Positions 1 to 64,000 of a stretch of 64,000 nucleotides of DNA are shown here, one piece after another. The position numbers were made by a program, and so were the translations under genes. The notes beneath the pieces were generated by a model that was not told the DNA's origin, ran no database searches, and was given only the letters and a program-made list of their open reading frames with translations. Source of the stretch: a virus. Where the stretch lies: IMG/VR virus record IMGVR_UViG_3300045978_000375, positions 570-64,569 of that record; one strand, given 5' to 3'. How positions within the stretch are numbered: the first letter of the stretch is position 1; each line of letters starts with the position of its first letter.

Positions 1-1
1 G

Positions 2-562
2 CAGGCTGCGCTCAAGGCTGGCGTGGTTGCGGGCTTCTGGTTGGAGGTTGTAGGGGTCCTCTCCGAAGCGGGCCGAGAACGGCTCCTAGCCCGCGAGCGG
101 CGTGTTTCCATCCAGCTCTCGCACAACGCGCTCGTCGGGGAGGACGACCCGAACGTGCTCGCCGACCTCTACATGCCCCTTCCGCTCGACGAAAAGCAGT
201 ACTCGGGCCTCACGGACGACGCCCTGAAAGCAGCCGACCCGCTCGACATCGCCTCGCTGTCGGCCGGCGCAGTCGCCTATCAAGAGCTTCAGCTGCTCTT
301 TCTGCCGGAGGACGCAGCCGTCTTTCGCGCCGCACTGGAACGCATCAAGAAGCGCGCCGGCAAGCTCGCCAAGGTCGATGTGCTGGTCGCGGCCCTTGCC
401 GACTTCGAGCGGCTCTTTGACGCCTGCGTGCGCGTGAAGGAGCAGCGGAACGTGCACAACACGGCCCTCGCCGTCCGGGTGATGGCAGAACTCGCGCTCG
501 AGCGCCTCGAGGAGCTCGCAGGGTCGGAGGAGCCGGCTCAAGGTCAGGTTGAGGGTTCGTGA
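2..562 (+). CDS. hypothetical phage protein (5' end probably outside window)
   Basis: Frame open from the window edge to TGA 560-562. GC-rich third positions. Stop overlaps the GTG of the next gene (GTGA). Confidence 0.5.
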   Translation, partial: QAALKAGVVAGFWLEVVGVLSEAGRERLLARERRVSIQLSHNALVGEDDPNVLADLYMPLPLDEKQYSGLTDDALKAADPLDIASLSAGAVAYQELQLLFLPEDAAVFRAALERIKKRAGKLAKVDVLVAALADFERLFDACVRVKEQRNVHNTALAVRVMAELALERLEELAGSEEPAQGQVEGS

Positions 563-1134
563 GCGAGCCGGAGAAGAAAACCCCCGAGGAGCGCTTCAAA
601 GAGCGCCTGGCGGCGCTCGGCGGTGGCGACGTCTCGAAGCAGGACGAGCTCGGTCGCACCATCTACGACCAGCGGATCGACTTCCTGATGGAGCTCATGG
701 ACACGGGCCGGTGGCTCCCGGGCGTCACCGAGCGCGTCATCGCGACCGGCTGGAACTGCTCGCGCCCGCATGTCCGGAGGATGGCGGCCGAGGCGAGCCG
801 CGCCATCAAGCGGCGGCTGCACGAGGACCCGAAGGCGCTCGCGGACGCCCGGGCGGCCTGCATCTTCACGTTCATGCGGCTCGCCTACAAGGCCGAGCAG
901 CTCGGCGATGCTCAAGGGCTTCGCGAAGCGAGGGAGAGCACGCTCGAGTACGCGCGTTTCATGGGCATCGCGCCGAAGCCCCAGCTCGAGCTCAGCGATG
1001 CCGATCCGTTTGCCGGCTGGAGCACCGAGGACAAGGAGCGGTTCGCTTCGACTGGTGAGCGCCCGTCGAGGAAGGTCCGGCGCGTGCTTGCTGCGGCCAT
1101 CGCTGAGGGCGTCGCCGGACCGAATGACGAATGA
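559..1134 (+). CDS. putative terminase small subunit
   Basis: 191 aa, GTG start coupled to the upstream stop, ATGA-coupled to the large terminase. Call is positional only. Confidence 0.5.
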   Translation: MSEPEKKTPEERFKERLAALGGGDVSKQDELGRTIYDQRIDFLMELMDTGRWLPGVTERVIATGWNCSRPHVRRMAAEASRAIKRRLHEDPKALADARAACIFTFMRLAYKAEQLGDAQGLREARESTLEYARFMGIAPKPQLELSDADPFAGWSTEDKERFASTGERPSRKVRRVLAAAIAEGVAGPNDE

Positions 1135-2633
1135 GCGCGGAGCTCGAGCTTCGGGCGCGCGCCCGACTTGCCGCCGAGTGGGACCGGGCGGCTACCGACG
1201 TCGCCGGGTTCATCCCGCTCGCCACTCCTGACTACTCGCGCCCGGTCGAGCTCGCGCCCGTCACCGAGCTTCTGAACCGGTCGCTCCATGAGCCGGTCTT
1301 CGCCTGCCTGTCGCTCCCGCCGCGGCACAAGAAAACCGACACCATCCTACACGCCGCCGTCCATCGGCTGAAGTTCCAGCCAAAGGCCCGGATCGGCTAC
1401 TTCTCCTACTCGAGCGATTTCGCTCTGAAGAAGTCCAGGGCGGCACGGAGTATCGCCGTGCAGGTCGGTCTCAAGCCAGGCGGCTCGCGCTCGCAGGCCG
1501 CGAACGAGGACCTCGCCAACACGGTGCATTACTGGCAGACGAGCTCGGGGAGCTCGTGGCTCGCATCGGGCCGTGGCGGTGAGGCGATTGGCCATGGCTT
1601 GGACCTCGCCATCGTAGACGACCCGTTCTCGGGGCCCGTCGAGGCGAGAAGCGCCGCCGTGCGCGAAGCCGTTTGGGATTGGTTTCTCGGCTCGATCTTC
1701 CAGCGTCGAGAGCCCGGAGCCTCCATCTTCGTCGTGCACACGCGCTGGCACGAAGACGACCTCATTGGGCGGCTCATCGCGAGCGAGGGGAACTGGACCT
1801 ACATCAACCTCCCGGCCCTCGCGCTCGACAACGACCCGATCGGCAGGAAGCCGGGCGAGGCCCTCTGCCCGGAGCGCTACACGGCCGACGAGCTGAACCT
1901 CATTCGCCTGCAGATCGGCGAATATCTGTTTTGGGCGCAGTACCAGGGGCAGCCGCGTCCCGAGGGGGCGAAGCTCTTCCGCCCGCCGGCGCGCATCGAC
2001 GAGCTTCCCATCCTGCTCGGCTGGCGCGTCTTCATCGGCGTCGACCCCGCGGGCACGACGAAGACGAGCTCGGACAACACGGCCGTTGCGGTGATGGCTT
2101 TCCGGCGGGACCCGAAGGGGCTCCTCCACGCCATCGTGCTTCGCGTCTACTGCTTCCAGGCCGAGGTCCCGGACGTCACCGACTTCCTGCTCGCACTTCA
2201 GAAGCGCTGGGAAGGTGCGCCCCTCGTCATCGAAACCCAGGGCGGGCATGGCGCCGCGGTCGCACAGATGCTCCGCCGAATCGAACCGCGGCTCGTGCTC
2301 GCGACCGTGACGACGACCGAGGACAAGTTCACTCGCGCGCAGCCCGTGGCGGCCGGCTGGAACCAGGGCCGAGTGCTCGTCCCGACGCAGTCCACGCTGC
2401 ACTGGGACTCCGAGGAGGTTCAGGCGCTGCTGAAGAGGTGGGCGCGCTGGGACACGAGCTGGGTGAAGACCTATCTCGATGAGATGGGCAAGGTGACGGG
2501 CGTCGCCGATCCGGAGGACGACCAGATGGACGCGACCGCCCATTGTTGGAACTACGCCGAAACCGCCGTGCTCGACGCCACCGCGGAGCAGCCGAAGGGG
2601 ATGCGGCCGCGCCTCCTCGCACGCGGCTACTGA
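1131..2633 (+). CDS. terL: terminase large subunit
   Basis: 500 aa. Walker-B-like LDLAIVDDPF, the VVHTRWHEDDLIGRL motif typical of large-terminase ATPases, and a C-terminal nuclease-like region (FIGVDPAG...). Confidence 0.9.
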   Translation: MSAELELRARARLAAEWDRAATDVAGFIPLATPDYSRPVELAPVTELLNRSLHEPVFACLSLPPRHKKTDTILHAAVHRLKFQPKARIGYFSYSSDFALKKSRAARSIAVQVGLKPGGSRSQAANEDLANTVHYWQTSSGSSWLASGRGGEAIGHGLDLAIVDDPFSGPVEARSAAVREAVWDWFLGSIFQRREPGASIFVVHTRWHEDDLIGRLIASEGNWTYINLPALALDNDPIGRKPGEALCPERYTADELNLIRLQIGEYLFWAQYQGQPRPEGAKLFRPPARIDELPILLGWRVFIGVDPAGTTKTSSDNTAVAVMAFRRDPKGLLHAIVLRVYCFQAEVPDVTDFLLALQKRWEGAPLVIETQGGHGAAVAQMLRRIEPRLVLATVTTTEDKFTRAQPVAAGWNQGRVLVPTQSTLHWDSEEVQALLKRWARWDTSWVKTYLDEMGKVTGVADPEDDQMDATAHCWNYAETAVLDATAEQPKGMRPRLLARGY

Positions 2634-2705
2634 GGCGCGGGGTCAGGGGTCCGTGGTGGCGCCAGGTTCGCGAGGGCCCGGCCAACCAACGGAGAGACCT
2701 AGGTC

Positions 2706-3152
2706 ATGTACGAAACTTCAGGATCGCGCGCCATCGCCGCGACGCAGTCTGCCCTCACTCTGATGGGCGGCACGGGCGTCGTCGTCTGTCTCAGGGAGTT
2801 TGCGCTCAGCACGTCCGGCGTGCCGAGCTCGGACCAGAACGTCAACGCGCAGCTCAGGCGCTTCACCGCCGCTGGCACCGGGACGACCCTGACGGCCGGC
2901 ATCAAGTCCCCTGGCTCTCACCCGACGCCCGAGGTCACGCTACTCGGCAACCTCACCGCGGAACCGACCTACTCGGCCGGTTTCGTGATGGATCTCTACT
3001 TCAATCCGCGGAACAACCGCCCGTGGGTCGCCTACGACCAGCGCGGCGAGATCCTCGTCCCGCTCACCGCGAACAACGGCATCGGCTTTCAGTGCACCGC
3101 GGTCGGCGGCGGCGTCGGCAACTTCAATGCCGAGGCCGCCTGGGTGGAGTGA
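2706..3152 (+). CDS. hypothetical protein (beta-rich, structural-looking)
   Basis: 148 aa, ATG preceded by GGAGAG, high GC3. First gene of the block inserted between terminase and portal. Confidence 0.5.
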   Translation: MYETSGSRAIAATQSALTLMGGTGVVVCLREFALSTSGVPSSDQNVNAQLRRFTAAGTGTTLTAGIKSPGSHPTPEVTLLGNLTAEPTYSAGFVMDLYFNPRNNRPWVAYDQRGEILVPLTANNGIGFQCTAVGGGVGNFNAEAAWVE

Positions 3153-3568
3153 TGACCTGGTACGCGACGAGCGAGAAAAACCGGCTTGGCAGCGAACCTG
3201 TCAAGCTACCGGCGCCCGGGCAGCGCGTGCTCGCGTGCGTCATTCGAGCTCGGCCATTGCCGACGAAGGCCCTGCTCGAAGCGTTCGAAGCCTGCGGAAT
3301 TCCGGCAGGAGACGCTGCGGCGTTCATCCGATCGGGACGCACCCCGGGCGATGTGAAGGAAGAGCTCGAGAAGGCCGGTCTCATCCAGCAGTACGCGTAC
3401 TCGGCACTCTTCGAGTGCTTCCTCGTGGACGTGAAGGACCGGGAGAGGCCGCGAAGCCAGCAGGCCTCGGCCGAGGGCTGGGCGTGCGACGCGATGCCGC
3501 TCACGCCGATGTTCGACACGGTCCCGACGCACTGGACGGACGAACTCCCGGAACGGTTCGAGCCGTGA
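3152..3568 (+). CDS. hypothetical protein
   Basis: Internal ATG of track ORF 2543-3568, overlapping the upstream stop (TGATG). 138 aa. Confidence 0.5.
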   Translation: MTWYATSEKNRLGSEPVKLPAPGQRVLACVIRARPLPTKALLEAFEACGIPAGDAAAFIRSGRTPGDVKEELEKAGLIQQYAYSALFECFLVDVKDRERPRSQQASAEGWACDAMPLTPMFDTVPTHWTDELPERFEP

Positions 3569-3840
3569 GGGGCCTGCCCGGACTCAAGGCCCGCGGGTTC
3601 ACGACCGAGATTGGGCCGGGTTCGGGAGCTGGGGTCGAGCACGAGACGTTCACCTGCTGCCACTGCGGCGGCGTCACCATGATTCCGCACCGCGCGACGC
3701 CCGAGCAGCTAGGGCGTTTCTGTCTCTCGTGCAATCAGATGACGTGCGTCGCCTGCGCGCCGTTCCCGGAGTGCCGGAGCTTCATGCGGCAGATCGATCA
3801 GCAGCTTGCGAGGGCGCGGTTGCTCAGGGCGTGCCCATAA
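3565..3840 (+). CDS. small Cys-rich (zinc-ribbon-like) protein
   Basis: GTG start overlapping the upstream TGA. Cys clusters CCHCGG ... CLSCNQMTCVACAPFPEC. Confidence 0.45.
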   Translation: MRGLPGLKARGFTTEIGPGSGAGVEHETFTCCHCGGVTMIPHRATPEQLGRFCLSCNQMTCVACAPFPECRSFMRQIDQQLARARLLRACP

Positions 3841-3862
3841 CTCCGAGCGGAACTGTGGCAAC

Positions 3863-4642
3863 ATGCTGATCCTCTCCTCCACGTCGGACATCGTCCGAAT
3901 CGTCACCGATGCGTCTGGCGACATCGAGGTGCATGCCTCGTGGGCCGACAACAACGCGGGGACGATCACGCCCGGGCGCACGAACACTGCTTCGATCACG
4001 ACGGCCACGACGACGACCGTCGTTGGCTCGCCGGCGAGCTCGCAGCAGCGTAACGTCCGGCACCTGAACATCACCAACAACCACGCCTCGCAAACGGTTG
4101 TGGTGACGGTCGAGCACACGGACGGGACCAACGCCGAGACCTTGATGAAAGTCACGCTGCTCGCGGGCGAAAACCTCGTCTTCGACCAGGGTGGTGGTTG
4201 GACCCACTACGACCCGAACGGCGGGACCTACGGGGGGCTGCCGGCAGCGACGCAGGCAGACATGGAGTCGGGGACGAGCCTGAACACCTTCGTCACGCCG
4301 GGGCGGCTGCACTTCCACCCCGCCGCGGCGAAGTTTTGGATCAAGGCCACGCCGGGTGGGACCATCAATGCGTCCTACAACGTCAGTGCGGAAGCGGACT
4401 CAACCGCTGGTGTCTGCGACATCACAATCGGAAACGACTTCAGCTCTGCCAACTACGCCGTGGTTGCGATGAGCTTGCGGGCGAATACGAACACGACAGT
4501 AACTGACGCCAAGAATACGGCAATCCGCAGTGCAACGCAGGCGGCTGGGGCCGTCTCAATCGAGACGTACGATCAGACTGCTACGAACTTCGCGGTCGAG
4601 GACCCGACTAGCTGGTACGCAGTCGGGTTTGGAGATCTGTAA
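3863..4642 (+). CDS. tail-fibre-like / receptor-binding-like protein
   Basis: 259 aa from an internal ATG. Thr-rich N-domain. Central ATQADMESGTSLNTFVTPGRL segment resembles the A-T-x-x-E-x-x-G-T...TP motif common in phage fibre proteins. Confidence 0.5.
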   Translation: MLILSSTSDIVRIVTDASGDIEVHASWADNNAGTITPGRTNTASITTATTTTVVGSPASSQQRNVRHLNITNNHASQTVVVTVEHTDGTNAETLMKVTLLAGENLVFDQGGGWTHYDPNGGTYGGLPAATQADMESGTSLNTFVTPGRLHFHPAAAKFWIKATPGGTINASYNVSAEADSTAGVCDITIGNDFSSANYAVVAMSLRANTNTTVTDAKNTAIRSATQAAGAVSIETYDQTATNFAVEDPTSWYAVGFGDL

Positions 4643-4804
4643 ATGCTACGCAACTATGAGCAGATATTCGCGTGCGAGGCGTTTGGAGCACCGACGGCTC
4701 TTCCGGAGGGTGCGGCGCTGACCTTTACCGTGAATCTGTTGGTGGCCGACGTTGACCCGCCAAGTCACGCGACTGTCAGCATGTCGATCGAGCGGTGCGG
4801 GTGA
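4643..4804 (+). CDS. possible small ORF (53 aa)
   Basis: ATG directly abuts the fibre-like gene stop (TAAATG), with a TGA 5 nt before the next gene. Moderate GC3. Below the track size cutoff. Confidence 0.25.
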   Translation: MLRNYEQIFACEAFGAPTALPEGAALTFTVNLLVADVDPPSHATVSMSIERCG

Positions 4805-4808
4805 ACAC

Positions 4809-5339
4809 ATGTCGGTCCCCGTGCAGAAGTTCGCGGTGCGGTGCGACGACGGCTCCGTGACGATCCTGGCGTTTGTGCTGCGCTCGCGCGGCCCCACCCC
4901 CCGCGGCGGAAAGGTCGATCCCTCTACCGGAGAATGGGTGCGTGAGCCAACCGACGAGAACGTCTTTTACGAGATCGAGCGCATCTTCGCAGCACCAGGC
5001 AAACCCCGCCCGATGGGATACCGTCCGATCAAGGACGCTGATGTTCCTGCGGATCGCACCTACCGCGATGCATGGACCGACGACGGTAAGGCGATCGTTC
5101 ATGACATGGGCAAGGCGCGGGCGCTGCACGTCGCGCGCCTGCGGCGCCGCCGAGCGCCGAAGCTCGTCGAGCTCGACGGCCAGTGGATGCGAGCGATGGG
5201 GCAAGGCAACTCGCAAGAGGCGGCACGCGTCGAGGCTGAGCGCCAAGCCCTGCGCGACCTGCCGGTGACGCTCGAATTCGACAAGATCGACAGCGTCGAC
5301 GACTTGAAGAAGGCCTGGCCCGAAAACCTGCCACGGTAA
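4809..5339 (+). CDS. hypothetical protein (possible fibre-assembly/accessory role by position)
   Basis: 176 aa from an internal ATG of track ORF 4752-5339. Follows the fibre-like gene. No motif recognised with certainty. Confidence 0.45.
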   Translation: MSVPVQKFAVRCDDGSVTILAFVLRSRGPTPRGGKVDPSTGEWVREPTDENVFYEIERIFAAPGKPRPMGYRPIKDADVPADRTYRDAWTDDGKAIVHDMGKARALHVARLRRRRAPKLVELDGQWMRAMGQGNSQEAARVEAERQALRDLPVTLEFDKIDSVDDLKKAWPENLPR

Positions 5340-5343
5340 AACC

Positions 5344-5721
5344 TTGGCTGATCTCGCCTACAAGAGCGTCACGCTCGTCGAGCAGGCGCAGCCTGCGCAC
5401 ATTCGAGGGCACCAGCTCTGGCTGGGCACAGAAGGACCGGTCGAGCTCGCCGTTGGCCTGAACACAGACTCCGGTGTCTATACGGCGTACGCGCGTGTGA
5501 TCCGCGACAACCCCCGGGGTGAGGGAACTCTCGCGCTGCCGGCTGGTGTGGCAGAGGGCACTGACTGGGCGGCTGCGCTCGACGCGGCCTGCGAGGCGTT
5601 CACAGCGCGGGCCGACAAGCCGGTAGGACAACGCAAGTTCCGCGAGCTCGACATCCGCTCGACTGACCGCGCGGCGCTTCGCGTTGTCGCCGATAGGACG
5701 AGGCTTTCTCAGGTGCGCTGA
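5344..5721 (+). CDS. hypothetical protein
   Basis: TTG start per track. Stop overlaps the next ATG (ATGA-type coupling at 5719-5723). Confidence 0.4.
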   Translation: MADLAYKSVTLVEQAQPAHIRGHQLWLGTEGPVELAVGLNTDSGVYTAYARVIRDNPRGEGTLALPAGVAEGTDWAAALDAACEAFTARADKPVGQRKFRELDIRSTDRAALRVVADRTRLSQVR

Positions 5722-8234
5722 TGGCAATCAGCGCCCGCACAGCCATCGAGTACGGAGTCAGTGGTCAGAACCCGGCGGCGCAGTCGATCACGACTCAGGC
5801 CGGTGACAAAGCGGTCATCCTCTGCCAGTCGAATTGGGAGGGCAGCACATTCAGCACCACGTCGCTGGACGGCGATACTACGCCAAACAACGCGGCATCC
5901 GACGACGATGGTGGTTCGGGAGAATGCACCCACGTCGTAGTCTGGCTGAATCCGCCGATCGGCGTGCTCTCGATCGACTGGGCATTCGGGGCCGTTCCGA
6001 GCGACGGCGCTGAGGTTTGGGCGGTCATCGTTGCGTGCGACGGAGACATTTCCGTCGTGGATATTGGCGCCGATGCCAGCGGCACCACGACGACGACGAC
6101 GGAGAACTGCGCGGTTGGCGATCTTGCGGTCGCGGTAGGATTCGAGTTTGGTGGAGCAGCGTCGGTCGGCAGTGGCTACACGAGCGGCGACGCCATCGCC
6201 GCCGACGACGTATTCAACGGACAGCACGGGCGGCCGTACGCCAAGATCGTCTCGAGCGGCTCGACCATTACCGCGACCTCCCAGCTCGGGGTCGTGCAGG
6301 TCATCCTCCGCGAGACGATCACCGCGCCGCAGTCGATCCTTACGCCAATTGGCCCGCTGCGTCGGGCTCGGGCTGACAGCTCTGGAACGGAAGGCGACGT
6401 AAAGCAGTGGTTCGACCAAGCGTTTCTCCTCGCCAACTGGTTCGATGAGGAGTTTGCTGTCGCGGCGGCGCCTTCTCTCGCGACGTTTCTCCCCGACGAA
6501 GAGCTGCCTTTCATCCCACGGTTTCGCCGGAGCGAGCGCACCGCTCGATCTCTGGTTCACGGTTACGTAAACTTCCCAGAGATTCCACGCCCGCTGATCG
6601 TTGCGACTCAGGCGCCGCTTCCAGACATTGCGGCCGTCAGTCGGATCTTCGCTCCGCACCGCCATCCGGTGTCGGAGATCGTCACGACGACGGCGCAGCA
6701 GCAGCCTGGAGCTCTGGCCGATTCGCTACCAGCACGACCGGCCCAATCTGCACGCGCCCGACAGCTCGTAGAAGCGCACGTGCCACAGGCGGCGATTTCC
6801 CTGCCGTGGGTTGGGACTGAGAGCGCGAGCCGCGGTCAGCCCGTGCGCCCTCCGAGGTTCCGAGAGGACCCGGCGCCGCTCGGGACGATCGATCTCCCGC
6901 CCATCGACGCGGACATCTTTGCCCGAGGTCCTCGGAGCCGGCCGATCCGGCTCGACGCCGAACCCACGGCGAGCCCAACAATCGCCCTCCCGCCCATCAA
7001 CCCCGACGACTTCCGTCGAGGCCCACCACCGCGACCGGTGCGGCTCCAAGCGGAGCCAACGTCGCCGGCGGTCATCAGACTTCCGCCCATCAACCCGGAG
7101 CCGCCGGCACTCCGGGGTCCCATGCGCCCCCACCCGCCGGACCCGGAGTTCGCGCCCGCAACATTCGTCGCGCCGGTCGTCTACCTCGCGGTGCCCGACC
7201 TTTTGCCGCAGCGTGCGAGGCTCAGACCGCCGTCACCGGCCTTTCTCGATCCTCCGCCCATCGCGTTCGCGCAGGCTGCCGTCTCGGCGCTCGTGGACCT
7301 GCTGCCGCAGCGAGGGATGCCGGTGCGGCGCAGGGACGCCTTTTTGGACCCGTCCCCACGGGCTCAGATTGCGCTGCCGTGGGTGCCCGAGCAAGCGGCT
7401 CTCCGCGGCGTGGCCATCCGCCTTCCGCGGCTCGGTCCGGAACCGACGCCAGGGGCGGTCATCGCACTGCCGCCAGTCTCGTCCGAACTTCTGCTCCGCC
7501 CCGTCCTCGGCCGCCTTGGCCGCCCGCCTGACGTCGACGCGCCCGCTGGGCTCGTGCGCGCGCTCGTGCTCGAGGAGCTGCTGCCAGAGCGCCGGCACGC
7601 CCAGCGCCTCGTGCGCGCGTTCGAGCAAGAAGCGCTCGCAACCGGCGCCCGTCCGTGGCTCGGCCCGGACGAGCTCGTCCAGCGGGTTCGGAGCTCGAGG
7701 GGGCGGCTGGCGCCTGATTCGGCGCTCTCCTCGGCCTTCGTGCCGGTCCAGCTAATCGCGCTCATCGCCGAAGAGCGAAACCCGCCGCATTACGTCGCAC
7801 CACGGGCCCTCTTTCGGACACTGTGGATCACGACCTACGTCCCGACCGGGCCGTTCCTGGTCGTCTTCCTGCCGCCCGCGCCAGAGCACCGCCGCGCCCT
7901 CCTACACTACCACCCGAGAAAGGGCCGCCTCTTGTCGCTCGAAGGAAGCTTCGCCGTGTGGGACGTGCAGCGCGGGCTCGCGCCCATCGATTACGACGTC
8001 GACGCTCGCCCCTGGCTCACCGGCACGGCCCTCCTCGCGACCTTCGTGCTCACGCAGGAACCGGGCGATCCGGTCGTCTACGGACCCGTGCAGCTCGTGC
8101 CAGGAGGACGCGACGTGAAGCTCACTGCGTCGGCCCCGCTCGGCGCGACGCCGGGCTTTTACCGCGTGCGAGCCGACTTCACCGACACCGTCGGCCGGCC
8201 GGGCTTCCAGTTCTTTCACATGCGGGTCACCTGA
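5721..8234 (+). CDS. large repeat-containing virion-associated-like protein (837 aa)
   Basis: Longest coherent high-GC3 frame here. N-terminal beta-rich domain, central tandem 31-aa Pro/Arg-rich repeats, C-terminal Ig-like-looking domain. Confidence 0.6.
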   Translation: MAISARTAIEYGVSGQNPAAQSITTQAGDKAVILCQSNWEGSTFSTTSLDGDTTPNNAASDDDGGSGECTHVVVWLNPPIGVLSIDWAFGAVPSDGAEVWAVIVACDGDISVVDIGADASGTTTTTTENCAVGDLAVAVGFEFGGAASVGSGYTSGDAIAADDVFNGQHGRPYAKIVSSGSTITATSQLGVVQVILRETITAPQSILTPIGPLRRARADSSGTEGDVKQWFDQAFLLANWFDEEFAVAAAPSLATFLPDEELPFIPRFRRSERTARSLVHGYVNFPEIPRPLIVATQAPLPDIAAVSRIFAPHRHPVSEIVTTTAQQQPGALADSLPARPAQSARARQLVEAHVPQAAISLPWVGTESASRGQPVRPPRFREDPAPLGTIDLPPIDADIFARGPRSRPIRLDAEPTASPTIALPPINPDDFRRGPPPRPVRLQAEPTSPAVIRLPPINPEPPALRGPMRPHPPDPEFAPATFVAPVVYLAVPDLLPQRARLRPPSPAFLDPPPIAFAQAAVSALVDLLPQRGMPVRRRDAFLDPSPRAQIALPWVPEQAALRGVAIRLPRLGPEPTPGAVIALPPVSSELLLRPVLGRLGRPPDVDAPAGLVRALVLEELLPERRHAQRLVRAFEQEALATGARPWLGPDELVQRVRSSRGRLAPDSALSSAFVPVQLIALIAEERNPPHYVAPRALFRTLWITTYVPTGPFLVVFLPPAPEHRRALLHYHPRKGRLLSLEGSFAVWDVQRGLAPIDYDVDARPWLTGTALLATFVLTQEPGDPVVYGPVQLVPGGRDVKLTASAPLGATPGFYRVRADFTDTVGRPGFQFFHMRVT
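6801..7172 (+). repeat. four tandem 93-bp (31-codon) repeats inside CDS 5721-8234
   Basis: Units start at 6801, 6894, 6987 and 7080 (LPWV/LPPI..RG..RP.R...EP...I). Two more degenerate units lie near 7374-7562. Confidence 0.8.
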
Positions 8235-8261
8235 TGCCGGGCCCGCCACGCTCTCCGGGGC

Positions 8262-9425
8262 GTGCCGAACCTCGCGAAGTTCACGATCAACGCGTCGGCG
8301 AGCTCGCCCGGCGGCTTCTCCGCGACCGTGAGCCAGGTCTTGACGATGGCGCTCGAGGGCGGGCCCGCGAACGTCGTGAACCGTTGGACCCTGCAGGTCT
8401 TCGACGCCGCCGACGCCTCATCCCCCCTGGCGTCGAAGAACGCACCCAGCCTCACGCTGGTCGGCGGGACGAGCGGGCAGAAGGTGGATGCCGCGACACC
8501 GGGCACGAGCATCACGACCACCATGCCGTCGAGCGGCGTGCACTCGTGGCTCGTCCGGTCGCTCGTAAACGGCGGCCTGAACGCCAAGGGCAAGGCCGAC
8601 CCGGAATACGTCTACGAGCGGCTCGTCTACATCCCGACCGGCTCGGCGCTCCGGAAGGTGATCGCCACCGAGGGGACGGCGGCGAGCTCGAGGGGATGGG
8701 CGGACGCGCAGAACGACCTCATTGACGCTGGGGCAGGGCCGCTCACAGCGCCGGGCGGCGCGAGTGATGCGAACAAGGTTGCGCAGGCGAATGGCTCCGG
8801 AACGAACCTCGGATATGCAGCGACCCTTCGCATCGACAACAACTACTTCACGCTCGATGTGGCAGCGAGCCAGGGCGGCTTCTACCAGCAGACATCCGCG
8901 GCGGCTACTGACACCGCCCGGCGCCTGATGGAGTTCGCCGCGCAGAACGTGTCGGGGAACACAAACACGATCGGTGGAACTGTATTTGTCAGGGGGGGCG
9001 ACACATTTGGCTCAGGTGGCACCCACCAGGGCGGCGATGCGATACTGCGTGGCGGCTGGGCGAATGGCGCATCCGGTACCCGGAGAGGCGGGCATGTGGT
9101 GTTGGGCGGCGGCACTGGCGCCACCAGCTATGGGAATATCTACTTCGGCACGGACTATGCCGCTGGATACGATTTCAAGAGCATGGCGCGCGGGATTGTC
9201 GTGCAAAACGCGCTGGCTGCACCCACAGCCGACCTGTCAGACGCCCACGCGTACTACAGTGACACGGGCCGGCCCACGTGGCGGTTCAATGGCACGACCC
9301 TGCGCCTTGACGGAACTTCTGGCAGTGCAAGCGCCGGAGGTTTGGCAAAGCCGAGCCTCTACGATGGCTACATCACGGTCACTATCGGTGGTTCAACGAA
9401 GAAGATCCCGTTTTACGCGAACTGA
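8262..9425 (+). CDS. tail-fibre-like Gly-rich protein
   Basis: 387 aa, GTG start. Gly-rich beta-helix-like stretch (GGDTFGSGGTHQGGDAILRGGWANGASGTRRGGHVVLGGGTG). The ending ITVTIGGSTKKIPFYAN is typical in style of fibre C-termini. Confidence 0.5.
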   Translation: MPNLAKFTINASASSPGGFSATVSQVLTMALEGGPANVVNRWTLQVFDAADASSPLASKNAPSLTLVGGTSGQKVDAATPGTSITTTMPSSGVHSWLVRSLVNGGLNAKGKADPEYVYERLVYIPTGSALRKVIATEGTAASSRGWADAQNDLIDAGAGPLTAPGGASDANKVAQANGSGTNLGYAATLRIDNNYFTLDVAASQGGFYQQTSAAATDTARRLMEFAAQNVSGNTNTIGGTVFVRGGDTFGSGGTHQGGDAILRGGWANGASGTRRGGHVVLGGGTGATSYGNIYFGTDYAAGYDFKSMARGIVVQNALAAPTADLSDAHAYYSDTGRPTWRFNGTTLRLDGTSGSASAGGLAKPSLYDGYITVTIGGSTKKIPFYAN

Positions 9426-9470
9426 GGCAGGCGGGTCTGCTCTCCACCTCCCGGCCCAAGCTCCCTTGGC

Positions 9471-9824
9471 ATGCCCACGGCCGCCGAATTCCGACTCCAC
9501 CAAGCCCGCCTGACCGGTCAGCGGGAGCAACTCGCCTCATTCAGCCAGACGCTCCGAAAGAACCTCGCCGCCTGGCGGGCGCAGGAGGCGGAGCGTCACC
9601 CCATTTCCCGCGCTCTCTGCTTCTCCCTGAACGAGGCTTGGATCGCGCGCATCGACTCCTTTCTCGCCGACACCGACGCGCTCGTGCAGGCGCTTGTCCA
9701 GCAAGAGTCGCTCATCACCGACCAGGCGCGAGCCGCCGAGGATGCCGAGCGCGCGCCACCAGCACCACCGCCCGAACCACCGGCGCCCCCTCAAAAGACC
9801 CCGACTAAACGGCGCCGCCGGTGA
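9471..9824 (+). CDS. hypothetical helical protein with Pro-rich basic tail
   Basis: 117 aa. Stop coupled to the portal GTG (GTGA). Confidence 0.45.
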   Translation: MPTAAEFRLHQARLTGQREQLASFSQTLRKNLAAWRAQEAERHPISRALCFSLNEAWIARIDSFLADTDALVQALVQQESLITDQARAAEDAERAPPAPPPEPPAPPQKTPTKRRRR

Positions 9825-11356
9825 GCTCCTTCCTCCCCTTCGTGCGCCAGGGCCGCGATGGCGAGCTCTGGTTTCGGACCGGAGGCCCTCTCACCGAGCG
9901 CTGGGTTGAAACGCCCAACCCGGTCCTCGAGCAGGTCCGGGCCTATTACGGCACGAGCCTCACGCCCGAGCTCATCGAGCGCGTGATCTGCATGGCCGAC
10001 TCGGGCTTCATGCGCGACCTCACCGACCTCATCTACGAGGCCTGCCGCGTCGACCCGCATTTTTCCATGTGCGACGGGAAACGCCTGCGAGCCGCGGCCA
10101 GCATCGAGCCGACCGTCGTCCCGGCGAGCGGCGACTACATCGACCCGGCCCTCGCGGCCACTTACGCCGATGCCGTACGCCAGCAGCTTACGTGGCTGCC
10201 GAACCTCCGGCAAACGCTCCTACGTTTCAACTGGGGGCATAAATTCGGGCGCGCCGCGAGCGAGCTCGTCTGGGGCGAGGTGAAGTCTCCACGAGCGCCG
10301 TTCAAGTGGCGCATCGAGCAGGTGAACTGGATCCATCCCCGCCGTCTCGCGTTCGGCCCCGACCGGGAGCTCCGCGTGCGCGATGACATGTGGGGCGGCT
10401 ATGGCTTCGAGGCGAAGGGGCTCGCGCTGCGCGACTACCCCTACAAGTTCATCGGGTTTTTGCCGCAGCTCTTCAACGAGTACCCCGAGCGGGAGGGGTA
10501 CGGCGTCCGCGGGCTCTACCACTCGTTCTTCAGGCGTTTCGGCTGGCGCGAGCAGCTCGTGCTCTGCGAGGTTTTCGGCCGGCCATGGAAGATGCTCGGC
10601 CCAAAGGATGGCGTCTCCGTCTCAAAAGAAACCCTCGATGATGCCGCGCAGAAGATCGACCAGGCCGGTGCGAACGCAACCCTCGTGCGCCCGCCCGGCA
10701 CCGAGCTCGATGTCGTCCAGCCCGTGCAAGGCGCCGGACAAGTGCACAAGGACGTGAAGCAGGAGGCGAACGATGAGATCTCGAAGCTCGTGCTCGGCGA
10801 GGTCCGAACCTCCGACGCAAAGCCCGGCGCGATCGGTAGCCAGGGCGAAGAAGTCGCGCTCGAGGTGCTCTCGGAGGTGAAGGCGCAGGACTGCTGGAAC
10901 CTCTCCGACATGCTGACCGAGGGCATCGCCGTGAATCTCATCAAGCTGAACTTCGGCGACGAGAACCTCGACCACTGCCCGCGGATCTCCCTGCCCTACG
11001 AGCCGCCGCCGAACCGCACTGAGGAGGTCGAGCGGACCGAAAAGGCCTTCTCGATTGGCGTGCCGCTCCTCGAGGACGAGGTCTACGAGCGGATCGGCTT
11101 CACCAAGCCGGAGCCCGGAGACGCGGTCGTAAAAAAGCAGGAGCCGCCGCCCATGCCGGGCCTCGGCGGCCCGCCAGGTGCGCCACGTCCAGCCGGCGCC
11201 ACCGAACCCACCGAGGAGCCGCAGCTTTCCGCGCCGCCGTCCTTCGAGCCCTACGCGCGCGCCGCTCATGTGCTCGAGCTCGCCAGGTACGCGAGCGCCG
11301 GTGAGCGGCTCGTGCGGTCGGTCGTCCCGAATCCCGAGCCGCCGGCGAGCGAATGA
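9821..11356 (+). CDS. portal protein (Mu gp29-like)
   Basis: 511 aa, immediately upstream of and coupled to the MuF gene. Size and position match the Mu-type portal. Confidence 0.75.
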   Translation: MSSFLPFVRQGRDGELWFRTGGPLTERWVETPNPVLEQVRAYYGTSLTPELIERVICMADSGFMRDLTDLIYEACRVDPHFSMCDGKRLRAAASIEPTVVPASGDYIDPALAATYADAVRQQLTWLPNLRQTLLRFNWGHKFGRAASELVWGEVKSPRAPFKWRIEQVNWIHPRRLAFGPDRELRVRDDMWGGYGFEAKGLALRDYPYKFIGFLPQLFNEYPEREGYGVRGLYHSFFRRFGWREQLVLCEVFGRPWKMLGPKDGVSVSKETLDDAAQKIDQAGANATLVRPPGTELDVVQPVQGAGQVHKDVKQEANDEISKLVLGEVRTSDAKPGAIGSQGEEVALEVLSEVKAQDCWNLSDMLTEGIAVNLIKLNFGDENLDHCPRISLPYEPPPNRTEEVERTEKAFSIGVPLLEDEVYERIGFTKPEPGDAVVKKQEPPPMPGLGGPPGAPRPAGATEPTEEPQLSAPPSFEPYARAAHVLELARYASAGERLVRSVVPNPEPPASE

Positions 11357-13077
11357 GGACCTCGGCCGAGGCGGCCGACGAGCTCGAGGCGTTCGGCCTG
11401 TTCTATGGCGCGCTCGCAGCGCGGCGGTACTACGGCGAGCACGTCTGCCTCGCCGTCCACCCGGACGAGGCTAACGGCTCCGTCGAGGACCTGGTCGAGC
11501 GCGGTGTCGACCAGGGCGCCGCTATCACGGCCGGCTGGGCTGAGCAGATCCTCGACGCCGTGGACGACCGCTCCTCGGTGCAGTCGATCCTGACCGCACT
11601 CGGCGAGCTCGAGAGGCGCCTCGACCTGGAGGAGTTCGCCCGCGTTGTCGAGCAGCAGATCCTCCACGGCGCCATGCTCGGCGTCCTCGATTCCGAGTGG
11701 GAGCGCGAGCACGACGAGGACATCGCGCCGGCGCGCTTCGCCGAGCCGCAGCCGTTCTCGGGCGTGCCCTACGAGGACGCCCGGAGGCTCTTCGACGCGC
11801 GGCAGGTCCTACCACGGCCCGCCTTCGACGCGCTCGAGCAGGGGGCGAGGCGGCAGGCCTTCACGGTCGCCAGGATGGCGTCGGCGGAGATGCTGAACGT
11901 CACGAAGGCCGAGCTCGCCCGGCAGCTCGCGCACGCCCGTGACCGTCCCGTCGTTGGCCCGGACGGCGTCGCGCGGCGCGAGGGCTTCAACCTCAGGACC
12001 TTCCGGAAGTTCGCGAAGGAGCGGCTCGAGAGCGCCGGCTGGACGCCAGCCAATAAGTCGCACGTCGAGACTGTCTTTCGCACCAACGTGATCGGCGCGC
12101 TCGCGTCGGGGAGGTTCGTCGAGATGCGCCGCCCGGAGGTGCTGTCGGCACTGCCGTACTGGCAGATCCGTGGCGTCAGCGACTCACGAACGCGCCCCAC
12201 GCATAAGGCCGCCTTCGGCATCATCCTCCCAGCGGATCACCCGTTCTGGCGCACAGCGTATCCGCCATTTGGTTACAATTGCCGCTGTGGTGTAACCGCT
12301 CGCTCGGCACGATGGCTCGAACGGTCTGGAAAGTCAATCGGGCCGGTGCCGAAGGACCTGCCGGATCCAGGCTTCGACTCGGGGACGGACCGGCTCATCA
12401 GTGTGCCGAGCGCCGCGCTCGAGCCCGCGCGGCCCGAGCAGCCAGCGGCGCCCAAGCGGCCGCCTTGGATGCACTCGCCCCCACCGCCGGAGCCGGTCAC
12501 GGCCACCGAATTCGAGCGTAGCGCGACGCTGTATGAGCAGCGCGTAGTGGGTGCGGGAGAGTTCCTGAAGACGAGCGACCGCTTCGAGGTGCTCGAGAAG
12601 TACACGGACTCCGACTATCTGTCTATCAACAGATCCCTGCTGTTTACGGACGCTCCAGTTACCAACCAGACTCGGCAACAGGTCGCGGATCTACAGCATC
12701 TCCTCGCACAAGCGAGGGTCGCCGGACACGCGTTCGAGGGTGCCGTGTACCGCGGGGTAGCGGTACCACCAGAACTCCTCGCGCGCTGGGCTTCGGAAGA
12801 GGTCATCGAGTTCGCTGCGTTCACCTCGACGACGACGGTCGAGCGCATGGCGTTGTTGTTTACGAGTCCGAATCGCGATGAGGTGCGGGTCCTCTTTCAG
12901 ATTCGACAGCGGTCAGGCGTGCCGGTCGGCACGGTATCGTCTACGCCTGGTGAATCCGAGATTCTCCTGCCATCCGGCAAGAGGTTTCGCCGAATTGGTC
13001 CGGTGCGCGTTGAAACACGTGGAAGTGCGACGAACCCGAAAATCGTGAACGTCATCGATCTCGAGGAGCTCGATTAG
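11353..13077 (+). CDS. MuF/SPP1 gp7-like head morphogenesis protein fused to a C-terminal ADP-ribosyltransferase-like domain
   Basis: MuF core YWQIRGVSDSRTRPTHK...GYNCRCGV. C-terminal R/STS/ExE triad: YRG (12748-12756), FTSTT (12820-12834), ESE (12952-12960). Confidence 0.8.
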   Translation: MRTSAEAADELEAFGLFYGALAARRYYGEHVCLAVHPDEANGSVEDLVERGVDQGAAITAGWAEQILDAVDDRSSVQSILTALGELERRLDLEEFARVVEQQILHGAMLGVLDSEWEREHDEDIAPARFAEPQPFSGVPYEDARRLFDARQVLPRPAFDALEQGARRQAFTVARMASAEMLNVTKAELARQLAHARDRPVVGPDGVARREGFNLRTFRKFAKERLESAGWTPANKSHVETVFRTNVIGALASGRFVEMRRPEVLSALPYWQIRGVSDSRTRPTHKAAFGIILPADHPFWRTAYPPFGYNCRCGVTARSARWLERSGKSIGPVPKDLPDPGFDSGTDRLISVPSAALEPARPEQPAAPKRPPWMHSPPPPEPVTATEFERSATLYEQRVVGAGEFLKTSDRFEVLEKYTDSDYLSINRSLLFTDAPVTNQTRQQVADLQHLLAQARVAGHAFEGAVYRGVAVPPELLARWASEEVIEFAAFTSTTTVERMALLFTSPNRDEVRVLFQIRQRSGVPVGTVSSTPGESEILLPSGKRFRRIGPVRVETRGSATNPKIVNVIDLEELD

Positions 13078-13265
13078 CGAAGTTTCCCCGTCTCGAGCGC
13101 GTTCGACTCGAGAATTCGCGCCTCTTGCTTCGTGAGCAATCCATCCTGCACGAGCTCCCTCAAGAGTTTGCGCGTGAATGGCGCCGCCGCGAGCCTTCGT
13201 TCGACAGCGAGCTCACGCTCGGTTTCGAGCGGGTCCGTGGTCGCGTCGCCCGACTCCGTGGCCAT
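13074..13265 (-). CDS. small antisense ORF, candidate immunity/antidote to the MuF toxin domain
   Basis: 63 aa, ATG at 13265, TAA overlapping the MuF TAG tail-to-tail. GC-rich third positions. Only minus-strand ORF that fits a gap in the late operon. Confidence 0.45.
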   Translation of the reverse strand: MATESGDATTDPLETERELAVERRLAAAPFTRKLLRELVQDGLLTKQEARILESNALETGKLR

Positions 13266-13345
13266 GCATGGATCCTAACCAGGGACCGCGGCCGTTGCAA
13301 GCCATGGGGGTCACGTCACTTGCGCGGCGTCCAGATTGCCCGGCA

Positions 13346-15034
13346 ATGGCCGACCAGCGGCTCCTCCGGCTCATCCCGACGGGAAGCTTTCTCGGCGCCG
13401 TCTTCGGCGCTGCCGTGCCCATTCCGAAAGCGACGGCAACCGACCTCGAGGACGGTAAGCGCGTCTGGCTCCAGGCGGCCTATGAGGGGGAGTTCAAGGG
13501 CTATCGGATCCCGATGAAGCTCACCGCGGCCTTCTTCGCCGCGATGATCGCGAACCTCCGAGCGGACCCGCAATTCCGGGCCGGCGATGACGGCTACGGC
13601 GCGCAGCCGGTCGTGCGCATGGACTACGAGCACGCCTCGGCGATGCCGCCGTCGGAGGGGTCCATTCCCGCGCAAGGTGCACCGGCGCCGGGCTGGGTGT
13701 GCGACATGGAGGTCCGAGCGGGCAAGGAGGGGAGGCTCGAGCTCTGGGCGCTTTGCGAGCTCGGCACTCAGCTCACCGAGCAGATCAAGGCCGGGGAGCA
13801 GCGCTTTCTGAGCATCGAGGCGCCGCTGAAGTCGAAGGACCCGGTCACCGGTGAGGACCGCGGCCCGAAGCTGAATGCACTCGCCGTCACGAATAGCCCC
13901 TTTCTCCGCGACCTCGAGCCCATGCGGATCGCTGCGTCGATGAGCGTCTGGGGGAAGGCAGAGACGACGGCCGAGCTCGTCGAAGGGATGCGCGGGATTC
14001 TCGAGATGCCCGAGACCGCGACGCCCGCCGACATGAAGGACTACCTCGAGGCGATCGGCGTCGCCTACCAGAACGGCGTGCGCCCGCCCGGCTACCCCGA
14101 CGGCCTCGGCGGCGTGCTCGACAGCGTTCGTCGCTTGGTCGGTCTGACAATGCTCGCCACCGGCGAACAGATCGTGGCGGCGGCGGGTCAGCAACTCGAC
14201 ACCGCGTCAGCTTCGGTGGCGACGACGCCGCTCCCGGCGGCTCAACCCCAAGGACCCGCTGCGATGACTGCATCTGCTACCCCCGACAAGCTCCGAGTCG
14301 CTCTCGTTGCCCTCTTCGGTTGCGTGGACCACGACGACGTGATCCTCGCCGAGGCAACCAAAGCCAAGGGCGGGCTCGCCGCGCTCGGCGACCTCATGAA
14401 GAAGTACGGCGCGGCCGACCACGCGGACCTCGCCACGAAAGCGATGGCGGCCCGGGACGAGGCTGCCAAGACGGCCGAGTTTGCGACTAAGCTCGGCGAG
14501 GCCCTCGCCGCGCTCGACAGTGGCGTGCAGGAGGAGGCAAAGAAGGACACCGAGGCCGTGGCTGCCTCGTGTGGCTTCGCCGCCGAAAACAAGGGCGCGC
14601 GCACCGTCATCCTCTCGCAGCTGCTCGAAGCGCGTCGCGCCGCTCTCGGCATCGTAGCCGAAGAGAACGAGGGCAAGCTCGAGCTCTCCTTCGGCAAGCC
14701 GAACGGCGCGAAGCTCGAGCTCTTCTGGCAGAACTACCCGAAGCCGGACGCGAAGAAGGTCGTGCTCTCGACCAGCATCGTCGCCGGGCAAAACGGCGCT
14801 CAGCTCGGCGGCCCGCACACGGGCCTGCAGCAGAAGCCCGTCGGACAGCAGCCGCCCGCCGGCGCCGATCAGGAGCCCGAGCACATCGCGGCGCTCGCGA
14901 ACTACCCGGGCCCGAACCCCATCGCAAAAGCCATCGCGTATCTCAGCGAGAAGCTGCCGGGGTTCAAGTCGCTCGACTGGGGCACGCAGAACTTCCGCGC
15001 GAACCAGTACGTGCTCACCGGAAAGGCAGCCTGA
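13346..15034 (+). CDS. prohead protease / scaffold protein (Mu gpI/Z-like)
   Basis: Start at internal ATG 13346 (MADQRLL...). N-terminal domain followed by an Ala/Glu-rich helical scaffold-like C-half. Position lies between MuF and capsid. Confidence 0.6.
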   Translation: MADQRLLRLIPTGSFLGAVFGAAVPIPKATATDLEDGKRVWLQAAYEGEFKGYRIPMKLTAAFFAAMIANLRADPQFRAGDDGYGAQPVVRMDYEHASAMPPSEGSIPAQGAPAPGWVCDMEVRAGKEGRLELWALCELGTQLTEQIKAGEQRFLSIEAPLKSKDPVTGEDRGPKLNALAVTNSPFLRDLEPMRIAASMSVWGKAETTAELVEGMRGILEMPETATPADMKDYLEAIGVAYQNGVRPPGYPDGLGGVLDSVRRLVGLTMLATGEQIVAAAGQQLDTASASVATTPLPAAQPQGPAAMTASATPDKLRVALVALFGCVDHDDVILAEATKAKGGLAALGDLMKKYGAADHADLATKAMAARDEAAKTAEFATKLGEALAALDSGVQEEAKKDTEAVAASCGFAAENKGARTVILSQLLEARRAALGIVAEENEGKLELSFGKPNGAKLELFWQNYPKPDAKKVVLSTSIVAGQNGAQLGGPHTGLQQKPVGQQPPAGADQEPEHIAALANYPGPNPIAKAIAYLSEKLPGFKSLDWGTQNFRANQYVLTGKAA

Positions 15035-15061
15035 GGCGCCACCGGCGCGAAGGACATCACT

Positions 15062-15442
15062 ATGGAAACCACGCAACCCACCTGGTTCCGCAGCGCGAAG
15101 AACAAGACCGTCGCTGCCATCGTCGCTCAACGCTTCGTCGATCCCGATGCGACCAACTTCCAGGGCATCCAGCTGCCTTCGGCCGTCACCACGGTTGGCT
15201 ACGGCGTGACGAGTGAGGACATCCCGATCGACGGGACGGGCTCCATCCAGATCGAGGGCATCGCCCAGGTCGTCTGCTCTGCGGCCATCGCACTCGGCGC
15301 ACTCGTGCAGTCGGGCACCGACGGCCGCGCCGCGACCGCCGCGACGAACAGCGCCGTCCGAGGTCGCTGCGTGAAGGCTACGGCGGGCTCGGGGGAAGTC
15401 GCCGAAGTGGAACTCTGGAAAGGCCGCTTCATCGCGCCGTGA
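15062..15442 (+). CDS. head decoration-like small protein (DUF2190-like)
   Basis: 126 aa, Gly/Ala/Val beta-rich, directly upstream of the capsid gene. Confidence 0.4.
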   Translation: METTQPTWFRSAKNKTVAAIVAQRFVDPDATNFQGIQLPSAVTTVGYGVTSEDIPIDGTGSIQIEGIAQVVCSAAIALGALVQSGTDGRAATAATNSAVRGRCVKATAGSGEVAEVELWKGRFIAP

Positions 15443-15473
15443 GCGGCGCCAACTAGGACCGAAGGAAACGACC

Positions 15474-16601
15474 ATGAGCGCAAACATCGCCCTGAACAGC
15501 CGAGTCGACCGGCAGACCCTGATCGACGCCGCTTTGGGCCAGCTCCGGCAGTTCGTTCTGTCCGAGAATCTCCACGGACAGGACGGCAACCTCATCGGTC
15601 GCGCCGGCGAGACCATCACCCTCGCTGTGATGCCGTCGGACACGAGCGACCAGCTCGCGGTCATCGACAACTACATCAGCGGCTATCGGAACTTCGGCTT
15701 CATGGCCGACATCGTGTCGCCCGTCGTGGTGGTGGACAAGGAAGCCGGCAAGAGGATCGACCGCTCGCTTGCGTCGGCCTTCACGGTGCACGAGACCGCG
15801 GTCGGCCGGCAGGGCCATATCAACGAGATTCAGGACGCGGCGAGCCGGGTGGACTATAAGACCCAGGAGTACGCGCTTGCGGCGTTCATCCCGTGGGGCT
15901 CGGAAAACGACGCGCTGCCGCAGTACCAGATCCGCGAGGCGACGAGCACCATGCTCGCCGATCTCCTGCTGCTCTCGCGTGAGGTGAGGGTCTTCGACTT
16001 CCTCTCGACGCTCACGAACTGGAACACGAACAACCGCACGTCGCTCACCACGAACTTCAAGTGGGACAACGGCTCGACGAAGGACCCCAGGCTGGACCTC
16101 CACACTCGCATGAAGGCGAGCGCCCAGCGCGTGACCGGGATCGCGATGAACCCGGACGTCGCCTACCACTTCCTCTCGGACAACAACGTGCGCGCCTACC
16201 TGAAGGCGACCATGGGCGACGACGCCCCGGTGCCGGACCTCGCTCGCACGATCGATGCGACGAACCATCAGCCCGAGACCATCAACATCGTCGGCTACCC
16301 GCCGATTTACATCTGCCCGGCAATGAAGCTCGTTTCCGGCGCTCTCACGTACGTACTCGCCGACGACGTGATCCTTTTCACGCGTCCGCCGACCAACGTC
16401 CCGACGAACATGTTCTCGGTCGCGACCTCCCTCACCTTCCGTCACCGCGGCAAGAGCGGCACCGGCTGGGTGACGAACGAGTACATCCCGAACGGCCGTG
16501 GACTGAACTCCGGCCGCATGCTCGAGACGGGTTTCGGCGAAGTCACCTTCTTTGGGTCAAATATTGCCGGCGGTCTCATCAAAGACGTGCTCAGCACCTG
16601 A
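15474..16601 (+). CDS. major capsid protein
   Basis: 375 aa. Position after protease/scaffold and decoration-like genes. Strong GC3. Positional call. Confidence 0.65.
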   Translation: MSANIALNSRVDRQTLIDAALGQLRQFVLSENLHGQDGNLIGRAGETITLAVMPSDTSDQLAVIDNYISGYRNFGFMADIVSPVVVVDKEAGKRIDRSLASAFTVHETAVGRQGHINEIQDAASRVDYKTQEYALAAFIPWGSENDALPQYQIREATSTMLADLLLLSREVRVFDFLSTLTNWNTNNRTSLTTNFKWDNGSTKDPRLDLHTRMKASAQRVTGIAMNPDVAYHFLSDNNVRAYLKATMGDDAPVPDLARTIDATNHQPETINIVGYPPIYICPAMKLVSGALTYVLADDVILFTRPPTNVPTNMFSVATSLTFRHRGKSGTGWVTNEYIPNGRGLNSGRMLETGFGEVTFFGSNIAGGLIKDVLST

Positions 16602-16644
16602 GCCGACGCCGCGCTGAGCGGCGCTCTTTGATGAAAGGACCAGC

Positions 16645-17145
16645 ATGGCAAAAGCGACAACGGAGGCGGCCGCACCGGTCGCCCAGAGCGAAGAGCAGCG
16701 CATCGCCGAGCAGCGCGATCGCGACCTCCGACAACAGGCTTCGGACGCGTCGGCGGCGTCGAACGCGGCGAAGGCCGATGCGGCGGCCCTGAAGGGCGAG
16801 CTCGAGCGGGCGCAGGCGCAGGTCGCGGGCCTCCGCGCTGCGAACGAGCAGCTCACCAAGCAGCTCGAGCAGCTCCAGCAGAGCGTGCAGCTCAGGGAAA
16901 CGCTGCCGAGCTTGCCGGACCTCCCACGCGGGGCGGCTCAGCTCACCGAGAGCGTGACGATTGGCTCGTTGGACGACGACAACAAGCCGCTCCGAACCGC
17001 TGCCAGGCGAGGCGACGTCGTAGTGGTCGGTGGCGACGTTCAGGAGCTCGAGTCCCTCCGGGGCAAGGTGGGCACCGTCGCGACCGTGCATCGCATCGAC
17101 AAGGCGACGCGCGAAGAACTCGAAAAGCTCCGGTTCCTGCGCTAA
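16645..17145 (+). CDS. hypothetical coiled-coil protein
   Basis: 166 aa, Ala/Gln/Glu-rich heptad-like N-half. Confidence 0.5.
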   Translation: MAKATTEAAAPVAQSEEQRIAEQRDRDLRQQASDASAASNAAKADAAALKGELERAQAQVAGLRAANEQLTKQLEQLQQSVQLRETLPSLPDLPRGAAQLTESVTIGSLDDDNKPLRTAARRGDVVVVGGDVQELESLRGKVGTVATVHRIDKATREELEKLRFLR

Positions 17146-17157
17146 TTGGGGTGAGCC

Positions 17158-17631
17158 GTGGCAGGCCCCCCTCGGATCTCGCAGGCAGACCTCGAAGCGA
17201 ATTTCCCGCCCGACACCGTGCGGGCCGTTTTCGCTGACGCGGGTGGCATGCTGGCCGGGCCGCGGCTCGCAACCGCCTGCCTCGTCGCCTCTCGGATCGC
17301 CGAGTCGCTCCTCTTGAAAGCCTGGTCACTCGAGCAGATCGACGAGCTCTTCGCCGAGGACCAGGCCATTGTGGCGCTCACCTGCCAGATCGCAATGGGC
17401 TGGGGGACGAGCGGACGAGCTGAGTGGTCGGGGCAGGGGGCGCCGTTCGAGGGGCTGCAGAAGGCGGCCGAGGGGGCGCTCGACAAGATTGCGGCGGGCG
17501 CGATGCGGTCCCGGGGCGAGAGCCACGGAGCTGGTGTGAACGCGACGATTACGGGCCGGCAGGACGCGCCCCCGGACCCGCAGTTCATGTTCGCGCCAAA
17601 TCGCCTGCGTCCTCGCCGCGGCGGCTACTGA
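17158..17631 (+). CDS. head-tail connector-like protein (Mu gp36 position)
   Basis: 157 aa. Synteny only. Confidence 0.35.
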   Translation: MAGPPRISQADLEANFPPDTVRAVFADAGGMLAGPRLATACLVASRIAESLLLKAWSLEQIDELFAEDQAIVALTCQIAMGWGTSGRAEWSGQGAPFEGLQKAAEGALDKIAAGAMRSRGESHGAGVNATITGRQDAPPDPQFMFAPNRLRPRRGGY

Positions 17632-18032
17632 TGGCCGACCTCGAGGTCAGGGCGGAGAGCGACCTCGACAAGGTCCTAGCTGGTCTCGCCGCGCAGGGCA
17701 GGAGCATCGATCGGCTCCTGCCGGTGATTGCCGAGATGCTGGTCGGCGCCGTGCATGACGTGTTCGAGGCCGAGGGGCCCGGATGGGCCGACCTCGCCGA
17801 GAGCACAAAGGCTCGCCGGCGCGGGACCTCCTACAAGATCCTCCAGGACACCGGGCTTTTGGCGAACAGCGTTGCGGCTCAGTACGGCAGCACGTATGCT
17901 GAGGCGGTGGACGGCACGACCTACGGCATCTATCATGCACCGGACCCGCAGGGGCGCGACTGGACGGTGCTCGGTCCGTTCGAGGCCCCCCTCCTAGACG
18001 ACGTGGCGGCGCTGATTACGGGGCAGTTTTGA
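17631..18032 (+). CDS. virion morphogenesis protein (Mu gpG-like)
   Basis: Internal ATG overlapping the upstream TGA. The KILQDTGLLANSV segment resembles the gpG-family motif. Confidence 0.5.
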   Translation: MADLEVRAESDLDKVLAGLAAQGRSIDRLLPVIAEMLVGAVHDVFEAEGPGWADLAESTKARRRGTSYKILQDTGLLANSVAAQYGSTYAEAVDGTTYGIYHAPDPQGRDWTVLGPFEAPLLDDVAALITGQF

Positions 18033-18214
18033 ACGCGCTTCAAGACCTCCAGCGAGCCATGAGCAAGCGCATGCCGCATTGGGATGGGCCGTTCACCGTA
18101 GAACTCGTAGATGAGGCAGATATGGATGGGCCCGTGCTCGTGCGCGATCGCCATGGGAACGAGGTCGCGCAAATGTCGCAAGAGGCTTGGTTCCACCTCG
18201 CCGAGCGCGAGTGA
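18029..18214 (+). CDS. hypothetical small protein
   Basis: 61 aa, coupled on both sides. Confidence 0.35.
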   Translation: MNALQDLQRAMSKRMPHWDGPFTVELVDEADMDGPVLVRDRHGNEVAQMSQEAWFHLAERE

Positions 18215-18402
18215 CCGTCCGCGTCACCTACGTCGACACCGAAGGCCAACACTGGCGGGCTCGCACGCTCTCCGAGCCGCACTACGACTGCAGGCCGACG
18301 AGCATCCTTGTGAAGCGCGGTCCCCGGCTCGAGGTCGTCGAGGCCCGGTACTCGCGGGGGCGGGAACCTGGGACGTGGTCGCGCATCGCCGAGCCGGCCT
18401 GA
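18211..18402 (+). CDS. hypothetical small protein
   Basis: GTG at 18211 overlapping the upstream TGA (GTGA). 63 aa. Confidence 0.35.
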   Translation: MTVRVTYVDTEGQHWRARTLSEPHYDCRPTSILVKRGPRLEVVEARYSRGREPGTWSRIAEPA

Positions 18403-18435
18403 GTCAGCCGCTCGCACTCGCCGCACGCTCGAGGC

Positions 18436-19404
18436 GTGAGCTCGTCCGTCCAAAACGCCCGCGCGCTCGAGGCCGCGCTACAGCCGCTCCAGGGCACGGC
18501 TGCCGTTGGCAAGCTCGTCGTGAAGACGGCTGACGCCGGTCCCGACGAGGTGCTCCACCCGGGCCAGTGCGCGGTGCCGGTCGTGGGCGGGCAGTTCTCG
18601 CGCCAGGCGATGGTATTCGTCCGGAAGAACCCCGCCGTCACCGACGGAACCTGGACCATTACCGCGGCCGGCACGCTGGTCGACGTCGAGGCGCTCCAAG
18701 GCGGCGAGCGGCCGAACCTTCCCGGCGGCACGCCGTACCGCTGGGATCCGCCGCTCGAGGGCATCGAGCTCGAGAGCGCCTCAGATGCGAGCGGGCTCGC
18801 GGGAGGCACGTGGACGGGCGCCTACGCGGGGCTCAGGCAGGTCGTCTACCTGAAGAGCCTCGACGCCAACGCGAGAAAGGCGCTCTTCCAGGCGCTCGTC
18901 AGCGACTGCCCGGCCGTCGTCATCGCCTGGGCGGCGACCGCGCCGCTCGATGGTCCGCTTGCGGGGAGCCCGGGGCCGCGGACGGCGCGTGTCGGCCAGG
19001 GCACGATGCTCTATCGGCATACCTGGTTTCTGTTCGTCGTGACCAAGCGGCTAGACGGCTCCTCGCATCGCTCGCTCGAGGGCGACACCGTGCGGGATGA
19101 CGTCCTCGCGATCCTATTCGGCAAAAAGCTCGTCCGGAACGGCGTCTTTCAGGTGAGCTTTTCGCCCGGTGCCCACGTGCAGAGCGCGAACGTGCAGGAC
19201 GTGACGCCGACCTCCTACATCGACCGCGTGACGATGGAGACGACGGTGTCGTTCACCGCCGAAACCTCGACGGACGCGAATCCTTGGCTCCGCTCGCGGC
19301 TTCGTCAGCAGACCGATCCGCAGGCACCGGACCCGCCGCTCGATCTTCCGAACATCATCATTCCCATGCCGCCTGACGGTCCAGGTCCGGGCCCGTACCC
19401 GTAG
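18436..19404 (+). CDS. hypothetical structural protein (tail completion region)
   Basis: 322 aa, high GC3, between head-completion and sheath genes. Confidence 0.5.
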   Translation: MSSSVQNARALEAALQPLQGTAAVGKLVVKTADAGPDEVLHPGQCAVPVVGGQFSRQAMVFVRKNPAVTDGTWTITAAGTLVDVEALQGGERPNLPGGTPYRWDPPLEGIELESASDASGLAGGTWTGAYAGLRQVVYLKSLDANARKALFQALVSDCPAVVIAWAATAPLDGPLAGSPGPRTARVGQGTMLYRHTWFLFVVTKRLDGSSHRSLEGDTVRDDVLAILFGKKLVRNGVFQVSFSPGAHVQSANVQDVTPTSYIDRVTMETTVSFTAETSTDANPWLRSRLRQQTDPQAPDPPLDLPNIIIPMPPDGPGPGPYP

Positions 19405-19449
19405 CGTCGAGGGGTCACGCTCGGGGGCGGCAGTCAGGCTCGCTCCTGC

Positions 19450-19815
19450 ATGGCCGCCGCACCGAAGTTTGCTCTTTTCGTGAGCTCGGTCTCGGGGCGG
19501 CTCGCATCGCGGCCCGGCTCTCCGCACACGTACATCGGCGCGCGGCTGCCGAGTCCCGAGGAGCGGAAGGCGGGCTCGAGCGAACCCGTCTGGAACCCGG
19601 ACGAGATCGTCCCGATCCTCGAGTCGGAATACAAGGACCCGCGCTTTCTGCGCCACTGGGACGGGATGATCCGTGACGGCGACCTCCTGTCGCGCACCGA
19701 AGCCGAGTGGCAGGCCTACGTGCAGGGGCTCGAGAAGGTCGAAGTCGAGCGCACGAAGAAGCTCGAAGCGGAGTCGCGGAAGGCCAAGACCGAAGCAGCC
19801 GGAGGTAAAGAATGA
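19450..19815 (+). CDS. hypothetical protein
   Basis: 121 aa, ATGA-coupled to the sheath gene. Confidence 0.45.
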   Translation: MAAAPKFALFVSSVSGRLASRPGSPHTYIGARLPSPEERKAGSSEPVWNPDEIVPILESEYKDPRFLRHWDGMIRDGDLLSRTEAEWQAYVQGLEKVEVERTKKLEAESRKAKTEAAGGKE

Positions 19816-21341
19816 GCGCACCGCTCGCAGTCGATCCGTCGATGATGCGGCCGGGGATCTACGTCGTCGTCAACTTCCTGCGCGGCGCCTCGAGCCCAGG
19901 CGCGCAGGGCCTGCGGTGCGCGATCATCTCGCCGCCCGCGTCGACGCCAGGAAACCAAACGGTCGGCACCGAGATCCGGCAGGTATTTTCGGCTGAGGAG
20001 GTCGAGACGGCGAGCGGTAAGAGCCTCGCCTTCTACGCCTACAAGTCGCTTTTCGCGAACGACCCGCGGGCGGTCACCGACCTCGTGCTGTGCGCGGCGT
20101 CCGCCGGCGCGACGGCGACCGGCACCATCACGTTTACGGGCGCGCCGACCTCGAACATGACGTTCCGCTTCTGGGGCCAGGGCTGGTCGGTGGACCTCCC
20201 CTGGAACGTCGGCGAGGCCAACACGGTCGCGAGAGATCGCGCCGTCACGCTCATCAACCAGCTCGCGGCAGACATGAGCGCCATCGCGTCAGCTGGCTCG
20301 GGCGGCGTCGTGAACATCACTTTCCGCACGGTCGGCCCGGCCGGCAACGATTTTCGCATTCGGACGTCCATCATCACGGGGGCGGGCGCCACGCTGCCGA
20401 CGAGCGGCGCGACGCTCACGGGCGGCACGACCGAGGTGGACATGACGACCGCGCTCTCGACGCTCGGCGTGAAGGAGTACGACTACATCCTCATCTGCGC
20501 ATCGAACGCGGACGCGCAGTCGTCTTCCGGCACGGCGAATCCGGGGCGGCTCGCCGCCCACATCGACGCGAACCTCACGGGCTCGGCGGCGAAGCTCCAG
20601 CAGGGCGTCTACGGCTCGACCGGAACGATCGCGCTCGCGAAGACGAACGCGATTGCCCGCAACCACACGAACCTCGAGCACGTCCTCTCTCGCTCGGACG
20701 AGTCCCTCCCCTGCGAGGTGGCGGCGGCCGAGCTCGGCGACCGCATGAAGCGCCGGCGCCTGGAGTCGAACGCGAACCGCGTGCTCCAGCCGCTGAAGCG
20801 CATCAAGGGCGCGGCGGACCCGACGACCGCGCGCACGACCGACACGGAGGCGCAGGACGCGCTCACGAACGGCGTGACGCTCATCGGCTACGCCGCGAAC
20901 ACGAACGCCGTCATGCTCGAGCGGTCGATCACGACCCACAGCCAGGACACGCTCGGAAACCCCGACCGCCGCTGCGTCGACACGAACGAGCCGGACTCGC
21001 TCTACGACTACGCGAAGGACCTCCGAGCCGCCATCCCGCAGACCTACCTGTCTCCGGACGGCCAGGTGAAGATCGCGAAGGACCGCGAGCCGGGCGACGC
21101 CGACAACCCGGCTGGAGTCGTCGAAGAGCGCGACGTGAAGAGCACGATCGCGAACCGCACCTTGGGCTTCTGGGTGCCGAAGGGTGTCATCGATGGCGCC
21201 GCGTTCGAGGCGTCCCTCGCAGACGGGACGCTCATCGTCGAGATCAACGCGTCCGACCCGACGCAGTGCGACATCTTCATCCCGGCGAAGGTCTTCAAGA
21301 TCGCCGCGAAGTTCGGCCTCTACATCGCAAAGGCGGCCTAG
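19812..21341 (+). CDS. contractile tail sheath protein
   Basis: 509 aa, followed by a 128-aa tube-sized gene, chaperone and tape measure (canonical myovirus order). Confidence 0.75.
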   Translation: MSAPLAVDPSMMRPGIYVVVNFLRGASSPGAQGLRCAIISPPASTPGNQTVGTEIRQVFSAEEVETASGKSLAFYAYKSLFANDPRAVTDLVLCAASAGATATGTITFTGAPTSNMTFRFWGQGWSVDLPWNVGEANTVARDRAVTLINQLAADMSAIASAGSGGVVNITFRTVGPAGNDFRIRTSIITGAGATLPTSGATLTGGTTEVDMTTALSTLGVKEYDYILICASNADAQSSSGTANPGRLAAHIDANLTGSAAKLQQGVYGSTGTIALAKTNAIARNHTNLEHVLSRSDESLPCEVAAAELGDRMKRRRLESNANRVLQPLKRIKGAADPTTARTTDTEAQDALTNGVTLIGYAANTNAVMLERSITTHSQDTLGNPDRRCVDTNEPDSLYDYAKDLRAAIPQTYLSPDGQVKIAKDREPGDADNPAGVVEERDVKSTIANRTLGFWVPKGVIDGAAFEASLADGTLIVEINASDPTQCDIFIPAKVFKIAAKFGLYIAKAA

Positions 21342-21344
21342 CCC

Positions 21345-21731
21345 ATGGCAGACGTGAACGACTTCGCCGACTACCCAAAGGGCCGCATGGCGATGGGCTC
21401 GGGCGACCTCATCGACGTGACCGACATCACCGTCACGTGGGAAGACGGCGAGAAGTCGGTCTCGACGCTCCGGCAGAACCCGGCCGGCTCCACGGGCGGC
21501 GCCCGGTCGTGCAAGGTCACGTTCAACTCGGCCGTCAGTCATGCCGGGTTCGAGCGCGACTACTTCGGCAAGTACGACAAGCGCGAGGTCCTCGAATTCC
21601 GCTTCAAGGTACCGGGCAAGACGTTCGTCGTGACCGGCCGGCTCACCTCGCCCGAGCTCGGCACGAGCGTGGACGACTTCACGAAGTCGAAGTGGATGGT
21701 CGTCGGCAAGTACAAGCCCGTCGCGGCGTAG
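21345..21731 (+). CDS. tail tube protein
   Basis: 128 aa immediately after the sheath. Confidence 0.6.
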   Translation: MADVNDFADYPKGRMAMGSGDLIDVTDITVTWEDGEKSVSTLRQNPAGSTGGARSCKVTFNSAVSHAGFERDYFGKYDKREVLEFRFKVPGKTFVVTGRLTSPELGTSVDDFTKSKWMVVGKYKPVAA

Positions 21732-21734
21732 CCA

Positions 21735-22358
21735 ATGGCCAAGCCTGTCGAAGCCTTCGGGGGCCGGACATGGGACGAGCTCGAAGTGCTCGAGCACGAC
21801 GCCGGACAGCTGATGTTCCCAGCCGTGCTCAGGCGCAGGGACCCAAAGGGCGCAGTCGTCCAGACGAAGGTTCGCGTCCGAGTGCCGTCGCCCGAGGACA
21901 CCTTCCGGGCGCGTGCGGCGGCCCGCAAGTGGGCCGGGGAGCTCGAGCTCGACCCGAAAGAAGACGTGGACCTTTTCAAGCAGCTCGAGCAGCTCTGCTT
22001 GCTTGCGCGGTCGGTGCGCACGTTCGATTCGCACGCGCAGTTCGCGGAGCCGGCCGAGCTCGGCAAGTACGACGAAAGCTGCCTGCACGACCTTCAGGAA
22101 CAGATCGCTGCCTTCAAGGAGCAGCTCGACCCGCGCGACTCCGTCGAGACCGAGGAGCAGGTGTGGCGGAAGGCAGTCGAGATCCAAAAGGCGGCGAACA
22201 TCGGCCCTTTAGTCGATACCGCTGGGCGCGATCAGCAGCCCTTCGTGCTGCGTATGGTCGAGGAAGCGCTGCGCTCCCCGACCGGGTTGTCTTGGCTGCG
22301 CTCGTTCGGGATCTCGATTCCGGAACCTTCACCGTCGCCGAGCTCAGCGCCATCCTGA
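21735..22358 (+). CDS. tail assembly chaperone (G-like)
   Basis: 207 aa between tube and tape measure. An overlapping -1 frame stays open to 22417, 8 nt into the tape-measure gene. Confidence 0.5.
   Translation: MAKPVEAFGGRTWDELEVLEHDAGQLMFPAVLRRRDPKGAVVQTKVRVRVPSPEDTFRARAAARKWAGELELDPKEDVDLFKQLEQLCLLARSVRTFDSHAQFAEPAELGKYDESCLHDLQEQIAAFKEQLDPRDSVETEEQVWRKAVEIQKAANIGPLVDTAGRDQQPFVLRMVEEALRSPTGLSWLRSFGISIPEPSPSPSSAPS
22205..22211 (+). promoter_or_regulatory. candidate -1 slippery heptamer C CCT TTA in the chaperone gene
   Basis: Matches X XXY YYZ in the zero frame (codons GGC CCT TTA). The -1 frame is open from here to TGA 22415-22417. Confidence 0.3.
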
Positions 22359-22409
22359 ACGGCTCACGCGCGGATCCCGCGTGGCGCAAGCTCGTGAAGG
22401 AGATCAGCG

Positions 22410-24473
22410 ATGACTGACCGTCGCGTAGGCGTGCGGCTCGACCTCACGAACGCCGGTTTCAACAGTCGCCTCGCCGACTCGCGGCGCGAAGCGAAGAGCC
22501 TCGAGCAGGCGGTCGACCAGATCGGCGAAGGGGCTGCGCGCGCGAGCCGCAAGACGTCGAGCTTCTTCGGCGTCATGAAGGCCGGCGCGAGCGGCGCGAA
22601 GAATTCGCTCGGCGAGCTCGGGGGCGAGGTGCGGAAGGTGCTCGGGCAAGCGGCGACGCTCGGCGGGGCGCTCTCCATCGGCGCCGCGATCAAGAGCGCG
22701 CAGGACGTGACGAAGTCCTACAAGGACCTCGCGTTCGCCATCAGCGTCGGCAGCGGCCAGGCGATGAGCTGGCAACAGGTGCAGGCGAACGTCGAGGCCG
22801 TCTCGGGACGCTGGAAGCTCTCGAATGCCGAAGTCGCCGAGTCCTACGCCGATATCTTCCAGGAGACTGGCAACGCGAGCTTTGCCGTAGCCGCCATCGA
22901 CAAGGTCGGTGCAGCGGCCATCGCCTCCGGCAAGAGCACGAAGGTGTTGAGCGGCATCGCCGGCACGCTGAACGAGAAGTTCGGTATCGGCGCCGAAGGG
23001 CTCGAACAGGCGCTTGCGGCCTCGCTCGAGCTCGGGAACAAGGGCGGCGTCTCGGTCGAGGAGCTCGGTGAAAAGCTCGGCTTCGTCGGGGCGAGCGCAA
23101 AGCTCCTCGGGATGAAGGGCCAGGCCGGCCTCCAGCAGGTGATCGGCATGCTGAACCTGGCGGACGACGCGATCGGTCCGCCGCGGCAGAAGTTCCAGGC
23201 GCTCTCGCAGCTGCTCGAAGGCATGGCGAACCCCGAGCGCGCGAAGGCGGTCCAGAAGGCGCTCGGCGTGCAGCTCCTCGACGCGAAGGGGAACGTCCAT
23301 GCCGACGCGCTCGAACGCGTCCTCGCGAAGACCAGGGGCAAGCAGAGCGAGCTCGCCAAGGTGTTCTCGGGCGGCGAGCTGAAGCTCATGGCCTCGCTCG
23401 GAGAGCCGTTCGCCAAGGCCTTCGAGGAGACCAAGGGCGACGTCCAAACCAAGATGACGGCCGGCATCGAGGCCTACCGGGCCGCGCTCGGTGACGCAGG
23501 CAAGGTGGCTTTCGACGGCGCCGCCCTCCAGAAGGAAGCGATGGAGCGGCTGAAGGACCCGCAGCGGCAGCTCCAGGACGCGATGACGCGGTTCGAGAAG
23601 GCGTTCCAGCGCCCGGAGATGATCGCTGCGATCGACAAGCTCGCAGCCTCGGCGCCGCGGCTCGCGCAATCGTTCGCGAACCTCATCGGCTTTGCTGTGA
23701 ACCACCCGGCACTGGCGGCCGGCGCGGTCGTGGGCGGCGTGGCGGCCAAGGGCGCAGCCGGCGCCGTCCTCAATAAGGTGAGCGAGGCCGCCATGAAGAC
23801 GGCGGCGGACACGTTCTCGAGCTTCGCGGCGAAGAATCCCGGCTGGGCAACCGCCGGCAAGGCGCTCGGCGTGGCGGCCGCAGCGCTCGTCGCCTACGAG
23901 GTCGGGAAATCGCTCATCGACGCCAGTATGGACGATGACGAGAAGCGGCTCGACGCCGCCCGCGGAGCGGGCGCCGCAGCCGAGGCGATGGCGAAACACG
24001 GCACCGGTACGCCGGCCGAGCGCGCAGAAGCGGCCGCGAAGCTCCGCCGCGAGATCGAGTCGCTCGAGAACGAGGGGCCCGGCACCGCGAATAAGCTCTT
24101 CGGCTCGATCGCAAACGCCATCGACCCGAACGTCGAGCGCGCCGAAACCCGGCATGCGCGAGAGATCGCGGAGCGGAAGGCGCAGCTCAAGCTACTCGAG
24201 GGGAGCACGGGAACGGCGCCGCCAGCGCTCTTGCCTGCCGAGGCAGCGGTAGCCTCCGGCGCCGGGTCGCGGGCGAGTGCGGCCGACAAGGTTGCTCGAG
24301 AGGTCGCGACCGGCGAGCCGAAGAAGGTGACCATCTCGAACGAGGAAGCCATGGCGCGCGCGATCGGCAGGCAAGTCGGGCAGGAGGTGCGGAGCGCAAT
24401 CGCCGGCCTTGGTCCCGGCACGAACGGTCTGCCGCCGGTGCCGAGCAACACCCCGGGGAGCGCGGCCCGATGA
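22410..24473 (+). CDS. tail tape measure protein
   Basis: 687 aa, Ala/Gly/Lys-rich helical, after the chaperone. Confidence 0.8.
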   Translation: MTDRRVGVRLDLTNAGFNSRLADSRREAKSLEQAVDQIGEGAARASRKTSSFFGVMKAGASGAKNSLGELGGEVRKVLGQAATLGGALSIGAAIKSAQDVTKSYKDLAFAISVGSGQAMSWQQVQANVEAVSGRWKLSNAEVAESYADIFQETGNASFAVAAIDKVGAAAIASGKSTKVLSGIAGTLNEKFGIGAEGLEQALAASLELGNKGGVSVEELGEKLGFVGASAKLLGMKGQAGLQQVIGMLNLADDAIGPPRQKFQALSQLLEGMANPERAKAVQKALGVQLLDAKGNVHADALERVLAKTRGKQSELAKVFSGGELKLMASLGEPFAKAFEETKGDVQTKMTAGIEAYRAALGDAGKVAFDGAALQKEAMERLKDPQRQLQDAMTRFEKAFQRPEMIAAIDKLAASAPRLAQSFANLIGFAVNHPALAAGAVVGGVAAKGAAGAVLNKVSEAAMKTAADTFSSFAAKNPGWATAGKALGVAAAALVAYEVGKSLIDASMDDDEKRLDAARGAGAAAEAMAKHGTGTPAERAEAAAKLRREIESLENEGPGTANKLFGSIANAIDPNVERAETRHAREIAERKAQLKLLEGSTGTAPPALLPAEAAVASGAGSRASAADKVAREVATGEPKKVTISNEEAMARAIGRQVGQEVRSAIAGLGPGTNGLPPVPSNTPGSAAR

Positions 24474-25411
24474 CGGCGAGCTCGGCCGAAACGGACATCT
24501 GGCTCGGACTTGGGCCCGCGAGCTTCCAGCTCGATGGCGGCTTTCTGCACCAGTTCACCGCGCAGGTGCTGTCCGAAGGCGGGAGCAACCGCATCGCCAA
24601 ACGAGACCGGCCCTTTCGGGACGGAGCGAAGCTCGACTTCGTCGGAAACAACTCCGACGAGTGGACGATCGACTGCATCTACAACAACGACGTGACCGAG
24701 CCGGGGGCGGAGTTCGACCGCTGGCCGAGCTCGCTCGAGGACCTGATCGCCGACCTGAAGACCGGCGACACCGGCACGCTGAACCTCCCCTGGAAACGCG
24801 GCCTGCGTGTGAAGGGACTCGACTGGCAGCGGGTGGCGAACGCGAACGAGAATCGAAGCGGCGAGACACTCCGGGTAAAATTCCAGGAGGACAACGAGGA
24901 CAGCCTCGACCGGCAGGCCTTCGACCTTGTGACGGTGAAGGCGACCCTGCCGAGCACGGTCGAGGCGGCGCAGTTCGACGCGGAGAGTGAGGGTATGGAT
25001 CTCTTCGCCTTCGAGGACATCACCCAACTTGCGGCCGACATCGTCGGTCTCCTGAATCGACCGGGCGAAGTGTCGGCGGCGCTCCTTCACGCCGGCAACC
25101 GGATGATCCGCGCAGTCGACACAATCGCGAATGCCTTCTCGACGGGAGAGCCAGGGCGCGACCAGCTGAACACGCCGGCGGGCGCAGGTCTCAACCGGCA
25201 GCTCCTCGAGATGCGCGAGCTCGGCGCACGCGCGGTCGGCGAAGGGCGCCCGCGGCCGACGCGGACGATGCGGTTCGACAAGCCGCGGGACATCTGGTCG
25301 ATCGCCACCGAGGTGCGCCAGGGGCCGAGGGACTTGATGACCATCAACGAGCAGATCGAGGACTTCGCCTACATCCCGCCCGGCACGCCCGTTCGTGTCT
25401 TCGCAGACTGA
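24470..25411 (+). CDS. DNA-circulation-like tail protein (Mu gpN position)
   Basis: 313 aa, ATGA-coupled to the tape measure. Synteny with Mu gp43. Confidence 0.45.
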   Translation: MTASSAETDIWLGLGPASFQLDGGFLHQFTAQVLSEGGSNRIAKRDRPFRDGAKLDFVGNNSDEWTIDCIYNNDVTEPGAEFDRWPSSLEDLIADLKTGDTGTLNLPWKRGLRVKGLDWQRVANANENRSGETLRVKFQEDNEDSLDRQAFDLVTVKATLPSTVEAAQFDAESEGMDLFAFEDITQLAADIVGLLNRPGEVSAALLHAGNRMIRAVDTIANAFSTGEPGRDQLNTPAGAGLNRQLLEMRELGARAVGEGRPRPTRTMRFDKPRDIWSIATEVRQGPRDLMTINEQIEDFAYIPPGTPVRVFAD

Positions 25412-25416
25412 CGTCC

Positions 25417-26577
25417 ATGGCGAAGCGCCCAGACCATGACGAGGTGAAGATCGAGTCGGCCGAAGGCGGCGACGCCTCCGTCGTGATCGACCGGGCAACC
25501 CAGTACGAGATCATCACCGACATCCTGTCGCCCTCTACGGCGCGCTTCGAGCTCGGGGATGAAACGACCTGGGAGCCTCTCCGCGAGGCAGCGAAGATCG
25601 GCGCGCGCATGACGGTGAGCGTCGGAGGCTGGCCGCGGCTCACCGGGCGCCTGCTCACCCGAAACCTCGCGCTCTCGGCGAGCTCGGGCGGCACGGTGCA
25701 GTTCGCCATCCGAACGCGGCTCGCGGACGCCATGTTCAGCGCCGTCTACCCGAAGATCGGCGTGAAGAACGTCTCCTTGAAGGACCTCATCGTGAAGGCC
25801 TTCTCGCTCGACTACGAGGGCAACCAAACGGGCGTCACCGAGTCGGACTTCATCTTTCAGGCGAACGTCGCGCGCGAGATCCTGACGGGCCGCTCGAGTC
25901 CCGGTCGCGCGGCGCCCGAGGTCCGCAACATGCGCGAGGACGAGGCGCGGCCACACCCGCCCGAGACGGTGTACCAGTTCGTCGACCGGCACCTCTCGCG
26001 GTTCGGGCTCATCATGTGGGACGCCGCCGATGGGCGGATCATCGTGGGCACGCCCGACGACGCGCAGCGACCGCTCTACCAGATGACGGCCCGCCGGCGC
26101 CCGAACTCTCAGGCGAACAACCTCCTCTCGGCGACGAAAACCGAGGACTTCGAGGAGGTGCCGAGGGACCTCTGGGTGTTCGGTGTCGGAGGTGGGAAGG
26201 ACCAGGAGCTCGCGGTCGTGAAGTTCGTCGCGCTCGACGACACGCTCTTTGGCTCGTCGCCGAGGCTCTTTCGGAGCGCCACCATCATCGACAACGACAT
26301 TCGGACGCAGGCGCAAGCGGAAGCTCGAGCGCGGCGCGAGATGATGCGGCGCTCCCTGCAGAAGGACTCGTGGGTGCTCGAAACCGACGGCTTCCACCAC
26401 TGGGACGGGAGCGAAACGCTACCCTACGTCGTGGACACGGTCGCGGACGTGCAGGTGGACATCGCAGGCGGGTCCTCGGGCGCCTACCTCGTCTATCAGG
26501 TGGCGATGGCCTGCAACGCGCAGGATGGGCAGAGGACGCGCCTCACGGCGTGCGGGAAAGGCGTCTGGGCGCTCTGA
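25417..26577 (+). CDS. baseplate hub-like protein (Mu gpP / P2 gpD position)
   Basis: 386 aa. Synteny. Confidence 0.45.
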   Translation: MAKRPDHDEVKIESAEGGDASVVIDRATQYEIITDILSPSTARFELGDETTWEPLREAAKIGARMTVSVGGWPRLTGRLLTRNLALSASSGGTVQFAIRTRLADAMFSAVYPKIGVKNVSLKDLIVKAFSLDYEGNQTGVTESDFIFQANVAREILTGRSSPGRAAPEVRNMREDEARPHPPETVYQFVDRHLSRFGLIMWDAADGRIIVGTPDDAQRPLYQMTARRRPNSQANNLLSATKTEDFEEVPRDLWVFGVGGGKDQELAVVKFVALDDTLFGSSPRLFRSATIIDNDIRTQAQAEARARREMMRRSLQKDSWVLETDGFHHWDGSETLPYVVDTVADVQVDIAGGSSGAYLVYQVAMACNAQDGQRTRLTACGKGVWAL

Positions 26578-27410
26578 TGGACATCCCGGCAGCCGCTTCG
26601 AGCATCGTCTTCACCATGCTGCGCGTCGTCGGTTCGACCGTGGTGGGTAAGCATTCGGCCGTGCTCGTGGGCGGCGAAGGCGGGGTCGGCGGCGAGGCCG
26701 TGACGGATGCCGAGGCCTTCGGCGCTCCTGGAGTCGTCTTTCGGCCGCGCCCGCCTTCAAAGGTGGACGGACGTGAGATCGGCGCTGAGGCGATGGCGGC
26801 GCGCGGGCCGCGTGGGATGGTGCCGGTCGCCTGGCGAGACCTCCGGCTGAATCGGCGCTTCCCTTCGCCAAAGCCTGGCTCGGTCGCGCTGGTCGGGTAT
26901 GGCGGAGGCTTTCTGTCCTTTGACGATGCAAACGAAGACACGTCCGTGGGGACGCTCTATGTGCCCTACAAGCGGAACGCCGACGGCACGGTGAAGGAAG
27001 CCCACATGGTCCAGCTCGGCGTGGACGGAAGCGGAAAACCGTTCATCGGCCTCATCAACGGCACCGGACTCCGCGTGACGTTGCTCGATGACGAGGTCGT
27101 GGTGGCGAGCAAGGATGGATCGAAGCGGCTCGAGGTGAACGACGACGGCGTGAACGCGGTCGGGCCGTTCAAGGCGGCGAGCGGTGCGGACCTGGGTGGG
27201 CCAACGTCGCGCGCGCTAGCGCTGCATGCTGAGCTCAACAATCTCTTGTTGCCGCTCAGCAACCTGCTCACGCAGATCACAACCCAGCTCAGTGTCGTCG
27301 GCCCCGTTGCTGGCACGCCGGGGGCGTACGTCACACCACTCGCCGCGTTCGCCACGGCGATGAGTGCAATCTCATCGACCGGAGCAACGCTTTTCACGAA
27401 GGGCGCCTAG
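26577..27410 (+). CDS. baseplate spike-like protein (Mu gp45 position)
   Basis: Internal ATG overlapping the upstream TGA. 277 aa. Confidence 0.4.
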   Translation: MDIPAAASSIVFTMLRVVGSTVVGKHSAVLVGGEGGVGGEAVTDAEAFGAPGVVFRPRPPSKVDGREIGAEAMAARGPRGMVPVAWRDLRLNRRFPSPKPGSVALVGYGGGFLSFDDANEDTSVGTLYVPYKRNADGTVKEAHMVQLGVDGSGKPFIGLINGTGLRVTLLDDEVVVASKDGSKRLEVNDDGVNAVGPFKAASGADLGGPTSRALALHAELNNLLLPLSNLLTQITTQLSVVGPVAGTPGAYVTPLAAFATAMSAISSTGATLFTKGA

Positions 27411-27737
27411 GTGTCGTGCGCCCTGCCGTCGCTCTCGTTCCCGGCAATCCCGGGGCCAGCGCTACCAGGCGTCGGCGTGCCCCCGCTGCCGATACCGCCA
27501 ATCCCCATCGGCGGCTTCGGTGGGCTCCCGTCGCTTGCTTTCCCCGCTGTGCCTGGCCCTTCGCTGCCGAGCGTCGGCGTGCCGTCTCTGCCAACCGTTC
27601 CGCTGCCAGTGGGTCCCGGCCTGGCGCTCGGTGGCCTGCCATCTCTCGGGTTTCCAGCGATCCCGGGGCCAAGCCTGCCGGCCGTGGGAGTGCCTTCTCT
27701 GCCTGGCATCCCTCAGCCGTACTGCCCGCTCGACTGA
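27411..27737 (+). CDS. Pro-rich triple-repeat small protein
   Basis: GTG start abutting the upstream stop. Three copies of LPSL(S/A/G)FPA(I/V)PGP(A/S)LP.VGVP(P/S)LP. The other frames look like Arg-rich artefacts. Confidence 0.4.
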   Translation: MSCALPSLSFPAIPGPALPGVGVPPLPIPPIPIGGFGGLPSLAFPAVPGPSLPSVGVPSLPTVPLPVGPGLALGGLPSLGFPAIPGPSLPAVGVPSLPGIPQPYCPLD

Positions 27738-27785
27738 ACATCCGGTTCCTTGACCGATGAGGGGAGGAGACGCACCCTGCCTAGG

Positions 27786-28541
27786 ATGCGTTTACAGACG
27801 TCTTTGGTGCTCCTCTTGGTTGGGTGCGGGGGTAACTCGGTGGACGCACCAGCGGGCGCGGAGCAGGCGGGAATGGGGGGGTTCGTGGTGGTGGGTGGTT
27901 CCGACTCAAGTGGCGGGTCGGGCGAGACAGCTGGAGCAGGCGTCGGCGGTGCAGCGAGTGGTCGTGGCGGCGCGGGCGCAGCGGGCATGTCGGGCAAGGG
28001 TGGCGCGGCAGGTGCGAGCACTGCTGGGCGTGGTGGTAGCAGCGGCACGGGCGGCGCAGCGGGAGCCGGCTCTGGTGCGGGTGGAGCTGGCACAGGCGGC
28101 AGTGCTGGTACTGCTGGTAGCGGTGGAGGCGCTGCGACCGCCTCTAGCGGTAGCGGCGGCGCTGGCGGAGCCATGGTGGGGGCCGGTTCCGGTGGCTCCG
28201 ACACGGGGGGTGGCGGCGCGAGCGCTGGCACCGGCGGCGAGGCTACGAGGTCCCTTCTCGGGTGCGGCGAATCGGCAAGCGGTTACCCGTGCGGCCCCGA
28301 TCAGTACCTTTGGAAATGCCCCGACGAGGCGCAGCCGGTCGGACCGTACACCGGCCTCGGGCCTACCAACTATCCGGATGTTGGCTGCGAAAGCGCCGGT
28401 GACGAGAGTGAGTGGTGTTGCGACGCTGCCGTGATTCTAGACACGCGGCTAGTGCCGGCCGACGTCTGTCCACCGAACCAGCAGCCCTTTCAGTTCAACG
28501 ATAGGCCCGACGGTGAGTACGTTTGCGTAGGAGTGATCTGA
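27786..28541 (+). CDS. lipoprotein with Gly/Ala/Ser-rich linker and Cys-rich C-terminal domain
   Basis: MRLQTSLVLLLVGC lipobox signal. About 120-aa G/A/S low-complexity region. C-terminal domain with 10 Cys. The TTG at 27750 is an alternative start. Confidence 0.6.
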   Translation: MRLQTSLVLLLVGCGGNSVDAPAGAEQAGMGGFVVVGGSDSSGGSGETAGAGVGGAASGRGGAGAAGMSGKGGAAGASTAGRGGSSGTGGAAGAGSGAGGAGTGGSAGTAGSGGGAATASSGSGGAGGAMVGAGSGGSDTGGGGASAGTGGEATRSLLGCGESASGYPCGPDQYLWKCPDEAQPVGPYTGLGPTNYPDVGCESAGDESEWCCDAAVILDTRLVPADVCPPNQQPFQFNDRPDGEYVCVGVI

Positions 28542-28960
28542 TGAGCAAAGCCCCGAACGTCTCGCCGGGTGTGGCTGTGCTGACGACCGTCGTGGTCATC
28601 GGTGGATTCTGCCTTTACGCGTTGTTCGATCCGCTTTCGAGTCGGAAGGCCTCGACAGAACCGCCACCACCACCAGAACGCGAGTTTACGCCGAGCGAGC
28701 TCGCCTGGAGTGGCTCTCAGGCCGTAGTCGAGAAGCAGCTGAAGGTGCCGACGTCCGCAAAGTACGGGTGCGACAAGCAAGGGTACCCACCGGCGGTGTG
28801 CGTGCGCGAGCTCAGCGGCGCTCAGTTTCTGGTTTCCGGGTGGGTAGATTCACAGAACGCACTCGGGACGATGATGAGGTCCGACTTCCGGGTGCTGTGG
28901 AAACGGGAAGCGAACGGGGACTGGACGCTCGTGTCCGGCCCGGAGATCGAGCAGCGCTGA
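28541..28960 (+). CDS. N-terminally membrane-anchored small protein
   Basis: ATG overlaps the lipoprotein stop (TGATG). TM helix VAVLTTVVVIGGFCLYALF, then a Pro-rich linker and a globular domain. Confidence 0.55.
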   Translation: MSKAPNVSPGVAVLTTVVVIGGFCLYALFDPLSSRKASTEPPPPPEREFTPSELAWSGSQAVVEKQLKVPTSAKYGCDKQGYPPAVCVRELSGAQFLVSGWVDSQNALGTMMRSDFRVLWKREANGDWTLVSGPEIEQR

Positions 28961-28999
28961 GCGGGTCAAGCCCAGCCATGGGCGCCAGGGTTTCCCGGC

Positions 29000-29449
29000 G
29001 TGCCCGGGTCCGTCGTCCCCCAGCCGATTCGAAGCTTCCTGCTCGGCGCTGAAGGCGTGCCGACGGGCAAGCCCATCGCGATCCTTGCGGACCCGATCGA
29101 TCCAGCGACCGGCGAGTACCTGTCGATCGCGCGTGGCTTCGACCCCGCCGACGCGGCCGTCTTCGTTGCACTGACGACGGTCCGTCGCTCGGGCAGCGCC
29201 GTAGAGAACGTCGGGCAAAGGTTCGCGGACCACAAACTCATCGACGGTGAGATCGCGCCCTTCCTGCGGGAAGAGGTGCGACTCGCGCTGAAGTCCCTCA
29301 TCGACCGGGGCGCCGTCACGCTCGACCGCGTCATCGTCGAGCCGAGCGGGGACACCGCAAACATCTTCGTCGAGTACACGAACGTCGCGCGGCAGAAGCG
29401 GCAGCTCGTCCAACTCCCGCCGAAGACTCTCCTCGGGATGGCGGCCTGA
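29000..29449 (+). CDS. baseplate protein (Mu gp46 position)
   Basis: 149 aa, GTG start, coupled to the next gene. Confidence 0.4.
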   Translation: MPGSVVPQPIRSFLLGAEGVPTGKPIAILADPIDPATGEYLSIARGFDPADAAVFVALTTVRRSGSAVENVGQRFADHKLIDGEIAPFLREEVRLALKSLIDRGAVTLDRVIVEPSGDTANIFVEYTNVARQKRQLVQLPPKTLLGMAA

Positions 29450-31044
29450 TGGCTCTCGCAACACCGGTCGACCGGGAGTTCAAGACGCAGCGCGCTGGCT
29501 TCATCCGCGACAGCGTGGTGCTCGCGCACTTCCGCGAAGGGCTCAGAGCACTGGTGAATCCCGAGACCGGGCAGGCCTTCACCGAGGACGAGATCGCTGC
29601 GGCGACGGCACCGGGCTCGACCTGGTACGTGCGAGCTCAGGCGATCGACGACCTCGGGCAGCAGGAGCAGCGGAACGCGCTCTACCTCGCCGACCAGATC
29701 CGCATCGAGCGCGCGACGGGCGGGTGGCTCATCAGCTACCACGGCGAGATCTGGCAGGAGAACCTACTGCCCGCGAGCGGCGCGTCGGGGCCAGTGACGG
29801 TGACGGGCGTGGCCGGCACGGTGGTGGTCGGCTCGACGACGCTCGGCGACCCGAACGCTTACACAGCTCGGGACCCCGCGGGAAACCTCTACCAAGTTTT
29901 CGTTTCGGCGACGATTGGTGCCCAGAGCTTCGTCACCTGCTCGATGATCGCTGTCAGCACCGGCACGGCGACGAACCTGCCGGCCGGTACGGTGCTCACG
30001 TGGGAGACGCGGGACCCGAACATGGGCCCGACCGCAACGGTGGCCGAGGACTTCCGGGGCGGCACCGACCAGGAGACGGAAGCGGAGTTCGCGTCACGGC
30101 TCGCGCAGATCATCCGCGACAAGCCGGGCGCCGGCAACGATGCCGAGCAGCGGTACTGGGCTCGAAAGAGCACGAACGCGGTCGAGGACGCCTTCGTCTA
30201 TCCCTGCGTGCTGAACGACGGCTCGTTCGCCATCGCGATCACGCAGAAGCGGGGGAGCTCGGTCGGCCCCATCGCGCGCATCCCGAGCACGAGCACGATC
30301 GCTGCCGCGCGCGCCTACCTCACGCCGCCGAGCTCGCCCGTGCAGCCGTCAAGGCCGTTTGGGCTCGTCGTGCCGGCTGCGTCCGAGGGCACGAATCTCG
30401 TCATTCAGCTCCGGATGCAGCGCGCGAGCAACGCCGGGTGGCGGGACTCGCAGCCATTCCCGAGAGTGGGCAGCCCGGTCTCGGGCGTGATCAGCGTCTC
30501 GAGCCAGACCGACTTCGTCATCACGAGCCCCAACGACCCGAACCTTCCCGGTTTGCCGGCGCTGTCCACCGCGACCGCGCCGAACGTACCCCATTTCGCC
30601 CTCTGGAACTTCCTCCGGTCCGAGTGGGTGGAGCTCGACATCGCGAGCGTGCAGCACACGAGTGGCACGAGCTATCGGGTGATCCTGAACTCGCCTCCGA
30701 ACTTCACCGTCTTTCCAGGCACGTACGCGAGCCCGGCGACAGAACGATTCAGCATCATCCGGCAGGCTGTTGAGGACTACTTCGACGAGCTCGGGCCGCA
30801 CGACTTCTTCGACGTGACGACGGACCCGCGAGGCGCGCGCTGCCTCCGCTTCCCCGACTTTGCCGAGCAGTGGCCGTCGCGCGCCGGCACGGACGTCGTA
30901 ACGCGCATTCTCGCGGCGCTCGGCAACACGAACGCCGACGGGGTCCTCACGTCCATCAGCAAGTCGGTGCCGAGCTACCAGCCGTCGCCGCAGCTCGGTC
31001 CGAAGATGCTCACGCTCGGCGCACTCGCCATTTACGAGCTCTAA
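29449..31044 (+). CDS. baseplate J-like protein (Mu gp47 position)
   Basis: 531 aa. Size and synteny. Confidence 0.5.
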   Translation: MALATPVDREFKTQRAGFIRDSVVLAHFREGLRALVNPETGQAFTEDEIAAATAPGSTWYVRAQAIDDLGQQEQRNALYLADQIRIERATGGWLISYHGEIWQENLLPASGASGPVTVTGVAGTVVVGSTTLGDPNAYTARDPAGNLYQVFVSATIGAQSFVTCSMIAVSTGTATNLPAGTVLTWETRDPNMGPTATVAEDFRGGTDQETEAEFASRLAQIIRDKPGAGNDAEQRYWARKSTNAVEDAFVYPCVLNDGSFAIAITQKRGSSVGPIARIPSTSTIAAARAYLTPPSSPVQPSRPFGLVVPAASEGTNLVIQLRMQRASNAGWRDSQPFPRVGSPVSGVISVSSQTDFVITSPNDPNLPGLPALSTATAPNVPHFALWNFLRSEWVELDIASVQHTSGTSYRVILNSPPNFTVFPGTYASPATERFSIIRQAVEDYFDELGPHDFFDVTTDPRGARCLRFPDFAEQWPSRAGTDVVTRILAALGNTNADGVLTSISKSVPSYQPSPQLGPKMLTLGALAIYEL

Positions 31045-31047
31045 GCC

Positions 31048-31545
31048 ATGGGAATCGGTTTTCCTCGTCGCCTCATTCGGTCGCACCTCGGGCCGAAGCT
31101 TCGGAACAACTATCCGGTGGAAAACCCGGCAAGCGACGTCGGCGATGCGACGCTGAACGGCCTCTTCTGGAACACCGCCGGCCTCGGGCTCGTCGGCGCG
31201 CGCTGGGTCGTCATCGCTGCGTGGAACGGCTCGCAGCTCGTCATCCAGCACCAGGCAGAGGCGTGGAACCCGGAGAACGACCAGGCCCACCCCGTGCTCG
31301 CGCGCACCGGCACCGGCACCTACACCTACACGTTCGCGTCGACCTACCTCGACGAAGATGGAGTCGCGGTCCCGACGGTCATCTACGCGCCCAATGGGTG
31401 CGTGAACCGTACCCTCTCGGCAGCGTCCGAGCGGACCGACCTCTACGCGTGGATCCCGGTCGGCACGCCGCTCGTCGTGCAGGCGCGGCAGTGGGATGAC
31501 GGCGGCACCGCACGGGACGAGCCGTTCGCGCTCGCGGGCTGGTGA
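31048..31545 (+). CDS. hypothetical baseplate/tail protein
   Basis: 165 aa, coupled downstream. Confidence 0.45.
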   Translation: MGIGFPRRLIRSHLGPKLRNNYPVENPASDVGDATLNGLFWNTAGLGLVGARWVVIAAWNGSQLVIQHQAEAWNPENDQAHPVLARTGTGTYTYTFASTYLDEDGVAVPTVIYAPNGCVNRTLSAASERTDLYAWIPVGTPLVVQARQWDDGGTARDEPFALAGW

Positions 31546-32252
31546 TGCTCGGCAGCCTGAACCCACTGCCTTTCCAGGTTGGCGGCGGCCCCACCCGGAG
31601 TTCAAAGGCCTACCAGACGCTCCGGCAGGCGGTCGGCCAGGGCGGGAGCGCCAAGAGCGACCTCGGCATCGACGGCCTCTGGCGGCGCGCAGAGGCGAAG
31701 GGCATGGCGGCGGCGACGAGCTCGACCCGGCGGGCGCTCTTTCAGGCGTTCCCTCAGTGCGCGACCGACCTCATCCCCTACTACGAGCGGCGGCTCGGGC
31801 TTACGCCGGGCGCGACGGACAACGAGGAGCAGCGGCGGCGTGCTGTCGTCGTGCGCTGGGTGCAAAAGCCCATCAGGAGCTGGCCCGAGCTCGAGCAGGC
31901 GCTCAAGGCCATCGATCCGCGCTTCGCGCTCGTCCTACCGTCCGACTCGATCGAGATTGTCGGGTGGATGGGGCGAGCGTTCGATGCGTACATCCCAAGC
32001 GACGCGACGAATGGGCCGCCGATGGGCCTGCCGGGCGGCTGTTCGCTCTTGCCAGGTTACTCGACGCGGGACCTTCTCCGCGTGTCGTTCCCGCCTGGCT
32101 ATGTGGGAGTGCCGACGCCAGCGGACCTCGAGCGCATCGAGCGGGCCAAGCGCCTGCTCCGGAGCACGCTCGCTCCCTGGGTGAATTTCCAGATTTCGAT
32201 CGGCCCTTGGAAGCTCAGTGAAACGCCGATCGGCTACGGAGAACTCGCATGA
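31542..32252 (+). CDS. tail protein (Mu gp48 / DUF2313-like position)
   Basis: 236 aa. The YYERRLGL...EEQRRRAVVVRW segment resembles that family. Confidence 0.45.
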   Translation: MMLGSLNPLPFQVGGGPTRSSKAYQTLRQAVGQGGSAKSDLGIDGLWRRAEAKGMAAATSSTRRALFQAFPQCATDLIPYYERRLGLTPGATDNEEQRRRAVVVRWVQKPIRSWPELEQALKAIDPRFALVLPSDSIEIVGWMGRAFDAYIPSDATNGPPMGLPGGCSLLPGYSTRDLLRVSFPPGYVGVPTPADLERIERAKRLLRSTLAPWVNFQISIGPWKLSETPIGYGELA

Positions 32253-33301
32253 CTCAACCCGCCTGGCCGTTCGTTCTGCCGCACGGCGGCTCGTACACGT
32301 CGGGGCAGGTGCCGAGCCACACCGAACTGAACCTCCTGCAGGAGCAGAGTGCGGCCGCGGCGGACGGCCGCATTTGGACCGATCTCGCGGCGCTCAAAAA
32401 CTCCCGCTTGCTCACCTCCGGAACGCTGCCGGCGACGATGGGGCCGAACGCTGTAGCGCACGACCCGGTCTCGCGGCGCTGGTTCATGTTCGGCGCGACG
32501 TCGGGAGCGGCCGCTTGGGCTTGGACGATGGGGTCCCGCATCGTCGGCAATGGTGCGACCGGTGACCTCACCGATGTTGTGTGCGCAGCGTCGAGCCCCG
32601 CGGGCGTAGTGCTAGCCGGCGGCGCGAACAGCGGCTCCACGCTGAAGATCACCGAAACGAGCAACGCCGGGATGAATTGGACGCCGCGGAGCATCGGCTC
32701 TGCCGACAGCACCATCGTCCGGTCTCTCGCCTACGTGCAGTCGCTCGGACTTTGGCTTGCAGCCAAGTCGGCGACGGGGGATGCCGGGATCTGGTCCTCC
32801 AGCGACCGCATCACGTGGACGAAGCGCTCGGGCCTCTACGGGATGTTCGTCGTGAGGGAGAGCCCCACGCGCATCCTCGCGGTGAACCAGATCACGACGC
32901 CGGGGACTCAGTACGTCTACAGTGACGACGGCATCACGTGGACGACGCAGACCTTCCCCGTGAATCTCGGCACCTCGGCCCACCGAGGCTGTTGGTCGGA
33001 CCATTACGGCAAGTTCTACGTGGTGGCTCCCGCCGACGGCGTGTACTCGTCCTCTGACGGCCTCACGGGCAGCTGGACGCAGATCTCCACGCAGAACGAT
33101 GCGTCCGTCGCCTGCCTCGGCCGCGCCCTCCTCATCGGGAACGGCACGACGAGCGTGGACGGCGGAGCGACGTGGATCCCGGTGGTGGACGTTCCGAACG
33201 CAACGACAACCCTCGAGTGGCATGCAGCACCGGGGATCGGCGCGCTCGGACTTCGAACGTCCATTCCGGAATTGTACCTGTCCCTCCTCGGCGGCTTCTG
33301 A
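32249..33301 (+). CDS. tail-fibre / receptor-binding protein with BNR (Asp-box)-like beta-propeller repeats
   Basis: Repeated S-x-D-x-G-x-T-W-like boxes: SNAGMNWTP, SSDRITWTK, SDDGITWTT, SSDGLTGSWTQ, SVDGGATWIP. Confidence 0.6.
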   Translation: MTQPAWPFVLPHGGSYTSGQVPSHTELNLLQEQSAAAADGRIWTDLAALKNSRLLTSGTLPATMGPNAVAHDPVSRRWFMFGATSGAAAWAWTMGSRIVGNGATGDLTDVVCAASSPAGVVLAGGANSGSTLKITETSNAGMNWTPRSIGSADSTIVRSLAYVQSLGLWLAAKSATGDAGIWSSSDRITWTKRSGLYGMFVVRESPTRILAVNQITTPGTQYVYSDDGITWTTQTFPVNLGTSAHRGCWSDHYGKFYVVAPADGVYSSSDGLTGSWTQISTQNDASVACLGRALLIGNGTTSVDGGATWIPVVDVPNATTTLEWHAAPGIGALGLRTSIPELYLSLLGGF

Positions 33302-33675
33302 TGGCGGACTTCGACCTCAAGGTCGCGCTCGGCACCACACTGCAAAAGTGGGTCGATCCACCCGGCCCGAACGGCGAGCCCTCGAGGCTCCAGCCCCACC
33401 CGGGGAGGGAGCAGCTCTACTACCTCGGGCACGTCGCGTCGCTCATCATCATCCATGCGGTCGTGAACCTTGTCGAGGCGCCGGACGACAGCGCACTCGG
33501 CGGCCGGCTCTTTTATGCCTTTCAGGCCGAGGGAGTCGTGCCGCAGATCCTGACGAGCCCGCTCGGGATGAGTGCGCGCGTGAGCTGGCTGCCGTCCTAT
33601 CCGGGGCACTACGTGATTGGCGTCCGCAGGCCAGACGGCGGCGCCGTACTCGTGCCTTTCGACATCGCGGCGTGA
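33301..33675 (+). CDS. hypothetical protein (fibre-accessory position)
   Basis: Internal ATG overlapping the upstream TGA. 124 aa. Confidence 0.4.
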   Translation: MADFDLKVALGTTLQKWVDPPGPNGEPSRLQPHPGREQLYYLGHVASLIIIHAVVNLVEAPDDSALGGRLFYAFQAEGVVPQILTSPLGMSARVSWLPSYPGHYVIGVRRPDGGAVLVPFDIAA

Positions 33676-33681
33676 GGAGCC

Positions 33682-34743
33682 ATGCCGACGATTGACGAAC
33701 TCTCTCCCCGGACGGTCCGCGAGAAGAAGCTCGACGTCCAGCTCGCGCCGAACGACACGGCGCCCCGAGCGCGAAGCCCCGTCACGCTCCTCGTGTCGTA
33801 TGACCGCACGCTTCCAGCCGGAGTGATGCTACCGATCCTCTTCGAGGTGCAGGGGCCGAGTGCCTCGAGCTACCAGCGGCGCGAGTTTTTGAAGCACAAG
33901 CCGACGACCGTCATCTTCACGCCTCGCGAGGGAGGCCGTCATCATGTGACGGTGCGTGAGGTCGGACATAACCTTTGGTGGGGGTCGCTCGCGTTCGAAG
34001 TGGCTGGCGACGAGCTTCGGGCTGAGCCATTGCGCGCGAAGCTGCCGCCAGCGGTCCTGCCGGCGGCGCTACCGAACGAACCACCGCCGCCACCGCCGCC
34101 AGCCGGCCCGACCACGACACCGTCGTGGATTGCAGTCGGCGTGGCGGACACGACAGGAACGAGCAGTGCAGCTCCGGCCTATGGGAGCAACAACGCCGGC
34201 GACCTGTTCGTGATGGTGGTGGGTGGCCGCATCAGTGCGTTCACGACGCCGTCGGGCTGGACCTTGCAGGCTGGTCCAAACGAGTTGGGTGGGCGGCGCT
34301 GCTACATTCTCACCCGGGACGCGAGGAGCAGCGGTGCCGAGTCGGGCACGGTTGCGGTGACGCTGACCGCAAACTCGCAGATCTCGACCATTCATACGTT
34401 CCGGGACGTTGCGACCAGCTCTTTCGTCGAGGATCCGTCGACAGATGGGCTGTCGAGTGGCAACTCCGGTGTGCTGCCTCCCGATATTACCGCGGGAGGT
34501 GTGCACCGCCTGGCGGTCTTTGCGGCCGGTGGTGGCACGGCTGTCGTACTGGCTGACGACATCACGGGCGAGACCGGTGGCACATGGGTGCTTCGGGACG
34601 AGGACACGAGCGGGACGGGTTCCGATTCCGCCTATGGCCTCTACACGGCTGCCCTGAGCGCGGGCGGCACGATCGCCGGTGGCGCCGGTGTGGTCGACGT
34701 CGAGGAGCACAGTTCGGTGGGCTTCGCCCTAGTCGGCACCTGA
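33682..34743 (+). CDS. second fibre-like protein
   Basis: 353 aa. N-domain, PPPPPPP linker, beta-rich C-domain. Confidence 0.45.
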   Translation: MPTIDELSPRTVREKKLDVQLAPNDTAPRARSPVTLLVSYDRTLPAGVMLPILFEVQGPSASSYQRREFLKHKPTTVIFTPREGGRHHVTVREVGHNLWWGSLAFEVAGDELRAEPLRAKLPPAVLPAALPNEPPPPPPPAGPTTTPSWIAVGVADTTGTSSAAPAYGSNNAGDLFVMVVGGRISAFTTPSGWTLQAGPNELGGRRCYILTRDARSSGAESGTVAVTLTANSQISTIHTFRDVATSSFVEDPSTDGLSSGNSGVLPPDITAGGVHRLAVFAAGGGTAVVLADDITGETGGTWVLRDEDTSGTGSDSAYGLYTAALSAGGTIAGGAGVVDVEEHSSVGFALVGT

Positions 34744-34774
34744 CAGGGTCAAGCGGCGGGGGTGGCGGCAGGTT

Positions 34775-35377
34775 GTGGGCACCATGAACCCAACCACGGT
34801 CAAAGTCGCCTCTATTATCGCGGGCGTCGTCGTGCTCGCAATTGCCGTGTTCGGCCCCGGCCTCACGCCAGAGATCCGAGGTGGCTTGATCCTGATGGGC
34901 GGCTTCCTGCTCGGCTACCCGGTGGCCGCTCCCGGTGCCGGAAAGGCCGGCATGCTGCTGCTTGCGCTCGCTCTGCCGCCCGCGCTCACGGGCTGCGCCT
35001 CGACGGCGGCGCCGAAGGACGGCGCGTCAGTCCGGCGGGCGGCGCAGGGCGCCTACACGGGTGCCGCCCTGCTCATCCGGGCGGTCGACGACCTCGCCGC
35101 GCGCGCCATGGATGCCGCCCAGAACCCGACGCCGGAACAGATCAAGGCCGCCGAGTCCGTCGTCGCGGTTTTGAAGTCTGCTAGGGACGCCCTGGAGAAG
35201 GCGCGCCCCTGCATCGCTGATGGTGGCTCTTGCGGCGAGCAGTTCGGTGATGTTGCGAACTGGCTCCTGACGGCCTCCGTGCTCGCATCCGACCTCACGG
35301 GCAAGCCACTCCCACCCGAGATCAGCGGTGTCCTCGACTTCGTTCTCGCGTACGCGGGAAAGGACGGTGCTAAATGA
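34775..35377 (+). CDS. membrane protein with two TM helices followed by an internal lipobox-like motif (holin/spanin-like)
   Basis: TM segments VASIIAGVVVLAIAVFG and GLILMGGFLLGYPV, then MLLLALALPPALTGC, then a helical soluble part. First gene of the lysis region. Confidence 0.45.
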   Translation: MGTMNPTTVKVASIIAGVVVLAIAVFGPGLTPEIRGGLILMGGFLLGYPVAAPGAGKAGMLLLALALPPALTGCASTAAPKDGASVRRAAQGAYTGAALLIRAVDDLAARAMDAAQNPTPEQIKAAESVVAVLKSARDALEKARPCIADGGSCGEQFGDVANWLLTASVLASDLTGKPLPPEISGVLDFVLAYAGKDGAK

Positions 35378-35553
35378 ACGCTGCTGCCATCCTCCGAGCT
35401 GCCGCGGCCATCGCCCCCGAAGCACTCCGGGCGCTCATCGACTGGCTTGACGGAGCCGACGGTGACGACCCGGACGCGTTGGCCGAGCTCCCAGAGGTCC
35501 TGAAGAGCGAGCTCGCGCTGGAGCGGATGAAGGCGCGAGCGGCCAATCCGTGA
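35374..35553 (+). CDS. possible small acidic protein (59 aa)
   Basis: ATG overlaps the upstream TGA and its stop overlaps the next GTG. Below the track cutoff. Confidence 0.3.
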   Translation: MNAAAILRAAAAIAPEALRALIDWLDGADGDDPDALAELPEVLKSELALERMKARAANP

Positions 35554-35735
35554 CTCCCGAGTCCATCGCCATCAGCGTGCTCGCCGTCCTCTCGCTCGTA
35601 GCGATCGGGGGCTGGGCCTCCCAGCTAGCGCGAGCTCGGCGGGCCGAGGCGAAGCTCGATGCCCTGACCGTTCGGATTGCGCGGACCGAACCGCCGCCGG
35701 CGCCGCTGACGTTTCCACCAGGTGGCGCAGCGTGA
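35550..35735 (+). CDS. small single-TM protein (holin/spanin candidate)
   Basis: 61 aa. TM IAISVLAVLSLVAIGGW. Confidence 0.4.
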   Translation: MTPESIAISVLAVLSLVAIGGWASQLARARRAEAKLDALTVRIARTEPPPAPLTFPPGGAA

Positions 35736-35914
35736 GCGACTCCTGGCACGTCCTCGGAGACTATATCGGGGCCTGCATCGTCGTCGTGTCGGTGCTCGCG
35801 GCCCTGCACTACCGCGGGCAGGCGAAGGAGCGCACCGAGGAGCTCGAGCGGCTCGAACAGACGCTCGACGAGGTACTAGCCGACGACGAGCCGAAGACGC
35901 CGAGGTCGAAGTGA
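35732..35914 (+). CDS. small single-TM protein (holin/spanin candidate)
   Basis: 60 aa. TM IGACIVVVSVLAAL followed by a charged helix. Confidence 0.4.
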   Translation: MSDSWHVLGDYIGACIVVVSVLAALHYRGQAKERTEELERLEQTLDEVLADDEPKTPRSK

Positions 35915-36387
35915 TAAAAGCCGTTCTGTTCGCCCTTTCGCTCGTTGCATCTGCACCATCCGAGCGTGGGACGCCCGAAAAAATCGCTCAGCAAAACGCG
36001 CTCGCGGCGGCCATTGCCGAGTTTGCCCGCACGGCAGATGAGGTGGCATTCCTCGTGGCCTGGGGTGCGCACGAGACGCACTTCGCACTGCGAATACACG
36101 TCGGTCAGTGCCGCCGTTGGGAATGCGACCGGGGCCGAGCTCGAGGCCCGTGGCAGGCGCACCGCAACGGGATGAGCGCCGAAGAGTGGGCCCGGATGCA
36201 TGGGGTCGAGAACACGCGCACACAGGCCGCACGCGCCGCTCGTCACGCCCGCTGGGCTCTCAGGCAATGCCCGGATGACCGCCTACGAGGCGCGTTCCGG
36301 GTGCTAGCCGGGCTGCCCTGCTACCGGCCGCTCCGGGGCGAAGACGCTCGGGTTGCGACCTTCCAGCGGGTCCGGAGGGCGCTCTGA
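35911..36387 (+). CDS. putative endolysin, lytic-transglycosylase-like, with signal/anchor N-terminus
   Basis: GTG overlapping the upstream TGA. N-terminal VIKAVLFALSLVASAPS. AWGAHETHF and RGPWQ segments loosely resemble SLT motifs. Confidence 0.4.
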   Translation: MIKAVLFALSLVASAPSERGTPEKIAQQNALAAAIAEFARTADEVAFLVAWGAHETHFALRIHVGQCRRWECDRGRARGPWQAHRNGMSAEEWARMHGVENTRTQAARAARHARWALRQCPDDRLRGAFRVLAGLPCYRPLRGEDARVATFQRVRRAL

Positions 36388-37115
36388 TGGTCGTCGCCTG
36401 TGCCGCGCTCTGGCCTGATGGCACCGCTCACACGGTGAACCACTGGGGCCATATCGCTGGCGAGCTCGGCAGCAACGCTCCGCTCGCGCGTCCGTGGCTG
36501 CTCTGCCTGCGTGGTGTGCGGCCGTTTGCGACGGAGACTCACGAGCTCATGCACAGCCCCGAATACGACGACACGGGCGTTTTGCTCTACCCGGGCGACG
36601 CGCCGATCGTTTTTCCGATGGCCTCGCACGCGTACCAAGCGCGCAGTCGCCTTTCGCCCGACGTGAATCGAGACGGACAGGGTGACGTGGGAAGCATCCG
36701 ACCGGGGCGCTACGTGCTGCACGACCTCGGGACCGAGGAGTGCATCTTTCATGTGCGGAACCCCGACGGCTCCGACCGCCTGCCCTGCTGGCGCGACTTC
36801 AATGGCGATCGGTTCCTTTCGGCGGAGGAGATGAGGCGGTCCGAAGCGCTCCGTACCGGGGCACAGGTGGGCGCCGACGGGACGTGGGCCGACTCGATTC
36901 TGCTGCACGGTGGCCTCGACTCGCCGCCAGACGCGAAGCACCGCTACTCGATTGGCTGCCTGACGGCGCCGCTCGCTCGTCGTGACATGCTCCGTCGGCG
37001 CGCGAAGCTACACGGCGGCGAGATCGACCTCGTACTCGCCAACGCGAGTGATGTTTTGCCGTTGGCCGCAGAGGCGCGACGCTTGTACGGCCAGAAGCCC
37101 GAGGATATTGCTTGA
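36387..37115 (+). CDS. L,D-transpeptidase (YkuD)-fold-like cell-wall enzyme
   Basis: ILLHGGLDSPPDAKHRYSIGCLT matches the H-G...S-x-G-C spacing of YkuD catalytic sites. Adjacent to the endolysin. Confidence 0.4.
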   Translation: MVVACAALWPDGTAHTVNHWGHIAGELGSNAPLARPWLLCLRGVRPFATETHELMHSPEYDDTGVLLYPGDAPIVFPMASHAYQARSRLSPDVNRDGQGDVGSIRPGRYVLHDLGTEECIFHVRNPDGSDRLPCWRDFNGDRFLSAEEMRRSEALRTGAQVGADGTWADSILLHGGLDSPPDAKHRYSIGCLTAPLARRDMLRRRAKLHGGEIDLVLANASDVLPLAAEARRLYGQKPEDIA

Positions 37116-37927
37116 GCCACGACGACGAGGACTTTCCATCCCATACCGTGCACGCGCCGCCGGCCCCTCGGCTCCCGCGGATCGACCGCGACACCGAGCC
37201 ACCGCCGACGCACCCGGATGCGAGCCCGCGCCCGTTCACGCCACTACCAGATGTGCCGAGTGAGCTCGCCGCGACCGAGCGCGCAAAGCCGTCGATCCCG
37301 CCGGGCGCCGAATATTTCGACTGGGCTCTCGAGAAGCTCGTAGAGGCGAAGCGGGCGATCGACGGCTACCAGCATGAACTCCTCGACCCGCAGGGTGTGC
37401 ATGCCCGGCGGTTCAGCGACCTTCACGCGCTCGTTGTCGAAACATTCCGCACCGTCACCGACCGGCTGAACTACGGCGCGAGCGTGATGATGAGCCACGC
37501 GCTGATGATCGGCGAGATCCAAGGCCGTCAGCCCAACGGGCTCGGAGGCAAACGGATCCTCATCGTCGAGGATGAGCCTGTGCTCCTGCATGTGCTCTCG
37601 ACCGCGCTCTCCAAGCGGGGCGCACGGGTGTTCACTGCGCATTCGCGTGAGGAAGCGTCCCGAGTGATCGGAGCGGTGCAGGTCCATGCGGCGCTGCTCG
37701 ACCTTAGGATCCCTACGCCGCTCGATGGGCTCGAGCTCGCCCGAGAGCTGAGGATCCGACAGCCGCTGACTCCCGTCGTCATCATCACCGGCGCCCCGCA
37801 CGAGGCGATCTTCGAGATGGAAACCTTCGCCGTGCTCGAGAAGCCGTGCTCGCTCGAGCTGCTCGAGAAGACGCTCCACGAGGCGATCGATGCCGCCGCA
37901 GCCGCCGCGACGCCCCCCGCGACCTGA
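37112..37927 (+). CDS. response-regulator receiver (REC) domain protein with unique Pro-rich/helical N-terminal region
   Basis: KRILIVEDEP...ALLDLRIP...VVIITG...LEKP gives the DD / D / T / K landmarks of CheY-like receivers. No output domain recognised. Confidence 0.7.
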   Translation: MSHDDEDFPSHTVHAPPAPRLPRIDRDTEPPPTHPDASPRPFTPLPDVPSELAATERAKPSIPPGAEYFDWALEKLVEAKRAIDGYQHELLDPQGVHARRFSDLHALVVETFRTVTDRLNYGASVMMSHALMIGEIQGRQPNGLGGKRILIVEDEPVLLHVLSTALSKRGARVFTAHSREEASRVIGAVQVHAALLDLRIPTPLDGLELARELRIRQPLTPVVIITGAPHEAIFEMETFAVLEKPCSLELLEKTLHEAIDAAAAAATPPAT

Positions 37928-38630
37928 TCCGCGCGAGGACGGCAACCCGGCGCCAGTCCCCCGTCGAGCCAGCCTCACGGGGGTGGTGGCCGGTGAGGTA
38001 GGGAGACCGCCCCTGCACGCCCCAGGGACGCGTCCGACGCGAGTCGGGCTACCGGCGCCGCCAGCGCCGCAAAGCGCGCCACAGCCGCCCGTGCTGCGCA
38101 CCGAAAAAGGGATCGGTCCGCACCAGCTGCCCCGGCTCCCTGAGCTCGAGCCGCCGAGCACCCCGCCGCCCCGGAGCTATTCCCCGCCGCCAATGGCGAG
38201 CCCAGAGGAGGAGCGCGCCATTGAACTTGAGGCACGCCGCCACGGTGACCGGGTCCAGCGCCCGCCGACGAGCGTCTACCATGCCGAGGCCGCCAAGTAT
38301 CGCGAGCCGCCATGGTGGCACACGACGGATGGCACGGTCAAAGTAATCGGCGCCATCGCGCTGGCCGGTTCGACGTTGGGCGTAGGCGGGTGGGTTGCGA
38401 GCCGGGCAGAAAAGCCCGAGCCGCCGCCTGCCGCGCTTGTTGCCTGCCCGCCGCCGAAGAACGAGGCGGAGCGGATGAAGCAGCCCGACGTCTGCGTGCG
38501 GCTAGAGCAGCTTGAGGCGCTGGCGAATCGCGCCGCCCTCGACGCCGCTGAGGCGCTCGCCCGGTCGCGCAAGGACAGTGATCCGCAGCCGGCCGCAACG
38601 ATCCAAGGGATAGCCCCCACACGCCCCTGA
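37890..38630 (+). CDS. Pro-rich single-pass membrane protein
   Basis: ATG overlaps the REC gene end by 38 nt. GC3 high throughout. TM VIGAIALAGSTLGVGGWV. The ATG at 38195 is an alternative start. Confidence 0.4.
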   Translation: MPPQPPRRPPRPDPREDGNPAPVPRRASLTGVVAGEVGRPPLHAPGTRPTRVGLPAPPAPQSAPQPPVLRTEKGIGPHQLPRLPELEPPSTPPPRSYSPPPMASPEEERAIELEARRHGDRVQRPPTSVYHAEAAKYREPPWWHTTDGTVKVIGAIALAGSTLGVGGWVASRAEKPEPPPAALVACPPPKNEAERMKQPDVCVRLEQLEALANRAALDAAEALARSRKDSDPQPAATIQGIAPTRP

Positions 38631-38653
38631 CGGCACACAGCCCGGCCACGCGA

Positions 38654-39088
38654 CTACCCGACGCTGGGCTCCGCAACGAGAGCGATCTCCTCTTCGACGA
38701 TTGCGGACGCGAGTTTCGCAATCAGCGCCCTGGCCTCGGCGTCCCGCTCGTCGAGGATGGTGACGAGCGCATCGAGCTCACTGGCAGGACCCCACTCCGC
38801 GGCGCGCTGGCGGCGTTTTCCGAGCTCTTCGCGGAGCGTCGTGGGTTCGGTAGGCTCCTGGCTCTTCCGCCTCGCTACGAGTTCCTGGACGGCCGGAACG
38901 AGCAGGGCCGCGTCCTTGCCACCGAGGTCCTCGACGAGCGTCACGACCTCGCGTGCTAGTTCGCTAGCGGCAAGCCCAGGCGGAGCGTCCGGGTCGATGG
39001 CGGCCGCGAGTTGCTGGACCAGCGCTTCCTTGGAAATGGGGTTCATGCTCGGACTATCGCTCTCATCGGCCATCCACGACCCACCCAC
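38654..39088 (-). CDS. hypothetical acidic helical protein
   Basis: Last gene of the leftward operon, convergent with 37890-38630. Start uncertain (several Met). Confidence 0.45.
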   Translation of the reverse strand: MGGSWMADESDSPSMNPISKEALVQQLAAAIDPDAPPGLAASELAREVVTLVEDLGGKDAALLVPAVQELVARRKSQEPTEPTTLREELGKRRQRAAEWGPASELDALVTILDERDAEARALIAKLASAIVEEEIALVAEPSVG

Positions 39089-39104
39089 AAGTTGGGATGT
39101 CGGA

Positions 39105-39290
39105 TCACGCCGACTCCAAGCACGGTGCTGCTTCTCGCTCGGCGTCTTCGCATGCGAGGCACCTCGTCGCGTACGCCCAGCTGTGGGTCGAGCACCAGTG
39201 CGGGTGCGTCTCGGAGACCTCGCTCGCGAACTGCACCCGCTCGTAGCCTGTGCCGTCGAGCTTCTCGGCGCGGTGCTGCCACTGCGTCAC
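39105..39290 (-). CDS. possible small Cys/His-containing protein
   Basis: GTG at 39290 overlapping the upstream stop (GTGA). 61 aa. Confidence 0.3.
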   Translation of the reverse strand: MTQWQHRAEKLDGTGYERVQFASEVSETHPHWCSTHSWAYATRCLACEDAEREAAPCLESA

Positions 39291-39517
39291 GGCTTCCCTT
39301 TCCGGTGCGACGCTGCATTCGGGCAGGAGCTGAAGTGAGACGTGTAGGCATTGACGACGCGTGCGGTCGGTGCGCCCGATGTCAGCCCTGCCTCGAGCGG
39401 GTCGATCACGATCCGCTTTTCGGCTCTCGCATCGAGCGGCATCCGCTTGCCGCTCGGGTGCATCACGACCCAGATGAGATCTGCGCCGCACGAGCGGCAG
39501 GTCGATGTCTCGCTCAT
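39287..39517 (-). CDS. zinc-ribbon-like small protein
   Basis: ATG 39517 overlaps the upstream stop (ATGA). CRSCG ... HFSSCPN. Confidence 0.5.
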   Translation of the reverse strand: MSETSTCRSCGADLIWVVMHPSGKRMPLDARAEKRIVIDPLEAGLTSGAPTARVVNAYTSHFSSCPNAASHRKGKP

Positions 39518-39837
39518 TCCGCAGCCGCTCCCTTCCGCTCGAAGTCGCCGCGCCACTCCCTCACCCTCTGAACACCCCGCGGCGTACAGCGGTAGAGCAC
39601 CGAGCCAGCGCACCGCCCGAGCCTCTCGAGCAGGCCAAGCCGGCAGAGCCGGACAGTGTACGCATTCGTCGTTGCAGGATGGTAGCCGTACGTCTGCTCG
39701 ACGAGCGCGCCGATGAAGCCGACGGTGGTCGGCTGTCCCGTCCGCTCCTTCGCGTAGCAGAATGCGATGAGCGTCTCGAGCTCACCGCGGCCGATGCCAA
39801 AGGCGCGGCGAAAGCGATCGTTTTCGTGCTGGTTCAT
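39514..39837 (-). CDS. winged-helix-like DNA-binding protein
   Basis: 107 aa. The pattern LIAFCYAKERTGQPTTVGFIGALVEQT...VRLCRLGLLER resembles MarR/PadR-type wHTH. Confidence 0.4.
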   Translation of the reverse strand: MNQHENDRFRRAFGIGRGELETLIAFCYAKERTGQPTTVGFIGALVEQTYGYHPATTNAYTVRLCRLGLLERLGRCAGSVLYRCTPRGVQRVREWRGDFERKGAAAE

Positions 39838-40763
39838 TCGCTGGCCTTCCCGAAAGCCTCGAGTTCTGCCGCGATTGCGCGGATGTCATTCCAGGCAATG
39901 TCGAGGATCTCGCGCGCCTCGTGCGCTTGAACGTCGGGAATGGCGAGCGTGAGGAGTTCGCGACCGAAGTCACGCACCCGCTCGATGTCCGGCTTCATCG
40001 CCTCAATCCGTCTTGCGTGCTCGGCCTGGCGCTCTTCCTCGCGGCGCCGAGCCTCTTCGGCCTCCACGCGCTCGCGCTCCATCCTGACCTTTGCCTCCTC
40101 CTCGGCTCGGATCTTCGCCTGACGTTCGAACTCCGCGCGTTCCTGACGCTCCCGCTCGAGCCGCAGCTCTTCGCGCTGGCGCTCCAGTCGCGCCTCCTCC
40201 TCGCGTGCACGAGCGGCCGCCTCCTCGCGCTGAGCCTTCAGCGCGGAAGCTTCCCGGTCGAGGCGCTCCCGCTCAGCTTCGAGCTTCTGCCGCTCTTCGG
40301 CGAGGCGTGCCTCCTCCGCTGCCCGCTCGGCCCGGCGCGCGGCCTCGGCGGCTTCCTGCTCGGCACGGATCTGCGCCTCAAGCGCGGCCTTCTCGGCTGC
40401 TTCTTTCTCGGCCCGGACGCGCTCGCGCTCGTTGTCGACCACGAGCTTCTTCTCTTTGAGCGGCTCCTCGATCTCCCTGATGAGCCCGGTGAGGTGCTTC
40501 GCTACCGAGTCCACCTTCCGGCCGTACTCGAGCGCGGCGCGCTTCAGGTCCTGGCGCCGCGACTCGATCTTCACCCGCGTCTCGCGACAGAAGCCGATCG
40601 CAAGCCGGACCTCCTCGTAGCCGTCCTTGGTATCGCACGAGAGGGCCGCGTACTTGGCGCGCGTAGCCGCGATGTCCGCCTCGGTGACCTCGTACCGCAC
40701 GAGGCTGTAGACCTTCGCGACCTCGGCTTCTTCGCCGACCTCGAGGAATTGCTCGTCAGCCAT
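39834..40763 (-). CDS. coiled-coil E/R/A-rich protein of the recombination module
   Basis: Start at MADEQF (ATG 40763). About 200 aa of charged heptad-like repeat. Confidence 0.5.
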   Translation of the reverse strand: MADEQFLEVGEEAEVAKVYSLVRYEVTEADIAATRAKYAALSCDTKDGYEEVRLAIGFCRETRVKIESRRQDLKRAALEYGRKVDSVAKHLTGLIREIEEPLKEKKLVVDNERERVRAEKEAAEKAALEAQIRAEQEAAEAARRAERAAEEARLAEERQKLEAERERLDREASALKAQREEAAARAREEEARLERQREELRLERERQERAEFERQAKIRAEEEAKVRMERERVEAEEARRREEERQAEHARRIEAMKPDIERVRDFGRELLTLAIPDVQAHEAREILDIAWNDIRAIAAELEAFGKASE

Positions 40764-41601
40764 TCGCCCCTGGTTCCTCTTGGGCACGCGGGTCCTCACT
40801 TGCGGGCGGTCCCGCCGGCTCTTGCTTCTTGGATGCGCGGAGTGAGATCCGCTTGCCGTCCTGCGCTGGCTCGGCAACGGCGGGCAGCTCCTTCGGAGGC
40901 GCCTCGTCGCCGTCCACGTCGATCACATCGATGCCGGTGATCTTCTCGAACACGCGCGCGTACATCTTGCGTTCGGCTTTGCCGAGGATGGCATCCGCGC
41001 CCATGCCGGAGTTCACCTTCACGGGGATGCGGGTGTCCATCGATCGTGCGTTACCCGTCTCGGCCGGTACTCCGAGCAGCTCCATGTCCTTGCCGTCGAG
41101 TCGCCACTTCGCCCAGAATGCAACGCAGGCGCCCTTGTCGCCAGAGAGCACCGGCACGGCGAGCTCGAACTCGAAGCCAGAGATGCCCGGCCATTCTCGC
41201 ACGATTCGCTTGAAACCGTTCTTCGCACCGTAGAAGCCGCTCGCGATGATGTTGAACTCGTTGTTGATGGGCCGGAACCCGCGGAGGAGCGCCTCTACGA
41301 GCACGTCGCGAACCGTCTGCCAGTCGTAGCCACCTTCCTTGTCCTTGTCGGTGAGGAAGCCGAGCTTCGTGCCCTGGAGCGGGAGAAAGTGTGTCTTGAT
41401 GGCGCCCTCGGTGAAGAGGTTCCGAAGCGCGTTCATGCCGCGCGCCATCGTCATCGCCTGGATCAGGGGGTTCTTATCCTTCAGAGCGGCGAGTCCGCAA
41501 TCGTGGACGATGCGTTCGACGTCAGCCGTGACCTTCGCGATCTTGCGCTCGGCATCGTCCTTGCTCTCGGGGTCGGTAGTGACTTGCTGCTGAATCGTCA
41601 T
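40756..41601 (-). CDS. putative single-strand annealing protein (RecT/Red-beta-like by position)
   Basis: 281 aa immediately downstream of the exonuclease and coupled to it. No definitive motif. Confidence 0.4.
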   Translation of the reverse strand: MTIQQQVTTDPESKDDAERKIAKVTADVERIVHDCGLAALKDKNPLIQAMTMARGMNALRNLFTEGAIKTHFLPLQGTKLGFLTDKDKEGGYDWQTVRDVLVEALLRGFRPINNEFNIIASGFYGAKNGFKRIVREWPGISGFEFELAVPVLSGDKGACVAFWAKWRLDGKDMELLGVPAETGNARSMDTRIPVKVNSGMGADAILGKAERKMYARVFEKITGIDVIDVDGDEAPPKELPAVAEPAQDGKRISLRASKKQEPAGPPASEDPRAQEEPGANG

Positions 41602-42719
41602 GCTCGTTTCTCCTGCAACTTGGTGGTGGTGCTCGTGCTGATGGCGCCGGCTGCACGGAGCTTTGCGTCGAGCTCCCGCACGGCGCCTGCCCCCTGGCCT
41701 TTGCCAGCCTTCTCGCGCATGACCTTCTCGACCTTCGAGATGCCGATCGTCATCGCGCGCGCAAAATCCTCGTCCGTGAAGCCTGCCGCCTCGAGCAACG
41801 GCCAGGCCTTCAGCGGGTCGAGCTCCCGGCGCGTCTCCTCCGTCACGGTGAGCCGCACGCCATCCGCGACGATGTCGCCGTGCGCCTCCACGTGGGCCTT
41901 CACGGCCGCCCGCACGCGCTGAGCGAAGTCGACGACGAGGTCAGCCTTCCGGAAGATCGCGACCTGCTCGGCTGGCGTCATCGTGTCGAGGCCGAACTCC
42001 ACGCTCTCGATGAGCGAACGGTCCGCGATGACGGCAAGGTCCCTGCGGAGCAGGGCATTTGCCGCCTCGCACTCGTGATTGCGCGGGCAGTGCGCGCAGT
42101 GCGACCCCGGATGAAAGACTCCGTCCCAGTTCACCACGCGCGCGACGAGCTCAGAGAGCCAGCGCTCGGCGCCGGCTCGGTTCATCGTGTAGTTCTCGAT
42201 CTCCTGCGTGCGGACCCAGAGGCCCGTCCAAGTGACCTCGTCGAAGTCTTCTGACGAAAGGAGCATCAACGCCGCGTAGCCCTTGAGCTGGTGAGCGTGG
42301 TCGCGGTCCTTCCTGCCAGTTTTCCAGTCGGCACCGCGGAGCGCACGCTCGGAAACGGCCGCAATGTCCGCGTGCCCGGTGAGCACGATGCCCGGCGCTA
42401 CCTCCTTCTCGACGCGGGTCTCAGTGAATGCACCTTGGAAGCTCGCCTTTACCTGACCCCAGAGCTTCACGCCCATGGCGCAGAGCATCCGGGTTTCGTC
42501 GGGGTTCGCGCCGTGCTCCTTAGCTACCGTGGGAATCGAGTCCCAGTCGATCTGGCCGGCACGTGGGAGTGTCTTCAGGATGGCGTGCGCGGCGGTGCCG
42601 TCGTCTGCCGCCTCGTGCGAAGCATTGATCGCCACCTTGCTCGGACGGATCGAGCCAGGGCAGCGCACCGCGAGCGGCAGCGCGCTACAGCGCAGGTTGA
42701 GCTTTTGCTGGTCTGCCAT
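41598..42719 (-). CDS. PD-(D/E)XK exonuclease with Cas4-like Cys cluster
   Basis: Start at MADQQK (ATG 42719). GHADI, DWKTG and QLKGY motifs. Cys at RCSALPLAVRC plus HCAHCPRNHEC. Confidence 0.65.
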   Translation of the reverse strand: MADQQKLNLRCSALPLAVRCPGSIRPSKVAINASHEAADDGTAAHAILKTLPRAGQIDWDSIPTVAKEHGANPDETRMLCAMGVKLWGQVKASFQGAFTETRVEKEVAPGIVLTGHADIAAVSERALRGADWKTGRKDRDHAHQLKGYAALMLLSSEDFDEVTWTGLWVRTQEIENYTMNRAGAERWLSELVARVVNWDGVFHPGSHCAHCPRNHECEAANALLRRDLAVIADRSLIESVEFGLDTMTPAEQVAIFRKADLVVDFAQRVRAAVKAHVEAHGDIVADGVRLTVTEETRRELDPLKAWPLLEAAGFTDEDFARAMTIGISKVEKVMREKAGKGQGAGAVRELDAKLRAAGAISTSTTTKLQEKRA

Positions 42720-42726
42720 CGTGTCC

Positions 42727-43056
42727 TTACCGCTTGTCGTCCACCTCGAGCGCACCGCGTGCGGCTGCCCGGAGAATGCCGAGAGCCTCGCGCAGCGGGT
42801 GTGGCACGGTTCCGAGCGCAAACACGTTGTCGATGCGCGCTTCAATGCTCGCGAGCGCTGCCCGCAAGTTCTCGCTCCTTGCTCGGAGCGCCGAGACCTC
42901 ACCCACGAGCGCGAGCTGCTCGGCGTAGGCGATGACTGCGTCCACCGCCTTGGTGGCGAGCTCCTCGGCCTCCTCCGTCTGCACGCCGCAAGCCTCATAG
43001 CCCTCGAGCAGGGCATCGATGGCGCAACGTCGAGCATATGCTCGTGCAGTGCTCAC
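42727..43056 (-). CDS. hypothetical helical protein
   Basis: 109 aa, high GC3, fits between neighbours. Confidence 0.45.
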   Translation of the reverse strand: MSTARAYARRCAIDALLEGYEACGVQTEEAEELATKAVDAVIAYAEQLALVGEVSALRARSENLRAALASIEARIDNVFALGTVPHPLREALGILRAAARGALEVDDKR

Positions 43057-43256
43057 GACAGCGACTCCGAGCGCGGCGGTCTCACCGTGAGGACACGTCC
43101 GTCCTTCCGACCGCTCTGGTAGTCGTCTTCGTCCACCTGGTCGATGAGCGACCGGGCGTAGCGCGCGAGGTTCAGCGCCATGTCGGGCCTGCCCTCCTCG
43201 AGGCGCCGTTCAGCCTTGTCGAGGCACTTCTGCGCGAGGTCGAGACGCCAGTTCAT
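43053..43256 (-). CDS. hypothetical small protein
   Basis: 67 aa, overlap-coupled. Confidence 0.4.
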   Translation of the reverse strand: MNWRLDLAQKCLDKAERRLEEGRPDMALNLARYARSLIDQVDEDDYQSGRKDGRVLTVRPPRSESLS

Positions 43257-43534
43257 GCCCGCCCCTTGTCCGCGTTGTGCAGCGCGTTCACCAATGCCAT
43301 CGCAACCTTCGGAGCGGCGCTCGCAGGCCGAGCATCAATCGCGATGCAGAGGTCATCGAATGCAGCCGGGCCGCCTCCGTCAATGCAGCGGCGGGCGAGC
43401 GTGGCGAGCTGCCGGTATTCGTACGTGCTCGGCCTGGCCATTGGCTGTGAAGCGAGCGTTATGATCGTCAACCTGAAGTCGGCTACCGTCTCGCTCGGAA
43501 ACCAGTAGGCTCGGAGTCGGTCGAGAAAGCTCAT
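43253..43534 (-). CDS. hypothetical protein
   Basis: 93 aa, overlap-coupled. Confidence 0.4.
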   Translation of the reverse strand: MSFLDRLRAYWFPSETVADFRLTIITLASQPMARPSTYEYRQLATLARRCIDGGGPAAFDDLCIAIDARPASAAPKVAMALVNALHNADKGRA

Positions 43535-43800
43535 CGTCGATTCTCCTCGCAGCTCTCCACCCGCCCATCAGCTCGCAGCGTCCTATGGCCGCCGCAGCAC
43601 CGACAGTTCCACACGTGCATCCCATCGACACGCTCGTAGACGACGGCAGGAATCCCGGCTTCGGCGTCGCACCAAGCTCGCCGGCACGCGAAGCAGCGCC
43701 GAGCCCGGCCCTTGAACGGCACGTTGAACTCGCGCCGGATCACGCGTTCCAGCTCCGTCGCCGCCTGGATCTGACCGTACGAGAGGGGAAGGCCTTCCAT
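43531..43800 (-). CDS. Cys-rich small protein
   Basis: CFACRRAWC ... WNCRCCGGH. Confidence 0.45.
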   Translation of the reverse strand: MEGLPLSYGQIQAATELERVIRREFNVPFKGRARRCFACRRAWCDAEAGIPAVVYERVDGMHVWNCRCCGGHRTLRADGRVESCEENRR

Positions 43801-44336
43801 CAGTGTCCCTCCTGGCGGAAAGAAAACTCTCGGGAGATCGTTTCGAGCTGCTTACCGTCGAGCAGCCCCTGGCCGATGCAGTCGAGCGCGTAGATGCAGG
43901 CCTCGACCTCGATCGAGGTCAGGTCCCGCTTTCGCGCTGCCTCGCCGAGGCCGACGCTGAACACGGTATAGCCGTGCGCCGGTCCGCGGCCGTACTCGTG
44001 ATCCTCCCGCTGGTCGCTCCATCTGTCGTAGTTCTTCGTGCCGAAGTAATTGTGCCGGAGCTTGCCTCCGCCCGAGAGAATGGCGTCCTTCGCGTCCAGT
44101 ATCACCCCACGGCGGCACTCGTTGATCGTCCCGCGGCAGACGAGTATGCCAGCGGCGAGGACCAACGCGTCGCGGTCAAGCTCGACGCGGACAGCAAGCG
44201 CCTCTGCTATCTGCTTGCGCCTGGATCTGTTCGCTTCAAGCCTATTCGCGAGGTCCGACATCTCCTTCCGGAGGCGCAGGTCCTCGGCCGCTAGCTCGAC
44301 GCGGAGTGCAGCCATGCTGGGCATGCTCATCGCCAT
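43800..44336 (-). CDS. hypothetical protein
   Basis: 178 aa. N-terminal coiled coil plus a globular domain. Confidence 0.45.
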   Translation of the reverse strand: MAMSMPSMAALRVELAAEDLRLRKEMSDLANRLEANRSRRKQIAEALAVRVELDRDALVLAAGILVCRGTINECRRGVILDAKDAILSGGGKLRHNYFGTKNYDRWSDQREDHEYGRGPAHGYTVFSVGLGEAARKRDLTSIEVEACIYALDCIGQGLLDGKQLETISREFSFRQEGH

Positions 44337-44695
44337 TCCTCCGCCGTCAAAAGAGCCGCTGGCGGCAACCCCGAATCCCTCGCCGCCGCATCGATCGCCG
44401 CGGCCCGGTCGCTCTCGAGCTCACCCGACTCGAGCCCATACGACCCAACCAGCCGCATCGACGCACGCTCGAACACGAGCACGCTGTAGAGCGACGGCGG
44501 AATGGCCGCGGCGTCCACTTGGTTCGGCGATCCGAACTCCCTCGTGATCGCTCGGTCGAAGCTGTCCTGAGTCGGCTCGGAGTCGTCTGCGAGCTGCAGG
44601 AACTGCGGGAGGCGTGGCGCGCTCAGGCTCACGACTTCGACCAGGTCGAGCTCACCGGGAGCGCACGGGCGCGTCGGGGTGGCGAGGGCGGTCAC
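44327..44695 (-). CDS. hypothetical acidic protein
   Basis: 122 aa, overlap-coupled. Confidence 0.4.
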   Translation of the reverse strand: MTALATPTRPCAPGELDLVEVVSLSAPRLPQFLQLADDSEPTQDSFDRAITREFGSPNQVDAAAIPPSLYSVLVFERASMRLVGSYGLESGELESDRAAAIDAAARDSGLPPAALLTAEEWR

Positions 44696-45009
44696 GGGCG
44701 CACCTGCGACAGGCCCGGCGGGAAGATTTTCCCGAACGCCTCTGCCTCATCCGAGTAATTGAAGTGGCCCCAGTGCCGGCGAGCTTCGAAGGCAACGCGA
44801 GCACGATCGGCGCCGCGGAACTCGCTCACCGTTCGAGCACCGTCGCTAGACAGCATGCGTGCTACCCACTCGTCGCCCTCGCGCCCGAGGGTGTAGTGAG
44901 TGCTGATGTAGGCGGCGCGGTGGGATGCGGCTGGCCCGCGCGCTCCGCTCGAGAACGTAGCCCCGAACGCCGCGGCGGACATGCCGCCCTCACGACGACG
45001 GCGGGCCAT
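44692..45009 (-). CDS. hypothetical protein
   Basis: 105 aa, ATG 45009 abutting the upstream stop. Confidence 0.4.
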   Translation of the reverse strand: MARRRREGGMSAAAFGATFSSGARGPAASHRAAYISTHYTLGREGDEWVARMLSSDGARTVSEFRGADRARVAFEARRHWGHFNYSDEAEAFGKIFPPGLSQVRP

Positions 45010-45195
45010 CTAAGCCGCCCTCCCCGCGCTGTGGACGAGCCGGATGCCGGTGCGGGTGGGGAGAGCGGGCACGGCCGGCGGTGGCTCGGGAGCCTCGACG
45101 CCGGGCGGGACGGGCGGCGCCGACGGCGCGACCCGGGGGAGCGGAAGCCACACGGCCAGCGCGAACCAGCCGGGGATCTTGATTGCTACGAGCAT
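45010..45195 (-). CDS. small TM / Pro-rich protein, first gene of the leftward operon
   Basis: ATG 45195 chosen because it sits at the end of the PL-like cassette. The track start TTG 45231 is the TTG of a TTGACA box. Confidence 0.4.
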   Translation of the reverse strand: MLVAIKIPGWFALAVWLPLPRVAPSAPPVPPGVEAPEPPPAVPALPTRTGIRLVHSAGRAA

Positions 45196-45231
45196 GGCAA
45201 CGAGTATTGCCGCGGCAACGATTGTTGTCAA
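45193..45231 (-). promoter_or_regulatory. PL-like promoter-operator cassette
   Basis: Minus strand reads TTGACA-acaatcg-TTGCCgcGGCAA-tactcg-TTGCC-ATG. 30 of 39 nt identical to the cassette at 45781-45819. Confidence 0.6.
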
Positions 45232-45292
45232 CAGTGGCGAGCGCGTAGCCGGTCGATTTTTCGTACTTCGGCCTCTTTTGGCTATGAAAAAG

Positions 45293-45733
45293 TCATCCAG
45301 CTCGGGTGCCGGACGAGCTTGGCCTAACCCCCGTGCTCGGAGGGTCCGGGGTTGCCTCAGCTGCTTCCACTGCCATTAGAAAGCTTCGCCACTGCTCAGC
45401 GGTGCGCGCCCCACGGGCTGCCTTGGCTGCGGCTCGAGCGGCTGGGCTCCACTCGCGCTCCGCGAGTACCACCTCGAGCGCAGTCAGCCGAGTTCGGCGC
45501 GGCGCCCCTCGGCCGCTCACGAGCCAGTGCAGGTCAACGTTGTTGCCCTCGGCGATTTTCCGGTGAACGTCGCCTGTGCCGGGGACTTTATCCGGACGCT
45601 TGTCGCTTTCCCGCACGAGTCGCGAGACCGTCTGCCGCTTGAGCTTGGCGTTCTTCGCTACGTCGGCAACGCTCAGCTTTCCGGAGCCGCCGTTCTCTTG
45701 GATCCAACGGATGCGGTCAGCGAAGCTGCGCAC
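45293..45733 (-). CDS. cI-like HTH repressor
   Basis: GTG 45733. HTH LSVADVAKNAKLKRQTVSRLV and ...DLHWLVSGRG. Divergent from the Cro-like gene. No S24 peptidase domain seen. Confidence 0.6.
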   Translation of the reverse strand: MRSFADRIRWIQENGGSGKLSVADVAKNAKLKRQTVSRLVRESDKRPDKVPGTGDVHRKIAEGNNVDLHWLVSGRGAPRRTRLTALEVVLAEREWSPAARAAAKAARGARTAEQWRSFLMAVEAAEATPDPPSTGVRPSSSGTRAG

Positions 45734-45749
45734 CCGAGGGAGACTGCTA

Positions 45750-45765
45750 GGCAATTGTCGTTGCC
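45750..45765. promoter_or_regulatory. operator-like dyad GGCAA-N6-TTGCC upstream of the repressor gene
   Basis: Same dyad as in both cassettes. Lies in the spacer of a possible TTGCGG-N17-CAGTCT-N7-GTG leftward promoter. Confidence 0.5.
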
Positions 45766-45780
45766 GCAAGGCGAACACGC

Positions 45781-45819
45781 TTGACAATATCTGTTGCCAT
45801 GGCAATATGCGTTGCCGTG
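45781..45819 (+). promoter_or_regulatory. PR-like promoter-operator cassette
   Basis: TTGACA-atatctg-TTGCCatGGCAA-tatgcg-TTGCC-GTG. Perfect -35 hexamer, two overlapping dyads, start codon immediately after. Confidence 0.6.
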
Positions 45820-46131
45820 AGCGTAGGTGAGCGAATCGCCCTGGTTCGGGGCTTGTCTGGTCTGTCGGCAGCTGAACTTGGGCGCAGAGCCGGGCTCTCG
45901 AGGGGCACGCTGCCTCTCCTCGAAGCCGGCACGAACAAGCAGCCGGGAGCGAAAACGCTGCTCGCACTGAGCCAGGCGACGGGGGTCCCGATGGAGTGGT
46001 TCTTGGCTGGCACGGGTGACGCACCGACGCCTGAAAGCGTGAAGGCGGCACTCGGAATCTCGAACGCCGAAGACCCATCCCCCGACTCCAACGCCCAGCC
46101 GAACGGCAAGGCGAAGGAGCCGGCAGCGTGA
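45817..46131 (+). CDS. Cro-like XRE-family HTH protein
   Basis: LSAAELGRRAGLSRGTLPLLEAG...LLALSQATGVPMEWFLAG. GTG 45817 preferred by analogy with the PL cassette. ATG 45799 is also possible. Confidence 0.6.
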   Translation: MSVGERIALVRGLSGLSAAELGRRAGLSRGTLPLLEAGTNKQPGAKTLLALSQATGVPMEWFLAGTGDAPTPESVKAALGISNAEDPSPDSNAQPNGKAKEPAA

Positions 46132-46808
46132 GCGCGATTGCCGTCGCCGACGCGAAGCTCCCGACCTCGTACGTGAAGGCGAGGGACGCGCTCGAGAAGT
46201 GCGTCGAGCTCGACGAATGCAAGGAGTGGAAGGACAAGGCCGCCGCGCTCGCCTCGTACGCGAAGCAGGCGGACGATGAGGAGCTCTACAAGTCCGCGAT
46301 GAAGATCAAGGGCCGGGCGGTTCGGCGCATGGGGGAGCTGCTGAAGGAGCTCAACCGACCGGAGCAGGGCGGAAGGCCACCGAAGCCGAAGGAAAACGTG
46401 GGAGCCACCGCCCCCGTTTCGCAGCTTGCGCTCGCCAAAGCAGCCGGCCTCTCCGCTGACCAAGCAAAGCAGGCGATCCGTGTGGCCAACATCCCCAAGC
46501 GGGAGTTCGAGCGGCTCATCGAAGCCGAGGCACCGCCGACCGTAACTGAGCTTGCCAAGATGGGCACCAAGCCCGTCCATCGCACCGCGTCTCACCTCGG
46601 TGGTCGGGACGCCACGGAGTTTTCCGACGCGATCAAGGTGCGCGGTCGCCTGCGCGACCTTGCCGACATCTGCGGAAGCGTGACTCCGACCGCCGCCGTT
46701 CGCGGCTCCCAAGACTACGACCACCCGAAGATGCGCGGCTGGTCCAAGACGATCGCGGCGTGGCTCGAACGGCTCGACGCTGCCCTCGAGAAAGCGAAAG
46801 AGACATGA
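46128..46808 (+). CDS. hypothetical protein with HTH-like segment
   Basis: 226 aa. SQLALAKAAGLSADQAKQAIRVANIP. Confidence 0.45.
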   Translation: MSAIAVADAKLPTSYVKARDALEKCVELDECKEWKDKAAALASYAKQADDEELYKSAMKIKGRAVRRMGELLKELNRPEQGGRPPKPKENVGATAPVSQLALAKAAGLSADQAKQAIRVANIPKREFERLIEAEAPPTVTELAKMGTKPVHRTASHLGGRDATEFSDAIKVRGRLRDLADICGSVTPTAAVRGSQDYDHPKMRGWSKTIAAWLERLDAALEKAKET

Positions 46809-47239
46809 ACGACGCGCAACTAACTGCCCTCGTGCAGAGCGAGGTGGATGCCGCGCTCGATGCTGGAATTCCGGTTCACAAGAACACGGTTCGTAGTCAA
46901 ATCGTTGGAAGGCACTGCGAGCACAGCGATTCAGATTTCGCGCTCGCCTGCGCCCACCACGCGATCGGAGACATCGTTGGGCGCCTGATTCGCAATGCGA
47001 AGAAAGCCGAGGCGGAGGGCCCGGATCCGCAGCTCGTGCTTCCGGGCTACAAGCATTTGCAGCAGCGGTACGCGATCGACCGCGATGGTGAGTCGTACCT
47101 GGTTCGCCTTGAGGACATGACGGTCGAGGAGGGCCGCTCGAAAGCGGCGGCCCTGCGGGTGTTCGCCCAAGGAGCACTGGCGCATGCTGACGAACTCGAC
47201 GCGTACTTCGACAACATCGAAGCCACGGCTGCTCAATAG
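46805..47239 (+). CDS. hypothetical protein
   Basis: ATG 46805 overlapping the upstream TGA. 144 aa. Confidence 0.45.
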   Translation: MNDAQLTALVQSEVDAALDAGIPVHKNTVRSQIVGRHCEHSDSDFALACAHHAIGDIVGRLIRNAKKAEAEGPDPQLVLPGYKHLQQRYAIDRDGESYLVRLEDMTVEEGRSKAAALRVFAQGALAHADELDAYFDNIEATAAQ

Positions 47240-47351
47240 ACCCATGCGCCGCCTCCTCGCCCCTGCGTCCCGCACCCGCAAGAGCTGCTCCTACGTGCTC
47301 CGAGCGAAGCCGAAGAAGAAGCGCGCCAGACGCGCCGAGGAGAACTGAGTC

Positions 47352-48203
47352 ATGGCCATCGAGATCAAGCACCGATTCACAGGCACAGTCCTCTTCAAGA
47401 GCGAAACTGCCAAGAGCACGCGCGAAGCCGTGATCGAGGCGGTTTCCGCGGGCGCCAACCTCGCGCGCGCCGACCTCGCGGGCGCCAACCTCGCGGGCGC
47501 CAACCTCGCGGGCGCCGACCTCGCGGACGCCAACCTCGCGGGCGCCGACCTCGCGGACGCCAACCTCGCGGGCGCCAACCTCGCGGGCGCCAACCTCGCG
47601 CGCGCCGACCTCGCGGGCGCCGACCTCGCGGGCGCCGACCTCGCGGGCGCCAACCTCGCGCGCGCCGACCTCGCGGGCGCCGACCTCGCGGGCGCCGACC
47701 TCGCGGACGCCAACCTCGCGGGCGCCAACCTCGCGGGCGCCGACCTCGCGGGCGCCGACCTCGCGGGCGCCGACCTCGCGGGCGCCCGATCTCTGCCTGC
47801 GGGCACCGAAGCGAAGGACCCTCCAGAGCCCTACGATCGCAACCGAGCGATCGATTACGCCGCACGTGCAGTCAGGTATCGCGAGCGCCACCCGGACGTT
47901 CCAGTCGTCGAGCGGCTCGACAGCAGGATACTCGAAGCCATCACGACCGGCGGCTGCACGCTGGAGATGGGTTCGTGGCACCAGTGCGAAACCACACATT
48001 GTCGTGCGGGCTGGGCGATCCACCTCGCAGGTGAGCCCGGATATGCGCTGGAGCGGCGGTACAGCGCGGAGCACGCAGGGCGGCTGATCTACCTCGTGAG
48101 CACGGGTCGTTGCCCGCATTTTTTCGCGACTAATGAGAGAGCGCTTGAGGATATCCGGCTCTGCGCCGCACGCGAGCAGCAACCCGAGGGAGCAAGCGCG
48201 TAG
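47352..48203 (+). CDS. pentapeptide-repeat protein with Cys/His-containing C-terminal domain
   Basis: 22 consecutive A(G/R/D)A(N/D)L pentapeptides (47448-47777). C-domain contains GSWHQCETTHCRAGW ... GRCPHFF. Confidence 0.85.
   Translation: MAIEIKHRFTGTVLFKSETAKSTREAVIEAVSAGANLARADLAGANLAGANLAGADLADANLAGADLADANLAGANLAGANLARADLAGADLAGADLAGANLARADLAGADLAGADLADANLAGANLAGADLAGADLAGADLAGARSLPAGTEAKDPPEPYDRNRAIDYAARAVRYRERHPDVPVVERLDSRILEAITTGGCTLEMGSWHQCETTHCRAGWAIHLAGEPGYALERRYSAEHAGRLIYLVSTGRCPHFFATNERALEDIRLCAAREQQPEGASA
47448..47777 (+). repeat. 22 tandem near-identical 15-bp units (coding pentapeptide repeats)
   Basis: Units gcgggcgcc(a/g)acctc and variants. A 60-bp higher-order unit is repeated (ARADL AGADL AGADL A.ANL). 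Confidence 0.95.
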
Positions 48204-48458
48204 GTGAAACACTCTCGCAAGCTCGCCATCGTGCCCGCGCTGTCACCGGAGGAACGCCGGGAATGCGAGCGGGACTCCAGGTTCGACGTTGTGAACGGCC
48301 GGCGCGAGCTCGGTCTGACGCAGCTCGGCCTCGCGCAGAAGCTCACGATCTCGGTCTCGAGCGTCGAGGACTACGAGACCGGCAAGACCAAGGTCCCCGG
48401 GTGGGTGCTGAAGGCGATCGAGCGGCTGGTGAAGGCGGCGCGGAGGGAGGCCGCCTGA
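48204..48458 (+). CDS. XRE-family HTH protein
   Basis: GLTQLGLAQKLTISVSSVEDYETGKTKVP. Confidence 0.6.
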   Translation: MKHSRKLAIVPALSPEERRECERDSRFDVVNGRRELGLTQLGLAQKLTISVSSVEDYETGKTKVPGWVLKAIERLVKAARREAA

Positions 48459-48826
48459 TGGCCAAACAAACCAGCCCCCGCATCTCGAGCGCCGCGGCCA
48501 GGCTGCTCGCGAAGCTCAGAGAGTACAGGTACGCGTGGCGCGAAGCAGTTGTCACGCTCGAGTGGCCACGCGGCACGGCGTGGCTCTGCAAGCCCAGTGA
48601 GCTCGTAGAGCTTCTGACGCACGAGCATGAGGCGGAACTTATTCTGCACGCCCTCTGTAGCTCAGCGTCATTCGACGGCTCGGCGCAAAGCGCCGCCCTG
48701 ACTTGGATTCGACGCGACGAGAAGCTGCGCACCGCCGCGGTGCGGGCTGTCGTGCACGACAAGCGCGTCGCGAAAGTCCGCTCCCCGCGGGTGGTCGGGA
48801 AGCGGAAGGGGAGGGCTTTGCGATGA
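48458..48826 (+). CDS. hypothetical protein, paralog A
   Basis: ATG overlaps the upstream TGA. Shares KQTS.RIS.AAA.LLAKLR and RVAKVRSPRV..KRKG termini with 49412-49681. Confidence 0.5.
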   Translation: MAKQTSPRISSAAARLLAKLREYRYAWREAVVTLEWPRGTAWLCKPSELVELLTHEHEAELILHALCSSASFDGSAQSAALTWIRRDEKLRTAAVRAVVHDKRVAKVRSPRVVGKRKGRALR

Positions 48827-49119
48827 AGATTCACATCGTCGGCTTTCCCGTGCGAGTCGGCAATCACCAGCGCCAACTCTGCGCGTGGTGCGGCTACGTG
48901 CTGGTCGACGACAATCTCGAGCAGGTGATGGTCGCACCCAACGAGGACGGTTCTCCTGGCGCAGCTCCCGGTGTCTTTACAATGGGCCAGCTGGTTTCGG
49001 TCTCCGAGGAGTCGGGCTTGCGGTGCATGTCACTACTCGCGCACGTGGACGGAATGCCGCTCCCAGCTGGCTTCTGCGGTGACGATGGGCGCAGGCGAAT
49101 ATGGGCGGTGCAAATATGA
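48823..49119 (+). CDS. hypothetical protein
   Basis: ATGA-coupled. 98 aa. Confidence 0.45.
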   Translation: MKIHIVGFPVRVGNHQRQLCAWCGYVLVDDNLEQVMVAPNEDGSPGAAPGVFTMGQLVSVSEESGLRCMSLLAHVDGMPLPAGFCGDDGRRRIWAVQI

Positions 49120-49415
49120 AATCCGACCTCGTGCTGCTCACCGAATGCCTCGAGTCAGAGCTCGAGGACGAAACCCGCGAGGCGTTCGCCGGCATGCTGG
49201 GCGACATCGAGAGCGGCAAGTGGCGGAAGCTCACGAAGCGTCAGCGTGAGTGGGTCGAGGGCGTCCACGGCCGGCTCGGGCTCGACCCCGGCACCGAGAA
49301 CCTCGTCTCGAGCGGTGCGGTGAAGCCGACAGCTGCCGAGCGCGCGGCGCTTGCCAGTACGCTCGCTAGCCTCGGGCCGAAGCCGCTGAAGCCGCCAACG
49401 CGGAGGAGCGCATGA
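49116..49415 (+). CDS. hypothetical protein
   Basis: ATGA-coupled. 99 aa. Confidence 0.45.
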   Translation: MKSDLVLLTECLESELEDETREAFAGMLGDIESGKWRKLTKRQREWVEGVHGRLGLDPGTENLVSSGAVKPTAAERAALASTLASLGPKPLKPPTRRSA

Positions 49416-49681
49416 ACGCCAGAAAGCAAACCTCGTCCCGCATCTCGGGGGCCGCGGCCAGCCTGCTCGCGAAGCTTCGGAACGTTTCGCCGTGGGAGAT
49501 GATCGTCCGGTCTGACAACACGCGCCGCACAGTCTCCCGCGCCTACCTGCCGCTCTGCACGGTCGGGAAGCTCCGGTCGATACTCGGTAGCGCGCTCGGC
49601 CAAGACGAAACGCCCGGCCAGCGCGTCGCCAAGGTCCGCTCGCCCCGGGTGAAGCGGAAGGGTGGGAGGGCGATGCGCTAA
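49412..49681 (+). CDS. hypothetical protein, paralog B
   Basis: 89 aa. N- and C-termini match 48458-48826 at both DNA and protein level. Confidence 0.5.
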   Translation: MNARKQTSSRISGAAASLLAKLRNVSPWEMIVRSDNTRRTVSRAYLPLCTVGKLRSILGSALGQDETPGQRVAKVRSPRVKRKGGRAMR

Positions 49682-49953
49682 TGCTTGGGTTCAAGCCAAA
49701 CCACGAAATGTGGGCGCGCGTGAACGCTGTCATCATGGGCGAGAACATGGCGGAGGTGACCGTAACCTTCATCAGCGCGCTCTGCTCCATGCTCATCCAG
49801 GCTGGAGCCGCTACTGACGAGGCACACGCACGGGCGCACCTGGCAGCGCTTCTGCTCTCACCCGACTCCTCGGCAAAGGCCGGTTCTCTGCTGCCGCTGC
49901 TCGCGCCGGAGCTCGCGAAGCTACGGCGAGAGGAAGGGGTTTGGATCACATGA
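49681..49953 (+). CDS. hypothetical protein
   Basis: 90 aa, coupled. Confidence 0.4.
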   Translation: MLGFKPNHEMWARVNAVIMGENMAEVTVTFISALCSMLIQAGAATDEAHARAHLAALLLSPDSSAKAGSLLPLLAPELAKLRREEGVWIT

Positions 49954-50564
49954 CGCAAGCTCCGCGGGAACTACGTTGTACGAAGTGCGAGTCGAGCTGG
50001 CACACGGCCGAGCAGCATGATGCGTGCTTGGCGTCGTTCGACGCTGCGCTACAAGCTGGAGCTTTGGCGAAGCAGAGGGTAACGCCAATCTCATCGTCGG
50101 GACTCGTTAGCGACCGTTCGCAACTCGATGAGACGCTGCTTCCGAACGGGCAGCAGAAGTCATACCTCGTGCTCTCGGAGGAGGAGCGAGCGAAAGGGTT
50201 CGTTCGGCCGGTGCGGACGGCGTACCTGCACGTTGGCGTTGCCGGACCTAAGCACCCGACGCGCGATGTTACAGACGAAGAACGCACGCGCTACGGCTGG
50301 GGAACTGGGCCGGACGAGTTCACGAAGTTCGAGGTCTATCCGGAGGGTGCGAACGGGGAAGGTCGCTACTGGACGCAGAACGATCTCGACAAGGTCGGCA
50401 GGGGGTGCGGGACGCGAACGACGATGGCCCTCCCGCTCGCTGAGACGTACGCGCGTAAACCTGGCTTCTACGGTGGCACGTTCTGCTGCGGGTGCCGGAC
50501 GCACCTACCCGTTGGTGCGGATGGCGAGTTCGTCTGGGAAGACGGCTCGCGCGTAGGGACCTGA
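49950..50564 (+). CDS. hypothetical Cys-containing protein
   Basis: ATG 49950 (ATGA overlap). CTKCESSWH ... GCGTRTT ... FCCGCRTH. Confidence 0.5.
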   Translation: MTQAPRELRCTKCESSWHTAEQHDACLASFDAALQAGALAKQRVTPISSSGLVSDRSQLDETLLPNGQQKSYLVLSEEERAKGFVRPVRTAYLHVGVAGPKHPTRDVTDEERTRYGWGTGPDEFTKFEVYPEGANGEGRYWTQNDLDKVGRGCGTRTTMALPLAETYARKPGFYGGTFCCGCRTHLPVGADGEFVWEDGSRVGT

Positions 50565-50567
50565 GCC

Positions 50568-50840
50568 ATGCCACCCACCGCATACCCCCTACACCTGCGC
50601 CGCTCGATGCGACGAGATGGCGCCGCTCGAATGCGCAGCGTGGCAAGAGCGCGCCGGAAAGCGCTGGATGAGGTGCTCGCTTGGCTGGCTGCCCTACTGG
50701 CGATCGTGGCGCTCGGCCTCGCCGTGTGGACGGTCGTAGAGGAGTTCGGTCCGGGTGAGCAGGAGCGGATCCGCTGCGCGCCGACGGAGGTGTGCGGGGA
50801 GGAGCGGCTCGACCGGGGAGCGAGGGGGAGCGATGGCTGA
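50568..50840 (+). CDS. small membrane protein
   Basis: TM LAWLAALLAIVALGLAVW. Confidence 0.45.
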   Translation: MPPTAYPLHLRRSMRRDGAARMRSVARARRKALDEVLAWLAALLAIVALGLAVWTVVEEFGPGEQERIRCAPTEVCGEERLDRGARGSDG

Positions 50841-51030
50841 GCGCCCCAGCGTGGTCGTCCTCGACGTGACGCAGCTCACCCAGGCAGTCGCGGACTACGT
50901 GACGAAGCACTGCCTCATGGCGCCCGGTCCGGTTCGCATCGACTTTCAGATCTATCAAAGCCTGAAAGAGCCAACTCGAATCGAGGCGACGGTAAGGGCG
51001 ACGACGGGGCCGGAGGTGTTGGTTGTCTGA
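50833..51030 (+). CDS. hypothetical small protein
   Basis: Internal ATG overlapping the upstream gene end. 65 aa. Confidence 0.35.
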   Translation: MAERPSVVVLDVTQLTQAVADYVTKHCLMAPGPVRIDFQIYQSLKEPTRIEATVRATTGPEVLVV

Positions 51031-51505
51031 GTTACCGACTCGAGCTCTTTCTCTGTACGCGCCTTGGGCGTGGGCGATCATCTGCGCCGGAAAGGACGTC
51101 GAGAACCGCAACTGGTTTGCGGCGGGACGAGGCTTCTTCGGCGACGCGAAGTTTCGCGGCTCGTTCTGGATTCACGCGAGCCTGTTCGGAGGCGATCGTG
51201 GCCGGAAGCTCGAGGATCTCGAGGACGAGATCAGTTCGATGCTGGATATGGCCAGAGATGCTGGTTGTGATTCGGGCACGCCGGCCGAAGTGCTTCAGTG
51301 GTGCCTCGGGGCGCGCGGCAAGATCGTCGGCTCGGCTCGCGTGACCGGCGCCGTGTCCGCAAGCTCGTCGCCGTGGTTCGTTGGGCCGATGGCGCTTACG
51401 CTGGCGGAGCCGGTGGCATCTCGCCTGCAAGTGCCAGTGCGCGGTGCGCTTGGATTCTGGACGGTATCGCCAGACGTGCTGGCGCAGCTCCGGGAGGTCG
51501 CTTGA
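51023..51505 (+). CDS. ASCH (PUA-like) domain protein
   Basis: LSLYAPWAWAIICAGKDVENRNW contains the G-K-x-x-E-x-R ASCH signature. TTG start 6 nt after GGAGG. Confidence 0.6.
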   Translation: MSELPTRALSLYAPWAWAIICAGKDVENRNWFAAGRGFFGDAKFRGSFWIHASLFGGDRGRKLEDLEDEISSMLDMARDAGCDSGTPAEVLQWCLGARGKIVGSARVTGAVSASSSPWFVGPMALTLAEPVASRLQVPVRGALGFWTVSPDVLAQLREVA

Positions 51506-52122
51506 CCGTCGCCGTCCTCTATTGCGACGAGGGCCGGAACGCTCCCTACGTCAAGCTCAAGGCGGCCGGCGAGGACCTGGACTTGTGGGGAGTCTCGAGG
51601 GACGCGCGCAAGTACGACGGGCCGCATACGGTCGTGGCGCATCCGCCGTGCCGCAACTGGAGCAAGCTTAGCTACCTCGCGAAGGACGATGATAGCGACT
51701 GCGCTCTCCGTGCCATCGATCAGGTTCGCAAGTTCGGTGGGGTACTCGAGCATCCAGCGTCGTCCAGACTCTGGTTGCAGATCAATCTACCGAGCGGCCA
51801 CCGTGACGATTTCGGAGGACGGCGGATTACACTGAACCAAGTCGAGTGGGGGCACGTCGCCAGAAAGCCGACATGGCTCTACCTCGTTGGCGTGTGCTCG
51901 CCGGGCCCGATGCCGCCCCCGCGTGAGCCGACGCACTGGTGCAGCGGGTTTCGGACCGCTGGTAAGTCCTACTCGCCCGCATACTACAAGCAGCGCGGCT
52001 CCGCCGTCCCGCTCGGCATCAAAGTCTGCTCGGCACAGCAGCGCCGCCGCACCCCACCCCTGTTCGCCGAATACCTCGTAAGGCTCGCTCGTGCAGCAGC
52101 GGAAGCTCGGAGGGCAGCGTGA
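51502..52122 (+). CDS. C5-cytosine-methyltransferase-like protein lacking a clear SAM-binding motif I
   Basis: TTG overlapping the upstream TGA. HPPCRNWS (PPC-type motif IV), GGVLEHP (ENV-like), ARKPTWLYLVG (motif VIII-like). The N-terminus LYCDEG sits where F-x-G-x-G is expected. Confidence 0.45.
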   Translation: MTVAVLYCDEGRNAPYVKLKAAGEDLDLWGVSRDARKYDGPHTVVAHPPCRNWSKLSYLAKDDDSDCALRAIDQVRKFGGVLEHPASSRLWLQINLPSGHRDDFGGRRITLNQVEWGHVARKPTWLYLVGVCSPGPMPPPREPTHWCSGFRTAGKSYSPAYYKQRGSAVPLGIKVCSAQQRRRTPPLFAEYLVRLARAAAEARRAA

Positions 52123-52352
52123 GCACGATGACCAAGCGCTACGCCGTGTACCTCCGCGAGAAGCCTGCTTTCCAGGTAGTCAGGGAAGCTCAGTACGCGT
52201 TCGAAGCCTACGAGCTTGCCCGCGCTGAGCTCGCGACGAAGTGGGAGGACTACAGCATCGGGTTTGCCGACTGCGAAGTGGTCGACGTCGAGGAGCAGAG
52301 CCGGGCGCGGGCGGCGCGGCGTGTCGGGGCGGAGAGGGGAGCGCGGGCGTGA
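52119..52352 (+). CDS. hypothetical small protein
   Basis: 77 aa, coupled. Confidence 0.4.
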   Translation: MSTMTKRYAVYLREKPAFQVVREAQYAFEAYELARAELATKWEDYSIGFADCEVVDVEEQSRARAARRVGAERGARA

Positions 52353-52702
52353 ATGACACCCGCCTCCTTTGCCCCGCCGACGTCTGCGAGCGCTTCGGAT
52401 GCTCGCTGCGAAAGGCACTCAAGATCATGCGCGAGGCCGGCGCGCGGAAGTCTGGCTCGATGGTCCGGCTCGAACCTGAGAAACTGGAGGCATGGTGGCT
52501 AGCGCAAAAGGCGACCGCTTCGGCTTCTGGCTCAGGGGACGGACCTGGTACACGTGCGATCCCGTCACCCGCCGCGACGTCTCGACCCGCTGCCGGGACC
52601 TTGAAGCTGCTCGAAGGTGGCGTGCGGCCCGTGAGCGTATTGCAGCCGATCCGGCAATCGCAGTCCAGGCGCTCGCGACGTTCGGGGACGAGTGCAGGAT
52701 GA
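52349..52702 (+). CDS. excisionase-like HTH protein
   Basis: GTG overlapping the upstream TGA. LLCPADVCERFGCSLRKALKIMREAG...VRLEPEKLEAWW. The frame runs 210 nt into the integrase gene. Confidence 0.45.
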   Translation: MNDTRLLCPADVCERFGCSLRKALKIMREAGARKSGSMVRLEPEKLEAWWLAQKATASASGSGDGPGTRAIPSPAATSRPAAGTLKLLEGGVRPVSVLQPIRQSQSRRSRRSGTSAG

Positions 52703-53814
52703 TGCTCGACGCGCTCGAAGCCCTGGGCCGCCCGACGGCCGACTACGAGCACCGGCTCGGGCACTGGACCCGCGTGCTCGGCAACGACTGCCCGCTCTCC
52801 GATGTCGGCCCAGCCGCCGTCGACGCGTTTATCGCGCAGCGCAGCGCCGAGGGGGTTACGAACCACACCATCTCGAAGGAGCTGAAGGCGCTCGTCAGGA
52901 CGCTCCGGCAGGCGAAGCGTGCTGGCCGGTACGCGGGGGCACTTGAGGTCCTGCGCCCGCTCGGCTTCACCGCCGGGTATGTGCCTCGGACACGCACCCT
53001 GACGCTCGTGGAGCTCCAGGTCCTGCTCGGCGAGCTCGAGCCGGAGGAGCGAGCGTTCGTCGTGCTGCTCGTCGCCTTTGGCCTGCGCCGGGGCGAGGCT
53101 GCCCGTGTGCTTCCCTGCGACCTCGATACTGCCAACTGGGTGGCCCGGGTGCGTGGGACGAAGACGGCCGGGGCTCTCCGGGACCTGCCCATCCTCGAGC
53201 CCTTCCGGCCGCTCGTCGAGGCGGTCCTGCCCTACCTGCCGCTCGGCGCCTGGGTGCGCTCGACCCAGTACACGCGGGTCCTCCTCCGGGCGGCGGCGCG
53301 CGCCAAGCTCGAGCCGGTGACGGCGAACGACCTCCGCCGGACCCATGCAACGCTGCTCCGGAACTGGAAGGTGGACCGGGACACGGCCCGGACGCTGCTC
53401 GGGCACTCGCCGAAGTCGCAGCTGCTCGAGACCGTCTACGACAAGCCGAGACCCCACGAGCTCGCTGCTCGCGCCGGCGACCTCTCCGCCCTCACGGTCG
53501 CCCTGGCCCCGATTGCAGAATCACTGCAGTCGGCACCAAAAACATCCACTTCTCTCGGAGAAACCCGCGGCAGTGAACCGCCATGGGGGCCGACCTATAG
53601 CCCCGCCGGGTCTGCCTCGCCAGTGTGTTCGCGGGGTTACGGGCCAGGAACTGGCCGGGAAGAGCCGGACACCAGCGCAGAATCACTGCAGTCGGCTGGC
53701 CCCGCGGCGTGGGCGCTTGAGTTCGCCCGTGAGGCGCTGAACGTCGAGCCGAAGGCGACCATCTTCCTTGGCACCGGCGTGATCCTCCGCCGCAAGAGGA
53801 GGGACGTTGGCTAA
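52492..53814 (+). CDS. int: tyrosine integrase with long C-terminal extension
   Basis: ATG after GGAGG. AFGLRRGEA (R), GTKTAG (K), LRRTHATLL, LLGHS (H), ETVYDK (Y). About 110 further codons cross a repeat-bearing region. Confidence 0.8.
   Translation: MVASAKGDRFGFWLRGRTWYTCDPVTRRDVSTRCRDLEAARRWRAARERIAADPAIAVQALATFGDECRMMLDALEALGRPTADYEHRLGHWTRVLGNDCPLSDVGPAAVDAFIAQRSAEGVTNHTISKELKALVRTLRQAKRAGRYAGALEVLRPLGFTAGYVPRTRTLTLVELQVLLGELEPEERAFVVLLVAFGLRRGEAARVLPCDLDTANWVARVRGTKTAGALRDLPILEPFRPLVEAVLPYLPLGAWVRSTQYTRVLLRAAARAKLEPVTANDLRRTHATLLRNWKVDRDTARTLLGHSPKSQLLETVYDKPRPHELAARAGDLSALTVALAPIAESLQSAPKTSTSLGETRGSEPPWGPTYSPAGSASPVCSRGYGPGTGREEPDTSAESLQSAGPAAWALEFAREALNVEPKATIFLGTGVILRRKRRDVG
53515..53534 (+). 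repeat. 20-bp direct repeat copy 1 (gcagaatcactgcagtcggc)
   Basis: Exact second copy at 53677-53696. Contains the internal dyad TGCAG-aatca-CTGCA. Confidence 0.9.
53677..53696 (+). repeat. 20-bp direct repeat copy 2
   Basis: Identical to 53515-53534. 162 bp apart, both inside the int ORF tail. Confidence 0.9.
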
Positions 53815-54043
53815 CGTCGCGAGCCTGCTCGAGGCGCGTCGGAAGCGCCAGGCGAAGGCCGAGGCGACGCTGCCGCGTCCTCCCGTCGGGCATTCCATCC
53901 AGTCTGGCGTGGGGACGGTGACGGGCATCTTTGCGACGGCCGACGACAGCGTCGTGTTTGTCGTGTCGGCGGACGAGGCCTTTGCAATTGCCGATGCCTG
54001 GTACCGGGCGGCGCGGGCGGCGAAGGAGGCGGAACGTGGCTGA
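53807..54043 (+). CDS. hypothetical protein
   Basis: TTG start overlapping the int stop. 78 aa. Confidence 0.4.
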   Translation: MANVASLLEARRKRQAKAEATLPRPPVGHSIQSGVGTVTGIFATADDSVVFVVSADEAFAIADAWYRAARAAKEAERG

Positions 54044-54212
54044 GATGCTCGAGGTCGGGGCCGACGCGATTGCTCGCCAGATCTTCGACCTCGCCGTCCG
54101 CGCAATTCTTGACGGCCATGCGTCGCCCGATCAGGACTTCCGTGCGCACTGGCAGCGGCTGATTCACGAGACGGCAAAGCACTACCGCGAGGGGAGGCAC
54201 GGCGTCGGATGA
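54036..54212 (+). CDS. hypothetical small protein
   Basis: GTG 54036 or ATG 54045. Coupled downstream. Confidence 0.35.
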   Translation: MAEMLEVGADAIARQIFDLAVRAILDGHASPDQDFRAHWQRLIHETAKHYREGRHGVG

Positions 54213-54418
54213 TGACGTACCGCTGCTCAGGCTGCCAGAACATGATTCAGAGCGGCTTCCTCTGCCGTAGGTGCATCGGGCGATCGGTGGCAGACTTGCC
54301 CACCTTCCACGCGAGCGCCATCACCGCGGCCATCAAGCGCGATGGCTGCAACGGCCCCTGCACGGTACCCGGCTGTACTGTCTGCACCGGCGAGATCGCG
54401 GCGCGGGAGGCGCGCTGA
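54209..54418 (+). CDS. Cys-rich small protein
   Basis: CSGCQ...CRRC...CNGPCTVPGCTVC. Confidence 0.45.
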   Translation: MMTYRCSGCQNMIQSGFLCRRCIGRSVADLPTFHASAITAAIKRDGCNGPCTVPGCTVCTGEIAAREAR

Positions 54419-54690
54419 TGCTTTCCGACCGCGAGACCATCCGCCGTCTCCGCGCCGCCTCCCGCCGGAAGCCCACCGTCCGTGAGCTCTGCTGCCCGGA
54501 CTGCGGCGGTGAGATCGAGCTCCGAGGCGGCTGGCTGGTTTGCCAGACGTTCGAGTGCTTCTCGACGTTCAAGACGCTCGCCGAGCTCGCCGTGAGGGCA
54601 TCCCCCGAGCCCCCGAGCCCCCGAGCCCCCGAGCCCCCGAGCCCCCGGCCAGTGATCCGGCTCGCCTTTGAAGAACTTCACCTCGACTGA
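54418..54690 (+). CDS. zinc-ribbon-like protein with repeat-encoded Pro-rich tail
   Basis: CCPDCGG...CQTFEC. The C-terminus is encoded by the 8-nt tandem repeat. Confidence 0.45.
   Translation: MLSDRETIRRLRAASRRKPTVRELCCPDCGGEIELRGGWLVCQTFECFSTFKTLAELAVRASPEPPSPRAPEPPSPRPVIRLAFEELHLD
54602..54647 (+). repeat. octanucleotide tandem repeat (cccccgag) x5 plus a partial unit
   Basis: Five exact units at 54602-54641, partial at 54642-54647. Confidence 0.95.
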
Positions 54691-54707
54691 CCGAAGGAGA
54701 CCAACGA

Positions 54708-55619
54708 ATGCTCGCTACCAAAAAAGGGATTGAAATCAACCGCGAGGAGCTCTGGGCGCTCCTCGCCTTCACGGGGGACGGCGAGCAGCACTCGTGCGTC
54801 CATTTCCGCGTCAACGGCTCGGCCAAGCTCGAAGCGGCCGCGACGGACGGCAAGCGCTCGGTCGAGTGCGTGGCGCCGTCCGAAAACGCCGTACCGGGCG
54901 AGTGGGCGATCGATGCTGAGTTCCTGGAGCTTTGCCGGAACGCCTGCGACGCTCCCGAGAAGTCCATCCTGATCCGCCTCTCTTCGGCTGGCGTGCGTGA
55001 CGCCCACGTGGTCTCGAAGGACGGGGAGGTGATTGCCCCGATCGGTTGGCACCGCGCCGCCTCTACCTCCCAGGTGACCATGACCGACGTCATCACGGGC
55101 CTTAGGGTGCCGGCAGACGGGAAGCACACCGGCTCGTGGTGCGCCATAGACCCCGCTGCCGCGCTCCGTGGCCTCTCCCGCGTGAGGGTGGCGGCCGACG
55201 ACTGCCCCATCACCATCTATCCACCGAGCGAGCCTACTGCCCCGCTCCATTTCGAGTGCCGTTCTGACAGAGGGCACTGGAAGGGAGCGATCGTCCCCGA
55301 GCGCGTTCTTGGGCCGGGCAGCGAAGCAGACGAGCCCCCGGCGCCTGACGAAGGCGCCCCCGGACGGAGGAACCGCACGGCTCAGCTCGACCTCGAGGAC
55401 GCCGCGAAAGCGAAGCGCGCGAAGGAACAGGCCGGAAGCGACGACTCGGTCATCAGCGACGAGGAGGCCGAGGCTCTGAAGGCCGAGCAGCGCGATGGTG
55501 CCGGCCTCACCGAGGAGGAGCGCGAGAACTTCGTCGAGCACGGTGACAAGGACAAGCCGCTCGCAACACAGAAGAAACGACGCGGGCGGAAACCGAAGGC
55601 AGCAGCGGCAGACGCCTGA
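54708..55619 (+). CDS. hypothetical protein with beta-clamp-like ATDGKR segment and acidic/basic tail
   Basis: KLEAAATDGKRSVEC resembles the ATDGHRL motif of DnaN. 303 aa. Confidence 0.35.
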   Translation: MLATKKGIEINREELWALLAFTGDGEQHSCVHFRVNGSAKLEAAATDGKRSVECVAPSENAVPGEWAIDAEFLELCRNACDAPEKSILIRLSSAGVRDAHVVSKDGEVIAPIGWHRAASTSQVTMTDVITGLRVPADGKHTGSWCAIDPAAALRGLSRVRVAADDCPITIYPPSEPTAPLHFECRSDRGHWKGAIVPERVLGPGSEADEPPAPDEGAPGRRNRTAQLDLEDAAKAKRAKEQAGSDDSVISDEEAEALKAEQRDGAGLTEEERENFVEHGDKDKPLATQKKRRGRKPKAAAADA

Positions 55620-56170
55620 TGCTCTTCGTTGGTATTGACCATAGCCTGACGGCCTTCGGCCTTGCGGCGGTCTCCCCCGATTGGGGGCTCGACTTCCGCA
55701 AGGTCCGGCGCGTCACGCTCACGACGAGCCCGGAGCATGGGCCAGAGGTTGCCCGCCGCGCGTTGCTCGCCCGGGACGTGGCGACCTGGGTGTCGAACGT
55801 CGCCACGGCGTCTGGCTGCCCGCTCTCGGCCGTGCGGGTCTTCATCGAGGGCGGCGTGTTCATGCGCGGCAAATCCAACACGATCCGCTCGCAAGAGCGC
55901 CTCGCCGCGGCGGTCGAGCACGAGCTCTATACCCAACACCAGATCCAGGTGGCGGTGGCGCAGCAGCGGGCCGTACGGACGCTTTTCATGGGCTCGAGCC
56001 TCAGCGGTGGCCGTGGCGCTGGCGACGCGGCTCAGGGCCTCCTGCGCGCTGTGGCGCCTGATGTCGCCGGGTGGGACGAGGCTGAGCTCGACGCGTTCCT
56101 CGTCGCGAACTGGGCGCTGTCAGAAGCCGCGGAGACGTTCGTATCCGTTGCACCGGAAAGGGCAGCCTGA
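55619..56170 (+). CDS. RuvC-like Holliday junction resolvase
   Basis: MLFVGIDHSLTAFG (D), VFIEGGV (E), C-terminal acidic AELDAF. 183 aa. Confidence 0.5.
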   Translation: MLFVGIDHSLTAFGLAAVSPDWGLDFRKVRRVTLTTSPEHGPEVARRALLARDVATWVSNVATASGCPLSAVRVFIEGGVFMRGKSNTIRSQERLAAAVEHELYTQHQIQVAVAQQRAVRTLFMGSSLSGGRGAGDAAQGLLRAVAPDVAGWDEAELDAFLVANWALSEAAETFVSVAPERAA

Positions 56171-56227
56171 TGGCGGACGGCTCCATCGAGCAGAATCGCA
56201 AGGCCTCTTGCGGCCGGAGGTAGCACC

Positions 56228-57262
56228 TTGATCACCGTCAAGGAAGAATTTCTCAGCGACGACAAGACCCAGCGTGCCATCAAGCTCGGCGGCTACGAGG
56301 TCATCGCCATGTGGCTCGCGATGAAGTGCTATGCGGCCTCCCACGCGACGGATGGATTCATTCCTGCCGAGGACGTGGAAAGCCTTCCTGGCGCTCCCAG
56401 GAAGGCTCGGGCTGCGCTGAAGGCCCTCGTCGAGTGCGGGCGACTGCAAGCGGATGGTAAGCGCGGAGCGGGCCTTGTGGACCCCGTTGAGCACGGCTGG
56501 CAGCTCCACGATTATCTCGACCACGCGGCGAGCAGCGACGAGATCGAGGTCCGGCGGAAGAAGGCGCGCGAGCAGAAGGCAAACCGCCGCGCCGAGCTCC
56601 GTCGCCAAGCAGATGCCGGACAGAGTCCGCAGACAGCGCCGCCGGACAGACACGGACAAAGTCCGCGGACATCAAGCGGACAGTCTACCGGACCTCGCGC
56701 GCCAGCGGGCACCCGCCCGCCCGCGTACGGGCGCACGCGTGATCCCAGCCCAGCCCAGCCCAGCCCAGCCCAGCCCATAGCAGGCAGCGGCATCACGGTT
56801 CGGGCAGGTCGGCAGAAAAAGGCCCGTCCAATCGTGGATTCTGGCCTGCTCGTGGTGTCTTTGCTGGCTAGGGATTGGGTAATTCCTGAGGCGTTTTGGG
56901 AGTACGCAAGCGAGCTTGGCCTCAACGCGAACGAGTACGAGAGCGTCCTCGCCGACTACCGCGAAAAGGTCACTCGCTCTGGTTCTGCGACTTGGCTTGC
57001 GGACAAGCTTTGCCGGTACATCGAAGCCGCGCACCGACCTGAGCCTGAGCCAGCCGCCCACCGCCCACCGGTCATCCTGCAGCGTGAGATCAAACCGATC
57101 GAGATGGGCGAGGTCCCGGCCGAGGTGCTCGCCCGAATCAGCCCCCAGCGCGCGCTACGAGGTGTCCAGAAGAGCCGCGAGCAGCAGATTGAGGAATTGA
57201 GGGCCTACGAGGAAAACGCGTCTAATGGGCGCCTAGAGCCCGAGGAGGCGACGGGTGGCTGA
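56228..57262 (+). CDS. replication initiator / helicase-loader-like protein
   Basis: TTG 7 nt after GGAGG. wHTH-like N-domain. Directly upstream of and overlapping dnaB. Contains the (cccag)6 repeat. Confidence 0.45.
   Translation: MITVKEEFLSDDKTQRAIKLGGYEVIAMWLAMKCYAASHATDGFIPAEDVESLPGAPRKARAALKALVECGRLQADGKRGAGLVDPVEHGWQLHDYLDHAASSDEIEVRRKKAREQKANRRAELRRQADAGQSPQTAPPDRHGQSPRTSSGQSTGPRAPAGTRPPAYGRTRDPSPAQPSPAQPIAGSGITVRAGRQKKARPIVDSGLLVVSLLARDWVIPEAFWEYASELGLNANEYESVLADYREKVTRSGSATWLADKLCRYIEAAHRPEPEPAAHRPPVILQREIKPIEMGEVPAEVLARISPQRALRGVQKSREQQIEELRAYEENASNGRLEPEEATGG
56744..56773 (+). repeat. pentanucleotide tandem repeat (cccag) x6
   Basis: Six exact units. Encodes PSPAQPSPAQP in the linker of CDS 56228-57262. 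Confidence 0.95.
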
Positions 57263-58667
57263 CGGGCAGCGCTCGGGCATCACGCCGCGCTTCGACCTCG
57301 ACGCCGAGGGGCAGCTGCTCGGCGCTGCGATGGTGGATCAGGGCGCCGCGCTCGAGCTCGTCGAGCTGCTCGATGAGACGGACTATTACGCCGACTCGAA
57401 CCGGATGGTGCATCGAGCCGTGCGGGAGCTTTGTGCCCGCGGTGAGACGGCGGACCTTGTGTCGGTGCGGGTGTGGCTCGATTCGATGGGGCTGCTCGCC
57501 CGGGTGGGCGGAGCGCCCTACCTCGTCCAGCTCCTGAACGTCCCGTCGCTCGTACACGTCGAGCAGCACGCGAGGCTCGTGCGCGGGCTCGCGCGCGTGC
57601 GGGCTGCCGAGAACACGTTCAAAACGCTCGCCGCTGAGGCGCGGACGGCGGAGATGCCGGACGTCGACGCGTGGCTCGAAGGGGCCGAGATGCGGGCCTA
57701 CCAGGCCACCGCGAACCTCGTCTCCAAGCGGCAAACTGTCTCGTCCTACGCGGAATTCGGCGCCATCCTCGACGCCGGCTGGGCGGAGGCGCAGGCGCGA
57801 AAAGAACGCACGCTCGGGACGGCCACCGGATACGCCCGGCTCGACGAGCACACGCTCGGCATGCAGCCAGGGCAGCTCTGGTTTCTCGGAGCCCGCCCCG
57901 GGCAGGGGAAGAGCGCCTGGGGCCAGCAGCTCGCCGAGTACGTCGCTGAGCGCGGCGGCGGTCATGACGGCGTCGTCTTTCTCAGCATGGAGATGAAACG
58001 CCCCGAGCTCGTGCTCAGGACCTACGCCCGCCATTCGAACCAGAGCACGCGCGGGATCCAGCGTCGAAAGCTCGATCAGACCGGTTGGACTGCCTACCTC
58101 GACGCCCGCGAGCGCGCCTCCAAGTGGCCGATCGTCGTGGACGACGAGCCGCGTCTCACGCCGCTCCGCATCCGCTCGAAGGTCCTTCGGCACCAAGCTT
58201 CCCTCCGAAAGCGCTACCCGAACGCCCGGCTCTCGCTCGTGCTCGTCGATTACGTGCAGCTCCTCCATGCCGACACGGAGCGAAAAAACACGACGCGCGC
58301 GACCGAGCTCGGCGAGATCACGCGGGCCCTGAAGGTGATGGCCGGGGAGTTTGGATGCACGTTCCTCGTGCTCTCGCAGCTCACGCGGCCGAGCGACAAG
58401 AGCAAGATGCCGCCGGCGCCGACCCTCTTCGACTTCCGGGACTCGGGCTCGATCGAGGCCGATGGCGACGTCGTGCTCGGCCTCCATCGCCCCGATCAGT
58501 ACCGAAAGCCCGGGACGGATCCGACCGGGATCTGCGAGGTGCACGTCCTGAAGACGCGCGGCGCCGGGGAGTGCGCGTTCGAGCTGCAGTGGACAGGGCG
58601 CTCGACGCGGTTCGACAACTTGGACGAGCGGAGCGACCAGCTCTGGAAACCGCAGGAGGACGCATGA
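57255..58667 (+). CDS. dnaB: replicative DNA helicase (DnaB family)
   Basis: GARPGQGKS (Walker A), LVLVDYVQLL (Walker B), FLVLSQLTR, FRDSGSIEADGDVV. Confidence 0.85.
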   Translation: MADGQRSGITPRFDLDAEGQLLGAAMVDQGAALELVELLDETDYYADSNRMVHRAVRELCARGETADLVSVRVWLDSMGLLARVGGAPYLVQLLNVPSLVHVEQHARLVRGLARVRAAENTFKTLAAEARTAEMPDVDAWLEGAEMRAYQATANLVSKRQTVSSYAEFGAILDAGWAEAQARKERTLGTATGYARLDEHTLGMQPGQLWFLGARPGQGKSAWGQQLAEYVAERGGGHDGVVFLSMEMKRPELVLRTYARHSNQSTRGIQRRKLDQTGWTAYLDARERASKWPIVVDDEPRLTPLRIRSKVLRHQASLRKRYPNARLSLVLVDYVQLLHADTERKNTTRATELGEITRALKVMAGEFGCTFLVLSQLTRPSDKSKMPPAPTLFDFRDSGSIEADGDVVLGLHRPDQYRKPGTDPTGICEVHVLKTRGAGECAFELQWTGRSTRFDNLDERSDQLWKPQEDA

Positions 58668-58837
58668 AGGACGGGCGAATCAAGGTGCCGGACAACCTCC
58701 AGCCGCGAATCGATCGGCTCGTGAAGGACTACGCGAAACGGCTCGGTGAGACCGAGGACCGGGCCCGGCGCGCGGTCGAGCTCGGGCTCCTGCAGCGCGG
58801 GATCGAGGCCTTCGAGCAGGAGGCGAGAGGCCAATGA
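58664..58837 (+). CDS. hypothetical small protein
   Basis: ATGA-coupled to dnaB. 57 aa. Confidence 0.35.
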   Translation: MKDGRIKVPDNLQPRIDRLVKDYAKRLGETEDRARRAVELGLLQRGIEAFEQEARGQ

Positions 58838-59136
58838 ACGAGTCCGAAATCTGCGCGTCGTGCGGGCATTGGGAGGCAACTCACCACCCCGATCTTCCCG
58901 CTGCGGGCAGTTGTTGGGGTTCGACGTGCGGGTGCGAGCGCTTCGTACCGCCCACCGAAACCTGCGGGATCCGGCTCTACCTCTGCCGTTGTGGTCACTA
59001 CCGGGGCAGGCACGACGAGCGAGGCCGATGCCTGGAGCACGTGCACGTCCGTGGCTCGTTTTTCGGCGGCGTATTCAGCCGGTGCTCGTGCGCCGGGTTC
59101 GTGCTGCGAGATTGCGCGACGCTCGGGGCGGCATGA
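58834..59136 (+). CDS. Cys/His-rich small protein
   Basis: CASCGHWEATHH...CGCERF...CRCGHYRGRH...CSCAGF. Confidence 0.45.
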   Translation: MNESEICASCGHWEATHHPDLPAAGSCWGSTCGCERFVPPTETCGIRLYLCRCGHYRGRHDERGRCLEHVHVRGSFFGGVFSRCSCAGFVLRDCATLGAA

Positions 59137-59405
59137 GCAAGGACGGCGACATCACCACCCTCGAGGGCATGACGCCCGAGGAGGCACTCATCCGGGGTCT
59201 CGTCTCAGTGCCGCCGGCAGACGTCGACCGCGTGATGGCGATGACGCCCGAAGAGCGCCTCGAGTGGGCTCGAGGGCAGCTCGTCAGCACACCGCTCCCG
59301 AACGGCTCCGAGCTCGTGCAGCCCGTCGGGCCGCTCATGGAGCGCGGGCTCGAACGGCGGCGGGAGAAGAACCGAGCTCGAAGGCGTCGGCAGGGTCGGC
59401 ACTGA
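59133..59405 (+). CDS. hypothetical protein
   Basis: ATGA-coupled. 90 aa. Confidence 0.4.
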   Translation: MSKDGDITTLEGMTPEEALIRGLVSVPPADVDRVMAMTPEERLEWARGQLVSTPLPNGSELVQPVGPLMERGLERRREKNRARRRRQGRH

Positions 59406-60280
59406 TGGCCATGCCAGCGCTCCCGGCCAGTATCCATGAGCCTCCCCCGCTCGACGAGGTGATCCTGCGCCTTGCCCAAACGATGGCGGAGAGCATCGGC
59501 GAGCAGGTGGGGGACGTGCTCGCGCGTACGAAGAGCAAGTCGTGGATGCTCGGCCGCCTCCGCCGAGCCTACCAGGGCACGAAGACCGACGACGAGATCC
59601 GGGCCGCCATGGACCGGCTCGCCCGGCAGCACCACCGGTCTGCCCCTCGCACCGAGGTGACGGTGACCGAGCTCCCAAGAGAGCAACGCTGGCTGGAATA
59701 CTCCCAAAACCCCATCTGGCAGTCCCGCGTGCTCGAGCTCGGCGGGATCCTCGCCTACCCGATGACCGCCCGAGAGATCATCGACCGAGCGGCAGTCGTG
59801 CTCCGGTGGAACGAAAACCCGGTCAAGCAGTCGCTCGCGGCCTGCGAGATCTACGGCGAAGCCTGGTACGATCCGGCATTCAACTTCTGGCAGCGAACCC
59901 CTGAAAGGATCCTGATGGCGAACAGCAAGGGCAAAACGGTGCGGGTGCAGCGGCACCTGCCGGTCAAGGTAACGGACGAGGGCGAGCTCAAGCGGCGCCT
60001 GAGCAGGATCGACACCGAGGCCGAAGCGCTCGAAGCGAGCCTTGCTGAGGAGAGGCGCCGCGTCGCGGCCGAGCTCAAACGGCTCGTCGACAAGCGCGAG
60101 CGCACGCTCGAGAGCTGGAAGACTGGGGTCGAAACCCAGCTCGTCGAGTGCGAGGAACGCTGGTCCTACCAGGATCGCGAGGTCACGACCGTGCGCAAGG
60201 ACACGGGCGAGGTGGTCGAGCGGCGTGAGATGACGGCCGAGGAGCTTCAGCTCCGGATGCCCGAGCAGGCGACTACCTGA
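59405..60280 (+). CDS. hypothetical protein with C-terminal coiled coil
   Basis: ATG overlapping the upstream TGA. 291 aa. Last gene of the rightward operon. Confidence 0.45.
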   Translation: MAMPALPASIHEPPPLDEVILRLAQTMAESIGEQVGDVLARTKSKSWMLGRLRRAYQGTKTDDEIRAAMDRLARQHHRSAPRTEVTVTELPREQRWLEYSQNPIWQSRVLELGGILAYPMTAREIIDRAAVVLRWNENPVKQSLAACEIYGEAWYDPAFNFWQRTPERILMANSKGKTVRVQRHLPVKVTDEGELKRRLSRIDTEAEALEASLAEERRRVAAELKRLVDKRERTLESWKTGVETQLVECEERWSYQDREVTTVRKDTGEVVERREMTAEELQLRMPEQATT

Positions 60281-60286
60281 GAGTCG

Positions 60287-60661
60287 TTATGGAGACACCC
60301 GCGCTTCGAACTCAAACTCCGGTACGCTCACCCCGAGCTTCTCTTCCAGCCAAGTTGCAACCATTCGACGGTGGCACCAGTTCTTCACGTCGTCGAGGGG
60401 CGGCTTCTCCCAGCACATGAGGTGGGGTTCGGCGCCTCCGGCGAGCTTGTGCAGGCGCTCCCAGATGTCGGTGGGGTCGAGCAGCCTGAGCACCTCTTCG
60501 TTGTAGAGCTCGATGTAGCGCTCCCGCGAGACGCTGTTGAACCAGGGCCCGGGGGCGAGCGCCTTGAAGATCTTGTACCCAGGTGGGCACCCGCGGGGCG
60601 TGAACCTCGCGATCGAGATGCGGCCGGGGCCGCCGTAGGTTTTGAACGAGGCTGTTTTCAT
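60287..60661 (-). CDS. DUF488-like protein
   Basis: ATG 60661 after AAGGAGA. 124 aa. The pattern ISIARF.PRG...LAP...L...Y..E...LCWEKP....CHRR is typical of DUF488. Confidence 0.5.
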   Translation of the reverse strand: MKTASFKTYGGPGRISIARFTPRGCPPGYKIFKALAPGPWFNSVSRERYIELYNEEVLRLLDPTDIWERLHKLAGGAEPHLMCWEKPPLDDVKNWCHRRMVATWLEEKLGVSVPEFEFEARVSP

Positions 60662-60749
60662 GAGTTCTCCTTTCACCGGCTGGTTTGAGCCGGCGGTCCC
60701 GCGGGCGACGTGCCGAGTCGCCTGAATCGGGCGAACGCGGGTGTTTGGT

Positions 60750-61652
60750 CTAAGCCGCCGCCGAGCGGCCAACGGAGGCCGCCCTCAGCGACAGGCGCAG
60801 CTTCGACAGCTGCTTCTCGATGAGCTCGAGCTGGTCGGCAACCGTTTCGGCGCGCGACGGTGAGACGCGCGCGACGATCACGGCCTCGTTGTCCTGGAAG
60901 CCGTCGCACAGGACGGCGACCAGGCGCTCGATCTTCTTGTCGAGCGCGGTCAACACGGCCCGCTCCTCGTCGGTCGGACCCATGCTGGCGAACATCGACG
61001 CCTGCTCGACGGGCGCCTGAAGCGCCGCTGGCCTGCCCTGCTGCTCCTGGGACTGAAGCCACATCGTCGTCGCCCGCAGCTGCTGGTAGGTCGGGCACTT
61101 GCCGTCCCGGATGGCCTGCCAGAGTACCCGCTGGTACGCGTGCCCGAGGCGCGCCATCTCGAACGCCTGCGATGGCGCGAGTACCTGCTTGGCGAGCGCG
61201 TCCTGGTACTCGGGCGCGAGCCTGAGGAGCGCGACACGCTCCGTGATGCGGTGCGCCTGCTTGATGCCGAGCCGGCGCGCGAGCTCTTCGACCGAAACCC
61301 CTTGATCGAGCCTGCGCTGGAACGCGAGCGCCTCCTCGAGCGGCGTGATGTCCTTCCGCTGTAGGTTCTCGATGATGGCGCGGTCCGCGAGGTCCTGGTC
61401 GTCCGTCTCCTCGACGATGCAGGCGATGGTCGCCCACCCGAGTCGGAGGTGGGCGCGGTAGCGGCGCTCGCCGCAGACGATCTCGAACTCACCGCCATCG
61501 ACTGGGCGGACCCGTATGGGCGTGAGCAGGCCGTGCTCCTTGATGGTCGCGGCGAGCTCGTCGAGCGCCGTCTCGTCGAAGTGTTTCCGCGGCTGGTTCG
61601 GGTTCGGCCGAACGTTCGCGATGGGGAGGACGCGGTACCCAGTGCGAGCCAT
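60750..61652 (-). CDS. parB: ParB/Spo0J-family protein (orphan, no ParA nearby)
   Basis: VRPNPNQPRK, IVCGERRYRA (ParB box II), HTH VEELARRLGIKQAHRITERV. Confidence 0.8.
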   Translation of the reverse strand: MARTGYRVLPIANVRPNPNQPRKHFDETALDELAATIKEHGLLTPIRVRPVDGGEFEIVCGERRYRAHLRLGWATIACIVEETDDQDLADRAIIENLQRKDITPLEEALAFQRRLDQGVSVEELARRLGIKQAHRITERVALLRLAPEYQDALAKQVLAPSQAFEMARLGHAYQRVLWQAIRDGKCPTYQQLRATTMWLQSQEQQGRPAALQAPVEQASMFASMGPTDEERAVLTALDKKIERLVAVLCDGFQDNEAVIVARVSPSRAETVADQLELIEKQLSKLRLSLRAASVGRSAAA

Positions 61653-62101
61653 CAGAGCACCTCCGTCACGCTGGTCTCGCCGTCTCGCGCTAGGATCACG
61701 TGGTCGAGCAGCGCCACCCCAAGCTCTTCGCTGAGGGCCTTCAGCCGCTTCGTCATCACGACGTCCTCGTGGCTCGCCCTCGGGTCTCCCGACGGGTGGT
61801 TGTGCGCCATCACGAACGCCCGCGCGTTCGCTAGGATGGCTCCCCGGAACACGTCAGCGGCCAGAAGAGCAGCCCCGCAGCGACCGCCTCGGGCGAGCAC
61901 CTCGTAGCCGACCACGTGCCCCCGCCCGTCGAGGTAAGCGGCGTGCACTTCCTCGTGCGGCAGGAGCCGGATGCCCTCGAACAAGCTCACGGTCTGCCGG
62001 AACGTCTGCACCGACGGCTCCCGCACCATCAGCGGGCTCCCCTCCCGTACGAGCCGGCAGGTGTAGCGCGGCACCTCGTGGAGCAAGGCCTGCTGGTTCA
62101 T
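61652..62101 (-). CDS. radC: RadC-like JAB/MPN domain protein
   Basis: Start at MNQQALL (ATG 62101). AHNHPSGDPRAS JAMM-type motif. Stop overlaps the parB start. Confidence 0.75.
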   Translation of the reverse strand: MNQQALLHEVPRYTCRLVREGSPLMVREPSVQTFRQTVSLFEGIRLLPHEEVHAAYLDGRGHVVGYEVLARGGRCGAALLAADVFRGAILANARAFVMAHNHPSGDPRASHEDVVMTKRLKALSEELGVALLDHVILARDGETSVTEVL

Positions 62102-62490
62102 TTCCCCGCCTCCGGGTTCCGGTCCAGCCACTCGCGCGTGATGACGAGGTCGAATGGGATGCCACGGCTCTGCAACCACACCTCGCCCGCAGGGTGGCCC
62201 GCAAACGCGAGCTCCTGGTGGTGACGGATGCGGTTCACGCGCTCCTGCTCCTCGTTCGAGCGGAAGTAGAGGGTGCGCCACTCGAGCCATGACGCCTGGG
62301 ACGCGGCCGAGCGCAGCTTGTCCTCGAGCACCGCCAACCCGCCCTCCCAATTCGGGCCCGCCAGCTCCTGCACCTGCCGGAACTCGGCGAGCAGCCGGTC
62401 GAGCTTCTCCGAAAACTGCCGGCAGCGCTTCGCCACCTTCGGATTTCCGAGCGCTTTCAGCTCGGGCATGCGGTCTGCTACGTTTCTCAT
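62098..62490 (-). CDS. hypothetical helical protein, first gene of the minus-strand cassette
   Basis: 130 aa, ATGA-coupled to radC. Confidence 0.5.
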   Translation of the reverse strand: MRNVADRMPELKALGNPKVAKRCRQFSEKLDRLLAEFRQVQELAGPNWEGGLAVLEDKLRSAASQASWLEWRTLYFRSNEEQERVNRIRHHQELAFAGHPAGEVWLQSRGIPFDLVITREWLDRNPEAGK

Positions 62491-62556
62491 GTCGGTGTCC
62501 CTTTCACCGGCCGGCCCCGGGCAGCGCCAACTGCGCCGGGGCGACCTTCAAAACCT

Positions 62557-62616
62557 CCGAGCGGCTTCGCTCGGGCAACGGGTGATTCCGTTGTGGTGAG
62601 TTGAATCTAACTCACC
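62557..62616. promoter_or_regulatory. cluster of three perfect dyads in the divergent control region
   Basis: CCGAGCG-gctt-CGCTCGG (62557-62574), CAACGG-N6-CCGTTG (62576-62593), GGTGAGTT-gaatct-AACTCACC (62595-62616). Confidence 0.55.
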
Positions 62617-62868
62617 TACCCACCCGTGCAAGGGAAAAGCGAGCAACTCCGCCGATTTATCCTCCGCTCGGCAACCGTCACCCCGCTGGGTTACCAACGC
62701 GACCGGACAACGCGCGAGAACGCGCTCTTGCGGCGAAGGTGTCAAGCCATTTTTCTGTCAGCATGCTTTGGGCCATCAGGGTCACGCGCGAGCCCGGGCT
62801 TTAGGAGGATCTCGCACGCGCGCGCCTGTGCGCGTTCTGCGCTCCAAGCATCGGATCGATGCGCCGCC

Positions 62869-62918
62869 TGACCAGGGCGGAGAGCCTGCCTCGTAAGCAG
62901 GGGAGCGCTCCCTGGTCA
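62869..62918 (+). promoter_or_regulatory. structured leader enclosing the methyltransferase RBS and start codon
   Basis: TGACCAGGG (62869-62877) pairs with CCCTGGTCA (62910-62918, includes the A of the ATG). Inner stem CCTGC/GCAGG and 12-bp palindrome GGGAGCGCTCCC. Confidence 0.45.
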
Positions 62919-64000
62919 TGCTGTTCATTGGCGCGATACCGCGACCGGTGGTCGAGCAAGCCCTGAAGGTCGTGGACCTCAGCGGGGTGGAGGACGTGTT
63001 CGTTTGCTGCTCGGGTTCCTTCCGGCTCGAGCAGGCGCTCGCGGCGCGCTTCAAGGACGTGCGGGTCCATTCGAACGACGTCTCGCTGCTCTCGACGGCG
63101 CTCGGGCGGTACGCAACCGGCAACCCGCTCGCTTGGCAGTTCCATGGCAGGCTCGAGTTTCTCGAGCGCTTCGGTCGGCACGACCCGCTCGAGCGCCTCG
63201 CGGCCCTCGCGGTCGCGGTCCGGTGCGGGCACTTCGCTGGTAAAAACGCCTTCGCGCGCTCGCACTTTGCCCACTACGAGGCGAACGCCGACGACTACGT
63301 GGCCGGCCAGAAGGCGAAGCTCTCGAGCTACCTCGCCAGGCTCAGGCTCGCGAGTTTTACGGCCCGGGACTTCCGTGAGCACGCGCGGGCCGCCGTCGCT
63401 GCTGGGGCCTGGGTGTTCGCCTGGCCGCCGACCTACAAGGGCGGCTACGAGCAGCTCTTCCGGCTCATCCGCGAGAACACGAGCTGGGAGGAGCCCACCT
63501 ACGACGTCTTCGACCCGAAGTCGCTGCCGGGCTGGCTCGATGAGCTCGAGCAGGTCGAGGCGCGCTTCGTGGTCTGCGCCGATCATGAGCTCGAGGGCCA
63601 TCGGGCTGCCGCGATGTACGCGCCGGGGCGGGCTCGGCGCATCTGGCTCTACACGTCATCCGGCAGGAGCGCCTCGCTTCGCCGCGAGCAGGCGAAACGC
63701 GAGCCATTCCGCTACGAGCCGGTCGATGCGACCTCGCTCGGCCCGACAGCGGACGTCCGGCTCGTGCAGGTCACGGGGCCGCGGATGAACTTCCTGAAGG
63801 ATCACTACCTCGCGCCTGGTCTCGAGCATTCGGACGGCGACATGCGTTTCGTCGTATTCGTGAGCGGCAAAGTTCGCGGGCGGCTTCATCTACCGAAAAG
63901 ACGCGCGCCGGGACGACGAGATTTACCTGATCTGCGACTTCTCGGTTTCGCGCGACCGACGCCTCTCGAAGCTCGTCGCCATGCTGGCGACCGGAGAGGA
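62918..64000 (+). CDS. N6-adenine DNA methyltransferase-like gene with an apparent frame break near 63869-63881; 3' end outside window
   Basis: Not in the ORF track because there is no stop before the window end. FVCCSGSFRLE (motif I-like) and AWPPTYKGGYEQLF (DPPY-type motif IV). High-GC3 frame changes by +1 after about 63870. Confidence 0.5.
   Translation, partial: MLFIGAIPRPVVEQALKVVDLSGVEDVFVCCSGSFRLEQALAARFKDVRVHSNDVSLLSTALGRYATGNPLAWQFHGRLEFLERFGRHDPLERLAALAVAVRCGHFAGKNAFARSHFAHYEANADDYVAGQKAKLSSYLARLRLASFTARDFREHARAAVAAGAWVFAWPPTYKGGYEQLFRLIRENTSWEEPTYDVFDPKSLPGWLDELEQVEARFVVCADHELEGHRAAAMYAPGRARRIWLYTSSGRSASLRREQAKREPFRYEPVDATSLGPTADVRLVQVTGPRMNFLKDHYLAPGLEHSDGDMRFVVFVSGKVRGRLHLPKRRAPGRRDLPDLRLLGFARPTPLEARRHAGDRRG

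Follow-up and report, generated by a model that had tools for sequence, protein, structure and literature searches.

The protein families nearest to the locus described here are PF22555 (DAM-like-phage1), PF22559 (GNAT-phage-like) and PF22751 (DUF488-N3a), all of which we take to derive from Burroughs and Aravind's computational survey of the rhodanese-phosphatase superfamily (NAR Genom Bioinform 2023). Systems built from these families have the same domains, fusion architecture and phage or prophage setting as our locus, which differs in having a RadC gene, a ParB-HTH gene and a private gene of 130 aa between DUF488 and the fusion, and a frameshift in the fusion gene. Another likeness is to Mom of phage Mu (PDB 8bv8), which forms N6-carbamoylmethyl-adenine in DNA and is likewise a phage GNAT fold in a DNA-modification setting; unlike the enzyme here, it is a single domain with neither a Dam-like domain nor a ParB partner, and the two have no detectable sequence similarity. 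The Dam/D12 class of N6-adenine DNA methyltransferases, orphan phage Dam included, has the class-I fold and Dam-like motif order in common with our locus, and Foldseek aligns the domain with E. coli Dam and with phage D12 enzymes at about 1e-3 to 1e-4. However, those enzymes have DPPY where the family here has [F/W]PPTY, there is no match at the level of sequence, and here a GNAT domain is fused.

Phage thymine dioxygenases (5mYOX) need a ParB homologue that lacks a DNA-binding domain for activity on double-stranded DNA (PMC13229309). As in our locus, the modifying enzyme adjoins a small ParB homologue without an obvious DNA-binding domain; there it is an Fe/2OG dioxygenase, whereas here a methyltransferase fold is joined to a GNAT, and the target base differs. 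Dependence on the ParB-like protein is established for the dioxygenases, and we infer it for the Dam-like/GNAT module. ParB-methyltransferase fusions and orphan phage proteins of the ParB-CTPase fold also bring a ParB fold together with DNA-modifying enzymes on mobile elements that lack ParA, and a CTP-binding fusion of ParB-CTPase with DUF488-HTH exists in archaea (bioRxiv 10.1101/2025.10.10.680097). In our locus, by contrast, the ParB-like, DUF488 and enzyme genes are separate, and there are two ParB-type proteins. The leading-region anti-defence islands of conjugative plasmids contain the same types of genes (RadC, ParB-like and orphan methylase-like), but here the element is a phage, and the genes lie beside the terminase and co-vary as a unit. 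With slightly better than even confidence, we read the region as one copy of a widespread, packaging-linked phage and prophage module for ParB-assisted DNA modification that marks the phage's own DNA.

The window analysed, 64,000 nt in length, belongs to a circular phage genome of 64,442 bp, in which 442 nt separate the end of the window from its start. Four tightly packed genes lie on the minus strand, inverted with respect to the neighbouring genes, and the Dam-like/GNAT gene diverges from them at 62918. The first gene of the minus-strand unit (62098..62490) encodes the lineage-specific 130-aa protein, which matches no family in Pfam, NCBIfam, PHROG or PADLOC and for which a search of 1.8 billion representatives gave just 5 weak relatives. 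Its stop overlaps by 4 nt the start of an accessory gene for a RadC-like JAB/JAMM protein of 149 aa (61652..62101; PF04002 2e-26, phrog_10276 1.6e-28), in which HNHPSGDPRASHED fits an intact HxHx7Sx2D motif. The RadC stop in turn has 1 nt, at 61652, in common with the start of the accessory ParB-HTH gene (60750..61652), whose 300-aa product has an N-terminal CTPase-type domain and an HTH (ParB_N 1.7e-29, HTH_ParB 3.8e-10, TIGR00180 6.4e-39), the motifs GERRYRA and ENLQR and all CTPase boxes. After an 88-nt spacer comes the last gene of the unit, DUF488-N3a (60287..60661), whose 124-aa product is predicted to belong to the rhodanese-phosphatase-like DUF488 clade as a Cys/His/Arg enzyme. In the Pfam search it scores 18.8 bits against PF22751, under the cut-off of 27 bits; it matches phrog_2450 with 2.2e-17, many of its 327 homologues carry PF22751 or PF04343, including relatives at 50-66% identity, and it keeps the invariant C83, E85 and C96-H97-R98, with the C-x-E and CHR motifs intact. 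Its AF2 model (pLDDT 89.7) has no significant structural neighbour in the PDB. The first-pass annotation had described a four-gene minus-strand operon (an unknown 130-aa gene, a RadC-like JAB gene, a ParB with GERRYRA and an HTH, and a DUF488 gene) divergent from a gene with FVCCSGSF and WPPTY. All five genes are there as it described them; the density of dyads between the two units is not well supported.

That intergenic region (62491..62917), presumed to hold promoters and operators, had been called a 420-bp stretch dense in perfect dyads. Its length of 427 bp is close to that description, but its dyad density is just mildly above that of shuffled sequences, and the claim is weak. There are 11 dyads with 6-nt arms against 4.1 +/- 2.6 in shuffles (reached in 6/300), 4 with 7-nt arms against 1.1 (20/300) and 1 with 8-nt arms against 0.3 (57/300), and the region ranks 11th among 149 equal-sized tiles of the window. 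The single perfect 8-nt dyad is GGTGAGTT-N6-AACTCACC, at 62595-62616. No sigma-70-like promoter was matched in the 427 bp. The ParA motif KGGxGK[ST] is absent from all ORFs of the window, and searches for parS with up to 3 mismatches and for a repeated palindrome found none, in keeping with the earlier doubt about a partition role. A partition or plasmid-maintenance function would suit a ParB-HTH protein with all CTPase boxes, an HTH and a TIGR00180 match; it is nevertheless highly improbable because ParA and parS are lacking and the phage integrates, encoding an integrase and showing a prophage junction in L001.

The divergent gene carries FVCCSGSF and WPPTY, as had been noted when it was described as resembling N6-adenine methyltransferases, but it is a fusion of two domains. 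Codons 1-318 (62918..63871, plus strand) encode a Dam-like domain of class-I methyltransferase fold (PF22555, 3.5e-55). A GNAT-like domain (PF22559) follows in the +1 frame from 63872 to the window end at 64000 and runs about 220 nt past it; the part within the window matches PF22559 with 1.4e-7 over 45 residues. In full (115 aa, from L001), this frame has 50-66% identity to intact homologues and is as conserved with respect to them as they are among themselves. Motifs I-III (CSG, ND, DF) are conserved in the Dam-like family, and the family-invariant CSG, ND, P171, Y177 and E178 are seen here as CSG, ND and PPTYKGGYE. Motif IV, however, is [F/W]PPTY and not DPPY; because it has neither the D/N/S nor the aromatic residue of (D/N/S)PP(Y/F/W), it is uncertain whether the enzyme transfers methyl groups, or even whether its target is adenine. 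Since sequence comparison with E. coli Dam and all PDB chains also gave no match, and since a GNAT fold is fused, the enzyme is, as judged from its sequence, not a canonical N6-adenine methyltransferase. The AF2 model of P0122, an intact homologue of 63% identity (pLDDT 92.9), resembles class-I methyltransferases, including E. coli Dam (1.8e-3), and GNATs, including Mom (8bv8, E 1.1e-3, TM 0.51; BFVD Mom match 2.8e-4), although the resemblance to Dam and Mom is modest (E ~1e-3, TM ~0.5) and the scores of many ordinary GNATs equal or exceed that of Mom. Among viral structures the top match is a protein of 695 aa in which an amidoligase is joined to these two domains (E 3.6e-22), and phrog_2443 agrees with it.

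A plain orphan N6-adenine methyltransferase that evades restriction, with the GNAT, ParB-like and DUF488 proteins incidental to it, would fit the Dam-like fold and conserved motifs I-III, the UniRef name "putative antirestriction adenine methyltransferase" on Klebsiella, Salmonella and Rhodopila members, and the DNA methyltransferase annotation in one SEA-PHAGES record. We consider this rather unlikely. Besides the divergent motif IV, nearly all of the top 120 homologues have a fused GNAT domain with invariant residues of its own, a variant has an added amidoligase domain, and the UniRef name is automatic, unused in the literature searched and matched by no NCBIfam model. Moreover, a ParB-like gene lies directly 3' of the fusion in 80/80 IMG/VR loci (many of the loci counted here and below are mutually related and do not represent independent events).

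In the circular genome the fusion gene is followed, across the ends of the window, by this ParB/Srx-like gene and then by the terminase genes. Positions 1..562 (plus strand) cover the 3' two-thirds of this partner gene, whose 5' end falls within the 442 nt outside the window; the start is probably a GTG 177 nt 5' of the called ATG, and the protein appears to be translationally coupled to the fusion enzyme. It matches phrog_7405 (8.6e-44) and, with E about 0.01, ParB N-domains in the PDB; its SGNHRV aligns to ParB box II CGERRY (hhalign, E 6.5e-5), and its relatives at 43-47% identity carry PF02195. The next gene (559..1134, plus strand; 191 aa) has no family match and is assigned to the small-terminase slot by position only, the annotation of phage FP_Brigit having a small terminase there. 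The large terminase subunit of 500 aa (1131..2633, plus strand) has a weak precomputed Terminase_6C match. The GNAT-like domain, the +1 frame break, the exit of the gene from the window, and the ParB/Srx-like partner and terminase genes were absent from the first-pass annotation.

DUF488-N3a is found upstream of the fusion in 46/53 IMG/VR loci, in all cases on the opposite strand and in 28 within 330 bp, and a reciprocal search from DUF488 recovers the fusion in 47/51 loci; the two are neighbours in 87-92% of loci. In a second sample with one genome per species (269 relatives, 77 loci kept), the ParB-like gene directly follows the fusion in 69/77 loci, and 48 of those 69 have DUF488. A ParB-HTH homologue is nearby in 25/53 IMG/VR loci and 26/69 genome loci, or about 35-45% of related loci, while RadC occurs in about 10%, mostly together with ParB-HTH. 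From these neighbourhoods the conserved core is the fusion, the ParB/Srx-like protein and DUF488, with RadC, ParB-HTH and the 130-aa gene optional. The cassette is thus linked to the divergent methylase-like gene, as had been proposed, but not as a conserved four-gene operon. The order RadC, ParB-HTH, DUF488 does recur in a distant prophage of Syntrophus (L215), joined there with the Dam-like/GNAT gene into a single operon, a co-directional run that comprises the fusion, ParB-like, DUF6908, RadC, ParB-HTH and DUF488 genes (Pfam-confirmed); the DUF6908 protein there holds the slot of the 130-aa protein, to which it is unrelated. The module ranges over many bacterial phyla and one Methanobacterium MAG, and is present in the cultured phages FP_Brigit, Gordonia phage Sting and Mycobacterium phage Argie.

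Downstream of the fusion/ParB-like pair, 17 of 65 IMG/VR loci have a TerL HMM match and 47 a large ORF, and all 10 of the large ORFs that were sampled encode large terminases, which fall into two unrelated families. The pair heads the terminase operon, with a TerL match or large ORF next in ~64/65 of these loci, which points to late, packaging-linked expression and not to the early, first-entering expression suggested previously. The likeness to a conjugative element also falls away, the element being a temperate tailed phage; what survives of that interpretation is the functional linkage, the doubt about partition and a plausible protection of DNA. An island of early-expressed genes that each block a host defence on their own, comparable to the leading-region islands of conjugative plasmids, would draw on the recurrence of RadC, ParB-like and orphan methylase genes in invading elements and polyvalent proteins (PMC5512222) and on the inverted minus-strand cassette, which resembles a moron insertion. 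We find it quite unlikely for a tailed temperate phage, whose DNA enters double-stranded, with a pair that heads a late packaging operon, genes that co-vary as a single system and not as independent items, no PADLOC match and no known anti-defence family found.

For the favoured reading, a ParB-assisted modification module, we infer substrate, chemistry and timing as follows. The fusion would be produced late in infection, along with its ParB-like partner and the terminase, and the ParB-like protein, as an activator or an NTP-dependent clamp after the example of the phage thymine dioxygenases, would open double-stranded phage DNA to the enzyme. The Dam-like domain would bind DNA and flip out a base, probably adenine, to which the GNAT domain would attach an amide-linked group, alongside or in place of methyl transfer. 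DUF488 may carry out phosphate- or sugar-level processing, possibly at DNA ends, and ParB-HTH and RadC, where present, might contribute loading at specific sites and an amidase or nuclease reaction. The marked DNA would then be packaged and resist restriction in the next host, so that the module plausibly protects the DNA of the phage that carries it. Against this reading, the GNAT domain could acylate a protein or a small molecule instead of DNA. In PHROGs the three core families are all annotated as of unknown function.

Unrelated phage moron genes, and ParB-like nucleases with a possible role in packaging, also typically sit next to the terminase, which counts against modification. The module may instead be an accessory set for packaging, in which a ParB/Srx-like nuclease or NTPase and DUF488 end-processing serve terminase-linked cutting or end protection, while the part of the Dam-like/GNAT protein is confined to marking or recognising the pac region, with no genome-wide modification. 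DNA-end processing has reportedly been predicted for enzymes of the DUF488 clade, and in nearly all loci the module lies directly upstream of terminases, which are of unrelated families. ParB/Srx domains have, in addition, been described in various contexts as NTPases or as nucleases that nick DNA (PMC5512222). This explanation is possible but unlikely: in L215 a GpA-type terminase is upstream, not downstream, of the module, the pair in Argie and Sting does not adjoin any annotated terminase, and the strict coupling is between the enzyme and the ParB-like protein, not between the latter and the terminase.

In this phage the fusion gene is disrupted by a frame break at 63869..63872 (plus strand). 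A 1-nt insertion (AAG to AAAG, 63869-63871) separates the Dam-like from the GNAT-like domain, and downstream of it the conserved frame is +1. Because the insertion falls between the two enzyme domains, the module here is either recently inactivated or dependent on +1 ribosomal slippage at AAA-G. Homologues have GK[L]AGGFIY at this site; the frame of the gene reads GGC AAA GTT CGC, in which AAA and GTT are rare codons, and the +1 frame reads AAG TTC GCG GGC GGC TTC, in which AAG and TTC are preferred. The break is identical across two JGI and two Logan assemblies.

The plus-strand gene that starts at 62918 carries the motifs that had been quoted in the first-pass annotation as landmarks of an N6-adenine methyltransferase, and corresponds to a fusion of two phage domain families. 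Its first part matches PF22555 ('phage DNA adenine methylase-like domain 1') with an E-value of 3.5e-55 and a score of 187.6 bits (cut-off 27), and the invariant residues of this Dam-like part (CSG, ND, PPT and Y-E) are all present in the window. Its second part matches PF22559 ('phage GNAT-like domain') at 1.4e-7 and 31.9 bits over the 45 aa that lie inside the window, in the +1 frame from 63872. The invariant residues of the GNAT part (D, KL and SMKYR) are all present when the window is read in two frames together with L001, a 122-kb contig that contains the same phage. Nearly all of the best 120 homologues combine the two domains in one polypeptide, 425-480 aa long, and a tblastn search with the repaired fusion finds 98% of it as one unbroken match in cultured phages.

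Motifs I to III of the SAM-binding fold are kept as the family-invariant CSG, ND and DF. Motif IV reads WPPT-Y in the window and FPPTY in the family consensus (overall [F/W]PPTY..GGYE), and has neither the polar first residue nor the aromatic fourth residue of (D/N/S)PP(Y/F/W). This deviation argues that the fusion enzyme, as judged from its motifs, is not a canonical N6-adenine methyltransferase. In Pfam the Dam-like domain matched only PF22555 and not PF02086, hhalign against E. coli Dam was empty, and a profile search of PDB chains with the Dam-like domain returned nothing. P0122, from a Polyangiaceae MAG and at 63% identity the nearest homologue with an intact gene, was modelled with AlphaFold2 (pLDDT 92.9, pTM 0.83). 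The N-terminal part of the model matched class-I methyltransferases in the PDB (AviRa, 8.6e-6; Mcbe1; E. coli Dam, 1.8e-3) and its C-terminal part matched many GNATs, including phage Mu Mom (8bv8, 1.1e-3). The fusion thus shares the class-I methyltransferase fold with the Dam and D12 enzymes but differs from them in motif IV and in sequence, and its likeness to Mom lies in the GNAT fold of the C-terminal part. Among predicted viral structures the best match by far was a 695-aa 'amidoligase enzyme' (BFVD A0A8S5SJK3; E 3.6e-22, TMq 0.64), in which an amidoligase domain is joined to Dam-like and GNAT-like domains; Mom and D12-class adenine methylases were matched at about 1e-4 to 1e-3. In PHROGs the fusion matches phrog_7858 (unknown function) over its full length, and the C-terminus of phrog_2443 (amidoligase). 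The amidoligase-containing relative hints at amide-bond chemistry. That the protein is a plain antirestriction adenine methylase, a reading favoured by the Dam-like fold and by its automatic UniRef name, appears improbable, because a GNAT domain is fused to it, its motif IV is unusual and the partner gene described below accompanies it so constantly.

In the window the reading frame is broken between the Dam-like and GNAT-like domains by a single inserted A, which converts AAG to AAAG at 63869-63871. Where homologues read ...DGKLAGGFIY..., the window has GGC AAA GTT CGC in the gene frame and AAG TTC GCG GGC GGC TTC in the +1 frame. The GNAT domain is therefore encoded in the +1 frame and not in the same polypeptide, and the 472-aa product reported by gene callers is a spurious, wrong-frame read-through. 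In the population sampled the break is real: two JGI and two Logan assemblies have it, all 100% identical and thus representing one population. In the GNAT frame, identity to intact homologues is 50-66%, against 47-66% among those homologues themselves, and because the frame shows no decay the mutation would seem to be either recent or bypassed by +1 slippage at AAA-G. Within the phage AAA is a rare lysine codon (22/192) and GTT a rare valine codon (31/429), and the repaired AAG and TTC are preferred; a +1 slip is in principle conceivable at AAA before the rare GTT. Programmed recoding was considered, in view of the undecayed frame and the slip-prone AAA-G, but it has no comparative support, because the other disrupted copies break elsewhere (an in-frame stop in loci L011 and L068, a frameshift in L051) and the four assemblies are one population. 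The fusion gene is also split by stops or frameshifts at various positions in L180, L184, L189 and L195; some of the split copies come from assemblies labelled MFD and may be sequencing errors rather than real mutations.

The fusion gene is followed by a gene whose product bears an SGNHR motif (window 1-562), and whose 5' end lies outside the window, in the stretch that joins the window end to the window start. The source JGI contig is 64,662 nt long with a terminal overlap of about 220 nt, and the window is its last 64,000 nt; comparison with three other contigs places 442 nt between the window end and the window start, and the genome is therefore a 64,442-bp circle of which the window is a permuted piece. 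Downstream of the SGNHR gene are a 191-aa gene in the small-terminase slot (559-1134) and the large terminase gene (1131-2633). The SGNHR protein, or partner, itself has no Pfam match at 0.01. The five top matches of its profile in the PDB are ParB N-domains (E 0.01-0.06), and hhalign against the ParB protein of the minus-strand cassette gives an E-value of 6.5e-5 with SGNHRV aligned with the box II sequence CGERRY. PF02195 is found in many of its 1,794 relatives, at 43-47% identity, and their NCBI names include 'ParB/Srx family N-terminal domain-containing protein'. Its box II-type GxxR motif and these profile matches place the partner, on sequence grounds, in the ParB/Srx superfamily; no helix-turn-helix (HTH) was detectable in it. 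In L001 the gene occupies 6649-7497 (equivalent to window 1-562 plus upstream sequence) and would encode 282 aa from a GTG start, versus 223 aa as called. With translation from this in-frame GTG, which lies 177 nt before the called ATG, the product gains the first strand of the ParB fold (LVTRIVRGDLRSLRLLEKNAR); the GTG is probably the true start and the gene as called probably too short.

The conservation of these genes was assessed in loci fetched three ways, with six-frame ORFs scored by profiles built in this analysis. When the DUF488-like gene of the minus-strand cassette served as anchor in IMG/VR, 57 loci were obtained; of the 51 with enough upstream sequence, 47 had the Dam-like/GNAT gene and 46 the SGNHR protein. 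Anchoring on the fusion in IMG/VR gave 80 loci, all 80 with the partner directly downstream, usually as overlapping ORFs. Among the 53 of these with at least 2.5 kb upstream, DUF488 is present in 46, always on the opposite strand and within 330 bp in 28, while a homologue of the cassette ParB is found in 25 and RadC in 5. A search of genomes at one per species yielded 269 relatives of the fusion, and in 69 of the 77 loci kept the partner is next; 69 genome loci have at least 2.5 kb upstream of the fusion, with DUF488 in 48, the ParB homologue in 26 and RadC in 8. By these counts, the conserved core is therefore the fusion and its partner, with DUF488 usually present. The bacterial hosts include members of the Alpha-, Beta- and Gammaproteobacteria, Myxococcota, Desulfobacterota, Planctomycetota, Chloroflexota, Acidobacteriota, Nitrospirota, Actinomycetota and Bacillota; one further locus is from a Methanobacterium MAG. 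In Faecalibacterium phage FP_Brigit the order is DUF488, fusion, 'ParB-like nuclease', small terminase and large terminase. Gordonia phage Sting has a DUF488-like gene, the fusion and the partner, and Mycobacterium phage Argie has the fusion and partner with no DUF488 match within 6-kb flanks. The fusion-partner pair is also found on a Salmonella plasmid and on Peribacillus plasmids; for Streptomyces plasmids the annotation under the match shows the fusion alone. In a series of loci from distant lineages, Desulfobacterota and others (L198-L222), DUF488 is co-directional with and immediately upstream of the fusion, a switch of orientation in which gene order has changed and linkage has been kept. 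In Rickettsiales and other Alphaproteobacteria (L129-L134 and L169-L173) a 570-750-aa ORF that matches the ParB profile lies divergently beside the fusion, occupying about 2 kb directly upstream on the opposite strand.

The first-pass annotation had centred on the four minus-strand genes that diverge from the fusion, and its gene inventory was borne out by gene calls, motifs and Pfam scores. The four genes are tightly packed between 60287 and 62490, in a window with 67% G+C along its whole length. The 130-aa gene (62098-62490) has a stop that overlaps the RadC start by 4 nt. The RadC-like JAB gene (61652-62101) belongs to PF04002 (2e-26, 92.7 bits) and has an intact JAMM metal motif, HxHx7Sx2D, in the form HNHPSGDPRASHED. 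The ParB gene (60750-61652; ParB_N 1.7e-29, HTH_ParB 3.8e-10), which has 1 nt in common with the RadC stop, encodes CTPase boxes and an HTH, with GERRYRA and ENLQR both found. After a gap of 88 nt follows the DUF488-like gene (60287-60661, 124 aa). Its product scores 18.8 bits against PF22751 (DUF488-N3a), under the cut-off of 27; many of its 327 homologues, at 50-66% identity, have PF22751 or PF04343 on record, and the orthologue in the Syntrophus prophage locus L215 scores 41.3 bits with PF22751. The residues C83, E85, C96, H97 and R98 of the 'active' DUF488 subclade, which form the motifs C-x-E and CHR and are invariant in 38 sequences, are kept in the window protein. No significant PDB neighbour was found by sequence or fold search; the AF2 model (pLDDT 89.7) had its best PDB match at E 0.29, and cysteine phosphatases appeared only among the weak matches. 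For the 130-aa protein four libraries gave no family match, and among 1.8 billion representative proteins it has only five relatives, all weak; the one with recoverable context is on an uninformative 1.2-kb contig. NCBIfam and PADLOC hold no model that matches the fusion, DUF488, the 130-aa protein or the partner, and blastn of 60000-64000 against 50,697 phage records gave no match.

As a unit the four-gene operon is not what is conserved, but neither is it a chance assembly, for RadC, ParB and DUF488 have the same order in two prophages of one Syntrophus genome, L210 and L215. There the fusion, partner, DUF6908, RadC, ParB with HTH and DUF488-N3a form a contiguous, co-directional run, each gene of which is confirmed by Pfam in L215. 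RadC and the HTH-bearing ParB are thus recurrent accessories of the same system. The 130-aa gene fills the slot of DUF6908 in these prophages and is unrelated to it, showing similarity neither to DUF6908 nor to the gene in the equivalent position of locus L009. DUF6908 is a further recurrent accessory, found beside RadC or DUF488 (L215, 8393-8806; L009, 7591-8088).

The divergent gap between the cassette and the fusion gene is 427 bp long and had been described as dense in perfect dyads. With 6-nt arms it holds 11 dyads, versus 4.1 +/- 2.6 in dinucleotide shuffles, a number reached by 6 of 300 shuffles; with 8-nt arms there is 1 against 0.3 expected, reached by 57 of 300, and when the window is cut into 149 tiles of equal size the region comes 11th. 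The enrichment is therefore mild, and the description overstated. The earlier statement that neither ParA nor a recognisable parS is present was upheld: no sequence within 3 mismatches of the canonical motif TGTTNCACGTGAAACA and no repeated palindrome were found in the 64 kb, no window ORF has a KGGxGK[ST] Walker A motif, and no ParA is among the called genes of L001-L004; a lone site of non-canonical sequence could still have escaped the parS scan. Partition, to which the CTPase boxes and HTH of the ParB protein might have pointed, was rejected as its role in the absence of both ParA and parS, and we regard it as extremely improbable.

For the position of the module, 65 IMG/VR loci were counted that extend 3.5 kb or more beyond the partner gene. 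The large terminase was recognised by profile in 17, and in a further 47 a large ORF is the next big gene; ten of these ORFs, drawn from different lineages, all proved to be large terminases, and they belong to two Pfam types that are not related to each other (TerL_ATPase with TerL_nuclease, and Terminase_6N with Terminase_6C). With a recognised terminase or a large ORF next in nearly all loci, the module stands at the head of the packaging operon regardless of terminase family. In the window the replication genes lie on one side of it and the terminase operon on the other, and this place argues for late expression linked to packaging, rather than early expression from a first-entering region. 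The proposal of an early anti-defence island, with which the first-pass annotation had accounted for the cassette, fits poorly with a fusion gene at the head of the packaging genes and is distinctly improbable. Adjacency to the terminase might also mean that the partner and DUF488 are packaging accessories. We think this unlikely, since there are exceptions (L215 has a GpA-type terminase upstream, and Argie and Sting have no adjacent terminase) and the enzyme and partner are strictly coupled.

The gene set, folds, linkage, position and frame break are observed; the mechanism that seems most likely is inferred from the resemblance of the fold to Dam, from the strict pairing with a ParB-fold protein and from two experimental findings. 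One subclass of phage thymine dioxygenases acts on dsDNA only with the help of a ParB homologue that is encoded next to the enzyme and has no DNA-binding domain (PMC13229309); the module resembles these in having a predicted DNA-modifying enzyme beside a ParB-like gene. An archaeal ParB-CTPase fused to a DUF488-HTH protein binds CTP (bioRxiv 10.1101/2025.10.10.680097). The fusion would modify phage DNA after replication, probably at adenine, with the ParB-like partner licensing it on dsDNA. The GNAT domain, and in some relatives an amidoligase domain, suggests an amide-linked adduct instead of or besides methylation. DUF488 could supply a phosphate- or sugar-level processing step, the HTH-bearing ParB would add site-specific loading, and RadC, being a metal hydrolase of the JAB type, would serve as amidase or nuclease. 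Some DUF488-clade enzymes of virus-host conflict systems were reportedly predicted to process DNA ends in a survey by Burroughs and Aravind; our literature search on DUF488 or 'antirestriction adenine methyltransferase' found nothing useful. Joined together, these steps would describe an undescribed amide-linked (acyl or aminoacyl) adenine mark, made by Dam-like base-flipping and GNAT domains, with a ParB/Srx clamp licensing dsDNA at packaging, processing or editing by DUF488 and RadC, and, in this phage, a +1 slip at GGC-AAA-G that sets the ratio of Dam-only to full fusion product. So specific a combination is put forward tentatively, and as a whole it is unlikely to hold.

Since the component families exist in Pfam, this kind of system is already recognised computationally, and the present copy stands out by additional accessory genes and by the break in its enzyme gene. 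PHROGs lists each of the three core proteins under unknown function. Hypermodification of their DNA is one of the main ways in which phages escape restriction and CRISPR, and it provides new enzymology and tools. The module is common, with the 269 relatives spread over many phyla; among its carriers are cultured phages of Mycobacterium, Gordonia and Faecalibacterium as well as Salmonella and Klebsiella prophages or plasmids. That ParB folds license DNA-modifying enzymes was shown by experiment only in 2026, and the strict pairing of enzyme and ParB-like protein would be a second case. The analysis recasts a vague 'anti-defence island' as a defined three-gene system that is directly testable in tractable hosts. 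Its abundance, its defined three-gene core and its presence in culturable phages make the general system worth testing; the value of the window copy is lower because its key gene is frameshifted.

The phage is also found as a prophage, in L001, where the match to the window stops at about 53568 (about 18084 in L001). No tRNA gene is present at this prophage junction. Identity ends inside the integrase ORF (52492-53814), some 246 nt short of the stop codon, and attP therefore seems to be located within int, as it also is in the myxophage Mx8.
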